Shown: in pieces, positions 1-64,000 of the stretch | How positions within the stretch are numbered: the stretch's first letter is position 1 | Layout of the letters: each line of letters starts with the position of its first letter | Assembly: GCA_010015805.1 (NCBI GenBank) | Contig: ML978121.1 | Location: 1,736,001-1,800,000, forward strand | Direction of reading: 5' to 3' | Source of the DNA: Rhizodiscina lignyota | Lineage: Eukaryota | DNA: 64,000 nucleotides | Translations under genes and position numbers: made by a program | Notes under the pieces: model-generated | Told to the model about the DNA's origin: nothing | The model's input: the letters and a program-made list of their open reading frames with translations, nothing else | Database searches by the model: none

Positions 1-799
1 TCATTGACGGATGATTTCGAACCGAACATGTTGGTCCCTGTGGGTTTCGATTTGGACCGAGCCTTTCGGCAGCAGAGTTGCCAGCTAGGCAAGGTTGACG
101 ATGAATATGAAGAAGCTATCTAACGTAGAAAGATCGAGGAGGAAGATGTGTTCTTTTCTCTTTCTGGCTTTACGTGATATCTTTTGGTTCGGCACAAACG
201 AGTCATTACTCTGGACTGTTCAATCAGCCCATCAATCGAGCACACAGTCAACGGCCGAAGCTCTGGAGCGTTCTGACTCGAGCATAGAGAGCCGATTACT
301 GCTCCACCTCTTCAAGGATTTATGGCAGACGGTATATAAAACAGTGGGCTTCTCCTGGTGGAGACTCATGGCCGCCGGCCAAGCTATTGATATAGCATCG
401 GTGATGGTTTGTTGAATGGACCACACAGGCTGAGCGCGTTCAGCATGCTGGAGGCCGTCGACATGTTGAAAGTTGTTATTATGCAACACTGATCTAGCAA
501 CATACCTAGCGCTGACAATTGTTTGAGGCTATCTCCACGTGCTCTTATGTTATGGATGCGCGTCACGATAGTCATGGCGCATGCGAAATCTCGTACCTGA
601 GCCAGGTACCTGAATATCGGCAGCGTAGCGGGGCTCGGAACCCGCCAATCCCCCGTCGCGAGAGCCTCACGTTCCACGCGCCGGGGACCTTCCCACCTTC
701 CTGATTGCAGTCTATCCCACAACGTGCATCTGTCGTTCACGATGCATCGTCCACCATCGCGGTACGATTACCCAGAAAGCGGGCACATATAAGCCAGCG

Positions 800-2387
800 A
801 TGCGCCATGGCTCCGACATCTTCGCCCTCATCCTCTTCGTTGGAGTTGCCTTTGTCCTGTTTACCAGCTTCACGGATCTTCCAATGCTTCTCTCCAGACA
901 AGCTCCAGCCTTTGTGCTCGCGCTGGGATTGAGCGTGAGTGTTACGGCAAAGAATCTCACGGACGAGATCAATGCGCAATGGCGCAAGCCTGCCAAGTTT
1001 TGGGACACTGACTTGGATGCTACGATCAATGCCAAAGGCACATATAACTTCATCTTCAACTCGTCTACTCTGCCTAAGGGCATCAAGTACGGGTCCTACG
1101 ACTACTGCAATATGCCTCATGTGAGGAAGCCAGAGTACAGGATCCCATCAAAGGAGTATAAACTGGAATACGTTGAGATCATCCACCGACACCACAAGAG
1201 AACCCCTTATGCTTCGAACTTGGTGAGCTGGAGGTCCGTACTTTACCAATCACGGATATCTAACCTCTCGACAGTGGCCTGAGGAGAAGCCTCCATATGA
1301 CTGCAGCAATACCGAGCTTTTCACGTACGGAGAAGGCAAAGGCGTCCCTTCCGTTCCACTGTATTGGACACCTCTCTGGACCAGTGAGAATCCGTTCACC
1401 ACCGTCGGCGAAGGATCGAATTGCCAGTTTCCTCAGCTCACCCAGGGCGGCTTCCAGGACTCGTGGCAGCATGGCAATGATCTTTTTGGCGTCTATCATG
1501 ACTTGCTGCACTTCTTGCCCAACCAGCCAAATGGAAAACAGATGAAGTTCAGAGTTACAAACAACGTCATTACCTCCCAAGTCGCCAGTGCTCTTATTGC
1601 TGGAATGTATCCTGCTCTGGCAAGGAAGGATATCCCATTGAGCGTCTTTATCGAGAACTCGGCCATTGACAGCCTGGAGCCAACATACTCTTGTAACGCA
1701 GCGAATACTCTTTCTTCTGCCTACGGCGTTGGAAGCACTGACCCTGCATGGACACCACATCTTAATGCCAGCCAGGATCTCCGTGAGGCTCTCAACAAGA
1801 TCAGCGGCGTCGATCCAACGGACTCGGGCTGGTCTCAGAGCTGGGACCACTACTTCGACAACCTGTCTTCAAGGCAGTGCCACGGGATCCCGCTGCCGTG
1901 CAACGGGACTTGCGTCACCCAGGACCAAGTGAATGAGGTCTATCGCCTCGGCATGTACGAGTACGCGTACTTGTACCGCGTTGCGCCTGAGTCTCTCCTC
2001 TACGGTGTCGAAGAGTACGGCGTTTGGATTGCGGAGTTCCTCGGCAATGTCCGCGCTGCGACGAGCGGCACATCGACAGTCAAGTACACGCACAACGTTG
2101 CCCACGACGGATCGATGTCGCGTCTTCTGGCCGCGCTACAGACCGAGGTGATGTTCTGGCCGGGAATGGGATGTGAGCTGTCCTTTGAGATTTACAGCAA
2201 GCAGGGCTTTGGCTATGAAAAGAAGGAATGGTACGCGAGGATCTTGTTCGGTGGCCAGGTATTCAAGAGCTCGACGCCTGAGATTGGAGTTGCAGATATG
2301 ATACCGTTGGATAAGTTGACAGGATATCTGAATGGGCTCGTGGGCAACAAGGCAGCGAATGTTGTAACGCTTTGCAATAGCTCATAG
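800..2387 (+). CDS. Secreted/membrane histidine acid phosphatase (phytase-like, branch 2); 2 exons (800-1222, 1275-2387)
   Basis: RHHKRTP (RHxxRxP) motif in exon 1 and AHDG (HD) motif near the C-terminus. Intron GTGAGC(1223)..CTAAC..ACAG(1274) joins the two ORFs in frame. Hydrophobic N-terminus. The start could also be the Met at 883. Confidence 0.88.
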
Positions 2388-2547
2388 AAAGACTTTGGAG
2401 GGGCACAAGTGGTTGTCTAATCAATAAAACATGTGAATGTGTAATATTATGCTTGATTCAATGAGTACGGATTTTGAAGATGCAATCTGATGGTACCTGA
2501 ATGTGAGAGAAAAGGGGAAACGCCAGAGACCCTGCTGCCAATTTAAT

Positions 2548-3483
2548 CTACCAGAGGTCGGAATAACACGGATATGCGTCGATAGGTGCAGGGAGTGGAT
2601 GTGTGAGGCTACTTGGAAGCCCAGAGAGTTCTCCCGCACTTGCGTCTCCCCGTATTCCCTCGATGCCCTCATGTGGCTCGAAGGTTCGAAGCACCAAACT
2701 GACCAAGCTTTGTCCACTTGCCCTTGCCTTTTGCGTCTCAGGCAAATTCTTCACCCATTCGAACATCCCATGACTGTTGCTTTCATGTGCCAACCACGTA
2801 TCCTCCATGGATATCCGAACATCCCCTTCTCCATGCTCCACTATGCTCTCGAGAAAGTTACGAAGCGAGCGTGCCACTTCTCTGATCTTGTGAAGCGCTC
2901 TATGAGCCATGCTGAGTAGACGCTGCGCTTCTTGAGCCGCAAGGATATCTCTCTGCAGTTCCCTTCGCTGGTCGGCACTCCAGGGTTCACTTCGCGGCGC
3001 TCTTGGAAGCGGCAGCTTGCGAATGGATTGTCTCGTCAAGGTGTCCACGTTCTCTAATTCCTTCCAAAAGCTTCGTGAGAACGGTTGTTCGCCGAGGAGT
3101 AAATCCAAATCCTCACATCTTGACGGAGCGAAATGTCCCAGCATAAAGCGACGGGTGGGGCTGGTGCGGTAATACACGATGGCTATGTCTCGGATCAAGT
3201 CCTCCAGTTTTTCCCTCCCGACTCTAAATCGATTGACGACCTCGAGGTGAGCTGCCTTTGCCTCTTCAGTGAAGCAGAGACGGCCAACGGAGTAATCTTC
3301 GATTTTCCAGCTGCAGGAGAAGCAATAGAATTCAGTTCGGATGGGTGTTGTTACGTAATTATAGTGACGGCAAATTGGAATGTCTGGATAGAGAGGAGAA
3401 GCGTAGGTCAGAGGGCTGCACGGCTCCACGATGAACTCGTGGACGCAGCCGCAAGAATGCTGATATGAGATCTGCCTGCACAT
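2548..3483 (-). CDS. Hypothetical protein (about 311 aa) with an N-terminal Cys/His cluster (MCRQISYQHSCGCVH...C...C...CFSC) and a predicted helical C-terminal half
   Basis: Long intronless ORF. ATG at 3483 preceded by CAAAC. No family recognised. Confidence 0.65.
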   Translation of the reverse strand: MCRQISYQHSCGCVHEFIVEPCSPLTYASPLYPDIPICRHYNYVTTPIRTEFYCFSCSWKIEDYSVGRLCFTEEAKAAHLEVVNRFRVGREKLEDLIRDIAIVYYRTSPTRRFMLGHFAPSRCEDLDLLLGEQPFSRSFWKELENVDTLTRQSIRKLPLPRAPRSEPWSADQRRELQRDILAAQEAQRLLSMAHRALHKIREVARSLRNFLESIVEHGEGDVRISMEDTWLAHESNSHGMFEWVKNLPETQKARASGQSLVSLVLRTFEPHEGIEGIRGDASAGELSGLPSSLTHPLPAPIDAYPCYSDLW

Positions 3484-3639
3484 GTTTGGTTCGATGCTTT
3501 GATAAGAAGAGTGAAGAGAGATCTCTGCAATAAATAAAGTCAATCCGTGTTGAGAGTGAACGTGAGTTTACCAATTTCGAGTACATTAGCACTTAGTGAA
3601 ATTGGCAGTTAGCCGTTGTTCGAATGGAGGACATTGCAA

Positions 3640-3723
3640 AACAAAGAAAACAAAAGCAATTTGAAAGGACAATGGTATTGTTCCTATTGTTGAGGTCCTA
3701 TTGTGAAGGTCCTATTGTGAAGG
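3640..3723. promoter_or_regulatory. Cluster of HMG-box-type motifs, including a 14-bp tandem repeat (TCCTATTGTGAAGG x3, first copy imperfect)
   Basis: AACAAAGAAA at 3640-3649. Repeat units at 3682-3695, 3696-3709 and 3710-3723 each contain CTATTGT. Lies upstream of the minus-strand orphan gene. Confidence 0.4.
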
Positions 3724-4555
3724 TCGTATGGACGAACAAGTGTAATTGTCTAATGCGGAAGCATAGCGTCTTCGAGCCAATGCGCTTTGCCTCGAGTCGA
3801 TGATATAGAATAAAGCAACAAAATACATGTCATCAAACAGGACAGTACAGAAGATATCATGCTAAGAAATATTTGGCTAAAGAATCGACTTATCCTGCGT
3901 GGACGGGATTGTTTCGCAAGCATAGAACAAAGGCGCAACGAGGACGCCTCTGAGCCAACTTTTGTACAATGAAATTTCATCAGCATCAGGTTGCTTGGGT
4001 ATCTAGCAAAGCTGCAACTGTTGTTAGCGCATCTGCAATGGTACCCTCCTCAGTTCCGGAATGCCTTCAAGGCTCGCCGACCATCCTTCGCTCATGCGTG
4101 AAATCCAGCTTCGATCAATGAGGCTTGGGGTGGAAAGATGAGAGCGGTGTCAAATCCACAGCGATAAAGCAAGGTAGATGGTGGCGGGCATGTATTTAGG
4201 GGATGCGAGTTCATACAGGTTCCGACGAGCCGTGGGAACGACTCGGAGATGCTCCAGGAACGCCGCATTGTGCCGTGTCACATGGGTAAATCTTATCCTA
4301 CTCCGTAAAATCGCACAAGATGAAAAATACCTGGCGTCCGAATCGTTAATTGCTTCCGCAATGGGTATCGGGCTGATCTTCGACTTGCAGAGCCTGCATG
4401 TTCATGCTTCTGACCCCCGCATTCAGAGCCGTAGGCAGCCAAGCCCAAGAATTGAGAATTGAACAAAACTTCATCCGAGTCTCCAATTGAACAGAACATT
4501 GAAGCATACCGTACCTGTGTAGAGAGTTTTGACATCTCGCTGCTCGAACTCGAAA

Positions 4556-5810
4556 ATGCCTGGAATTCCTGTAGAAGTCGTCGGGTCGCTTCCCCGGCCA
4601 ATGTGTTCGTTAAATGCAAATCGTCACTGCTTCGGACATTCACAACGCTGAACTTTGACAGATCTCCAGGAAGCGATTAACCAATATGATTCTGACAAAA
4701 TCACTCTGGAGGACCTCCAGGCGGCTCAAGACAAAGCGGCGCGCGACTCGGTGGAACGAATGGAGGAAACAGGTCATCCGGTGGTAACCGATGGAGAACA
4801 GAGAGCCTCATCGTTTGCTACCTATCCCATTATCGACACTCTGGGCGGCAAAGGTCTTGCCTCGAACCTTGTCGCAGATGGACAGTATTTTGCCATCTTC
4901 GACGATGGTCATCACCGACAATTGCCTCGTCTCGTGAGCGGACCGTTCAAGTACAGGACTTATGCCGCGGATTACCTGAAGAAGAGCAAGCCGTATGCAT
5001 CAAAGCCTGTGAAGCAAGCCGTCATTGCCCCATCAATGCTGTACTTGCTATATCCTCTCAATGGAGAAATAGAAGGGTATCCAAAAAGCCAGTTCGAAAG
5101 TGATCTGATTGACGAGTGTGAGAAGGATATTCGGCAATGTTTCGATGCTGGGGCCGTGCGGGTGTCGATTGACTTTACGGAGGGCAGGCTGGCTAAGAAG
5201 AAAGACAAGAGGAATCCATGGACCGGCGCGGATCTTCTTCAGACATTCGTCGACTTGAACAACAAGGTACTGGATCGATTCTCTCCAGAGGAGAGAAAGA
5301 ACATAGGGATCCACACATGTCCAGGTGGCGATTGTGACAGCGTGCATAGTGGAGACGTCGATTACCATGAGCTGTTGCCGAGCTTGTTCCAAATGAACGC
5401 TGGGTATTTCCTTATCCAATGCGCCAGCGAGAAGGAGAAGGAGAAGGTATACAAGGATATTGGCGCCAATATCCGGAAGGACGCAAATGGTGTCAAGCAG
5501 GTAAATGCTGGATTAATATCAACGCCGTGGACCTGCTGACTCAGTTTGAAAGGTTGCATTCATTGGAGTTGTGAATCCATTGAACCCAGAAGTCGAAACG
5601 CCTGAACAGATCCGTGACGCTGTGCTCGCAGCAGCGAAACATATCCCTACCGACCAGCTTGGGGCCACCGACGACTGTGGCTTCTCGCCATTTTCGATAG
5701 ATGTCAAGCCAAAGCACGGAAGTCCAGACTTTGCAAGAGATGTGGCGTTTCAGAAGATTGCAAGTCGTGTCAAGGGGGTACAGCTGGCGAATGAGGCGCT
5801 AGGACTGTGA
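4556..5810 (+). CDS. Cobalamin-independent methionine synthase II-like protein (single catalytic-domain MetE family, about 381 aa); exons 4556-4604, 4662-5500, 5553-5810
   Basis: N-terminal VVGSLPRP, TDGEQR, zinc-ligand motif GIHTCPGG and TDDCGFSPF. Two GT..AG introns keep the frame. Confidence 0.88.
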
Positions 5811-6099
5811 ACGGGTTCGTGGGTAATATCATATATCGTCCTTCGACTTCAACATAGAACGTAGGAGCTCACAAGCAAATTCAACAGTTTGCATGAGATG
5901 TGCGAAATGATAGATTTATGGGGGACTGCGGTGCGGACTTATATCTAATCATCTTTGCTATTTCGGCAGTTGAACGACGATATCGTACGCGCTAGTCTGT
6001 TTCTTATGTTACATTTCAAGATAACAGTTGGTAAACGCTGTATCCGGCTTAGTCTCATTACTGTTTCGCGCTAGCAGGCTAATCCCTGCTTAGATTCGG

Positions 6100-6300
6100 C
6101 ATATGTTGGGGCAAACCGTGGGCGTGGGTAGAACGAGAATAATAACGAGGAGATTATAAGAGGTACGAAATAAGTAAAGAGGTAAAAGAAAGAAGAAATA
6201 CGGACGTAATATATAGAAGGAAGCGACGTATAAGTTAAATTTGTGAACTTATCACAATACGGAATTGGTATTAAACTTATCGATTATCCGGCACCTATCC
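6100..6300. repeat. AT-rich tract with a RIP-like dinucleotide signature (possible repeat or transposon relic)
   Basis: About 6130-6240 is rich in TpA and essentially lacks CpA/TpG, unlike the flanking DNA. Confidence 0.4.
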
Positions 6301-6601
6301 CCCTTTTTATAGGCTCCGCGCTAGGAAGCCTTAGCAGTTGCCCTACAGAAGGGCCCGATGTTTTCCCGGCGCTGTGTGTGCACGGTTTTTTTCCTTTTTT
6401 CCTCTACACAAACCGAGCAGCTCTTTCTTCCTTCAATCCACCGAACAGTAAGTAAATTCTGTATACGCTTGATATATATTAATAAAACTGACAATTGTTG
6501 CGTAGTACACGCCCGACGTATTCTGTGCTGAACACCAGCACACCCACGCTCAGCCTTATTACCGAGAAACCGTGTTAGCGCATGTGCTAAGCATATGCGG
6601 G

Positions 6602-7869
6602 ATGGCGCACAACTACAGCGGCCCCAACGTGACTAACGCGACCAATCCGGTCAATGGGGTTTGGTTCCATGGTTGGTATACGCAAAATACCTGCGAAACT
6701 AAAGCACACTAAACATGTACAGGCCCTATACCAAACCACAACCCCGGCTGGCAGCCGACTGGTAGGTGTTTCTGTGCAAACACTACGCATAGCTGACAGG
6801 ATACACAGTGATCCAGAATTGGGTTGCCAACGGCCGAGCCGGCTGTGAGTTAACCTTTCGTTATAGGATACGCTATACATAGGCTAACGAAATGCAGCCC
6901 GCCCGAACATCGCTGTAGCCGACCACGCCCATCAATACTGTAAGGCTTTTTTTCTGCTAGCGTAGCGCACATCCTGAACCCATGCATAGTCCCGAACCCT
7001 GCTGAGGTGGTCAGTAAGGCCACAGTAGGAGTGTGAGTAAATACGTTCAAATGCATTGTGCTTGTACTGAGTATACATTCCAGGTGCATGATTGACGTTG
7101 GTGATAACGTTATGTGTGGAGTTGTCTTTGAGAACGGTCAAGCAAACGCTGCTGTGAGTATACTGAGCACGTATTGAGCGTATCGTATACTGAGAATTGA
7201 TACAGCTTCGCCGTCACTTTCGCACCGCGCATCCTGGTGCTGGTTAGTATGTCCTCTAAATATGCTTGCGTATGCTGAAAGCGAAAACAGTTCAGAATGC
7301 GACCACACAGAATGTCACCAACCAGGAAATGCTTGAGGCACAAAAGTCAGTACACATCGAGCATGTGCATACACATATCGAGCATATACTGACCGCTTAT
7401 AGTGCGCTCAAGCTGTTCGTGAGGTCCGGAACCTGGCGCGATGCGCTGTTCGGCTCTGAACCGGGGTGAGTATATCCCAATCAGACATTGAGCCAATGCT
7501 AATTGTGTACAAAGACGGGGCCCAGTGGGCGGACTAATCGATGTCTATGCCACTGAGATGGAAGCAATTGCGTAAGTCTGCCTGTGCTGGAAACATGCTA
7601 AGTATACGATATGCTGATCATGAACAGGGCAGCAGATGCGACATTTGCCGCTGCGTACGGCACTCGCTTCCACCGAGATGTAGGTATATGGTAATTGTCT
7701 TTTGATCATGTGCTGATCATGTACACAGCGACTCTGCCAAACCCGTGGCATCGGCAAAAGAAAGGTAAGTTTGCATATTTTCTGTGTGGACACATACTGA
7801 GCATGTGTATAGCGCGGCCCATCCCCGCCCGCAAGAAACCTAAAAATGACCATCACTTTACAGCTATAA
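6602..7869 (+). CDS. Intron-dense orphan gene, 13 exons, 218 aa, with a BED-like C2H2 zinc finger and a basic NLS
   Basis: Exons 6602-6671, 6723-6761, 6809-6844, 6898-6939, 6990-7032, 7084-7153, 7206-7242, 7291-7345, 7403-7465, 7515-7571, 7628-7679, 7729-7764, 7813-7869 total 657 nt, open from ATG to TAA. All 12 introns are GT..AG, 47-57 nt, with CTRA-type branch sites. Protein: MAHNYSGPNVTNATNPVNGVWFHGPIPNHNPGWQPTVIQNWVANGRAGSRPNIAVADHAHQYFPNPAEVVSKATVGVCMIDVGDNVMCGVVFENGQANAALRRHFRTAHPGAVQNATTQNVTNQEMLEAQNALKLFVRSGTWRDALFGSEPGRGPVGGLIDVYATEMEAIAAADATFAAAYGTRFHRDRLCQTRGIGKRKRGPSPPARNLKMTITLQL. Confidence 0.85.
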
Positions 7870-8250
7870 TTAGATGGCTGCTTGACAATGCTGGTGTCTC
7901 TTTTTTGGGGCGCTAGAGTATGCTCATGACCAGCGCCTTGCATTATCAGTAATGTCGAATAGCGACAAGCCTCTACTGGCTCGTGGCCATGCTGAAGACA
8001 AGACTGATCTTATAGCACGATAGCGGGAAATGACTCTCAGGCATACAGCAAGACGAGACAGTCAAGGAATGTCCATACCCAAAAGCGTAAGCGTCTGTAG
8101 TTATCCTCGACGATAAATCACTATCAATTAAAGGCCTTTTGCCATGCACCAGGAGAGTATCTCAATTTGTCCTCTACCTGGCGCTATATCCTGTGACATT
8201 TCCTCCGCATTTGGACGAATTTGATACAATTTCCGCATTGCTCATTGCTC

Positions 8251-10123
8251 TCAAATCATATACCGATAGTCTTTCGCCTGCCTCCTTGCCAATGCAATGT
8301 CAATCCCTTCCATCTCTGCCGTCTTCCTCAGTTTCGCAAGGTCCTCCTCTCTGAGCGGCACGTCCTCATTCTGCAGCGCCGAAAGATACTTGTTTTGGCG
8401 TTGAAGATACCATCGTAAGATAACCGCACAAATCAATGCAACGACTTGTAGCCCGATGCAAGCTCCCAGGGCGGGCCTATAGTCCGGGGGGTCGATGTAA
8501 GTGAACGGTGTCCAGATACTGGCAGCATTTCCGACCGAGTTGACGAAAGCGAGTGCAGCGGCACGCTTGGCAGGTGGACGAGGAATAGCATTCGCAATCC
8601 AAGCGTATATAATGCCGTTTTGTGCAAAGACGAAGATCATAAGGAACATGGAGAAGTATCGGGGGCCGAAAGAGCTTGTTGTCATGAATACAACAAAGCC
8701 GACGATCGTGATCGGGATCGGATAGACGAAGAACCAGAAGCGATGGTTAAGCTTGTCGGATGCCCAGGAATTGACCTAGAGACCTCAGCAATAAGAACCG
8801 AGATGTGTTAACAAGTTACTTACGAATGAGTAAATGACCATGAAGATGTAAGGGGGCGCCACGAGTAAGAGAGAGTCGATGTGATTGAAACCAAGCGTCG
8901 CAGTTAGGGTTGGGAAGAAGTTCTGGAATCCGGATGCGCCAGTAATGCCATGATAAGCAATGGCGAGCAAATATGTCTTAGGGTCTTTAAATGCCAGTTT
9001 ACATCCCGTCCATTGCGACATGCCACCCGGGAGGTCGACGTCGGCTTCCGCTGCGTCGAGGGCCAGACGACGGTTTGCAACGTGCTTCATTTCTGGAGAG
9101 AGACGACTCCAGGTATCAGGGAAGTCTGGAAGAATGAAACAGATGACGATTCCGATAAACATGGTGATGGCTCCTTCGATGACATAGAGCCATTGCCACG
9201 CAGACATCCCTAGGGATCCAGCGAGTCCGCTCAAGATACCAGCAGCAATGCTACACCAATATCAGAAATTGCTCATGGGAAGTGGTGGTGTTCACTCACA
9301 GATTACCGAAGGCACCGCTAAGCAATGAACCCGAGTAGAAAACTGCCATTCTGAATGAAAGTTCGCCTTTCGTGTACCATTTCGAAAGATAGAACAGCAC
9401 GCCTGCGAAGAATGGAGCCTCTTAAAGATTGTTAGTATCGCGAAACGCATTTGCTCAAACAATCTCAACTTACCAACGAGACCCAGAATAAATCGACATG
9501 CTACGATACCTCCATAACTCTTTACCTGGCTCGTCAGGCACGACACCAGGCCCCAGGCTATCACGAAAAAGCCAATGTACCAAGATGGCTTTCCGCAGTA
9601 ATTAAGCAGCAAGTTCGAAGGCACTTGCATCAGAACCTGGCCTCGGTGAGAAGTTGATTAGGATTCGAAAGGATTAGACTTACATAAGCCACGAAAAGGA
9701 TGGACAGACCAACTTGGTACTGAGTATTGTTCAGTCCAAGGTCCTCAACCAGTCCCTGCAATTTCGCCGCTGGCAAAAATATCAGCACCCTGGAATCCAG
9801 AAAATTTCAGTTTCGACGGTTATGGAGCTCATACCAGCATAGTTGTTCCTAGTATCGCACAGTTAGCGAATAGTTCAACACTCGGTTCTCGGGTTCGATA
9901 ATGAGACGTACCGATCAATATAGTTCATCAGATACACCAAGATAACCAGCGGCATAATGAGGCAGTCAATCTTGAAGCGAAGCTTTTTCTCCACCCCGAG
10001 CTCATGCTCTGAAAGCGCCATCATATGCAACGGCTCTCTCGACGGCGAGCCATTCTCGACCTGCGCCATATCAAGCTTCTCCCCACCAAGAATGTCGGAG
10101 TCGTGGACGATTCTGTCTGCCAT
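8251..10123 (-). CDS. MFS transporter, anion:cation symporter (Dal5/Tna1-like) family; multi-exon
   Basis: KIDCLIMP..YLMNYIDRNNYAAAKLQGL (uses a 14-nt micro-exon, 9835-9848), MQVPSNLLL, WQWLYVIEGAIT, PPAKRAAALAFVNSVGN and C-terminal YRYMI. Confidence 0.9.
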
Positions 10124-11681
10124 CGTGAATTGCCTTTGCACAACGACTTGCAGAGGGAAACCGGCAGCGGGTCAGACCCTGGAGAACTGCGACTCTTTAA
10201 AGGGCACCGAAGATCCCGAGTGCCGTTGTCGCGCGCCTTCGCTACAAATCAGACCCATGGTCTTGTGGATCATTCAACTTACAACGCTTGACAAAGCTTC
10301 TTGGGGTTCTGTCCGTGTGGTCTGGGGTTGGATGGTTTGAGGAGTCCCATGTGCGGGGAACAGCCGATTTGCGTTGGATTTGATGCTGACCGGGTGAAAG
10401 AGGCGTGCATGGCCTGCAGCACTGGCACTCGGCAAGCCATTTTGCCATTTTACCAACCAGTGGGAGCTCGTCGCCGAAGCACAGAAGCTCCACGGAAGCT
10501 CCACTTGGCAATTCTTCCCCTTGATGCTTGCCGTTGAGGCATCTTCGGCGCGTTGAGGCTCTCAGCATGGGAATCCGAAATACGCGTCTGACCGGGGAGC
10601 CCTCCCATCCGTCCGCCAACACGGTATCGCGCGACCGATAAATTTGAAAGCATTTGCGCCGCAGTGACAGCTTCGGCGTGCACTGTTGGCAACGGGCGGC
10701 ACGCCGTAGCGGTTGTGCTGTGGTGCTCCACGTGCCATCTCCATGACCTCATGCCGCCGTTGGATCGCTCCACTAAAAGCGGCAAAGGAAGGTGTGGAGA
10801 AGAAGAGCGTGGAGATCTGCCCGTTGGCCTGTGGCGGCCAAGACGGGCTTAATTCCCCGCCAAGACAGCACAGGAGATAGGCCTGGTATCCGAAGCCTGT
10901 CGCTCGCGTCGCCGCTTTTCCGACGTCATCTCGTGATATTCAACTTTCCACCTGCGAGAATTAGACCTGATACGAACGAGTGAAGGTGGTTCGAGCCTCT
11001 CACCCGATCACATTTACCAGCCAGACCTCGCCTATTATGCAAATTTCGCTAATGCTCTTGGCGACGCAGGGTAGCCCAGGGACGGCAGTACTCCATATCC
11101 GACGCCCCGGTTGATAGACAAACAACACATGGAAGAGAAGGCTTGAAACACACAGATGTTCCGTTCTATTGGAATTTTCAGTCTGGGGTATTTGCACAAT
11201 AATTCCAACATTTATCCCCGTCCTGGCTCACTTCTCGAACCTTTACGTCAATTGAATCCCGAAACTGTCCATATAAGGCTCAATAACATCCGCTCATAAC
11301 TACGCATGTCTCGTTGAACAGCTGTTTTCATCGCTCCGCTCAAAATACATCTTTCCTTAAAGCACATCAGCTCATAGCGCAATAGTCGACTCTGAAACAT
11401 GACATGACCCGCTGGCAAACCTAACGTTGGCTTTATTGGCATTGAGAAGTATGGAAACAAACTCATTGCACATGGCTTCTCGTTTGATGTTCGAACATAA
11501 TATGACAGATCTGATTCTATATTCCACTACTGAAGAGCTGAAATGCAGGCTCGTCTATTCGTATACTGTGGGCAAGCTCCATGGACTGTAAGCATTAGAA
11601 CTTATGCTCTCTTTCGAACTTCTCTAGTTCACAGTCTGCCGTAAGACCACCTACTTCGTATTTCCTTCCAACTCTCTTCAC

Positions 11682-12203
11682 CTACTCTCCAATTTGCCTT
11701 TCCTTCAGAATCTCTCCAGTCTCCTCCACCTTCACAGGCTCCGCCGGCAAAATCACAAATATCATCCTGGCATTCTCCGCCGTCCGATTATGCCACGCAT
11801 GCACCGTGCCCCTCTGCACAACTCCATCCTGCTCCTTTAGAACTGTTTCCACTCCATCTTCAAGCTCAATTACCACCTCCCCTTTTATTACGACGCCGAA
11901 ATCGACGCTCAACGTCCGATGAAACGGAGCCGTGGAGTTCGGCGGGAAGTCGATGATGCGCCAGTTGGAGGAAACGGCTTCAGAGATGGGCTGCGATTTG
12001 TTTGCGGGGTCCTCGAAAGGAGCGTTGTTGGACTCAGGAGCCGCGGTTGTGCGGAAGAGGAATGTTGCCCCAAAAGCACCTTCTTGAGCACGCTCAGAAG
12101 GAACGAAGAAGTCGCCGGGATACAGCGTATCGTCGTTCGTTATAATGGCGCGGCCTGAGGAGGAGTGTCCCGTCACAACACGGCGGAATGATGGATATGC
12201 CAT
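11682..12203 (-). CDS. Cupin-2 domain protein (about 173 aa)
   Basis: RRVVTGH..G.A, IIDFPP, FHRTLSVDFGVV..GE and VQRGTVHAWHNR motifs. ATG at 12203. Confidence 0.88.
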   Translation of the reverse strand: MAYPSFRRVVTGHSSSGRAIITNDDTLYPGDFFVPSERAQEGAFGATFLFRTTAAPESNNAPFEDPANKSQPISEAVSSNWRIIDFPPNSTAPFHRTLSVDFGVVIKGEVVIELEDGVETVLKEQDGVVQRGTVHAWHNRTAENARMIFVILPAEPVKVEETGEILKERQIGE

Positions 12204-13398
12204 GGCTTGTGTACGTTGTGGTCCCAGAAGGCAGTACAACAGCCGCTGACAACGTTTGGAAATAGTGGGAGTCACTGTATTTGAGAGTACGGGAGTAGAA
12301 ACAACGCACTGGTATTATATTGATTTCATTATATCTCCGAAACGACCTGTCTAATCAACATTGACTACCGAAATACACGCTCATGCAGAGCTCCCTCATC
12401 GGGGTAAGCGGTCGCCGATATTGTCCGGGTCGGACAGGCTTAGAAGCTCTCGCACGACAGTTAATAATAATAGTTGTTCATCAAATCCCAAGAATACAAG
12501 CTGCTTAAACAAAGGTCTAAGGTCTAAGCTTACTTCGAGGTTAGGTTCCGTGTAAGCCAACCACGGCCACTCGTTCAGAAAAAGAGTTCGTGAAATAGCG
12601 CCATGAACTTGTTCCTTAGGTACGTTCGTCCGGATTACAGATTGAGGCTGAAAAGCCAATTATTAATCTCGCAAGATACCCGCTACTTTCTTCCACTATC
12701 TACAACCCCGTCATATCTAACAAGATATGAACCTAAGCAGCTAAAGAAGTGGTGCAGCCGTAGCGAAAGCTGACTTATCGTAGAAGGCCGCCGATATCAG
12801 CGTTCGGCGGGCAGCTTTCACTATTGTAGGCTATGTTCATCAGCACTTGCCTGAGTCTTAACGCTGGTGAAGATTTTAATGCAGATGGCGAAATGAACTC
12901 AGCGGGATTCAAAGTGTGCTTGACACGGTACTCCCGTATTGTCGTCCGAACGAAAAAGAGGTGAGCAAGCTGAAACCGCACTGCTGGATGCATGTTGCAT
13001 CTACGCAATACTTCTGTGCGTTCCGAATAAATTCCATCTGAAGCATATTAAATTAAGCTTTCAGAGATGCTCTCGCACATGCTGAAGAGCAAAGCTCACT
13101 TACCCTACACCCGTTCGACTTTATCAAGCTGAATTATCTCGTCAACCTCGCGCTGGAGGTTCGGATGGATGTTGGCCATGACAAGGGAATAGTAATTTTC
13201 CGACACATGATTAAAAATTAACATTTGCGAGCGAGGCTAGCTACGTATTCTCGCAATAAAATGGATATCAAATACATATGACGTCCGTGTCTTTGTGCAT
13301 TTTGCAGCATCAGAACAAAGGAAACGCTGCAAGATCCGCCAATCTTGGGCCAAAGTAGCAGAAAATAATCTACATGGAATCGCTTTCGGGTATTAGTC

Positions 13399-16300
13399 CT
13401 AGTCGTCCAACTTAAACGCCCTCCTCAGAGCCCCAAACTTCTTTTTCTTCTTGCTGCCGACCGACGGCCCAGCACCTTCCCCAAGCACGCTGTCATTCTC
13501 CGCGAATCTCAAACCAACGCCAGAGCCATCGACCGTACTCCTCCTCTGCCCTACATCCGGTCTATCATTGTCCGGCGCTGCTGCTGCATCCACCGAGCTT
13601 GCCTTTCCCAAGGCATCGTCACCGATTGTTTGTGGCGGGTGTAGTGGCCACGAGCCGCTGCCAACGCGTTGGGGAGACTGCGGTGTAGTTCTACGCTGAA
13701 GTTTGGGGCTTTTAGCTCTCTCGGATGGTTTCGCTGCTGTTTGTTTCGTGTCGACATTGGCAGCACTCATTGGGGGCAGTGTGGGTTGCGGCGGCAGTGA
13801 ATTAGTCTTCTTCTTCCTACCAATCCCAAAGAAGCTGCGCTTTTCTTTCTTGGGCTGAACACCAGTAATGGCAGAGGTTTGTCCATCAGGTGCTCCGGAT
13901 GCGTGCTTACTCGAATCTAGCCCCCGCATCGATCCCGCAGCCAATGTGCTTCCCTCAGTCTTCGCTCCAGTGTTACCATTCGTCATATTGCCACCTTTGG
14001 GACTTGACAACGCACCAGCCTCACCACCGCTCTCGTCCTCCAGATCGGTGGAGTCGCCATCTTCATGACCTGGTTTTCGAGGGATGCCTCTTACAGGAGT
14101 AAGATCTTGGAGCGCCGTCGGACTGTCGTCCTCGTCATCCGAATCTGCAAACCGAGAGCGGAACGTTGGTCGGAGCATTTGTGGAGAATCATCATCCGAG
14201 TCGTCTGCATAGCGTGACTTGTACAGACCTTCTGTTCTTAGAGTAGGTTTGGGTGGGGCAGGTACTGGCATAGGTGCCGGCATAGGTACCGGAGCTTTGC
14301 CTTTTGTCTCTTTGTTGAACATTGAGAAGCGTGTAGGCGATTTTGCAGTTCGTAGCGTCTCGCGATGTGTAGGTTGAGCGGTAGAGGGACGGGATAGATG
14401 CCCATCGTCAAGAGATGAGCGCATCGGGCTCCGTTTTGCCGTCGATGTGCCCGGTGGTGATAAAGATCGTAGACTAAATCGCTTTCCTCTCCCTGTGCTA
14501 GTCTCAATACCGCTAGACGTTGCTGGCCGAACTTCTGGCGGAGACGCCGAGCGTAACGTTCTCACTTCCCTTATAGGCTGTGGCTCCGCTCCCCTCATGC
14601 TATGCCTCATGGTGTATCGCTCGCCATCGGACATGATAGTTTTTGATAATCGTGCACGCTTGAAGCTGCTATCACTTGCATCGGAGTCGCTCCTGAGTAG
14701 GAGCGGCATTGCATAGGGTTTGGAGGTAGACTTTGCAACGACCCGGGAAGGCTCAGATGGTGCGGTAGCTGGGCGCGCCGATGCTGCGGCAGATGCCGAG
14801 GCCATGGGGAGAGTGTTCTTCCGAAGTGTGCTTCTAGGCTCATAAGCGGGTACGTTGCTGTAGCGAGATGTTTGCAAGCCACCGCCCTGGGCGCCACGCA
14901 TTGAAGATGGCATATTTCCACCTGTGCGTAAGGACTGGCGAAGATGAGTTTCGGGCCTCTGCGGCTCTTCCTGGGGAACTCTGTTGCGCAGCGAAGTTCT
15001 GAGATGATACTCTTCTCTTGGCAGATCTGGGGAGCGAGTATGTCTTGATTCCATCGCCAAGCGTGCGGTTTCTGGTTGAGCTGGTGGTCGAGCAGCCTTC
15101 TTTTTCTTCCCTTTCGGTGGCCTCGGTCGTTCAGGCGTAATAGTGCGCTCCTTTTCTCCCTCTTCTTTCGCTTGCTTTTCAAGCTCCTCCCTTTGTCGCA
15201 CACTCAACCCGCTCCAATAAGCCTTCGTTTTGTTCCAGTCAGTGAGGTCTTCGTCAACATGCGATCCACTCCTGAGAGGTGAGCTTTCTGGCAAGACACG
15301 GGATGGACTCGCAGGCCCTCCAATGGGGCTCTCGACAATCGCATCCAGAGAAGCATAGGGCTCCAGATCTGACAGCTCTTCTTCTGCGTCACTGTAAATG
15401 CTTTCGTCTGACGAATTTTCCGCAACTGGCTCCAAAGCTTGTCGTTGCACCGGAGGTTCGGTAGCAGGCGCTGGTGGTTGGTGTTCAGCAGGAACCTCTT
15501 CAGGCTTCGCAATCGAGACTTCTGGTTTCGATGGAAGTTCATTACCATCATCATCGTCGTCGTCGTCATCATCAAGCCAAGAGCCCGCGAAACCTCCCGG
15601 CATGACCAATGGGTACGCGTCTTCCTTTTCTTTCTCTGACTCAGTCGCACCAGGCGTTGCAGGCTGAATCTCAATGACAGGAACGTCCATAACTGGCTTT
15701 GATTCGGTGATCTTGGCCTTGTCTATCTCGGATTCTGATGCCTCTGGCTCTGGGAGAGGTTCGCTGGGCGGGACTTCTTGAACTACTTCAACTGGCTTGA
15801 TAACTGGCTCTTCTGGTACTGGCAGGGTTCGCTCGTCTTCGCTCGCATCCGAATCGGAAACGTAGCCTGTACCCTCCACAGAAGTGACTTCTGGAGGCAG
15901 TGGTTCATTTGGATCCAGCTTCGGTTCAGCAAGAGCCGAGTCCTGAGTGGGCTTGCGGTTCTCTAGATGCTTTGCAAGGATGCCACCAACAGCATGATCG
16001 CTCGAGTGCTCCAAGGACTCAGGAGCGATCGTGCTTACGCTGGTGGACATGCTGGACGGAATACTCTCTGTCACTTTTATTGGTGGCTCAATCTCTTGTG
16101 GTGCCTGCCGAGACCTACCTCGGATGCTGCCAAACGACGGCAGGACGGGTCTTGGAGACATTTCAAAGCCGTCATCGTCATCAAATACGTCGTGAGTAGC
16201 ATATCTTGACGACATCATGCCAGATTGAGTAGCAGTGGTGTCAGGGATGATTTCAACTGCATCATCGCCGAAACTGACTCGCGCGCTCTTCTTCTTCTGC

Positions 16301-17962
16301 CTCGTGACAGACCCCTCCTCACTTCCGGAAACAGATACGTCCCTTGAAGCAGGTTTGGGGAGAGCTGGTACGAAACTCGTAATTGGCGAGCCGGTTCGTA
16401 CAGAAGAAGCTGGTGATTGCTTCAGTGCAGGCTTAGCCGGTGATAAGGATCGTGGTGGAGGCGAATGTAGAACACCATTCAAAATAGTTACCGGTGCAGC
16501 AGAAAAGTGCGCGGTCCGTGAAGGGCTAAGTGAGGAGGAACGACCAATGGTCGCAACATTGTCACCAGGATTAAGGCTTGCTGCACGATGGTCCTGAGGC
16601 GTGGGTCGTGTGGGTGTTGGCTGAGCCAGTGCGGCAGAGGCCTCACGAAGATGCTCTGCCCGAAGGTGTTGTTTGGATGCTTCGGTTTCCACTTGTTCAT
16701 CCTCTTCCGTCTCTTCTCGCACAATAGAGGGCTGTTTGGTTAGTACAGCTGTCGCCTTCCCGTGCAACGGATGAGCCCTCTCGACAGTTGGAGATGCACC
16801 CTTCTGGACTTTTGCGGCTAGGGCCGAGGTCACCTCAGGTACAAGTTCTGGCTCTGGTTCTGGTTCTGACTGCGGAATAGCCACAGGCGCTGCAGAAGCT
16901 GGAACCACGGTACGCGTATTTGGATCGTATATTACGGTTGGTTTACGAGGGTCCACCACGGTGCTCGGTGGAGAAGCTGGCACCATTTTCCGCGTGTTCG
17001 GATCATAAACCATTGTTGGCTTATGTGAATCCATCGCATTTATGGCCTGGGAAAGTCGCATCCCTTCTGGAGCTGCGGGAGTCCTCTTCTTCTTTTTCGC
17101 AACGGGCATGTTAGCCGTGCTCTGAAGTGACTGCTGTACATGTCCAGTTTCGACAGCGGGAGGGGCCACCGCAGTTTTGACGCGATCATTGATATCTTGC
17201 CGAAACTGCGCATTTGTCCCTACAGGTGCGGTGAACCAACCACTTCGGCCAGATTTTGGCTGGGCAGGGCTGTTACTTTGCGAAGGACTTTGCCCAGGGC
17301 TCATAGGTCTTGAGAAATTGACTGAACGCCTTCCACCGTTCGTAGTATCTAGCTCTGGCAGCTGTGAGAGACTTGCGACTCTCGGGTGCTGTGTTCGAGT
17401 TATCGCGTCGACGCTCCTTCCTCGTCCACCGGGCCGAGAAAGGCGCGGTGATGAGGGATTCTGAGGTGTCTCCACGCTTGCGGAGCGTACATGAGGCCCG
17501 TCTCGACCAGACTGTATTGAGTTCGGAAGCGCTGGAACAGGAGGCGCACTGGGGTCTGCCTTGACGGCCACATCTTTGCGATTAGGCGAGGGTGATCGAA
17601 ATGACCTTTCCGTCATCGACCCATTGCTGTTTGTCCTCTGAAGCGGCGACCCTGCTGGAGATCTTGCGCGACCTGCCGCGCTTCCCTTAGATGAGCTTGA
17701 GTCTCTTCTGACCATGCGCTTCGTCTGTATGTCAGCCGGGTTCGTCGGAGGCGGCGTGTGAGAGCGGAGCGCCGCAGCTGCTGCGGCGGAGGAGAGGGAA
17801 ACATTTGAATTTTGACTGTTGATGAACGCTTGGGTGGCGGCGCTGGCAGCGGAGGGATCAGGAGCGGAGTTCTTGAGCTACGAACAGTTAGCATATGCCA
17901 CCCAATATTATATCGTTGCATTTCGTATGTACCGGATTCGACGCCTTCCGCCGATGGAACAT
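13399..17962 (-). CDS. Large low-complexity S/P/E/R-rich protein (about 1500 aa), possibly eisosome Seg1-like; exons 17962-17933 and 17877-13399
   Basis: 1438-aa ORF extends upstream through intron 17878-17932 to MFHRRKASNP. Contains SSAAAAAALRSHTPPPTNPADIQTKRM and a basic amphipathic C-terminus KKKKKFGALRRAFKLDD. The Seg1 assignment is tentative. Confidence 0.75.
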
Positions 17963-19063
17963 GTTGACAGGCGTCAAATCATTCAAGGCGCGCGTTACCG
18001 CGCCATATGTGAAGGTGGGTTGATATGCGCGAAGTTCGGGAATGTGGCGTGAACGGGTACTGATGTAATGAAGCGGGAAGCTTTAGAGTCGTGGTACAAG
18101 GAGTGACGGGGCGGTTGTGCGACGAATGGCGCGTCGCAAAAGAGTAGAAGGTTCAAGTCGCTCAAGAACTGAGAGAAGGGAGTGGTATGAAGGAGAGAAA
18201 AGTGGTCGGCGTGAAGAAAAGAAAAGGCAGCGGATGGGATTCACTTGGAAAAGGGCCGACTTTCCATCAGGTTGTTTGCTTGTTGTTTCTCGGCCTAGCC
18301 AGTGGCCCGATCGTCGTCATGGTCATGGATCGGTGCCGCACCGCCACATATAAAACCTCGAGATCAGCCATGCGTTGGAACTTCCAGATGCAAAACTGCC
18401 TTCGAGTGAGTGTGCCCGCTATCCTCAAGAACACAATGCTACATATGATTTATGCCGTCGTCAGAGGGCAATAGGAGCAAGTCGAATGAGGTCTGGAGAA
18501 TGCGCCTAGAATCCTCATCCTGTGATCTCCTCGATACACATCTGTACTTGGATAATGGCTTTCAATGTTCTCTCGATCGAGGATCCACATAAACATCGCT
18601 CTCGCCAAACCCTAGAATCAACCACAGACTTCGCATGATGCTATGCTGTGAGGACGGTGGAGAACAAATACTTAGCCGTAACCCTAACCCTGCCGGGGAA
18701 ATTAAGAGTAACTCATCTCAGACCTGCCAACCTCCTCTACGTCGCCAGCAAGGCTCGAAATAAGGTCGAAGGACTTTCGGCCGCCTGGTGGCTAACCTCG
18801 TCTCTCTAGGACGGACCTGACAGCTTCACCGGGTAATGAAAGTGCGCTGTAGATAGAACTCGGAGACTCTAAGTCCGCAAATAAGGCATTTGCCGAGCAC
18901 TCTGACGATGGTTTGTAATTCTTTGATTTGACCTCATCTCCACGGCTCTGGTGTCTAGTACATTCTATAGTTTCATCTCTTTTATTCCTGTTCCTTCTTA
19001 CAGAACCGTTGTCGCCGCTCCCTTGTTACACCTATTCATCCAAGTTGCAATATATCCGTCACG

Positions 19064-20257
19064 ATGACTACGCTATTCAAAGGTCAACAGTTACCACCCA
19101 TCCCGCTCCCTAGCGGTCTCACAGAGCGCCAAGTAGAAGTTGAGCTAGCTGGCATGTCATATCATGTTATCGAGGCAGGAGGCACTCCAGCGCGTGATCG
19201 GCCACTGGTACTGTTGTGTCACGGCTATCCTGAATTGGCCTACTCCTGGCGCAAGATCATGCCGACTCTTGCCTCAGCTGGCTACTACTGCGTCGCGATG
19301 GACCAACGCGGATACGGCAGAACCATCGGCTGGGATACCTCTAGCTACTACCAGGTCAACATGTCACAGTTCACCATGACAACTCTCGTCCGAGATACAG
19401 CAGCCCTTGTCAACTGCCTCGGTTACAAGAAAGTCCATTGCATCATCGGTCATGACTTTGGCGCCGTAACAGCAGCAATGTCTGCGCTCATGCGTCCTGA
19501 CATCTTTACTGCCGTTATAACGATGAGCCACCCCTTCACAGGCATGCCAGAGTTCCCATTCAATACTGCCAACAACGCTCCAGGTCCAAGGACGCCGAAG
19601 TACGATATCCAAGCTGAGCTAGCCAAGTGTAATCCTCCACGGAAGCACTACAAGTGGTACAATTCTACTTACCCAGCAAACGGGGATTGGACCAATCCAG
19701 CGCAAGGAATGCATGCTTTCCTCCGTGGATACTTCCACACGAAATCTGCAGACTTCACCCTCAATAAGCCGCATCCGCTCGAAGAGTGGAGTGCTTCAGA
19801 ACTAGCTAAAATGCCGCATTACTACATCTTGCCACTGGATGCTACCATGCCCGAGGCTATTGCACTGGACATGCGCACTGAAGACGCGGACAAGACAAAG
19901 CGCTGGCTCTCTGACGAGGAGCTTGACGTATACGTGGGAGAGTGGTCCCGCACAGGATTCTCAGGAGGCCTCAACTGGTATCGCAATGGTTCGCAAACAG
20001 GTCGTGTAAACGATGTTGCGCTCTTTTCTGGTAAGACCATCGACGTGCCCGCGAAATTCATCTCTGGAGCACAGGACTGGGGTAACTATCAAGAGCCGGG
20101 AGCAATTGAGAATCTATCAAAGACATGCACCGACTTCAGAGGAACTGTTTTCGTTGACGGGGCAGGACACTGGCCACAGCAAGAGCAGCCCGAGAAAGTG
20201 GGCGAGGAGATCCTGAAATTCCTCAAAAGCCTCGAGAGCGCGCCGTCCAAGCTATAG
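19064..20257 (+). CDS. Soluble epoxide hydrolase-type alpha/beta hydrolase
   Basis: HGYPE oxyanion motif, DQRGYG, nucleophile GHDFGA, LNWYR and GAGHWPQQEQP. The C-terminal SKL is a PTS1 peroxisomal signal. Confidence 0.92.
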   Translation: MTTLFKGQQLPPIPLPSGLTERQVEVELAGMSYHVIEAGGTPARDRPLVLLCHGYPELAYSWRKIMPTLASAGYYCVAMDQRGYGRTIGWDTSSYYQVNMSQFTMTTLVRDTAALVNCLGYKKVHCIIGHDFGAVTAAMSALMRPDIFTAVITMSHPFTGMPEFPFNTANNAPGPRTPKYDIQAELAKCNPPRKHYKWYNSTYPANGDWTNPAQGMHAFLRGYFHTKSADFTLNKPHPLEEWSASELAKMPHYYILPLDATMPEAIALDMRTEDADKTKRWLSDEELDVYVGEWSRTGFSGGLNWYRNGSQTGRVNDVALFSGKTIDVPAKFISGAQDWGNYQEPGAIENLSKTCTDFRGTVFVDGAGHWPQQEQPEKVGEEILKFLKSLESAPSKL

Positions 20258-20366
20258 CAGACGAAATGATCACCTTTCGGCCTTTAGGTTGGCAGAATGC
20301 CCGCTGCATATTATCTGTGCAATGTGAAATTTTCTGACTAATTCCGAGTGCTCTTTTCGGTCCCGT

Positions 20367-21265
20367 TCAGAACAAGAGCGTGCCACCATTTGTGTGCACC
20401 TCCGTGCCGGTCATGTTCGCATCTCGCATGCAACATAAATAACTCTCTGCCACATCCTCCGGCTTCCCAATTATTTTCGTCAACATCGTGTCTTTTGCTT
20501 TCGCCTTAAGCACTGCTCCGATACCCCCCGGTAGCGCATCCCAGAGCGGCGTGTCCACCGCACCCGGCAGGACCAGATTAACTCTCAGTGGCGCCAGGTC
20601 CACTGCAAGCCCTTTCGTCATGCCGAGCGAGCTTGCTGCATTTCCCGTCATGGGCCCTGCGAAACCGGTGCCATGTAGAGGGCGTATAGCAAGAACGCCA
20701 GACGTGAGGGTGATGGAGGAGCTGGGCCCAGGGTTCATATATTTTGGCGCATGTTTCCCAAACATGAGCGGCGAGAAGAAGCGAAGGTTTACTACAAAGT
20801 GTGGTCAGCGTCCTTCATTCGAATGGCCGCTGTTCCCTTCATCAGCAGCACTAAGATCAACTCCGACTCACCCGAATTGCGATCTGTCATGTCCTTCACG
20901 CCCAACGCACTCAATGGCACTGGATCGACTCCGGTACCTGAAAGGTGCACAATATGATCGAGCTTCTTCCCAGTATCCTGTACCACTTTCTCCAAGATGC
21001 TGACTGTATTCTTCTCCATCGTGTCCTGGTTCCCCAAATCGCACTGGTATCCCCTGATATTGTCCTTCTTACTCGGATAAGCCTTCTGGAGCTTTGCTAC
21101 AGCTTGATGCACGCGTTCTGGATTGGATGACGCGACTGACACCAAGGCGCCAAACTCAAGTGAAGCCTCGGCCACACACAAGCCAATTCCCGAAGTCCCA
21201 CCCAGAATGAGGACGTTGGCATCTTGAAGCTTGTTGGCGTACTTGGTTTGATCTTGACCAGACAT
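20367..21265 (-). CDS. Short-chain dehydrogenase/reductase (one intron, about 20791-20870)
   Basis: GGTSGIG Rossmann motif, LAVDLAPLRVNLVLPGAVDTPLW, and GKPEDVAESY..MTG...NGG. Intron GTGAGT..CTGAC..TAG joins the two ORFs. Confidence 0.88.
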
Positions 21266-21762
21266 GGTGATGAAGAATCGTGCGAAGATCCAAGGTTGAA
21301 AGAAGTAAAGTGACTCGAGGTTGAGTTAAGAGATCACAGGAGAGAACAAGATATCAATCGAATTCAATTGAGCATAAGAACCAAGGACAGGGGCAGAAAC
21401 TCTTTATATAACGTCTACATCAGGTCGCAGCTGCCATGGAATGCAAAGTCTACTGTACAATTATTGCACAAATGGTGCCGGATTTAATCGGCCTTAACGC
21501 ACGACCAATAGCTCGAGCAACTCCGCTCAAGCAGCGCGACCTCAATACTGATCGCCTTAGTATCCATTCGCACAAAACAATTCGGGAGGCGGAAATATTT
21601 TATGCTCCGCGTCAAGCAGCGGAACATTCGATACTCGGCGATAATTCGGTCACGTGTCCATTAATTGGCCGGAGGCGGGACTGACAATCGCTCCGGACTC
21701 GGGGTTGGGGCTGAGGTTTCGCGCTGGCCTCTCCGAATTGCACTTTGTGCAAGCCACTTGGA

Positions 21763-24684
21763 TCATGACGATATCTGCCATCTCTGATTGATCTGCTTCC
21801 TGCGTACCTGCGTGATATTAGCATTAGCGTCTCGCAAGATCCAGGTACCTAATAGACCGAGGTAAACTCACAAGAGGTGCAACAACAATAACGCCGACAC
21901 CCAATGCTGCCACTGTCGCCAGCATTTGCAGCTTGTTGAAGCCCTTGCCCAAAACATCGAATGTGAAACTAGGCGCAACTCGGGTCCCGAAGATGTCTAG
22001 TCCGTATGCGAAGACCAAGCTTGTGCTTTCCAAATTCGAGGGGGACGTAATAGCCTCCTTAACACCTAACACCTCACGCTGATGGTTCAAGTACCATTTT
22101 GGGTCGAATTCTAATGTGGGATGATATCGTACCAGACCTTCTGCAACCTCATCGGCGGTTGGATCACGTCCAACCGGGCGGCGAGCATCCAGCAATTGAC
22201 GTGGTATTGCGACGATGCCGTGAGAATCTGCAAGAGTAACAAGCAGCTCGCGAGAGGTGATGCCTTGACGCGTACGTGTGACGGTCATGTACTGGATTTC
22301 CTCTGGAATGTGAAAAGTCTGAGAGATAACATGCGGAACCACCGGTTGAGACCCCCCATCTATACCGAGACTAGAGTAATTGCTTGCATCGCCGAGTGGA
22401 CCACGATCATTTGGAACTGGTGATTCGTACATCTCTGAAATGACGATTTGATGTCCACGCGATGAGCCTGACGCGGAATCGTCGAGCGTAAAAGAGTATG
22501 CGAACCAGTTTTCTGCAACCGTCGAGGCGATTGTTCTTGTGGTATCGACGCCAAGATAAGAGACAGAATGGAGCGTTGTTCCAGAGACCGTATCGAGAAG
22601 GTGGACAGTGAGACTGCCTGTAGCATCGTTCACTGAAGAGACAAGCGCAATGTTTGGATCCAGGTACTTGTACAGTACTCTTCTGTCTCCGAGTACCTTT
22701 CCAATCGATGCAACAGGGTCGTTGACAGGCCTTGCAGCAACTCCGACAATTCTGTCGCCAGTGCGTACCATGAACTTCCAGGTAGAGCTGGAGACTGCCC
22801 CATTGGAGTGACCCGACGGGCTGAAGGCATGAATGGTATTGTCCGCGAGCTCAAAGGTGAAGCCCTGGTGTTCACCAAGTACTGGTGAATCAGGCAGCTC
22901 AGCCTCTATGCCAGTTTCGACCTCAAGCTCAATGGGTCGGCCTGCAGCTTTATCCCATACCTCAACTATGCCTGGTTTGCGACTGCTTGCACGGAGTTCA
23001 GGTGGTGCACTCCATCTCTCTCCAGGGCCTAATTTCAAAACTCGCTTGCTCCAGAGAACTGAAGTTGGATTTGTCGTATCGAGCGCAGCGATTCGGCCAT
23101 CTTCAAGAGCCAGGATAATGTATTTCCTGAAGCCAAACTTGTCTTTTTGAGGGCTGTCCGCAATGCCGCTCTTGGAGCCCATGAAAGTCTTCGGAAGACT
23201 CTGAAGCCAAGACGGTAGTGCTTTCAAGTCATTCACGTGCCTTGTGAGACGATGAACGTATGCTGCCAATGCATTTTGATGCCCTTCTAGCTCAAGCTCA
23301 TGAACCAGGCCCTGTTCCTCCGGCAAGTCAACAAAAGTAGCCGTGATAACACCAGTAAGATACTCTGGACGAGTCCAACTGACATCGCCATTCCTTAAGA
23401 GGGTCCATTCTCCATTGGAAGAAAGAACAGCTGCGCGTGTAGGGTAAGAACTCGATGACAGTGCTGCTACTTCGGCAGTCACCCGAAGTGGGAGTAGAGG
23501 TGATTGTGTCTTTGCCAATGGCCATCGCCCGAGTACTCCATGTGAGGCAGAAGAGACAAGAATCATCTCAGATTCGGTAACGCGAGTAAAGAAAACATTT
23601 GCATCAACCGTGCTGCAAGAGAAGGCTCCCTGGCCAGCAAGTTTTGGAAGCGAGTATGCCTTTGAAATTGTCGACTTGGCCAAGTTGACATGATAGACAT
23701 CTGCCCAGTGGCTCCTGGCTGATTGGTAATGAACCAAGAAATGCGTCAGAGCTGTCGAACGGTGGGGAGCGTGTAATGTTATGGCTGGACTATCGTCCTC
23801 ATCAGAATTGTTGATTGGCAAGTTTACTATCGTCTTCGTTCCCAGTATGTTAACCTTCAAAGCCTTATTCGCCTTGTCTGTCCAGGCAATCAGCGGGGAA
23901 GCAGAATTTGCGCCGACATAAAGGATCTGCTCAGGAGAGGTAACGTCACTTTCCGAACTAAGACTTTGTGCGTCCGTCTCTCGACCGGTAAGTTGATCCA
24001 GTGATGTAACTCTGATCTTGAGTCCGCTCATGATAGCTTTGTGAAAGCTGATGAGGTATACGTGTGCTGAAGAGGTGGAGACTTGAAAGGCATTGTCGCC
24101 ACTGTTCGAAAATATCAGCAATCTGGAGCTTATTTTCTTTGCACTGAGACTGACGTCTTGTCAATATATTCCCACTTCACATTACCACTACCGCCATCCA
24201 ACCTTTGAACGACTGGATGGCCATCATTGTACAGAATCAAAACGTCGCCGTTGCCTTTGGCATCGGGCAGCTCTATGATCTCCAGATCATGTACGAGCGC
24301 ATTCCCAAGATTTCTCGACCAGATAAGTCGGCCATCTGAAGCTGCCCATGCCGCAATGTTGTTGTTGACACCGCTCACAACCACATCCTGACCATCCCCG
24401 GCTCTTAGAAAGATATTAGAGCTATTCGCCGGCCCTGCCAACGCCTGTCTCCAAACGATAGCTCCATCTCTTGGGTTGATAGCTCCCAACACTGCTTTGT
24501 CGGATAGCGTGTACAGTAACGACGCCTTCGATTTCGCGTAAGGCTGGTGGAAAAAGGTGGTATGTGACTGCGGTAGGCCTAGAAGAGGTACGTGGTGGTC
24601 AATTTGGAAGGCATCGTCGGCAAAGACAGCAAGTGCTGGTTCGACAAGCCATGCTCCCGATAGAAGCAGTGCTAACCAGCGCAT
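21763..24684 (-). CDS. EMC1: ER membrane protein complex subunit 1; 3 exons
   Basis: Signal peptide then AVFADDAFQIDHH, PQQ-like propeller, PVASIGKVLGDRRVLYKYL, LESTSLVFAYGLDIFGTRVAPSFTFDVLGKGFNK, a TM helix, and last exon VRRKQINQRWQISS*. Confidence 0.93.
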
Positions 24685-26892
24685 TGCGCAAGATGTTTCG
24701 GTGATGTGGTTGCGCTACAGGCAAACCCTCTCACTTTATCAAATTGAAGCTCAACTGAAGCTCTGTTGTCTCGTTGCGCGGCCAGTTGCGACCGAAGAAA
24801 AGCCGACACCCAGCGCGACTTCAACCCGACAGCGCTGGAAGTTGGCTTTAGCTCTCTACACATATTGCCTACCAAGACATGTCGCCTATTCAACTGAGAC
24901 GCTTGTACTAACCTCGACGGATCACAGGATAACGATTGATCATCCAGGCAGAAGATTCCATCGTCAATGACTCTCCAATGTTGGCAAGACCAATTCATCC
25001 TATATCTTTTCCTTTGTCGTTTGTCTTAAACTCTGCATTTATACCTTCGTAGCTTGACGAGTATGTCAGGATGTTTGAACGGCCAGTTTCAACATCGCGT
25101 ACTTCCAGTTGTAATATTCATTGAACTCGAGCTCCATTTCATTGCACCGAACTTTCGTCTCGCATCTCACAACTGAATACGAACTTCGTTTTCAATCTCA
25201 GTCCCTATTCATCTACTAACGCCCTGGGATATTATGCCATACGATGCTTCTGCTTACTGTGGCATAGGGACCCAGTCCAGCTTTGCTCTTGTGCATTCCC
25301 ACGTTTGGACGCAGCTGAGCAAGGATTACAACAGGGACACAGGATCATGATAGCCCTGCGTAAAGTCAATTTGTTTTCCAGGCTATGCTGTATACCAGCG
25401 CGTCTTCGCGGGCCCATTGGTTTCCATGACCTTGGAAGGATTTCTACAGTAAATCGGAGGCTAATTTCATCGACGTACCTGAAGTTCCTGCAAAGTCAGG
25501 CATTCTGACACACGAGCACACACCTGCGATCACACAGTCTCTCGATGTACGGCCAAACAGACGCTTGCGCGTCACTGCGGAATGGACTGGAGACTAGTTC
25601 TATCCGGCCACACATCGAGTCGCGCATTCGTTCGACCATCTCTGAAGGATGCTTCCGCACCAGCCCGGCACGCGTGTTGATACACTGTGTTTGCTGAACC
25701 TAGTTACCTGGTATAGAATCCCACGTGTGCTCAGAGTCACAATCCATCAAGTGGGCGACCTATTTTAATGCTGTTCGCGAACCGAATGAACCTAATATGG
25801 TTTATACTAGCGCTTCGGTCGCTAAAGTAGGCGTTCGAACATGTGCCGTAAGATATAACCAGCTCTTGTCAGGTACCGCAAGTCCCTAGACCGCACACGA
25901 GCGGGCTCTGTCGGCTAAGAGTCAGTGCGGAATAGCATATAATATCGGTGTTCGAGCAAGACATTATCCCTGACCTCGTGCGTCTGGTGGAGGACACGCG
26001 TATGATTTTCGCTCGCGGTGTAAAAGAAAAGAGTTCCACGCACCAGATCAATACTACTGCACGCTGAGCCTGCTCATCTTAGACAGAAGCTTGCGCAATC
26101 CGACAGAGGATTATCGAAGAAAGATTCTGCATTGTGATATTAGATGTGAACCTTCCATGCAACCTCCACTGAATTGGCATCCTGTGCCAATGAAGAGATG
26201 CTCGGGTTACGTGCACAAGAAATGGGAAAGCAGGTTTTCTTCCTTGAACAGCTACTACTCGCTGTTAAGGCGATAATCTAAAAAGTGACACTACGCAGTT
26301 CATACGAATGCGGAATGTCCTTGTCGGCGGCGTCGAAGTCGCTTATCACACAATCCTATGTAAGCTCGCTTTGCGGCGCGCAACTGGTGGAAGAACTTAC
26401 TCGAAAAGGATAACGTCGAACACTTTCCCAAAAGGCATTACGCGCGTTACCATTGTTACGAGGAAATCATTCCCCTCCCGTCCAAAGTGAGGGTTCTTGA
26501 TTTTATCGACGGGGTTTTATATGTACACGCACACAACCTCGTTTGAGACCACCCTGCGTCGTCGTACGCATACGTCACACAGTCCTACAACATCAGGTCA
26601 ACCGTCAGACCCGAAACGATGTTTTAAACGTGGTAGCGGGGGGCTTCCAATAGATGCACGGAGACGCATTCTTCTATTTGAGGCTTTTCGTCCGAGTCTA
26701 TGATACGCCGATACAGCCTCCAAGGTCTATGGTATCCTTCGCTTCCATAATTTACAGTTGGCAAGGGAATATTTACAGTATCAAACCAAGCGCCGGAAGT
26801 TCCCTATCCAGATAATCAATAAAATATGTACAACATCATTTACCAGAGTGGTTTAACCAATTCATAACGACTTGAAACAGCCAGAGGTGATT

Positions 26893-28071
26893 TCAACCAA
26901 CAACCTTCACCTTTTCGTCGTTCTCTTCATCCTTGATCCTTTCTCTCGGATCTCCTTCTTCCGCAGGCACCTGCTTGTACGCAGCTTGGCCTGTACCGGG
27001 ACCTTTGCCGTGAGCGAAACGATCCCTCGCCCATCCATACAAGGCACTACCACTCAAAATCAATGCCATGCTCGCCACCCTGCCAGAAGTGACAGGCTCG
27101 TGTAGAATGACGACGGCCAGCGCACTCTGCGCAACACCTCTCGCAGCAGTGACAATCATGTGTGTCGTGGGGCTCGTGACTTCGATTTGCATGAACGTCG
27201 CAATAGTGAGCAGGAAGCCCGCCAGGCCAGTCAGAGAGGCGAGGCGGAGGAACTCCACGCCATTGATCGGAGCGGCGGCGCCTTGACCAACAGTCGAAGG
27301 GTCGATCGGGTTGGAGACGGACGCAATGACAGCGAAGAACGTATTGCTCTCGCCGGACAGCACCAGCAGAGGAATGAAGAAGAAGACCGACATAACGTTG
27401 CTCATCCATACCATCTGCCACACGCCCATTCCATCGTCCTTTCCCTTTCCAGGGGAGAGATACTTCTTCACCACCACGCTCTCCACTGCTGTTGTGAAGC
27501 TGCTGCCCACTCCTAGAAGCAGGCCCTTTCCACCTGTGAGTTTTCCTCTCATATCCGTCGCCATACCCGCAACAAAGCCAAGCATGACGGCACCGGCACC
27601 GGCCAGGGAGATCGGAGGGAAGTAGGGTAGCGGTCGGAGGATAACGAGCGACAGGAGAAGGGTGAATGGGAGAAGGAGGCCACGTGCGATCTGGTAGAAG
27701 GAGGCGTCGATGCTAGCAAGACAGAAGGTCTTCGCGAGGATGCCAACCATGCGGGCAGCTGTGAGGGGAAGGATAGACTTCCATGTCTACGACAATGTAT
27801 AAGCTCGGGCGCTAGATGACAGTTTTGAACAAGATGTACGTACCGACAACGGCTTAATAGGCTGGATCCACCCAAGTGGCACACCGATGGCTGTGAGAAG
27901 CACAACTTGGACCGAAAATTGGAGAGTTAAGAGGAGGATGGGCGATTCAATGCTGTTGAGCGCGGATTTGGAGACGAGGGTGCTCCAGATAGCGCAGGAC
28001 GAGTGGAAGAGGATGGTCAAGGTGACCTTTAAGCGGCTCTGAGGCCTCGGTGCCTCGAACTCGACTGCCAT
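26893..28071 (-). CDS. SLC35/TPT-family Golgi transporter (GDP-fucose transporter-like); 2 exons
   Basis: About 10 hydrophobic helices. ASFYQIARGLLLPFT and FMQIEVTSPTTHMIVTAARGVAQS resemble SLC35C1-type motifs. Intron at about 27787-27843. Confidence 0.8.
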
Positions 28072-29614
28072 GGTGCTGTATTATCAAGAATGAAATTTCA
28101 AGAGTCGAAAGGGGTTGTCGCCAAACGCCCAAGTGCGATCAGTAAGCTATAAATGATAAGAAAGGAGCGGCTATGGCTTCATCAAGCCAAAGAGAAAGTG
28201 GTCCGCGGCAGCTGAGTTGAATGTCTGTCGAGAACAGACGAGCTGCTGCGAGACGTTGGTGATCGATGCACAATAGTGGTGCGGTGGGCGAAAGACGTGT
28301 TGAGAGGCTCTTCAGCCGCTCTCAAAATAAAGTAGTAACTGATAGGTCGGGAATAGGGTAAGGGTCCCGACCGGCAGGCGACGTCAAATTCGCGACATTC
28401 AGCTAACTCCTATCCCTCCCTACTTCAAAAGGGAGGTGAGGAGGCAACATTTCTGTCCCCGCCTTAACGCTTGAGCCAGGTCGAAAAGGGGGTTAATGAA
28501 GGTTTGACCGTTTGCGCACTCTCTCCTACACTACGCACACGCCATCTTCAAAATTGTTGCACGATTACCCCGTACCTAAGCCAACTCAGGTAAATGCAGA
28601 CTCTATTTCATGCCCTCGAAGGGCCATGAGACTGAGAGTTCGGCGATCGAAAGCTTGCATGGTTCTTTTGATCTGCGAGCATGAGTGGCTTTCCAAGACC
28701 TGCTTCCTACTCTGGACAATTATAATCTGGGAGAAAGGGGACGATCCAGCTCTCCCTGGAGGATGATTGCAGTGTTCCATGCCACAATGGAATGCCAAGC
28801 AGCGGTCAATATGAGCCTTATGACCCGCCCCGCCACTGCCGAGACTGAAAAGTCTTGGGCCGTAATAATCAGCACTTCAAACCTCCAAGCGATCCGGCTG
28901 AGGGCTAAGATCGACGCCTCTTCACCGGCTCCATCTGGCGGATGGCTCCGCTGTGCAGACACAGACCTCGATTCACAGAGGTCCAGATACGATTCGATCG
29001 TGAATCGACATAGGTAGCTCTGCGGCTGTCTTCGAGATGCCACCTCGTGCCAGGTAGCATGAAATATAAGATGACATATCAGTGTCGCAAGCCACCGAAT
29101 GGGACAAAGCGCATTATATTACTGTCTCGTCTATATCTCCGCGAAAGCTCTGCTCCATGTACATGTAAGGAACAGCTCCTATGTAATCATCCCACTCTCA
29201 GAGCGCCGGGTTACATAGAACAGTGCCAAGCCCGGCTGTGGTGCCAACAAGCGTAGCTCAATAACGCCGCGAACCACACGCGCGGCTTTTACTGGATCCT
29301 CTCAGGGGTACCCAGGGTCCTGTTTGGAGGGAACCCAACAACTCATTGCTCTTCGCTCGCGGTTCGCCTCAAAATGCCACGCGGTGATTACCTCGTTTTC
29401 GCTGCAAGACCTTGTCCTCTTAGCCTCCTGTTTGATTAGTTTTAATGCCACTGCCGAACCCGGTGGCACCCAGGTACATATTCGCGCTCAAGCCTCTTTC
29501 TCTCACTTCTGTCCGTTGGCCTTGGTCCTGTAGCTCTGCGTCTTCCATTCGTTACGCTCCTTATCTTTCTTGTGTTGACTTCCTTTCAAAGTCGGATCAA
29601 GATCACCGGGAGTC

Positions 29615-31374
29615 ATGATGGGCGCGTGGGCAAACCGACCTCTTGGTCGTATCGCCGTCGGCGCATTCATTCTTCTGTGGATAATTTTCGCATTTGCTTT
29701 CCTTGGTGGCCGTTACAGCGATCAAGAGTGGTATAGCCAGTCCGTGGATAGATTTAAGGCCTGGACTTCTTCAAACTACACGGAAGTCCTCGAATCAGCG
29801 CAGCAAGAGATCGAAGACGAGAATGTGGAGCCGATCCCCATCTCATACAACCTCGAGATCGCGCCGAAGGTTGGATGCGAGGTTCTAGTAAGCGACCTCC
29901 AATTACGGCTTCTCGAGGAGTATTCGCAGTTGTTGAAAGGTATTCGACACGTGAACATTTGGGGCTATTTGGGTGCGTTTTATTTTCTCCCTCCATGCTC
30001 ATCCAGCAACTAACCCCTTACAGAAACGGAAAATAAGGGTGACGCAGCGATATGGGCAGCTCAGCAGATGCTTTTGAGCGAGATGGGGATCGAGTCGCAT
30101 GAGTCCTGCCGGTCAGTATGATACTCAGTACAACGTCAGATGCAAGGATGCTTTGTGCTGCCCTGTGCAACACCTCGACGACGACCCTTTCATAACGGGC
30201 AAGCACAATTTCCAGAATATCAAATTGTCTGACGTATACTAGTTTCCTTGACAAGGGCTGCAACGCCGAACAGTTCAGAGCTGCACTCGAACATTACAAG
30301 CCCCACTCTGCGGTCGTCATGGCAGGCGGCGGGAACTTCAACGACTATTATTGGGAGGACCAACCGTCTAGAATCAACATGATCAACAACTTCCCGGACG
30401 TACCCATCCGTGCATTCCCACAGAGTATTCACATGACCAAGGCGGACCGCATTAACGCGACAAGAGAAAGCTTCGGAAAGCACCCGGACTTGCAAGTCGC
30501 TGCTCGCGACCAACCCAGCTACGACTGGTTGCGTGACAATCTCGGCCAGAAGGTTCTGGGAGACGGAAAGGAGGTAAAGAGCGTTCTTGTGCCGGATATC
30601 GCGTTCATGTGGGGCAACAGACCGGATTTCAGACGAAACACTAAGAAAACGTATGTTCTTGCTCCACTATCCTCTCATTAAATACAGACGTGATCCAGCC
30701 TGTAGTTGGACACTCATTGATAATGATGGTTTAGGCATGATATCCTCATTCTAGCCCGAGACGACAAGGAGATTTCAGCCGGCGGCAGCAAACAAATACC
30801 TTTCGGCACTGGCGTCCTCGATCTCGGCGGCCGCATTGGCAACGTGACCTACCAAAAAGTCGACTGGAAGTTTACACACACGCCCGGCATTGACAGAGAG
30901 CTCCCAGGTTTCCTTCGCACAAAGCTCCAAGGCGGATCAAGTGATGACAAGGGTGGATATTACAAACACGAGGGGGATCAGAACTCCCAAGAGGAAACCG
31001 CAGTGGAGAACTCAGACGAGGGAAATGAAGAAAAGCATGACAACGACAAACGTGGATTCAAAATCCCCGATACCCCAGAGTTTGTCGACCAGGACGAGCC
31101 AGGCAAGAACCAGCGTGCATGGGCGAAGGCAGTCGCGGGTTTTGAGTTGCTCGGCAGCGCAAAGTTCGTCATTACGGATCGACTCCACGGACACATCATG
31201 AGCACGATCATAGGAGTACCGCATGTTCTTATGGATAGCAAGCTGGGGAAGAACTTGAACTTTCACGATACCTGGACACAGGACTGCGAATGTACGAGAA
31301 TCACGGATGACTTTGAGAAATCATTGGAGGTGGCACGGCTGTACTTTGAAAGTATTGACGATGGCCTGCAATGA
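29615..31374 (+). CDS. Polysaccharide pyruvyl transferase family protein (Pvg1-like), type II membrane; exons about 29615-29972, 30024-30111, 30244-30650, 30735-31374
   Basis: N-terminal TM anchor. ENKGDAAIW, AGGGNFNDYYW, FPQSI, ARDQPSY, VPDIAF, LARDDKE and VITDRLHGHIMSTIIGVPH match PS_pyruv_trans family motifs. Confidence 0.87.
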
Positions 31375-32310
31375 GTGGGGGATTTCGAGATCTGTACATG
31401 TGGTTTGGCACGATGCATTGCGAGGCGTTAAGGGAAGGGTTATAAAAGGCACTCCACACGTGAGTTGGTTTCAATCGTAAAGATCTAGGGCATTTTATAG
31501 GTGGTCTTACGACTATTTCTCTCCATTGTAACATATTATAGCTGGAGACACTATATTACAGTGTACATACGAACGTATATGGCGAATCATGCCATACAGG
31601 ATATTCCAATGCTAATTCAATTTCTAACTGACGCGTCCGCTGTCCATACCGTCAGGTCCCTATGAAGCAGCTTAGAAGAGCATCGCTGGCTGACTGCTGA
31701 CTGCTCATCATGCGGAGTGCAGGGGAAGAGTGATTTCAGACTCACTCCTTCTCTCGACGCGCAGAACCATTCTGCAGTGTAACATCCAAATGTCCGTTCC
31801 CTCTCCGGAACTGGTAGAAAATGTCTTTTCGTCTTCTGACACTTATCCTTTCTAATGGCAAGAGGGCAGCATCATCGGCAAGGGTCGCGTAACACAGCTT
31901 CCATTCGATTCGTGGAATCCAACCTCTTAATTCGACGGGAGCATCTCTTTAGGTTACGGCAATCGGGCTTTGGGTGCAGAACTTTCATCATTGCGTCAGT
32001 TTTAAACCAGACTTTTCTAAGCGGGTCCTTACACCGGTATTCGGGATTTTTAGGCCATCGATGTGGTCCTCTGGGCACAAACGCGTTATCATCACTAAAG
32101 ACCGGCATGAAGCCCGATGTGGGTTGGACGATTTGAGTCACAGCTTTCGAATGGCCACCAATCAGTTCTCACCGATCTTGCCGATTTTCTCTCCTAATGC
32201 TTACCTCCATAAAGATATCGTATTTCTTTAACTCGTTTCTACATCTATTGAATCGCATTCAGTCCAACATTCCGTCAGTATTTAAGCCTCACAGGGACTC
32301 TGGATGAAGA

Positions 32311-33714
32311 ATGGCAAACATATCCGACGTCCCACTCGACAATATGTCTCCAGGAACCGCTGTCACCAATAGACACTTTCAAGAAGATGAACCAAATACC
32401 TACAGTTCATTTGAGCTTGGAACTGAACTACAGTCCATCCCCGAACCCGACGGTGGAAGACAGGCATGGCTGGTACTCGCAGGCTGCGCTGTCATTCAGG
32501 CCCCCGTTTGGGGTACGCTTCTCAAATATGTTAACAACTTCAGACGCTCACCAATAACAGGATTCGGGCTCGCGTTCGGAGTGTTGCAACAGTACTATGC
32601 TTCTCATTCCGATGAGCTTCGTGGGGACGTGAAAAGCGTACCAATCATTGGAACCACGGCAACTGGGATACTCTACTGTTGCTCGCCCTTGACTTTTGCT
32701 GTCCTCTCCCGCTGGCCCAAGCTCCGAAGGTTCTTTGGTCCCGTCGGACTTGCTATATCCACAGCGAGTCTTATTGCGTCGACATTCGTGTCATCAGTCT
32801 CAGCGTTAATCGCCACGCAGGGTGTCCTCAATGCCATTGGGTGCGGCCTCTTGTTCGCTCCAACCACGCTTTACCTTGACGAATGGTTCATCAGACGGAA
32901 GGGCATCGCGTATGGCTTGATGTGGGCTGGCAAGAGCTTGGACGGTGCCGTATTCCCGTTCATCATGGACTTCATGCTTCGGTCTTTGGGTTGGAAGAAC
33001 ACGCTCAGGATCTGGGCAGCTGCCATGTTTGCTCTCACGGCACCGCTGCTCTTTTTCCTGCGGCCTCGGATTCCAATTTCCCAATCAACAAGACCCAGGC
33101 CCTTGAGCCTCACCTTCTTACGCCACAAAGACTTCTGGATGCTCGAAGTCGGCAACATCATGCAAAGTTTCGGGTATTTCCTGCCCCAAACATTTCTCTC
33201 TTCATACGCTGTCTCATTAGGCACCTCACCCATGGTTGGAGCAGCCATACTGGCCATTTTCAATGCTACCTCCATATGTGGGAACATTGGGATAGGCATC
33301 TTGAATGACCATATGGCGGTCACTTCGGTGGTCCTCTTCTCGAGCATCGGGTCCGCGATAGCAGTGTTCTTGCTCTGGGGCTTCACTTCTCAGGTTGCAC
33401 TCCTCATCATGTATGCCATCGTCTATGGCGTCTTTGCCGGCGGGTACAGCTCGACTTGGTCTGGCATTCAGACGCACCTCAAGCGAAAGTCCTCCTCTAC
33501 CGACACTGGATTGGTCTTCGGGCTTCTTGCCGGAGGCAGGGGAATAGGGAACGTTATCAGCGGACCGCTCAGCGTTGCACTCCTCACCAGCGACAATTGG
33601 ATGCACACAGGACGCAGCTGGGCTTTTAACTCGGAGTATGGTCCTTTGATTCTGTTCACGGGAGCCACAGCTCTGTGTGGCGCCTGCGGATCTTTGCTAT
33701 CCCTTGGGCGATGA
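32311..33714 (+). CDS. MFS monocarboxylate-porter (MCH-like) transporter; probable in-frame intron at about 32513-32561
   Basis: PDGGRQAWLVL, YLDEWFIRRKGIAYG and VFGLLAGGRGIGNVISGPLS; 12-TM pattern. Confidence 0.9.
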   Translation: MANISDVPLDNMSPGTAVTNRHFQEDEPNTYSSFELGTELQSIPEPDGGRQAWLVLAGCAVIQAPVWGTLLKYVNNFRRSPITGFGLAFGVLQQYYASHSDELRGDVKSVPIIGTTATGILYCCSPLTFAVLSRWPKLRRFFGPVGLAISTASLIASTFVSSVSALIATQGVLNAIGCGLLFAPTTLYLDEWFIRRKGIAYGLMWAGKSLDGAVFPFIMDFMLRSLGWKNTLRIWAAAMFALTAPLLFFLRPRIPISQSTRPRPLSLTFLRHKDFWMLEVGNIMQSFGYFLPQTFLSSYAVSLGTSPMVGAAILAIFNATSICGNIGIGILNDHMAVTSVVLFSSIGSAIAVFLLWGFTSQVALLIMYAIVYGVFAGGYSSTWSGIQTHLKRKSSSTDTGLVFGLLAGGRGIGNVISGPLSVALLTSDNWMHTGRSWAFNSEYGPLILFTGATALCGACGSLLSLGR

Positions 33715-34017
33715 AGAGTTATATGCGGGAAACGGAAAGCCAGAGTGCTGCGTAGGACTTTGGTTCACAGCAATTGTGGGGCTAACTGCCCCGCGCGACT
33801 GGACCCCTTTGCGGTGCAGCAGGAGTACCCCGCAATCCGAAATCGGGGGTACCTGCCTGAACTCCAGAAGTCCGAACTTCATCTGGGGAGCCGTGACCTT
33901 TGTCCACATTGAATTTGCATAACTCTCCCTCGATCAGACGTCTATACCTCTTATCTAGCTTCTAATATTGAACTTCTACAGGCAAACAATCAATCAAACG
34001 AACCTGAACGATTGACA

Positions 34018-34617
34018 ATGGCACACGAGGGCAAGCTTCGAAAGGTCAATCGTCTGATCACAACCCACAATGCTGAAGGAAAGGCCATCTTCTCGGACGC
34101 TCTGCCAGAGGAGTCCAAAATGGAGCCATTGCCAGATAATATGGGCTTTGCTTTGAGGTAGTTCTAGAACTTTGAATCGGCCTGTAGAAGCTGACTGAAA
34201 TGCCACAGCTACATCACCAAAGGATTTCCGGTGGACCTCAACGGTGACAAAGATATCGAGACGTACAGACCCTTTATTAATAACGCTCCTGGTCTCACTG
34301 TCTCCGGGGGAACGGTTCTCAGACACGTCGACTTCCCACCGAACATGACATGCGCCATGCACAGGACAGTCTCACTGGATTATGGCGTCGTGCTTGAGGG
34401 AGAGGTCGACCTCCTTTTGGACAGCGGGGAGGTGAAGCGGATGAAAAGAGGGGACGTCGCAATTCAGAGAGGAACAATGCACGCGTGGAAGAACCCACAT
34501 CCGACAGAGTGGGCGAGGATGATGTTCGTGCTACAGGAGTGCAAACCGTTGGAGCTCGGAGGGAAGAAGTTGGACGAAAACTTGGGGACGGCGGTCGGAA
34601 TCAGGAAATCGGACTGA
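34018..34617 (+). CDS. Cupin-2 domain protein; intron at about 34158-34208
   Basis: NRLITTHNAEGKA, VDFPP, MHRTVSLDYGVVLEGE and QRGTMHAWKNP. Confidence 0.9.
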
Positions 34618-34716
34618 TAGATGATTCTAGAATGTTTATGAATTTGAAGGTAGACCTAGATGGGAATCAAAAAGCCTCAGCCACGCTTCAGTAAAGTTAG
34701 ATTTTGAAACGGAGGC

Positions 34717-35430
34717 TCAGTCTTGCAGTAATTTCAGCACAGTCTCTTTCAAAACAGAATTCTTACGCAGGTTTTCGTTCTCTGCGTGCAAGCGAGCAAT
34801 CTCAGCATCTCGCTCGGCTAAGGTGGCATTTAGCGAGACAACTCGCGCTCCTAGGCTATCCACACGGTCATCACGCAGGTTTTCGTTCTCTGCGCGCAAG
34901 CGAGCAATCTCAGGGTCTCGCTCGGCCAAGGTGGCCTTCAACGAGGCAACTCGCGCCCGAAGGCTGGCCACACTCTCCACATCGTTATCCGCCTCTTCCA
35001 GTGTATCTGCACGAGCGCGCTTTTTGGCCTTAGAACAGGCCGAAGATTTCCAAAGACAGCGGGCACAAGCACCACCAAGCTTCTCGCCCCTAGTATTGGC
35101 AGCAGCAACCGCTGCTGCTGTGAAGACCTCACAAACTTGACCAGCAGTGTTGCATTTATCACAGGGCTCTGCTGCTACCTCCCCTTCTCCTCCCTCACTA
35201 ATTCGGCCGGAGTGAGAGACCTTGCGGCGGCGATCGTTGCTTGCATAACCCTCCCACGCGCCCTGGGACACGAAGGAGGGCTTGACGAGCGGCGCAGGAT
35301 GCGGGCCCTTGCGGGAAGAGGGCTTTGAGGGCTTCTTCGGTGCTGCTGGTACTGGTGCTGCTCGCAGCGGGATTGTCGTAGGGTTGATGGTGGTGATGTT
35401 GGCGGTAGCTCGTTTACACGCCCCACACGT
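34717..35430 (-). CDS. Orphan with a Zn(II)2Cys6-like cysteine cluster, NLS and repeated coiled coil. Last exon shown; the 5' exons are uncertain (candidate ATG at 35701)
   Basis: The frame is open for 237 codons from an AG acceptor at 35431-35432. C-x2-C-x6-C-x21-C-x2-C-x6-C, then KAKKRAR, then heptad repeats. Confidence 0.65.
   Translation of the reverse strand, partial: TCGACKRATANITTINPTTIPLRAAPVPAAPKKPSKPSSRKGPHPAPLVKPSFVSQGAWEGYASNDRRRKVSHSGRISEGGEGEVAAEPCDKCNTAGQVCEVFTAAAVAAANTRGEKLGGACARCLWKSSACSKAKKRARADTLEEADNDVESVASLRARVASLKATLAERDPEIARLRAENENLRDDRVDSLGARVVSLNATLAERDAEIARLHAENENLRKNSVLKETVLKLLQD
34765..34975. repeat. Tandem duplication with a 108-bp period (36-aa coiled-coil unit)
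   Basis: ACGCAGGTTTTCGTTCTCTGCG(T/C)GCAAGCGAGCAATCTCAG starts at both 34765 and 34873. Confidence 0.9.
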
Positions 35431-36019
35431 CTAATCCATATGTAAGTCAATGTAAATCTGCTAGAGAATGCATAGTTATACTTTAGCTGGGCAAGTCCGT
35501 AATCTTCCTCCTTGACAGAGCACGAATGTTGAAATGAGTTGATTAAGGAAGGATGCTCTCTGGGATGTGCTAGGTTATATACAGGAGAGCACTAATTACG
35601 CCACAATCACCCCCTAACACTCCTGTTCTCAAAATCATACTGGAGGTGCTGGAGGCGCTGAAGGTGCTGCTGGCGACGACAGCGGATTGATTGGAGTCCA
35701 TTGCGGCGCGATTACTTTATAAATATGTAGGAGGACATGGGGCGTGAGCGTGACACGGATAGACCCTGAAATGCACCTTTGAAGCTTTATCCCAGCAACT
35801 GATCACTCAGCGTCATAACCATTCACACGCCCTTAAACACTTCATACCTTCTGCCAAGATATGGTAGATCGCTTTTGGGTGCGGCAAGAGTCTTTGAGCG
35901 CTCCATTCACTTGTTCGTAAGAACAACAATGCCCAAGCCTCCCATAACAAAACACTCAGTCGGAGTGCGTCCGCGAACGGCGACTACTCCACGAATATCA
36001 AAGAAACGGTATCATACGT

Positions 36020-37714
36020 ATGTCTTCTCGTAAACCGTACATGAAGTTGCGAAGAAAAGTTATTATTCCGTCTGCCAGGAAATCAACCTCGCGAAAAGAA
36101 CAAAAGGCGCAGCTTGCAGCCTCGAAGATGGCAGATCTCGATATTGACGACGATGCCCGCTTCGAAGAGCTCTCCGACGACGATGAAGCTTCCGGCCTTG
36201 TAGAAGCGCCACACGCAGAGACTCCACGGTCTCCCGCAGTACCTGCACTGTACACCAGCCTTCCGCCGCTCCGCGATTCTCTCGTCACCGAATCCTCGAG
36301 GCTGTTGGATCAGACTGCAGCAGAATGCATGCCCTACCTCACACTCACCAAGTTCAAAACCAGAGATCTGAATTCTCATGGCCTTCAGAAGTTGCGACGG
36401 GCGAGGCATATTGAGTTCGCCAATGACAGTTTGGAGGAATTGCCAGGTTACATGGTCGTGTTGGACGCGAGCAGACCTTGGATGGGATACTGGGGGATAG
36501 CCGCTCTGAGCATGCTTAGAGTGGATCTTGTAGAGGAGGGGTATCGAGAGAGAACGGTCGACACGTTCAGAGCATGCCAGAACGAGAGCGGAGGCTTTGG
36601 CGGAGGCCACGGTCAATACTCCCACCTGGCTTGCTCGTACGCGGCGGTGCTCAGTCTCGTTGCTGTCGGCGGGGAAGCGGCATACGAGACGATCGATCGA
36701 AGGGCGATGTGGCGTTGGCTGGGCCGCATGAAGCAGCCCGATGGAGGATTCACGGTGTGCGAAGGAGCTGAAGAGGACGTGCGTGGAGCTTTCTGCGCCA
36801 TGGTCCTTTGTTCACTGCTTAATTTGCCTCTCGAACTTCCACCTGAAGAGATGGATAGAGTGGGAGGCGATGGAACACTGCTGAGTGGACTCGGCGAGTG
36901 GATATCAAGATGTAAGGGATCTCATATAACGGTAATCGTCCGCATTTAACTCACAGATGCCAGGCCAGACGTTCGAGGGCGGCTTATCCGATGCACCTAA
37001 TCACGAAGCACACGGAGCGTATGCGTTTTGTGCTCTTGGATGTTTGTGCATACTTGGTCCTCCCCATGAAACGATCCCGAGGTAGCACATGCCTATACTA
37101 CCCTCTTCTTACCGTAACTAACTAGCCGTAGATACCTAAACGTTGACAATCTCCTTTCGTGGCTGTCCCACCGACAGGCAGTTCCAGAAGGTGGCTTTGC
37201 AGGCCGCACGAACAAGCTGGTTGATGGCTGCTACAGCCATTGGGACGGTGGCTGCTGGGCATTGGTTGAAGCAGCCCTTGCATCTCGTGGATTCGGAGGC
37301 AGCAGCTCTTTAGATAGCCTATGGGACAGGGAAGGCTTGCTGCGGTATATCCTATGCTGCGCCCAAAATGAGTGGGGGGGTCTAAGAGACAAGCCCAGCA
37401 AGTCCGTCAACACTTCAAACCTCACCGCTCAAGCAACTAGCTGACATGTTTACAGAAACCCAGATGGGTATCACACATGCTACAACCTTGCTGGCCTCAG
37501 CTGGGCACAAAACTACCATGTATGGAATGCAGAAAAGGAGGACATCGATATGACGGCGCCGTTATCTGCACCGTTTAGCTGGAGCACAACGGAGAAGCCG
37601 GATTTGCCATGTGACGAGGAGGACCGCGTCGCTCCTATGCATCCGATCTACGTCATTCCGCACGAGAAGGCGACAGAGGCGAGGAATTATTTCCTGAATA
37701 GGGTGGGATTCTGA
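36020..37714 (+). CDS. RAM1: Protein farnesyltransferase beta subunit; 4 exons
   Basis: LDASRPWMGYW, GGFGGGHGQYSHLACSYAAV, CQTFEGG..EAHGAYAFC, GRTNKLVDGCYSHW, GGLRDKP and DGYHTCY. The start may be the Met at 36128. Confidence 0.93.
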
Positions 37715-37992
37715 TGCGGCACGAAAAGGGGTTGTATTAGGAGAGAATAAGCAGATGTCGGAGCGAAAATGGATATGTCCTTGACTAATCTTGAACGGTT
37801 AGGCTGCGCCTATTGGTTTTCCAAGAGCCATCCGGCAGTAAGCGGAGTTTGACTCCAATGGCACCACTTATCACGTTCCAGCAGTGAGATTGTAGCTTCA
37901 TCTTGATATTCCAAAAGCCGACGGCTCGTTTCTTCCTAAGATTTACGACAACGGTCTCGTGGCCGGTAATGGGCAGACTCGAGGTCGAGGGT

Positions 37993-38355
37993 CTAAGAAT
38001 CCCAATAGACTGTCATCGGGGGCCCCTTCACCAGTGGCTTCACAACCTGCCTCAGCGCATCGTGTGCTGCGTCACCCTCGTCGTAGTATTTCATGTCCTC
38101 CAAATTTGCAAAGGTCGTATGGGATGCGAGCGTGAAACCTTGGTTGCGCGGGTCGTCGTAAATTCTCCTGGCATTCACGGAGACCATGTACGGCTTGCCA
38201 TCCTGTGAGCAGGCCTTGTCAGCTTCATTCTACCCGTCATTGAATCTCAAGATGATCACCTTTGCGCTGTCGGCTTTCATTACTTCGTACTGCGCCAGGA
38301 CCTTTTCGATGTCCTCCTCGTTCAGCTTAAACATAGTAACGCGAGTGATGGTCAT
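37993..38355 (-). CDS. Stress-responsive alpha/beta-barrel (Dabb) domain protein; 2 exons
   Basis: MTITRVTMFK..AK|DGKPYMVSV..DPRNQGFT..TTFANLEDMKYYDEGDAAH; intron at about 38203-38259. Confidence 0.85.
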
Positions 38356-41157
38356 TTTGGCGGATGTGAACGAAAATGCACGATTGAGATGGCAAGGCCG
38401 AAGGAGTCTGAGATGGCTCGAGGCTCGCAATCTCAATTGAAGCACAGAGCTGCCGAACATGTAATCACAAGCAATTGGGGGTAAGCATTGCTCCCGGAAA
38501 GCGATGGCAGCTTGTGAAGTGCCCGTCTGGACTCTGGTGGGGGCAGCAGAAGCTCCAGCCCTCGGCGAAAGCAAACGCCGACGAACAATCAAGGCGCTCC
38601 TCCCGGTGCTGGGCTGGCAACTGTTAATTACTATCCCCAACTTGACGACACGGAGAGCACGACAATTTCATCTGGGCTTCCTGGAGATTACCCTTTCACG
38701 TGCCATTTTGACGCTGGAAGGCATCTGACTCTCTGGTTTTGTTACGAGATCATCTCAGAAGCCAAGTTAGCCGCCCTCTCGTCGCCCTCTCACCGCCATT
38801 GCACCTTTTGCAAGGGACCCCAGAACTACAGCGGCTCTCAGCATGAGCAACACAACATCCTCACCTCCCAAATGGTCCCGAGTTGCCGTCTCGGGGTTAG
38901 AAGAGACGTCGGCATCGACAAAATTCGGCTTTGAGAGCGACAGCTCTGGCGCGGCCTATATCGGCGGGGCGTACATTCATCCAGCGGAATGACTCGTGAT
39001 GCTGCCCATCTGCATACTGCAGCTTGTAGGCTCCGTCGCTGCTCGAGCGTCCAAGCGCAGAGAAGAGACAGACATGTTTGCTGCTCATACCTCACCGGTC
39101 GATGCGTCGACTGCGGGGACGGCAAGGATGGTATGCGGGTGATTTGGGACCGTTTTTATGGTGGCTTCCTATGCGTCCGAAGCGGCGTTGATGTCTCAAA
39201 AAGCGTGCCTGAGATGCTCCCATCTTGGGATGAACATTCGACTTCCAGCCAGCAGCGATCAGCCAGCTTGTTTTTGACCTTTTCTTGACCGGCCGGAGGT
39301 TCTTCAGATAATCAATCCAGCGACTGCTGCTGCTTGACCCATTCTGGTTGAGGTGGCCGGCGACAGCACGTCAAGCGGGAGTTGACAACGCAGAGGTGCA
39401 TAAAGCATGGGCTGGCCAGGGTTGTTGTCATACACAACACACTTCGCTCCATCGCAAGTGTACGCAACAAGATCCAACGATGCCAATCCGGCGGGCGACT
39501 AAGCGTGCTAATTACGTCGCACCATTCAACCGTCATCAAGCCACCGCTTGCTGCAACTCCCTAGGCCTTGGGGACACCTGTCAACCTCCCCTCCACTTAA
39601 TCCACCCTTCAAGCGCGATGGCCGCGTCTCGAGAGCCACGAAAACGGAATAGCCGGATGGCGCTGATGAGATTGCTCTTCTACTCCTCCGTCGTGATTCG
39701 ACACGGCTCAACGGCGTGCATCTGAAGTCTGTGGGCTGTTGGTACAGCCGTAGCTCGTCTGCAATCTTATGCTCGCTACAGATGTCCTTTTTCGCATATC
39801 ACCCAGCCCGATATTGGAGATCTTCTGAGCAGTTGCATATCTGAAAGACTGACGTGCGTTAGCAGCCGGGAGGATGAGAGCATCCTACGCCTGGATTCGA
39901 CATCTCTAGGCAGATCTCGGCCTGGCAAAATGTCTATCAGCGTTGGATATCATTGAGTTACATCATATGCAAGAAAATTCCGCAGGGCTAGCGAAGAGTT
40001 CGCCATCTGCATCCGCCACTCGCTTGCATGGGCTAGCGTACCCTTGCGCAGCAGTTGTCGGGAAAATTGTCTGGAAGCTCGTACCTCACATTTCGTTGGA
40101 CATCTGGATCGGCGGCCTTGTCCTGTGCCTTGCGGAGTATGCGGAGCCTGCTATCAAAGTAGCTTCCATTCTGGACCTCTCTCCACTGGTCAAAATGGAC
40201 GCCAGCGCATCAATGTGTGGGCCATCCTCGGAGAGCCTCAGCTTTGCTTGCATGATTTCCCAGTGTACTGGCCAATGTCTCTCCACTTCAACGTCCCAAT
40301 CTCAGTTTCGTTTTCCATTGCTGTTACTATCTGACTCTAACCTCCCGCGATAAATTGTTGTAGGACATCCCCTACATTCCAGTCTCTTCAGCAGCATATC
40401 CATTTTCATCTCCGCTTGCAGCCCTAGAATCTCCGGCATTGCCTTGCCACCTCCCCGGAACATCTCATCCCACATACCATTGACCAGGTCCACCACTGCC
40501 CAAAGGTCGATCAGCAATATTCCAGCACGAGCATTGAGTCGTACAACAGCAACCACGGCTCGGGCCGCCAATATCAGGCCTCAACGTTGAAGAGCGTGCC
40601 CGAACCTGTCATCGCCGACAAATATACCGTCGCCATTCGCACCACTCACACTTCCATATCCATATTCTTTCCATCCTGGGTAACCAATTGCGTTGCAATC
40701 ATGTTCTACATCATGTACCTGACGAGTAAGGACCCAATTTCCTCCATTGGACTTCTTACACATGCGTTGGAATCATGTACAGACATGTCGTGCGAGCGTG
40801 TCGTCTTCAAGGCCTCTTAAAATTTTCGTTCTGCAATGCAGACAACAACTGGGACCACTGAACATGATTTTCGCACACTGCTTCTTGAGGTCATCACATC
40901 ATCATCTGCTCGCCGTACCAATTAATTCTCCTGTCATCCCAATCTAACAATGGCGTTCCACAGGTCTCTGCCAGCGTCGGCACTGGCCAGAACCAATATT
41001 CGAATGCTCTCGCTCGCGACGCGGTTGGGTATGCACAGTACGTGTCAATAACCGCGAATACACGTCAGACACTGGATATGAGAGCGAATCGTTAGCCCGT
41101 GAGGCTGCTGCCACCCGAGCCTACGCCATCTGCCGCGACTTCTCAGTCAACGACGGC

Positions 41158-41493
41158 ATGTACCCAGGTCAACGTCAGGGACAACCGGGCGTCGTACAGG
41201 GGCTTCCGGTGGCCATTGGTACAGGCAGGAGAAGCAGAAAGAGTTCGCAGCAATACTATGATTCTCCGACACCCGAATACCACGAGTCACCGTCATCAAG
41301 CATGTACGTGGACAGTGGTAGCCGAGGCAGTAGTCCCAGGAGCAGTGACAGTGGCCTTGAAACAAGCAGTAGGAGGTCAAGCAAGTCGTCTGCTTCACCA
41401 ACATACTATATGTGTGGCTGTGGCAGAGGCACATCTCGGTCGGCCTATGAGCGATGCTCATACTGCGCTCAAGAGACAGGACGTTGGTATTAG
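41158..41493 (+). CDS. Possible small Ser-rich orphan protein with a C-terminal CxC...CxxC motif
   Basis: 111-aa ATG-initiated ORF with protein-like composition, ending YYMCGCGRG..ERCSYC. No homolog recognised. Confidence 0.4.
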   Translation: MYPGQRQGQPGVVQGLPVAIGTGRRSRKSSQQYYDSPTPEYHESPSSSMYVDSGSRGSSPRSSDSGLETSSRRSSKSSASPTYYMCGCGRGTSRSAYERCSYCAQETGRWY

Positions 41494-42410
41494 CCGAGGA
41501 TCCGTTACCGGATTGGAAGCCTGCCAATCAAAATGCTTGGAAACTTACGTACGCGATTCATCAGAGGTTCATACGCCACATGTCTTATCTGCCGCATCCT
41601 ATTATCTGCGAGGACTCATATTCGGCCCAATACGATTCACGAATAACGACTAATGCCTGGCCACGACTTACCGATTCATTTTTGGGTGGCCGTCTGTAAA
41701 TTCGGACAACTCGATTTCTCTGTATGGATTTCCTCATCATAGCGATGGCTGTCGGGTTGCGTTTCATCGCCCTTCGTCCGCACTAAGGGCATTCATTCAT
41801 CATTCTTCAAAAAGGAGGTCTTTTGCTTCATTCCAACTTCTGTAGTTGGCTCGTAATGACTGCTCATCGGTGACATCCTGAGCAATGGAAGTGTAAACGT
41901 GTTTAACGAAACCATAGAAAATAAATCGACGAGTCGTACATGCAAGCGGGCCTGCTGGTATTTTTTTCTCTGTGCTATATGGATTCACCTGTTCCAAATC
42001 AAAGCAGTGATAGCCATTTGTCTCCAGGGTTTCAGCACTTTGTGTCTTTCACTGGCAGTGTCGTTCCAATGTCCTGCATTCTACCACCCCATCTCCGCAT
42101 ATGGGTTTCTTACGACGGAGCTAGTTTCTAACAGGGGAACAGTCTATTGGCCCACTCTATCATAATCATCTCCAGCACTTCTAAGAAGCTTCTGCCTATC
42201 TGTGAGTTTATATTCGAGGTTGTCGGAGAGCCTGCCTTGAAACATTTGCTTCTTATTGCGAATTTATCTCAGAAAAGAGACGACGTTATAGATCTCATTC
42301 GCTCACGAGAACCTAGCTCCATCCTATTCAGAAGCGCAGGTTGAATCTATGAAGGGGTCCAGAAAGGTGATCGAGCACCGACTCACCATGCAACGAGGAT
42401 TTTTGGAGTG

Positions 42411-43819
42411 TCATAGCGGCTTCTGTCCATAAACAACAGGTCTACCACCACAGGTCAGCCCAAACGAAGCCGAAGCGTATACAATTTACTCACATCCTGA
42501 AGTACGCGTGGATTCTTCTGTCGCGCATGTCAGCCCGCACCTTCGCCACAAAAACATCAACCTCGTCCTTGCTCCATGCAAGGCCTCGCGTCATCAGTGC
42601 CAAACTAAACCCCGCCAATCCTTGCAACATGTTCACCTCGTTCCATTTTCCAATCTCCTTGAGCTTGGGATCCCTCGGCCATGTATTCGTGGGCCAGATA
42701 AACTGCCTTTCCGTAACCTCGGTGAAGCCTACTTTACCCATCCACTCTGCGTAGTGATCCGCAACGTCCATTGGCCTACCAAGAGCAGCGGCAGCGCGGA
42801 GCATGACTTGGTTCCACTGTTCAAGACTTGTACCAGCGTAACTCTCGTCTGGTGCCTCACACGGGAGTATGTAATCCTGTAGCTCAAGCCAACCGCCAGG
42901 TGCTAGAGCGTCATAGCAGGATTGGATCACAGTTGGCCAGTTCTTGAATGACCCGGCGAGGAGCCGCACGTGAATGAAATCGAATTTCTGACGAAAAAGC
43001 CAAGGATCCTCAGCATCATCGATGACGAATTCCAGATTCGGTGGCACGAATGCTGGCTGAGTCGGCGATAGATCAGTCCCGATTACTCTGCAAGACGGGT
43101 GCAGGTCGGCAAAGTCGATCGCCCATATGCCTGTGCCAGTTCCGATGTCTAGGGCATTCTGCAAATTGGGATTGATTGGAGCGAAGTACAACCTGTTGTC
43201 AAAGGTCATGTTGAATATGTGATGTTGGAGATCCAGCCTGTCGATTTCTCGCTCGTCGTCTAGGAATACAGACCGTTAGCATGCTGCCAATTTGAAAATC
43301 AGAACGATTCTCTTTAGCAATCAACAGTCACAATTGGATGTTGCATAGCTTCGAATTGCTCGACTTACTCGGCAGAAAATACGCGCCATCTTTATACGCT
43401 TCTTGAGCATTAGCCTTGGTGTCGGTCTGCAGTGGCTTTTCTTTGATTTACCATGATATGTCCGCCCATGCTCCCTGCGATACGAGAAGATGCTCGACGC
43501 CAGAGATGTGGTCGTCGTCCGACTGAGGTAGGACAGTTAGTCCATAGAATTGCAATGTAGTTTGTAGACCAACGCACGCATCGTCGTCCCCAAACGCAGA
43601 ATCACTCTCAGTCTGCAATGTCAATCAGTTCTCCAGACAAAAAGGAAAGATGCCTGCCAAATAACTGGCGCAGATGGCTCGTGGAAGTGGCGTAATGTGT
43701 CGCGAGTCATTTTACGCCAATCGGGGCAAGCGTGACTTACTTACATCGATCTCCAAGGGATTTGGTCCTTCCACAGCAGCTTGTGTTTGCTCTCCTTCTC
43801 CCGCCTGTACATCTGCCAT
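42411..43819 (-). CDS. Class I SAM-dependent methyltransferase (LaeA-like/Methyltransf_23); multi-exon
   Basis: SYRREHGRTYH, DEREIDRLDLQH, LDIGTGTGIWAIDFAD, GTDLSPTQP, FDFIHVR, PGGWLELQD and last exon VVYGQKPL*. Confidence 0.9.
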
Positions 43820-44594
43820 CGTCGTTATCGTGGCCACACTTGTATCAAGTGCTCGCAAAACACGCTGGCTTGAGCTTGACCTGATCGGCGAGTGGCAGGT
43901 TCAAGTACTGCTCTCACGTACCCAGCAAGGTGGATACGTGCAGGACGCCCAGCCGACTCATCACTGCTCTGTTTGTTCACATACATGATATTTCGTATTA
44001 CCCTCCTTTGTGTCATAAACAGCCAGGAGTTTCCTGCAGATTGTTTCGGTATCTCCCTCCGTCCCGATGTCTTCGGCAGCGTTGGCATTCAGAATGGGAA
44101 TGCCTGCAGCTACGCGAGAATACCCACGATCCGATCAATCATCAGAGAGCGATGTAGAAATCCCTGCTGCAGCTCTCAAATCTCCACTCGGTTTGCTATC
44201 CTGATGGAGTGGTTGAAAATGCCGTCAATACGTCGCACGAAATAGCCACCTTTGTGTACGTGTGCGCCTCAACTCGCCTTGCTTCCGCTCCTGGCCAAGC
44301 AATTCACTTGTAAAACGCCTCAATCCCTTTCCTTGCACCGTGTTGCTTGCCATATCGTTAAGGCCCGCGGGCGATCGAACCTCTCTTCCGCGGCCAAGAA
44401 CGAGCACGTACGCAGCTTTCCTTCACTGATCCCTCCTCAATCGGACCTCTGAAGTATTTGATGCTTCCCAGAACCACCACCTTGGTTCTCAATATTCCAG
44501 CAACCTGGACTCTGGCTCTTTGACGTGTTTCAGCACATTCTCCCTGCATGACTTTCCCTCGAATAGCCAACACGAAAAGCGCTATTGGACCAAA

Positions 44595-46265
44595 ATGATG
44601 TCGTATTCGATCCTCTTCCTTTCACTCTTCGTCACTCTCTACTTCATTCATCGGGCCAGGACATACCGTGCTCTCGCTCAATTTGGAGGACCATGGTCAA
44701 CAGGCTGGTCACGCCTTTGGCTCCTTCGAGCCACCGCCTCGGGGATCATGCAGTCTTATTTCAAGGATGTCAATGATCGTTTCGGTAGGACAAAGGCTTA
44801 CCTAGGTTGAACAAGAGCGCGTGTTTGCTTAACATTCATTAGGTTCGACAGCACGAGTCGGTCCCGAGATTCTAATCACATCCGATCCCTTGCTCATCCG
44901 TCGCATGAGTGCCGTGCGCAGCTCGTACACCCGTGCGAAATACTACAAAGCACTCCGCCTCCATCCTACACGGGATAATATTACGACACTTCGAGATGAG
45001 AAAGCCCATGACGAGCTCCGGGCGAAGATGGCTCCTGGGGTGAGCAGCGCGGAAATTTTGTACACTGTATTCAACGTGTGAATTTCTAATGCACCCCACA
45101 GTACTCCGGGAAAGAGAATCAGGGCCTTGAGGCGACCATCGATGTGCGGGTCCGGCGGCTGATTGCCCTCATCAAATACTCCTATGTGACTACCTCGACG
45201 TCGTATCGCCCACTCGACCTTGCTCGCGTTGTGAGCTTCTTCACGCTTGACACCATTTCCGATGTCGCTTTCGGCAAGCCATTCGGTTTCCTCGATCGAG
45301 ACGATGATCCATTCGGCTACATTACACAGCTAAAGAGCATGCTTCCAGCCATGATGTCTTTCAGTGTCTATCCCGAAATGCAAACCATCATGCAGCTTCC
45401 ATGGATGCAGCTCCTCCTGCCAAAAGTGACCGATGCTATCGGCTTTGGCAAAGTTATGGGTTTCGCTCGCGATGTTGTAGCCGAGAGGTTCCCCTTGCCT
45501 GGCTTCGACGAGCCGCAGGTTGTGCGAAAGGACATGCTAGGCTCCTTCAAGGAACACGGCCTTACCCAAGAGCAACTCGAATCAGAGACCTTGACACAAA
45601 TCACTGCGGGCTCCGATTCCACGGCCACGGCCATCCGGATGACGTTATTCCACATCCTCACTTCCCCAGGCTCTTTGAATCGCCTCCTTAACGAATTGGA
45701 CGCGGCAGGCTTCCCGTCACCTTCGATGTCGGCCTCAGACGAGGGGATCTCCATAATCCCTGACAGTGAAGCTCGACGCCTACCATATCTCCAAGCATGC
45801 ATCAGAGAAGGTTTACGACTCTACCCTCCGGTAACTGGACTGATGTCCAAGCAGACGCCACCTTCGGGGGACACCATTCCCGTCCGCTACCCAGACGGCA
45901 CTACAAAGGACGTATTCGTCCCTGGTGGCGTCTCCATCGGCTGGAACACGTATGGCATGCTACGATCTAAGCATCTTTTCGGCGATGACGCGGAAACATG
46001 GCGTCCAGAGCGCTGGCTAGACGGAAACGAGAACCAGGAGCTTATTCAAGCTGTCGATCTTGTGTTTGGCTACGGCAGGTTCGGGTGCTTGGGGAGGTCA
46101 GTGGCAATGTTGGAGCTGAATAAGGCAGTTCCAGAACTGGCGAGGAGATTCAGCTGGCAGGTCGTGAATCCGGAGAAACCGTGGGGAGGAATTTGTGCTG
46201 GATTTTGGCTTCAAGAAGACATGGGCTTTGTGGCGAGGGAACGATGGGCTGATGATGGGCATTAG
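44595..46265 (+). CDS. Cytochrome P450 (pisatin demethylase/benzoate hydroxylase-like); 3 exons
   Basis: N-terminal TM, I-helix AGSDSTAT, EGLR (ExxR), RPERW and heme motif FGYGRFGCLG. Confidence 0.93.
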
Positions 46266-46786
46266 ATGAAAAGTATACGGCACTGGATGCGGAAATGGAG
46301 TGGATTTTGGTCAAGCTGAAAGGTTGAGTCTAATGGCCGTGGATTTTCTTTTATTTCGCCTTCAAAAGTCTTTAATTCTTGGGATGGGATCGAGGCCAGT
46401 TCGGGGATTTTAATGCGTACGGAGCCACTGGAGCATCGGAATCGGGCGGAAATACACAGTGGCGGACTTTCTTAATATGCAGCAGATTCCTTTGGATGCA
46501 GCAAGCAATTGTACAGCAGCAGTAAAATGACAACTCATGCGATGCTTCATCTTGCAAAATTTAACTCTTTAAACCAAGGACTAAAGGGACGTCCCAAGGT
46601 CGTCTGGCTGCTCATTCACGATTTCGGGAACTTCTCCGCCAAGATTCGGGCCGAGCCGGTTGGCCTGGCAACGAGTTCATTATTTACGCTTCTGGAAATG
46701 CCCCTCCCATCTCCAATTCAACCCGTGTCTGATTTCCGTGGCAGCCGTCTTCACTTCTCTTCACTTCAAATGGTACAAAGGCCAGT

Positions 46787-49684
46787 ATGGCTCCTCAAGC
46801 TGGCGTTGTTTCCATGCTTCCCCCCGAGCGACAACAGCACAAGCGGACGAAGTCGTCGTCAGTGATCAAATCTATCATCGCTCCGAAAGCGCACAAGAGG
46901 AATCCATCTCAAGACACGTACGGGTCTACTCAAGTATCTCAACAGATAGAGTCCCCGTATGGATATGGCAACAGCTCAACACCAATGCTGCCCGCAGACC
47001 ACCCACACTCTGGGCAGTCTGTGCTGGGAGAGATTGCGAATCACGGCAATGGGCCCGCGACTCCTCGAAAGTCGACCCAAGAGGCCAGAGGCAGACCAGA
47101 CGGACCGTACACGAGGCAGAAAAGCTCAGAGTCGACGGCTATGTTGGAAAAGGATGGTCGGCGTTCACGCCGGCAGAAAGACGACACGAAGCCAAAGAAG
47201 TCGAAGTCCTCTACGAACCTAACGAACCTCTTCTCAAAAAATCGGTCCTCGAAAGACCTTACCCAGCTAGCGAAACAACCGAGAGACAAGGAAAACACCA
47301 CGCCTCCTAGTTCAGCAACCGCAAATACTGCCCCAACTACTCCGATATGGGCTCAATTCGCTTCTCAGCAATTGGGCGTGCAAGAGCATAGCACAACACA
47401 AAAGATACCACTAAATGATGAATGGACGAGAGCTGATACTGAACTATACACCCCACAAGACTATTCTCCGAGCAAACAGAAGGACTATTTTGGTGTGGAA
47501 GAGCCTAGGCTTGCAAAGCGGACTATGAGACCAAAGAGTGTGGAGATGGGTTTGAGTTCGGCGAAGGCCTTTTTCCAACCCATTTCGAGCAAAAGCTCAG
47601 ATGAGCATCGTCAGAAGAATAACCAGGAGGATAAGCCCAAGAGGAGGCCAGAAGTTCCCAAGTTGGATACTCATCAGAACGACAGAACAAAGCTTACGGG
47701 AAATGCAACAACTCCAGCCTCGCCGGCGAAGAAAGGATCACGGGTCATGGCTGCAGTAGCAGCGTTCAATGGCAAGGCAAAGGACGCAGAGGCAGAATTT
47801 GCAATGGACCAAAAGAGTTTAGACGCGGCTTTCGAAGCAGTCCTTGATTCAAGAAACATTCCAGAACCAATGCGGCAGAAAATGCGGACGCTCAAGGCCA
47901 GTGTCAAGATGGATTTCATCCGGTCCGATAAGGTCGACGGCGCCCCGACTCCGACTGAAGCAACATCGCCGGAAAAGATCGCCAACAGAGATGATACACG
48001 CAGTGGATCGAAGAAATTCACAAAATCAAAGGGTTCATCGAAGAATGCGGAGGCTATTGATGATGGAGACCTTGACGATCGCCCTATGACCCCCAAGAGG
48101 GGCAGACCACGAAGCAGGACATTCACATTCAGCAAGGGTGACTCGTCACCATCCAAGAAGCATAAGGGAGGGGAGAGAGATGCCTCCACACACCGTCGGG
48201 ACAAGTCTGTCGACATCCCAAAGTCGCCATCAACGACCAGCCTCTCCGCGAGCCGCCATGCTGAGACCTCAACGAGATCTCAGAAGACTACTGCGCCGAG
48301 CGAGTTTGTACAGTATCTACACAACACGCCGAAGCCTCAGGACATCGAAGTTGGCAGGCTTCATAAACTCCGGTTGCTCCTTCGCAACGAGACTGTTGCT
48401 TGGGTTGACTCATTCATCTGCGAGGGGGGAATGACTGAAATCGTGGCATTGTTGCACCGAATAATGGAGATCGAATGGCGAGAAGAGCACGACGATGCTC
48501 TTCTTCATGAGGCCCTCCTATGCTTGAAAGGCCTGTGCACAACTGCTCTAGCACAGCAGAAGCTCTGCGAAGTTGAGACCACATTGTTTCCTTCGCTGCT
48601 AGGCATGCTTTTCGACAAAGAGCGCAAGGGACCGAGTGAATTCAACACTCGTGGGATCATCGTTAGCTTGCTTTGTAAGTTCATTTTCGACCGTTTGAAG
48701 ATGCCTTTCTCGTGTCTCCATATTGTGATTCCATGCTGACCTTTAGCAGTCACCCATCTCTGCTCGGCCTCATCCGCGCAACTACCCTCTCGTGCTCGAG
48801 CCATATTATCCTATCTCCGTGATCCAGCACCGCCAGAAGGATCAGGCCCGCTGCCTTTCGTACTGGACATGCACCAGCCAAGACCATACCGTGTCTGGTG
48901 CAAGGAGATTGTGGATGTTACCAAGGAGGTCTTTTGGATCTTCTTGCATCAGTTGAACGTCATCTCTCTTCCTTCAAATGCTGCGACGGTGGAACCAAAA
49001 GCCGTCGAGAAGACACCATCGCCAGGATCTACTCTATCCGGCGACAAGCCGTTGCCAAAGGTCCCGGCGACTACGACGTCGGGACTCTCTGACGTCTGGC
49101 TACCAGCTGATCCGTCACAACCTCGGCCAAACAGTTCATACAATGAACTCTCTTACACCAAGCGCCACTTCCCTCCTCCGCGGCCTCCCGTTCCAGCAGC
49201 GCCATATGTAGGTGGTGTCGAATGGGATGCGACAAACTACCTCGCGTCGCATCTCGACCTACTGAACGGCCTGCTCGCTTCACTCCCTGCGCAAGGTGAG
49301 CGAAATGAGCTGCGCAAGCTCACCAGAGATAGCGGGTTCGAAAAGGTTATGGGCGGTAACTTGCGCACATGCAAGGAGAAGTTCTACGGCTCCGTGCATT
49401 GTGCGCTGAGGACGTGGGTCGCTGCTGCTCATGATGATGAATGGGACATCAAAGATGTGAGGTTTGGGCCCAAGCTTGATGAACCAAAAAGCGTGAAGAG
49501 CAGTCCGAAGAAGAAAGCCGGTGAGAAGATGGAGAAGGCGCCGCAGTTGGAAGTTCCCAAGACAGACCTAAGTCCACTCGGGGGAGAATTGGGTCTAGAG
49601 ATTCCAAGTGGGGTTGTGATGATGAAGGAGACAGAGAACCTCCCAGATGGTTTGACAACAGATAATTGGACATTCGAGGTATAA
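46787..49684 (+). CDS. Formin GTPase-binding (Drf_GBD)/armadillo-type domain protein; intron at about 48675-48748
   Basis: FEAVLDSRNIPEPMRQKM, EVGRLHKLRLLLRNETVAWVDSFI, WREEHDD and APYVGGVEWDATNY. Confidence 0.8.
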
Positions 49685-50058
49685 TTGTCGAGGCGTACAC
49701 CGCTTTGAATGAGTAAAAGATTGCTATAACAATTTCCAGGCTTTGAGATTGGAGTAAAACGTTGGACGGCTGCTGATAATATTGTACGATTCGAGGCGCA
49801 TTGGTTCACACTTTCCAGCATGTCGGGTGTTGGCTCGCTGTACATATCTTACGATGCACTATGGGTAACGAGCAACGGCAGTTATCTTGCAGATCTCACG
49901 TTTCCATGCCATCATTTCATTGCTCGATGTGTCAAAGGAGTTTGCTCGTGTAATGCTTCATCTATCTCGTGGCTTTAGCTAGCATTCCAATGGAAAAAGA
50001 AAATCGTGCAATCACTCTACGTGTCGTCTAGATGCTCGACAGCTCGAAGCAGAAACTT

Positions 50059-50828
50059 TTAGACCTTCATCTCGCTGAGGCCGTGCTTCCAGACGGTAAC
50101 GAATGGTGTGACTCCGTCTTCGCGGTAGTTGAGAAGGATGACCCTAAGTTTGAGGTCAGCTGGATCCACCTTGGGGAAGGAGCAAAATTGTAAGAGTGTT
50201 CACATACATTCCATCAGGATCCATGGACTCGCCAATGAGGAATTCGTAGTCCTTGAAGTTGCTCACAATTTTCTTTGCGAAGCTCTGGGCACCGGTTTCG
50301 AAAGCCTTGACCTCGTCGTCGCTCGCGCCCTTTTCCTTCAGCGCAGCCTTGACCTTCTTCATGTAGTCTGTGCAAATTATTGATTAGCCTGATTCACAAA
50401 AACGCAGGCTCAAAATTCCCGCCACAATCCATAATCTGTGATGTCCATCGCTCTCAACGTACCCTTAAGATGTGTCAGATAGCTCTTCTTGTCGAAGCTC
50501 GTCTCGTTCAGGCGGAATGAGTGGACAACGTCAATGACTGTCTGGCTGGTGTCTTCGACGCCTTCCTCGCCTTCCTCAGCTGAGGGATTCGCGCCAATAT
50601 CGATGTTCTCGCCGCCGACGCTGATCTTCTTGCAATCCGCTTCGTAGACACAGCCATCGATTTCCTTGAGGTTGTAGCTGTCCGAGATGATCTCGTCGCC
50701 GGTGATGATGTCCTACATTGCGAAAGGTCAGCGAGCTGCGGCCTTGCGGTGTGTACGGCCGGGTCAAGATGTAACTTGGCCGCTTAATGATTGGGTGATG
50801 GGGATCGGCGCACCTTGTAGATGATCAT
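50059..50828 (-). CDS. TMA19: Translationally controlled tumour protein homolog; 4 exons
   Basis: [56 protein letters not shown] and [10 protein letters not shown]. Confidence 0.96.
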
Positions 50829-51284
50829 GTTGAAGGGTAGAGAGTGACCGATGTGAGGACGAAGGAGTGGAGACGGAGTCGACGTGGTGGGGGAGAAGTG
50901 AAGATGCGGTTGTGCGCCAACTGGAAATTCTATCAGTCGCGGGGTGCGGCGCCTTCCCTATCGTGGCCTAGTGCATTTTATATTCGCCCTACGCGGAAGC
51001 GTCATATTGAGCGCCCTCAGACCAGGCGCAATTCCATGTCATCCATTTCGCCCTTCTCTAATTCGTTCTTTTCTTCCCTCGCTCCTTCCTTTGTTTAATT
51101 GCTCTCCCCTATATCTTTAAATCCTCCTTCCTCCGGGGCGATCCGCTCCAAGCCGGAATCCAAATCTCCGAGTCGAATGATTCACACGCGACTTGCCACC
51201 GACGTCCGCACCCCTTAAAAGTCCCCGAACTTCGAATTCACGCGCACGCATTTCTTCAAGCGCTTCGCGAGGCGGTTTGCAACC

Positions 51285-52776
51285 ATGAACGCAACCACAT
51301 ACCCTGAGCTGCCGCCTCTCCCATATTACCAGCTCAAACCCGTCCCTCCGCTCATTCCGCCGATCGACGATGCGTACCTCGCCCTCGCCCTGCCCATTAT
51401 CGCGTACTGGGCAGTATCTATGATATTCCACATGATCGATGTATACGACCTCTTTCCGCAGTACCGACTACATACTCCCGCAGAACTCCTGAGCCGGAAT
51501 CACGTCTCGAGATTCGACGTTTTCCGCGATGTCATCCTGCAGCAGATCATCCAAACCGCTGTTGGACTGGTTCTAGCATGGACGGATCCGGAGCAGATGT
51601 TTGGAAGGGAGGATTACGATGTCAAATTGTGGGCGCAGCGGATCCGGATCGCGCAGCGTGCGATTCCTTCTATACTGGCTGCTCTGGGCCTGGATGCCGT
51701 GTCGTTCGCAGACCAAATCAATAGCAAACATCCTTATCCAGCTGGTATTCTGAGGGGAGGACATTATCCAGGTCTTCTGCAGACGGTCAATTTCAATGGA
51801 GTCATCATGTCTGCACCAGCATTCGCGCCTTGGGAACTACTGGTCGCAAAGGCTATCTACTGGGTTTTGATTCCAGCGTTCCAATTCGCATTTGCGGTCT
51901 GCTGCATGGACACATGGCAATACTTCTGGCACAGGGCTATGCATCTTAATAAGTGGATGTATAGTATGTTCATCATCCCTTCATTTCCAAGGTTGATGCT
52001 AACAGGTCACCACAGCAACACTACACTCCCGCCATCACCGTCTATACGTGCCATATGCCTACGGCGCTCTTTACAATCACCCCGTCGAAGGTTTCCTGCT
52101 CGACACGTTAGGTGCAGGCGTCTCGTACATGCTTGCTCGTATGACGACCCGTCAAGCTATGGTCTTCTTCACGTTTAGCACAATCAAGACAGTCGATGAC
52201 CATTGTGGCTATTCGCTGCCATGGGACCCGCTACAGATGATCACAGGCAACAACGCTGGATACCATGATGTACACCACCAGAGCTGGGGCATAAAGACGA
52301 ATTTCTCGCAACCATTCTTCACCATCTGGGATCGTATCATGGGTACCATGTGGACCGGTGGCGATATTTCGGCTCGTTACGAACGTTCGAGGAAAGCTGC
52401 CGAGGCAAAAATGGGCATGAAGAAGGGTCCTATCACAGGGTCGAAGCCATCAGATAGCCTTGATGCCGATGACGACGAGCTAGACCCGATCGCAGCAGGG
52501 CTTGCAGAACTTCCACCTGCCGCTCCTCAAGGCAAGGCGAGATTCCAAGCGGCCGAGTCGAGAAGGCAGGTACTTGGGGATACAGAAGGGGGTGGAGCGG
52601 CTGTATTGGCTGAAGAGGCGGCAGAGGAGGAGCGAGAAGTACGTTTAGTGAGGAGGACGCCGAGAAAGAGGTCGAGCCCTCCTACTGCAGAAGGGAGCTT
52701 AAAGGGGCTAAAAGAAAGGGTTGGCGCAAGCTTGCATGGCAACGTTGGAGGCGTATTAATGGACAAGAGCCGGTAA
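51285..52776 (+). CDS. SUR2: Sphinganine C4-hydroxylase; intron at about 51964-52015
   Basis: DTWQYFWHRAMH, HSRHHRLYVPYAYGALYNHPVEG, KTVDDHCGY and YHDVHHQSWGIKTNFSQPFF His boxes. Confidence 0.94.
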
Positions 52777-53300
52777 TCATAGATGCGGAGTCACTTGATG
52801 GGTGGGTTTGTACCTTGTACTAATATGTATGCTTCATTGAGTGTACCACGATTCGCTTCTGCAGGCAGCTGAACGGGCTTAGATTCATCGTTTCTGTGTA
52901 TATATTTTAGCATATAGCGCTGCTCTTGGTAACCGTCTCGTCACTCGCTGTATCATATCTTCTGTTGCACGAAGAAGCCATCTCAACTGCCCAGCCTTTG
53001 AGCGCAATGAACGCTACTTCGTACGTAGCCTAGCTCCAGGAAAAGTGCACGATGATCGTGGGGCGCCCTTGCAGAAGCGGGGCGCACTAGTGCAAGCCAC
53101 CTTTGAGCGACGCGGACGTCAACCGCAGACGATCACCAGAGCTTGCGTAGCCCACTTCCTCTGCACCAGCCCGCTACGTCTTCCGATCTGTTTGCTTCTG
53201 CTCTTTCAAAGCTTCGCGCGTTCAGCAATCTTCTACACGCTCGTTTTATGAAGCATTCGTTTCAATTGAGGATGCGAGGCTACGCACCCTCACTCTCTCC

Positions 53301-55748
53301 ATGATGGTCAGTCCTAAAGTTTGCTTAACGTACCTATTCCCACTACCTACAACTGGCAGAGCTTCAAACGGACATGGCTTCAGAAGCTACTGCTCTCCGG
53401 CTTTACCAACTCAGCCTGAAAAGTGTATGGCGCTCTCAAGGCTGAAGCTATTAGAACCCAAGGCTGTGCTCCGCTTCGAGTGGACGCGTCCTCGAAGCAA
53501 ACTCGCTCCCACTCATCATTGTGATATGGCTGGAGCTGACTATCATTAGGCCGCCCTTCTATTCTGCCTCGTTTTTCTATTTTCTCTTCGCACCAACGCA
53601 CAATTTCCCCCTCGACCGAAATACACGGCTGTCATCAAATCGCCAGTAGATTCGAACATAACCATCTCTTACCGCACACCCGACCCAGGCACCTGTACTA
53701 CCATCTTTCCGTCGCAGAAGCAATACTCCGGTTATGTCAACATACCACCCCACACTCTTGCCCCAATCCAGCAAGGCTATTCGATTAATACGTTTTTCTG
53801 GTTCTTCGAATCACGCGTAAACCCTGAGACGGCTCCTCTAACAATTTACCTGAATGGAGGCCCCGGCAGCTCCTCCATGGTCGGTTTGTTTCAGGAGGTT
53901 GGGCCATGCGAAGTTGTACAGCTAGCGGATGGTTCATACGGCACACAGGCACGAATGTGGGGATGGGACAGAACCTCTAATCTGCTGTTCTTTGACCAGC
54001 CCGCTCAAGTGGGATTGTCGTATGATCGGATGACGAACGGCTCGTACAATTTGACGGATGGTGAATTCACAACGCCACCTAAGCCCTTGACAGGTGGTCT
54101 TCCTGCGTTCACCTTTCTCAACGGAACGTTCGGATCGGACAATGGAAGCTCTACGGCAAACACGACCCAGATCGCTGCCCACGCTGTTTGGCATTTTCTT
54201 CAAGGATTTCTTTCCGCATTCCCACAATACAATCCAGGAGTTGATGAAAATGCTACTACTGTCAATCCGACGGGCATTAACTTGTTTACGGAGAGTTACG
54301 GCGGCGTCTATGGGCCAGTTTTCTCCGAGCTCTTTGAGGATAAGAATCAGCAACGGCTGGATGGCACCATCTCAGAGAATGCTACGCTTGAGATAGCGTT
54401 GGAGACCTTGGGCATCATCAATGGCCTCGTTGAGCAGGAGGTGCAAAATCCGTTCTATTCACAGTTTGCTTACAACAACACTTTCGGCATCCAAGCGATC
54501 ACACAGACTGAGATGCTCAATACCTTGGCTCAACTCAATGGCGAGGGAGGTTGCCAACAGCAGCTTCAAGACTGTCGAAGGAGAGCTGCCGCCATGGACC
54601 CGGGAGATGAAGGAGACGATATTGACACGAATTTTGCTTGCTACAATGCACAGATGTCATGTCTGGGGATCCAGAGCGTCTACCAAACCAGCAATAGGAG
54701 TGTTTACGACATTCGGCAAGCTAATCCCAACCCTTTTCCCTCTCTGGCCTACATCGAGTACCTTAACAACGCATCTGTGCAGGCCTCGATCGGCGCTGGT
54801 ATCAACTACACGGAGAGCAATGAACTGATTTATCAGGTCTTCTGGTCAACAGGAGACATGATTCGCTCTTCTCAGCTCACATCTTTGGCCGCCCTTCTTG
54901 CTCGCGGCATTCGAATAGCGTTCATATACGGAGATGCAGACTACATCTGCAACTGGATGGGTGGTGAAGCTGTCTCACTCGCACTTGCACAGCAAAACCT
55001 TCCATCGCCGCCAGGAGAGCAGTATCCTGCTTACATAGCTTCTCCCTACGCTACGAAGTTTCCCCAGGCTGGCTATGCCGACGTCGTCACGAACAGCTCA
55101 TATGTTGGCGGCGCTGTGAGGCAATATGGCAACCTCTCGTTCACACGAGTCTACGATGCAGGTCATCTGGTCGCGGCATACCAGCCGGAGACTGCGTTCA
55201 CCCTCTTTACGAGAATCATACAAGGAGTCGACATCAGCACAGGACAGCCGATAGATCCAAATACCTGGTCAAGCCAGGGGCCAGCGAACGCAACGCACGA
55301 CAACAGCAAAACGCACGGCAGCAGCAACCTGGGTGCCCAGCCGACTTGCTGGATCCGTGGCATCAGTTCATCGTGCACGGAAGACCAGCAACAAGCTATC
55401 CTCCAAGGCCAAGGCAGCGTTGTGGCGGGCGTATGGTATCCGGAGCAGGACGACTTCAAAGCTCCCAGCACCACCATACAAGCCGGATCGCCAGGCAGTC
55501 CGGTGAATGTGAGCTTCGGCACCGAAACTGCTGGTGGAACATCCAGTAGTTCCGATTCAAATGAGGGGACGAGCGTTGTCGGTGTCGTGGGCGCGCAGCA
55601 GGGCGACCAACCTACTGGAGTGTATGTGGCGACGGGTACGCCGAAGAGCGATGCTTCGGCTCCCGGAGAGCGAATGGCTAGTATCGCGATAGTCTTGATT
55701 GGATTCTGGACAAGCTTCGCGGTCTTGGTTGGAGTAATGGTAATGTGA
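53301..55748 (+). CDS. Serine carboxypeptidase (S10, carboxypeptidase S1-like), secreted and probably GPI- or TM-anchored; exons 53301-53306 and 53550-55748
   Basis: NGGPGSSS, FTESYGG (Ser), GDADYICNW (Asp) and DAGHLV (His). Signal peptide MMAALLFCLVFLFSLRTNA is obtained with a 6-nt first coding exon. Ser/Thr/Gly-rich stalk and hydrophobic C-terminus. Confidence 0.9.
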
Positions 55749-55952
55749 AAATGGCTTTCTAGACTTGATACCCATTGATTAGGCATAGCATGGATAACCA
55801 ATAAAAGTTTCTGGTTCATGAGCATAGCGAATTTGATGAGGAGATCTTGTTAAACTAAGAATCTGATGCTCTGGCACAATGTGTAACTGGCAAAGAAGCC
55901 GAAGACGTCAAACATCTACATACTATAGTCACCTCGCGAAAAGACTGCACCA

Positions 55953-56049
55953 CCGAATGATGATAGTATTCAATTGGATGGCAGTGCTGTACGCAAATGA
56001 GGCACGGAAGTGATAGCATCGTCGACCACCATTTCAGGGCACTGATCGG
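55953..56049 (+). ncRNA. Candidate box C/D snoRNA
   Basis: Box C ATGATGA (55957-55963), box D CTGA (56042-56045), flanking stem CCGA/TCGG, internal D'/C'-like ATGA..GTGATAG; intergenic. Confidence 0.4.
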
Positions 56050-56613
56050 CTTTGATGTATAGCCTTTGTAGCTTATAAGCCTACAAATATTTCAACGGTA
56101 TGCTACCTCTATACGTACTCCTAATAAAATATAGTCAGGCTGTCTGGGATAGTCTCGATTACTTTGAAATGTAGCAACTGCTGAACCTTCGGCTTTCCAA
56201 CTTTGGCGGCGGCCAATTGTTTGGTAACCCTCAAGAGAAGGAGTGGCAAATTAGACTATGTTCCTCCAGTACCTGTGCGAGCGCTAGAAGACACTGGGGA
56301 CGCTGATTCTTGCGCACTAGACTCATCCTGCTCAGGAGTGGAGGAAGTAAACATCGCAAGTTGTACAGGTCACAACATCTTCCGCCATGGTTGGCAAAGC
56401 GTTTTCGATAGATTGGAATCTATGCACCTCGATCAGAGCGCAGAACGCTAGCTAGCTTCCACCACTACGAGTAAATCTGCGTCTCTGAATCGCAATAAGC
56501 GTACACTTCTTGTCCCATTATCGGCTCAATCGGGCGACAGTTCCTCAGTTCTTGCTAGATCTTCCCAGTCAGCAAAACTGCAAGATTTGGCTGAATTTGC
56601 TCATCCTCTCCAC

Positions 56614-57747
56614 TCAAAGCACCGTCCCGAATCCAAATGTCATCTTGATACTTCGCACGTAATACTCTCCCCAATTCCTCCTCGTCACCTCCTCCTCGCC
56701 GGTCGGCACACCCTTCCACTCCACCCTCATCACCGTCACATGATCCACGTTGTTTTGCTCAAATTTGAGGTGCAGATCGCTGTAATGTCCTTCGGGCCAC
56801 TGCCGCAATCGCCACTTCTGCCGTATTTCTGTCAGTGGATTCAGCTCCACGTACTCGCCGCTCACATTGCCGCCAAAGAGGCTGAACTTTCCACCAGGAT
56901 TAGCACCCTCGAATACTGTTGGCGGTGCGCGTGTGAAAGCGGCAAGCCGTTGTGGGTCGGTGAATGTGGCGTATAACTCTTCTGCTGATGTGCGGAATTC
57001 GGTTGAATCTGTGAGCGTTGTGACATTCACCGCGGGGCCTTTGCCGGATTGGGAGGTTGATGTTGTGGTTCCCTCTTTGGAAGGCTCGCTTGACTTGGAG
57101 ACATGCGAGTTGGACAGGTATTTTGGTGTCGAGAAGCCTGATGAAGGGTTGGAGCCGGGCGCGTGCTGGATGTCCTTACCATGCTCCGCGATCAGCGCCG
57201 GTCCCAGAGTCTGGAGCTTTTTGCGTATTTGTGGTGTCAGTTTTGAGCGAACGAGGTCTTTCAAGGGAGCCATTTCCGATGACTCAGAGTAGAGTGCGAT
57301 TTCGAACTGCGGCATATAGTCAGCAGCTGGCCGTGCTTCTTCCTATAACTTTGCGAGAGCCAAGGGAAACGTACAACGTACTCGTCTTCCTCCGTATCAT
57401 GCGCAACCTCTGGAATCGTGATCGAGCCCATCTCTTCCTTCTCCTTGTCTTCGTCGAGCTTTATCTTGCCTAAGCTATTCGTCAGCTCCTCTTGTAACAT
57501 TTGCAAGGCATTTTCGCTGCGCACCTTGATATTCGAGCACCAATCGCACGTCGAATAGTGTGATAACCTTGCCCTTTCTCTGACTCACGTCCACATCTCC
57601 ATCCATTGTCGATATGCGCTCGATCTTCACACTTGTGTCACCTTCCTCTGCCGACAGCCCGACGAGCTCCTTCTCCAGGTACTCCTTCGCCCATCCTGAT
57701 ACATCTTTATTGACCCAATGCCAGTTGTTCGGATTGTGAAGGACCAT
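56614..57747 (-). CDS. AHA1: Activator of Hsp90 ATPase; 3 exons
   Basis: MVLHNPNNWHWVNKD, DVSQRKGKVITLFD, EHGKDIQH and C-terminal START-like domain ending YYVRSIKMTFGFG. Confidence 0.95.
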
Positions 57748-58898
57748 CGTGTGTAGGCAGCGCCGCGAAGCGTTCAGGCACAATTGAATGTGGACTGATG
57801 GGGCAATTCTACGAACTGAATGTTAGATTGTGACTTGGTCTTGAGGTCGGCATTCTGATAATTAAGATGACTGATCAGGAAACGCAAATGTTTGCAAAAG
57901 CTATTCCGCAGCAAAAAGAGTACAAGTCTTTCTCGGACTGGTGCCAGCACGATTCTCATCATTCAATTGAGGGTAATCTATACGCAGGATGAATAGTAGC
58001 TTTGTGATTCACTCACCTGGAGTCTATGCGCGTGTGAGATATTCAGCGAGAGAGATTCCGGAATACAGAAACGCCTTGATCGCCAGAAAGAAAGCCGAGA
58101 TGTTGTGGGATGTTTGATGGATTTCCTGGTGGAGGCTGTAGAAAGTGCTAGATTAATTGCATGGATTCCATGCCGGTGCACATCGGTGCGCTTAATGTTC
58201 CGATGCCAGGGTTAGGGTTTGCAAACGAGCTAGCGTGAACAGAAATTCATCCTTCCGTTCAACCTCTTGTTCATTCGCTCTGTCTTCTACAATCGTACCT
58301 GATCTACTCTTAAGACTATCCCTCGATTATTATTATGTTAATGAAAACCTTCCCTTATATACTTAGTATATAGATGTGCCGGAAGATTTAACTTAACAAC
58401 GTAGGAAGGTTCATCTGCCCGTAGAGAGCTCGACGCTTGAAAGGCGAAAGTGAGTAGGAGAGCTGTTAGATGCGAATAGCGCGTATTAAACGTCTCTTCC
58501 CGCGTTCGGCGACAATGTTCCATTTGTGGTCTTGAGCTGGGTATGCACGTTTGCATTTGAGACAAGAACAAACTGACGATATTGAGTGTGGAGACGTTCT
58601 TCGCAATGGCGGCTTCACAATTTTTCAGTCATACATTCAGTAGCATGAGAAACAAACAAGAAAGAAAGAGGAGTCCCAGACAAAGAGTGAAGAAAATCTC
58701 TTAAGTTTGGGTGCAAGCAGCTCTGCCCTGCTCCTGCCTGTCTTTTTCGCTATCACGTCGTAAATGCCAAATCGGGTTGAAATCTGAGATTGCAACCTTT
58801 CTCTCATTACGATTTTCATCTTGATTCAACCATAGGCACTGCCACCGTCGTCTCACTCTGATCTTCTTTCACAGTGGTGTTCCACTTCTGGGTTGGGA

Positions 58899-61528
58899 AT
58901 GAGGTCGTCTGTTGCGTCCTCTGGCAATACTTGCATTCTTATTTTATTCATCTCCACTATACTGGTTGCCGCTTTTCGTCATTATTGGCTCGGTCAGTAA
59001 ATATTCATCGTATCCGACTGGCCCTTGATTCTAGCTAACTGGTCTTGACTCCGGATAGAATCAAATGATCCTTTCAAATGCCGCACACTTCTACGACAAG
59101 GCAAATGGCTTCCAGCTGTGCCGACCCTCTTCAGCATATCATCTCAAAGATGGCAACCACCGGGATGTCTCCTCCATGAATATACGGCCAAGGACATACA
59201 ACTCTGCCTTGGGTCGAGAAGCATCCTCTTCGCTGGTGATTCTGCATTACGCCAGACATTCTGGGCGACTGCAAGGAAGCTCGATTCTACGCGGGCAAAG
59301 GCCGAAGAAGCCAAGACGGTGCGACATGAAAACATTGTTTATGACACGGAGTTTGGACGTCTGCAATTCCTGTGGGATCCGTTCCTGAACAGCTCCGATC
59401 TGTGGCAAGTTGTGGAATCTTATTCTGGACCTGTAGAGCCGGCAAATCGTATTGCAGCCATCGTCCTTGGCGGTGGTCTATGGTTTGCACGTCATCTTGA
59501 GAATGGCTCTCCTGATCGATTCGAAGAAGTGATTGGGAAACTTGTTTCCTTTGATCAGGACATGTGGCTCGAGAACATGCCCTGGTACACTTCATTCGAA
59601 GAATCAAGTGACCAGATTCTTATCGTCCCTGTTGAACAGCCACTCTATGACCGGCTCACCCTTGACAGGGCGGTTGATATCATGCCACAAGAAATCAACA
59701 ACATGAACGAGTATTTGGACGTGCTCTCTCTCAAGAGACGGGCAAATGTAGTGAGCGCTTTCACACGAATGACAGAAGGACGCAGCGATGCGTATACGGA
59801 TAGTGGGCTGCATGTTGTCGACAGTGTCGCGGATGACAGGGCAAACATCATTCTCAATCTAAGATGCAATGCAAAGCTGGACCGGATGCTTGGTGCGCCA
59901 TTCAACCGTACATGTTGCTCACCATATCCGCACTTCACGTGGGTGCAACTTCTAGCGCTGGCTACCTTCGTCGTTCTCCTCCCGTACAAGGTTCTTCGCA
60001 TATTCCAGACAAATCGAGGCCTGCACATATCCAAAGCTTTCAATAGAACACAAACGAGCGTCATTCTGATGGCCGCTATCGGATACTGCGTATTGGCGGA
60101 TCGAACACACCTTTTCAACAAGACGCCAAAAGTCTTTGATATCAAGGAACTTCTATTTCTTTGTGGCCTTTCCCTGATCATCGGTGTCCTTACTGTGAGG
60201 CGATCTTATAATCACAGGGAGATCCGGCTGGTCACAGAACCCGGAGCCAGCATTGACGAGAGCACCTTTCTCTCTCGACAACAAACTGAAGAATGGAAGG
60301 GATGGATGCAGCTTTTCATACTTTTCTATCATTACACCGGTGGATCGCGCAATCTCCGTGTGTATATTCTGGTCCGTTTACTGGTTGCTTCGTATCTCTT
60401 CCTCACAGGCTACGGACACGCGATGTATTTTCTCAGCAGCGCGGATTACTCCTTCAAGCGAGTGGCAGCTGTTCTGGTACGATTAAACCTACTCAGCTGC
60501 GTTCTCCCCTACATAATGCAGACGGATTACTTGGATTACTACTTCGCACCTCTCGTCAGCTTTTGGTTCATGTTCGTCTATTTCACCCTGCGTTTCCGGA
60601 GAGGACATAACCAGCACCTACCGTTTCTCATCATGAAGATAATGGTTGCGCACTTCCTCTGCTGGCTGATCCACTACGACGACCGTCTCACAAATATTGT
60701 ATTCCGCAGCCTCGCTCGTACCTGTCGCACCACCTGGGATAGCAGAGAATGGTACTTCCGTGTGACGTTAGATATCCATGTGGTCTGTGTTGGAATGTTC
60801 GTAGCTGCCGTTCAAGCTTCTGTGGCATCGCAACCTACTTCCAGTACCAAGTTCTCGATATGGGGCGCGTTAAGAGTGGTGGCGGCAGGTCTGGTCATCT
60901 CTGCGTATTCGTATTCGGCACAATGGACAGAGACGAAATACGAGTATAACTGGTGGCATGCGAAACTGGCTTGGCTACCCGTGCTCTCATACGTCGTGCT
61001 GCGTAACTCAAATGCGCTCTTCAGATCGACTCACTCAACAGCGTTTGAGTGGATTGGCAAGCGCTCCCTGGAGACTTTTGTTCTCCAATTTCACATTTGG
61101 CTTGCTGCAGACACGAAAGGCTTGCTGAGTCTTGGGATTTGGAGCCATATCGGCCTCGCACGATACGAACGACCACTCGATTTTCTGGTCTTCACAACCA
61201 TTTTCCTGTGGCTAAGCAATTTGGTTTCCAACGCGACCAACCACATCACAACTTTAATCATTCAGTCTGACGGACTCGAGAAGCCTTTCTCCAGCATCGA
61301 GGGCGATGAGGAACGAAGGAAGTCCACAGAATTGAAGCTGCCAGTGTATGCCAGCTACGGCACGCGATATATTCGATCTCGAGGCCGAGGAGTGTTGGCT
61401 TGGCTAAAAGACTTGAAAGTCAAAATTGCTTTGATGTTGATCACTTTGTGGATTCTCAATTTGGTATATGGGCACTCCCAGCTATGTCCCAGCATCGAGT
61501 ACTAACAGGTTGGTAGACATATCGATAG
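58899..61528 (+). CDS. CAS1: Cas1p/CASD1-family O-acetyltransferase; exons about 58899-58992, 59059-61463, 61517-61528
   Basis: RWQPPGC, FAGDS..RQ (GDS), DSGLH (DxxH), LNLRCN, LSRQQTEEWKGWMQ and SLETFVLQFHIWLAADT; multiple TM helices. Confidence 0.92.
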
Positions 61529-63346
61529 AGAACGAGCATGCACAGAGGAAGTACAAAGGAAACATGGCTAATCCATTCAATGGTGGATTGGGAATGTGGG
61601 GATGTGGAGCGAGAATGCCATGTGTTTGCTTTTCGTGCTACCATCGCCAGGGAACACGCATAAGAGGCCGCATCTACCTCGGTTCATAGAAAGAAAGTAA
61701 AGTTATCGGCTGAATTCAGTAATCTGGAAAGACAACAATGGTGAGACGGCGACAGAAAATACTTCACAATGATCCTGTGTACCTCACACTTCCTATCGTG
61801 AATTGACCGGTCCACCCAAGTCGGAGGGCGGACGAGTAGGCGCGTTCCTGCATAAAGCTGTGCGAGCAGGCGACTCGACAGAATCAGTACGTAGATGGCT
61901 GCTGACAGTTTCTGGCAGCGGGCGTCTGCATCGTCAATACTGCGATGTTGGGTTGCCACGTGCTCTGAGTTGGCGTGGCATGTGCATGGGCATACTGTGC
62001 AACTCAAACCTCTTTGATAGTGCCGTATCTTGGTAAGCATCGCCGATCTTCAAGGATAACCATGAATAGATGCTGTCTGTGGCTCAAGTCCAAGGCCGTC
62101 AGAGACTGATTTGTCTCAAGCAGGCATTCTTCTCGAAGCCATGTTGTGAAACATCATGATACACAACAGACGGGAGCGGGAGAATTGCGCCAACGACGAT
62201 GCTCTAGCCACGAGGTGCGAGATGGAATGAGCGAGCATGTTCGATCCACCTTGGGTTTGATGCAATAGGGCATATGAAACACAATAGAGGAGGCGAGGTT
62301 CATGGACGGAAATGCTGTGCAGCAGCGCTTCACCCTGCCTCTCTCGTGGGGTAACTGGACGTCAACCACTCTTCGTTGATCTATTCACTTAAGTTTGGGA
62401 TGTCGGGGTCGGTGCAGAGATCTCCACATAGTTGCCCGTTCTCACTCGAGACAAGAGGCTCCAACTAATAGCTGCAGCGGCTGCTTGTGACATCTCGGCC
62501 TCATGATGAGACACCGAATGGACATCACAGAGAGCCTCCGGGAAGCCCCTCCGCTACCAAGCAGAGCGAAAAAGGGAAAGAAAAAATAGAGTCCAGGTTC
62601 AGGCGACGCAGTGAATTAAAAAGAAGTACAAAGTGAATAAATCGGATATTGAAAGTGTTCGCTGGGCTGAGCAAACAATCGTCACCTCTTCTCTTGCCTA
62701 CGGCGGGGGAAACAGGGTTCGGCCGCTGCGCTGCGGTGTGAGAAGCGGCCACTCCACTCCAGGAATTCCATCACAGCCATCGCGCGCCAAGTTTCGCCTT
62801 CAACACCGTCCACCTACTTTCTTTCTTCACCTCTTGAATCATCAGCGAACCAACACAATCGCGCCGCCTCCTTTGTCTCTGCTCTCCGTTGGCCCACGAA
62901 GCTTCCTTCTCTGCCGTGCTACCGAAGCCTTGGTCTCTGCTACGCAACGTTTTGCTGCACACTTCCGCCCCCCGAACGTGCCCATTGACTGCTGCAAACG
63001 ATTTCATAACGCGTTTTGCGGACCATCTCGCGCGACCACGCCAATTTCGTACTGCCAACATCATGGTGTTGGTGGTACTGGTGTCGTGAGCGCTTCTTTG
63101 TGCGGCATCAAAGGTACCCTAACCGCCGAAAATCGCTATCCGTTCGCGCTTCTGTAATAGTGGGCTGTTTGTTAACTCGTACGATCTCAGAATTACATCT
63201 TAACACCCTCTCGACTCGTGCCTCGTTACGAATCCCAAAGCACCCGACGCCTCGGTCACAGAAATTCGAACTAGTCGCCGCTTTTTGGTGGCGCCGGTGG
63301 CAACGACACACAGCATTTTTGAAGTGCGAGCGCGTCAACCGTCAAG

Positions 63347-64000
63347 ATGGCCTGGCAACCACAGGAAGAGCCTCTCCGCACGCTCGCCCACTACTTGAGA
63401 GATTCTTTGAGTGGACATGACAAAAACGCGCAGAAGAACGCGGAGCTGGTGAGTGCGGGCGGCTCTCCCCGCAATTAATGTCACTAAGAGGTTTTTCCAC
63501 AGATGCTCAAACAAGGGAAAGCATCTCCAGATTTCCCAAACTACTTAGCATTTCTGTTCTGCAATGAGCAGTCGCCGACAGTGATCGATCTTTCTCCCGA
63601 GAACTACCATCTTGCGCGAAGCGCGGCGGCGATCCTCCTCAAGAACGACATCAAATCCGGCTATAAGAAGATACCGTCTTCAAACAAATCATACATTAAA
63701 TCAGTCATATTGCAAGGCCTGCGCGACCAGAATGGACAGATTCGAAACTATGCAGGTAACGTCATCACCGAGATCGTGCGGCAGGGTGGCATCATGGACT
63801 GGCCTCAGATACTCGCCGAGCTCGTGTCCGTAATTCAGAACAAAAGCGGATCTGAAAGCCAAGTAGCACAAGAAGGTGCAATGTCGGCTTTATTGAAGAT
63901 CTGTGAGGACAACAAACGGGCGTTGGACAAGGTGTACCAAGGCGAACGACCGCTGGCTTTCTTATTTCCACAGCTTCTGGCTTTCACGGCTAGCGAGCAT
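63347..64000 (+). CDS. KAP104: Importin beta-2/transportin (partial, runs off the window end); intron 63449-63502
   Basis: MAWQPQEEPL..LRDSLSG, PDFPNYLAF, RSAAAILLKN, IRNYAGNVITEIV..GG..DWPQIL and EGAMSALLKICEDN. Confidence 0.92.

Follow-up and report, generated by a model that had tools for sequence, protein, structure and literature searches.

A 13-exon gene of Rhizodiscina lignyota encodes a member of an uncharacterised ascomycete protein family with a putative C2H2-type finger

Introduction

The segment from 6602 to 7869 of the 64-kb stretch of Rhizodiscina lignyota DNA analysed here (the window, 64,000 nt) looks non-coding in the open reading frame (ORF) track, because no plus-strand ORF in it is longer than 73 aa from stop to stop. 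An initial annotation, which had remarked on the same appearance, read the segment as a hidden micro-exon gene for an orphan protein with a BED-like zinc finger, possibly carried by a mobile element. The locus raises three questions: whether it holds a genuine gene, what its product might do, and how so many introns came to lie in so short a coding sequence.

Splicing of the locus

Splicing of the window by coordinates rebuilt 13 exons of 36–70 nt and 12 introns of 47–57 nt on the plus strand of 6602–7869. The joined exons form a 657-nt frame whose stop ends at 7869 and whose product comprises 218 aa. The features are as follows, introns being given with their donor, branch-like and acceptor motifs, and a slash within a motif marking the junction.

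6448–6505, plus strand: candidate 5′-UTR intron from a motif scan, 58 nt, GTAAGT..CTGAC..TAG, 97 nt 5′ of the ATG
6602–6671, plus strand: exon 1, 70 nt, ATG start; residues 1–23 and the first base of G24; the start Met and a ..NP..GY.HG motif are common to relatives
6672–6722, plus strand: intron 1, 51 nt, GTTGGT..CTAAA..CAG, phase 1, codon 24; junction inside the invariant HG/PIPN motif
6723–6761, plus strand: exon 2, 39 nt; encodes the conserved PIPN.N.GW.P motif
6762–6808, plus strand: intron 2, 47 nt, GTAGGT..CTGAC..CAG, phase 1
6809–6844, plus strand: exon 3, 36 nt; region variable in the family, model pLDDT about 94
6845–6897, plus strand: intron 3, 53 nt, GTGAGT..CTAAC..CAG, phase 1
6898–6939, plus strand: exon 4, 42 nt
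6940–6989, plus strand: intron 4, 50 nt, GTAAGG..CTGAA..TAG, phase 1; conserved PN(P) just after the junction
6990–7032, plus strand: exon 5, 43 nt
7033–7083, plus strand: intron 5, 51 nt, GTGAGT..CTGAG..CAG, phase 2, codon 77; conserved G-V-C78 across the junction
7084–7153, plus strand: exon 6, 70 nt; Cys ligands C78 and C88
7154–7205, plus strand: intron 6, 52 nt, GTGAGT..CTGAG..CAG, phase 0, residues 100/101
7206–7242, plus strand: exon 7, 37 nt; His ligands H104 and H109, conserved LRRH.R..HPGA motif
7243–7290, plus strand: intron 7, 48 nt, GTTAGT..CTGAA..CAG, phase 1, codon 113
7291–7345, plus strand: exon 8, 55 nt
7346–7402, plus strand: intron 8, 57 nt, GTCAGT..CTGAC..TAG, phase 2, codon 131; N131 invariant in alignment A1
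7403–7465, plus strand: exon 9, 63 nt; residues 132–151
7466–7514, plus strand: intron 9, 49 nt, GTGAGT..CTAAT..AAG, phase 2, codon 152; EPG/RGP conserved
7515–7571, plus strand: exon 10, 57 nt
7572–7627, plus strand: intron 10, 56 nt, GTAAGT..CTGAT..CAG, phase 2, codon 171
7628–7679, plus strand: exon 11, 52 nt; FHR motif closing the domain
7680–7728, plus strand: intron 11, 49 nt, GTAGGT..CTGAT..CAG, phase 0
7729–7764, plus strand: exon 12, 36 nt
7765–7812, plus strand: intron 12, 48 nt, GTAAGT..CTGAG..TAG, phase 0, K200/R201; KRK/RGP.PP common to relatives across the junction
7813–7869, plus strand: exon 13, 57 nt including the TAA stop

All 12 introns have GT..AG ends, with 11 GTNNGT donors and one GTAAGG, and a CTRA branch-like motif close to the 3′ end; for a coding sequence of 657 nt, 12 introns amount to about 18 per kb. 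Every number of the micro-exon structure proposed earlier was reproduced by splicing, and the junctions match a public protein. That a single stop-free frame of this kind would be unlikely by chance is confirmed by four observations. The GC content is 0.568 in the exons and 0.409 in the introns (0.510 in the whole window); the product is identical to a public protein; relatives conserve residues encoded across the junctions or next to them (G24, V77/C78, L101, A112, N131, G152, A171, R187 and KRK/RGP); and a strict intron motif peaks at the gene, with 5 occurrences per 1268 nt against at most 3 elsewhere among 628 sliding windows on both strands of the 64 kb. The gene is, however, not hidden, because the spliced product is letter-for-letter the hypothetical protein NA57DRAFT_70473 of R. 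lignyota, already a public record (P0001 hereafter), which was retrieved with the intron-containing window ORF at 7260–7469 as query.

The arrangement recalls the micro-exon genes of schistosomes, in which the coding sequence also lies mostly in very short exons. Those exons are symmetric, 6–36 nt long and multiples of three, and the genes encode secreted proteins that are varied by exon skipping. In R. lignyota, in contrast, the exons measure 36–70 nt, 7 of the 13 are multiples of three, the intron phases are mixed, and the product is predicted to be a folded single domain that needs every exon.

A family of filamentous ascomycetes

Family searches matched 121 cluster representatives at E ≤1e-3, 71 at 1e-10 and 12 at 1e-30 (P0001 included), with best E-values down to 1e-43. 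The named members belong to five classes of filamentous ascomycetes, namely Dothideomycetes, Sordariomycetes, Leotiomycetes, Eurotiomycetes and Lecanoromycetes, so that P0001 is no orphan. The family set comprises 126 proteins, one of which was added by a third word-index search with alignment A2; in this alignment P0001 shares 27–50% identity with 39 relatives. Across the 40 sequences C78 and G182 are invariant, and C88, H104, H109, G24, P25, W142, P151, E168, A171, F185 and R187 are conserved in at least 90%. Moreover, the HGPIPN.N, C..C..H....H, W-R, EPGRGP and FHR motifs all occur in P0001, in the family order and over about 190 residues. P0001 is a member of an uncharacterised family widespread in filamentous ascomycetes, consisting of a globular domain of about 190 residues and a basic KRKRGP.PP tail.

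The family is also, as had been proposed, an unrecognised one in that no Pfam family covers the protein: no Pfam model matched P0001 even at E ≤10. UniProt tags two members as 'C2H2-type domain-containing'. A literature search with six family locus tags returned no paper mentioning any of them, and the main text of the genome paper (PMC7082219) contains nothing on introns, RNA-seq or the transcriptome of R. lignyota itself.

The Cys2-His2 site and the basic tail

The finger of P0001 has the pattern C-x9-C-x15-H-x4-H, formed by C78, C88, H104 and H109. This motif, already described in the initial annotation, is conserved in the relatives: 38 of the 40 members contain C-x(9-19)-C-x(12-17)-H-x4-H, with x12, the canonical spacing, between the second Cys and the first His in 35 of these 38 and x4 between the two His in all of them. 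The x15 spacing of P0001 is due to a three-residue insertion unique to this protein. For most of the family, C-x3-F-x5-L-x2-H-x4-H describes the second half of the finger. Pfam zf-C2H2 matches 12 of 40 relatives at E ≤0.01, weakly (best 3.1e-4), and in the PDB the family profile weakly matches C2H2 fingers along CG..F..L.RH.R..H. At the same threshold neither zf-BED nor DUF7896 matched any of the 40 relatives. No CxxC knuckle was found in the family, in which the Cys-Cys spacing of 9–19 residues lies outside the classical x2–4. Judged by these patterns, the finger is of the C2H2 type, with a Cys-Cys loop of unusual length (x9 to x19), and not BED-like as had been suggested.

Comparison with known fingers places the family beside classical C2H2 proteins of the Krüppel/TFIIIA type (PF00096), with which it shares two Cys and two His and, in the predicted model, a His pair on a helix that follows short strands. 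It differs from them in its Cys-Cys loop (9–19 residues instead of 2–4) and in having a single finger, with no array, enclosed in a domain of 190 residues whose fold is otherwise unmatched; furthermore, the C-H spacing of P0001 is 15, and the protein lacks a Pfam match at E ≤10. BED fingers (PF02892), which occur in hAT transposases and chromatin proteins, are comparable in their Cys2-His2 site, the ..RH....H ending and a presumably nuclear protein, but differ in the CxxC that the family lacks, in the zf-BED model that matches 0 of 40 members, and in the transposase or mobile-element features of which none were found here. The 'Key lime pathogenicity protein' family DUF7896 (PF25438) resembles P0001 in its Ascomycota hosts, its similar size and its position as the nearest language-model cluster in the ESM Atlas (score 0.83, a value within a range also reached by one third of shuffled proteins), yet its Pfam model matches 0 of 40 relatives at E ≤0.01 and does not match P0001 at E ≤10.

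At its C-terminus P0001 carries a GKRKRGPSPP tail. A run of at least three K/R within 60 aa after FHR occurs in 17 of 40 members and the full KRKRG..PP in 7 of 40. The basic tail noticed earlier is thus both present and conserved, and it fits a nuclear protein.

Predicted fold and putative function

AlphaFold2, run with the 40-sequence alignment, modelled P0001 with a mean pLDDT of 90.6 and a pTM of 0.81, residues 1–190 being ordered. In the model, helix 97–108 bears both His, and single-residue strand marks lie between residues 68 and 91. P0001 is confidently predicted to form a globular domain. Compared with the PDB, the model found no match with Foldseek (best E-value 3.2), and 0 of 48,161 chains reached Z ≥2 with VIA-align. 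Designed coiled coils, the top PDB matches of the profile, were judged spurious, as they cover a single helix only (positions 153–178); apart from them the profile matched just the C2H2 fingers mentioned above. Structure matches from the ESM Atlas were also set aside, because the model it provides is poor (pLDDT 0.38) and all TM values were below 0.35.

We infer that P0001 may be a nuclear zinc-finger regulator. The protein would enter the nucleus via its basic tail, and the finger helix with its conserved Arg (LRRH.R..H), held inside the zinc-stabilised domain, would bind nucleic acid or chromatin. It is doubtful, though conceivable, that the zinc site is instead purely structural and that the protein serves as a protein-binding adaptor or an enzyme-like domain of new fold and binds no nucleic acid. 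Such a role would suit a finger that is embedded in one compact 190-residue domain (pTM 0.81) and forms no free module, a fold that has no match in the PDB, and the HGPIPN, W142-R, EPGRGP and FHR motifs, which are as conserved as the zinc ligands. The conserved Arg residues of the finger helix and the conserved basic tail nevertheless speak for nucleic-acid binding in the nucleus over a purely structural site, and Pfam recognised no catalytic-type motif.

Traces of introns in related proteins

Intron sharing was read solely at the level of protein letters, in public models that are truncated or odd. The Penicillium-like contiguous ORF P0081 opens with MYV directly before GPIP, which fits read-through of an acceptor at the intron 1 site. 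After HPGA, at the intron 7 site, P0081 and the Penicillium freii model P0083 read SKY followed by a stop, whereas P0127, an annotated protein of the same 90% cluster as P0081, runs on homologously. The comparison of P0081 with P0127 points to putative Penicillium introns at sites 1 and 7, and from this pair alone we infer that the Logan proteins are contiguous ORFs (the full-length P0005 and P0011, on a 27-kb and an 8-kb contig, come from this source). P0081 is unbroken from G24 to A112 and so lacks introns 2–6.

Several other models break at homologous positions. Residues 77 to about 110 (exons 6–7) are missing from the Xylariaceae model P0084. In P0114, P0118 and P0050, in-frame inserts of 18–20 aa stand directly before (L/Y)(R/Y)RH at the intron 6 site, and their end residues would fit an unspliced intron 6. 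In the Lepraria neglecta model P0086 the match breaks off at residue 131, and exactly the exon 9 residues 132–151 are absent. At site 9, Aspergillus glaucus P0117 ends at EPG, P0114 reads EPG and then YV, and in P0043 an in-frame insert of 16 aa separates EPG from RGP. At site 10, P0048 (Penicillium hispanicum) and P0090 (Hypoxylon crocopeplum) terminate with the homologous ..IA, and P0091 and P0118 read A followed by YV or CV. Taken together, truncated and unspliced relatives appear to point to introns at sites 1, 6, 7, 8, 9 and 10, most of them in the same phase. One model lends weak support to the intron 5 site.

Premature C-termini lie within two residues of a junction in 9 of 16 cases (null 0.30, binomial P=0.025) and within one residue in 7 of 16 (P=0.014), an enrichment that is only modestly significant and that includes two events, P0081 and P0083, from related Penicillium sequences. 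The remaining 7 of the 16 ends are far from any junction. No relative with a break was found at sites 2, 3, 4, 11 or 12; an apparent break of P0073 at junction 2 proved to be a misplacement by the aligner, the sequence continuing homologously. Introns 2–4, 11 and 12 may date from the ancestor or have been gained later. A metagenome scan with alignment A1 returned only L001–L003, near-identical loci of one intronless relative with an uninterrupted 346-aa ORF.

Origin of the intron load

The reading that we favour, with a probability of roughly 70%, is that the locus is a genuine gene with a C2H2-type family domain, probably encoding a nuclear regulator, and that it has retained an intron-rich ancestral structure. 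The ancestral gene would have been rich in introns and the R. lignyota copy would have kept this structure, relatives of other classes would have kept different subsets of the sites, and some would have lost all introns.

It is rather unlikely that the load stems instead from a burst of gains, with few ancestral sites (for example 1, 7, 9 and 10) and at least five short introns (2–5, 11, 12) acquired in the Rhizodiscina lineage. Duplication of neighbouring introns is one example of a route for such gains. P0081, without introns 2–6, and the five sites at which no break was found in relatives would accord with recent gain, as would the position of the contiguous-ORF relatives P0002 and P0005 in the clade of P0001 (SH-aLRT 94). 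The density of 18 introns per kb also exceeds the fungal ancestor's reconstructed 7.6 per kb in the available part of PMC8476143, where the Pezizomycotina ancestor is placed below 2 per kb and the most intron-rich fungal genome at 4.5 per kb. According to the same source, however, loss exceeds gain in every Pezizomycotina species studied, and the mosaic of sites shared across relatives is the signature of differential loss. A quick tree built from 42 mostly full-length proteins of the 126 (fragments left out) and the L001 ORF leaves 26 of 40 inner branches open; since so little of it resolves, neither an order of events nor a polarity of gain versus loss is taken from it.

The introns themselves were also compared with one another. 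The 3′ 18 nt of introns 10 and 11 are 89% identical, and a 21-nt segment is common to introns 6, 8 and 12 at 71–81%, as duplication might leave; yet these segments coincide with the branch-site and acceptor signals. The 12 introns form no repeat family: their mean pairwise score of 3.05 is only modestly above the -1.98 of shuffles that destroy the branch site, because splice signals are shared, and the best pair scores 13 against 7.8 ± 2.0 in shuffles. Introner-like elements, according to the abstract of PMC3609843, exceed regular introns in length, are predicted to form stable structures and number hundreds of almost identical copies. The present gene resembles genes that hold them in its Dothideomycete host, in its many introns and in the short segments shared between some introns. 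It differs in that the introns measure 47–57 nt and share little beyond splice signals, in segments of 18–21 nt; no near-identical copies were found among the 12 by pairwise scores against shuffles.

A search for sequencing runs that cover 6400–8000 returned no RNA run; its single match was a DNA assembly contig, which spans this stretch without joints and may be the source of the window itself. An annotation artefact or a decaying, never-expressed pseudogene is very improbable: the outcome of this search, the long branch of P0001 (1.54) and its unique finger insertion would suit such a reading, but the frame is stop-free over 12 junctions and encodes conserved residues across them, all four zinc ligands are intact, AlphaFold confidence averages 90.6 over the spliced product, and GC is higher in exons than in introns. 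Origin from, or carriage by, a hAT-type mobile element with a BED finger, the 'mobile-element-borne or selfish' gene of the initial annotation, is extremely improbable, since against the patchy family distribution, two Phialocephala paralogues three locus tags apart and the proximity to DUF7896 (zf-BED in 12% of that cluster's members, a lead only) stand a finger matched by neither BED model nor knuckle, a product in which the Pfam search, as that annotation had itself noted, finds no transposase domain, the lack of flanking terminal inverted repeats (only one pair, with 16-nt arms, extends beyond the coding region), and the lack of a second copy in the 64-kb window (best outside match E=0.063).

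Discussion

Annotated and conserved, the gene is in these respects ordinary; its intron density is an extreme outlier among filamentous ascomycetes. Of the public models of its relatives, many stop short at an intron site, miss out a small exon or retain unspliced introns in frame, so that the family illustrates how fungal gene prediction fails on short exons. Because homologues range from intronless to multi-intron, it also offers a compact test case for loss versus gain. Around a C2H2-type site, in five fungal classes, lies a confidently predicted domain that has no structural neighbour in the PDB.

More tentatively, an ancient micro-exon architecture may have been kept in a mosaic across the family, fullest in the Rhizodiscina copy and stripped of introns in its sisters, with the domain as a new nucleic-acid-binding fold. 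If so, the density of about 18 introns per kb would be some ninefold the Pezizomycotina level and over double that reconstructed for the fungal ancestor, and the family would provide a natural series for the study of wholesale intron loss or local gain, as well as being a source of systematic mis-annotation.

Structure of the gene and its public record

The region 6300–8200 was read, intron candidates were located by motif, and the window was then spliced by coordinates in a script. This yielded thirteen exons (70, 39, 36, 42, 43, 70, 37, 55, 63, 57, 52, 36 and 57 nt) joining into a 657-nt frame that encodes 218 aa, with the ATG at 6602 and the TAA ending at 7869. The twelve introns, 47–57 nt long and of mixed phases, all start with GT (GTNNGT in 11, GTAAGG in one) and contain a CTRA branch-like motif about 10–20 nt upstream of a YAG or AAG acceptor. 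The GC content is 0.568 in exons, 0.409 in introns and 0.510 on average in the window. Since the longest plus-strand stop-to-stop ORF across the region spans 73 aa, the gene is invisible in an ORF track. A strict intron motif (GTRNGY..YTRAY..YAG, 44–70 nt), detecting only 5 of the 12 introns, was maximal at the gene (5 per 1268 nt; 628 sliding windows, both strands), with counts of at most 2 in all but ten sliding windows and at most 3 everywhere outside the gene region.

Features of the window
2548–3567, minus strand: uninterrupted 339-aa ORF, Cys-rich at one end; no Pfam family matched at E ≤ 0.001
4652–5810, plus strand: ORFs called "MetE-like" in the initial annotation; no Pfam match at E ≤ 0.001
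6448–6505, 97 nt 5' of the ATG: candidate 58-nt intron recognized by motif (GTAAGT..CTGAC..TAG)
6602–7869, plus strand: the thirteen-exon gene
8251–10171, minus strand: MFS transporter, exons visible as ORFs
11682–12314: cupin, exons visible as ORFs

The element at 6448–6505 may represent a 5'-UTR intron, raising the gene to 14 exons.

A protein search with the window ORF 7260–7469 (exon 8, in-frame intron 8 and exon 9) returned a single match, the 218-aa public protein P0001 (hypothetical protein NA57DRAFT_70473 [Rhizodiscina lignyota]), identical to the spliced product. The initial annotation, whose 13-exon/12-intron structure was reproduced in every number upon splicing, therefore coincides with the public model at each junction, and the gene that it had described as hidden was already annotated. 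R. lignyota is a Dothideomycete from the 101-Dothideomycetes sequencing project (PMC7082219). A look-up of sequencing runs listed no RNA data set covering the locus; the single run that contains it is the DNA assembly.

The protein belongs to a family of filamentous ascomycetes

A word-index search identified four relatives of P0001 (E from 2e-42 to 6e-39, 44–50% identity), and an exhaustive comparison with 1.84 billion cluster representatives yielded 121 proteins with E ≤ 1e-3, of which 71 reach E ≤ 1e-10 and 12 reach E ≤ 1e-30, counts that include P0001 itself and two long repetitive proteins considered doubtful (P0079 and P0111). Named members span five classes: Sordariomycetes (Xylariaceae and Xylariales species, Hypoxylon, Gnomoniopsis, Diaporthe, Colletotrichum, Pseudomassariella, Pestalotiopsis), Leotiomycetes (two paralogues in Phialocephala), Eurotiomycetes (four Penicillium and two Aspergillus species), Lecanoromycetes (Stereocaulon, Lepraria) and Dothideomycetes (the Rhizodiscina copy). 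The protein is thus not the orphan that had been proposed. None of the named members bears a functional name, and a search of a literature library for six family locus tags found no paper. The locus tags of the Phialocephala subalpina paralogues P0006 (PAC_08743) and P0012 (PAC_08740) lie three apart, suggesting a local duplication.

Nothing was found in favor of a mobile or selfish origin, which had also been put forward: no inverted repeats flank the gene beyond one 16-nt pair, no paralogue occurs elsewhere in the 64-kb window (best outside tblastn E = 0.063), and Pfam recognizes no transposase domain in the product, as already stated initially.

A C2H2-type finger within a predicted domain

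In a 40-sequence family alignment, C78 and G182 are invariant, and G24, P25, N30, C88, G89, H104, R106, H109, G111, W142, P151, E168, A171, F185 and R187 are conserved in at least 90% of the sequences. The N-terminal motif ..NP..GY.HGPIPN.N.GW.P precedes the Cys/His site, which is followed by AG.NALK..V..GGWR.A.Y..EPGRGP, YA...E.IA..D..FA..YGT.FHR and, often, a basic tail. The pattern C-x(9-19)-C-x(12-17)-H-x4-H is present in 38 of the 40 members, 35 of which have the canonical x12 from second Cys to first His, and Phe at +4 and Leu at +10 correspond to the second half of a classical C2H2 finger. Only the Rhizodiscina protein has x15, owing to a 3-residue insertion at the end of exon 6 (7126–7153), directly at junction 6, which may be the product of a shifted splice site.

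A Pfam scan of P0001 revealed no family at E ≤ 10. Among the 40 relatives, zf-C2H2 matched 12, zf-C2H2_4 two and zf-C2H2_11 one at E ≤ 0.01, and neither zf-BED nor DUF7896 matched any at this threshold. The family profile gave weak C2H2 matches to PDB sequences on the finger stretch, e.g. the consensus zinc finger 1mey (E = 0.0037); matches to designed coiled coils align to one helix and were rejected as spurious. Because of the spacing and the Pfam and PDB matches of the family, we classify the finger, from sequence, as C2H2-type with an extended Cys loop, and not as BED-like as initially described.

AlphaFold2, run with the alignment, predicted a loop-rich model (mean pLDDT 90.6, pTM 0.81) ordered over residues 1–190, with helices at 36–43, 55–59, 97–108 (bearing both His), 123–138, 141–144, 159–173 and 175–181; pLDDT in the tail averages 59–75 per ten-residue block. 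Against the PDB, the best Foldseek E-value was 3.2, and an independent VIA-align scan of 48,161 chains gave none with Z ≥ 2, so that the predicted domain as a whole appears to have no solved structural neighbor visible to either method. A run of at least three K/R residues occurs within 60 residues past FHR in 17 of the 40 members, often about 10 residues past it, and seven carry the full KRKRG..PP motif.

Intron density and shared intron sites

With 12 introns in 657 nt, the gene reaches 18.3 introns per kb of CDS, compared with fewer than 2 per kb in the Pezizomycotina ancestor, 4.5 in the most intron-rich fungal genome of the data set and 7.6 in the reconstructed fungal ancestor, according to PMC8476143, which describes a pervasive bias toward intron loss. 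Neighboring genes in the window have longer exons, which show up in the ORF track as segments of 86–295 aa.

Intron sites in the relatives were deduced from protein letters rather than genomic DNA. The 93-aa ORF P0081 (43-kb contig) clusters at 90% with the annotated Penicillium protein P0127 (198 aa), and both are identical from G24 to A112; P0081 then reads S-K-Y-L-Y-Q-stop, whereas P0127 remains homologous onward. S-K-Y matches xGT AAG TAx, a phase-1 GTAAGT donor that coincides with intron 7 in both position and phase. P0081 begins with M-Y-V ahead of GPIP where P0127 has Y-A-H, consistent with translation through a phase-1 acceptor at site 1. Since P0081 is unbroken between these sites, this Penicillium would lack introns 2–6.

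Similar traces occur in other relatives. At site 7, the Penicillium freii model P0083 stops like P0081, after H(S)GA. At site 9, the Aspergillus glaucus model P0117 terminates exactly at EPG, P0114 continues from EPG with Y-V, and in P0043 an in-frame insert of 16 aa separates EPG from RGP. At site 10, P0048 (Penicillium hispanicum) and P0090 (Hypoxylon) terminate at the homologous ..IA, and P0091 and P0118 have A followed by Y-V or C-V. Unspliced ORFs of the window likewise end ..SEPG and ..MEAIA. The Lepraria model P0086 lacks residues 132–151, exactly exon 9 (sites 8 and 9), and P0114, P0118 and P0050 each have 18–20 extra in-frame residues right before (L/Y)(R/Y)RH (site 6). In an unselected test covering every match in which homology was lost before residue 184 and at most 12 aa followed, 9 of 16 premature ends lay no more than 2 residues from a junction (P = 0.025 for a null of 0.30 per event) and 7 no more than 1 residue away (P = 0.014); 7 of the 16 were far from every junction. 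The result modestly backs sharing of intron sites. Many public models of the family look wrong (P0083, P0117, P0048, P0090, P0086, P0084, P0043, P0050 and P0118), through truncation at intron sites, omission of a short exon or retention of an in-frame unspliced intron.

Intronless relatives occur as well. At three metagenome loci (L001–L003), the whole domain of the homologue lies on a single unbroken ORF of 346 aa, and full-length Logan proteins such as P0005 and P0011 (on 27-kb and 8-kb contigs) are probably contiguous ORFs, a reading supported by the P0081/P0127 pair. The L001 relative (2971–4011) has a 150-residue C-terminal extension, with an Ala/Thr-rich linker and a CPECGY motif both absent from the Rhizodiscina gene; P0036 has part of it.

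Members thus differ in their subsets of sites: P0081 shows sites 1 and 7 and not 2–6, and P0114 sites 6 and 9 and not 7 or 8. Such a mosaic is expected if an intron-rich ancestor had undergone differential loss, and retention of ancestral introns is therefore favored at sites 1 and 6–10; at site 5 it is weakly supported by the Xylariaceae model P0084, which lacks residues 77 to ~110, corresponding to exons 6–7. Introns 2–4, 11 and 12 could be equally old or more recent acquisitions. We consider a local burst of intron gain in the Rhizodiscina lineage less likely but a live alternative. The twelve introns are not mutual copies; their similarity exceeds only modestly that of shuffles, which abolish the common branch site (mean pairwise score 3.05 versus -1.98 ± 0.54; best pair 13 versus 7.8 ± 2.0). 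The only repeats among them are 18 nt at the 3' ends of introns 10 and 11 (7609–7626, 7708–7725; 89% identity) and a 21-nt ATACTGAGCA-type segment in introns 6, 8 and 12 (7160–7180, 7375–7406, 7794–7814; 71–81%), which could reflect branch-site constraint or be a trace of intron duplication. A quick tree was too poorly resolved for ordering intron events.

Proposed function and significance

The initial proposal of a nuclear zinc-finger protein from an unrecognized family survives in part: the gene encodes a real zinc-finger protein, probably nuclear, of a family lacking a Pfam model, but one that is neither hidden, orphan nor BED-like. The four conserved, putative metal-ligand positions sit on a predicted C2H2-like hairpin and helix, the single confident predicted domain requires all thirteen exons, and the basic tail, a putative nuclear localization signal, is conserved. 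R102, R103 and R106 of the finger helix would contact nucleic acid or chromatin, backed by a larger zinc-stabilized domain, and the protein would act as a small nuclear regulator, a reading to which we assign a probability of roughly 45%. The main alternative, a structural zinc site within a protein-binding or otherwise novel domain, seems to us rather unlikely.

The interest of the gene lies in the combination of extreme intron density, a mosaic of common intron sites and intronless relatives, and further in the evident mis-annotation of its relatives and in a domain of no known fold that is predicted with confidence.
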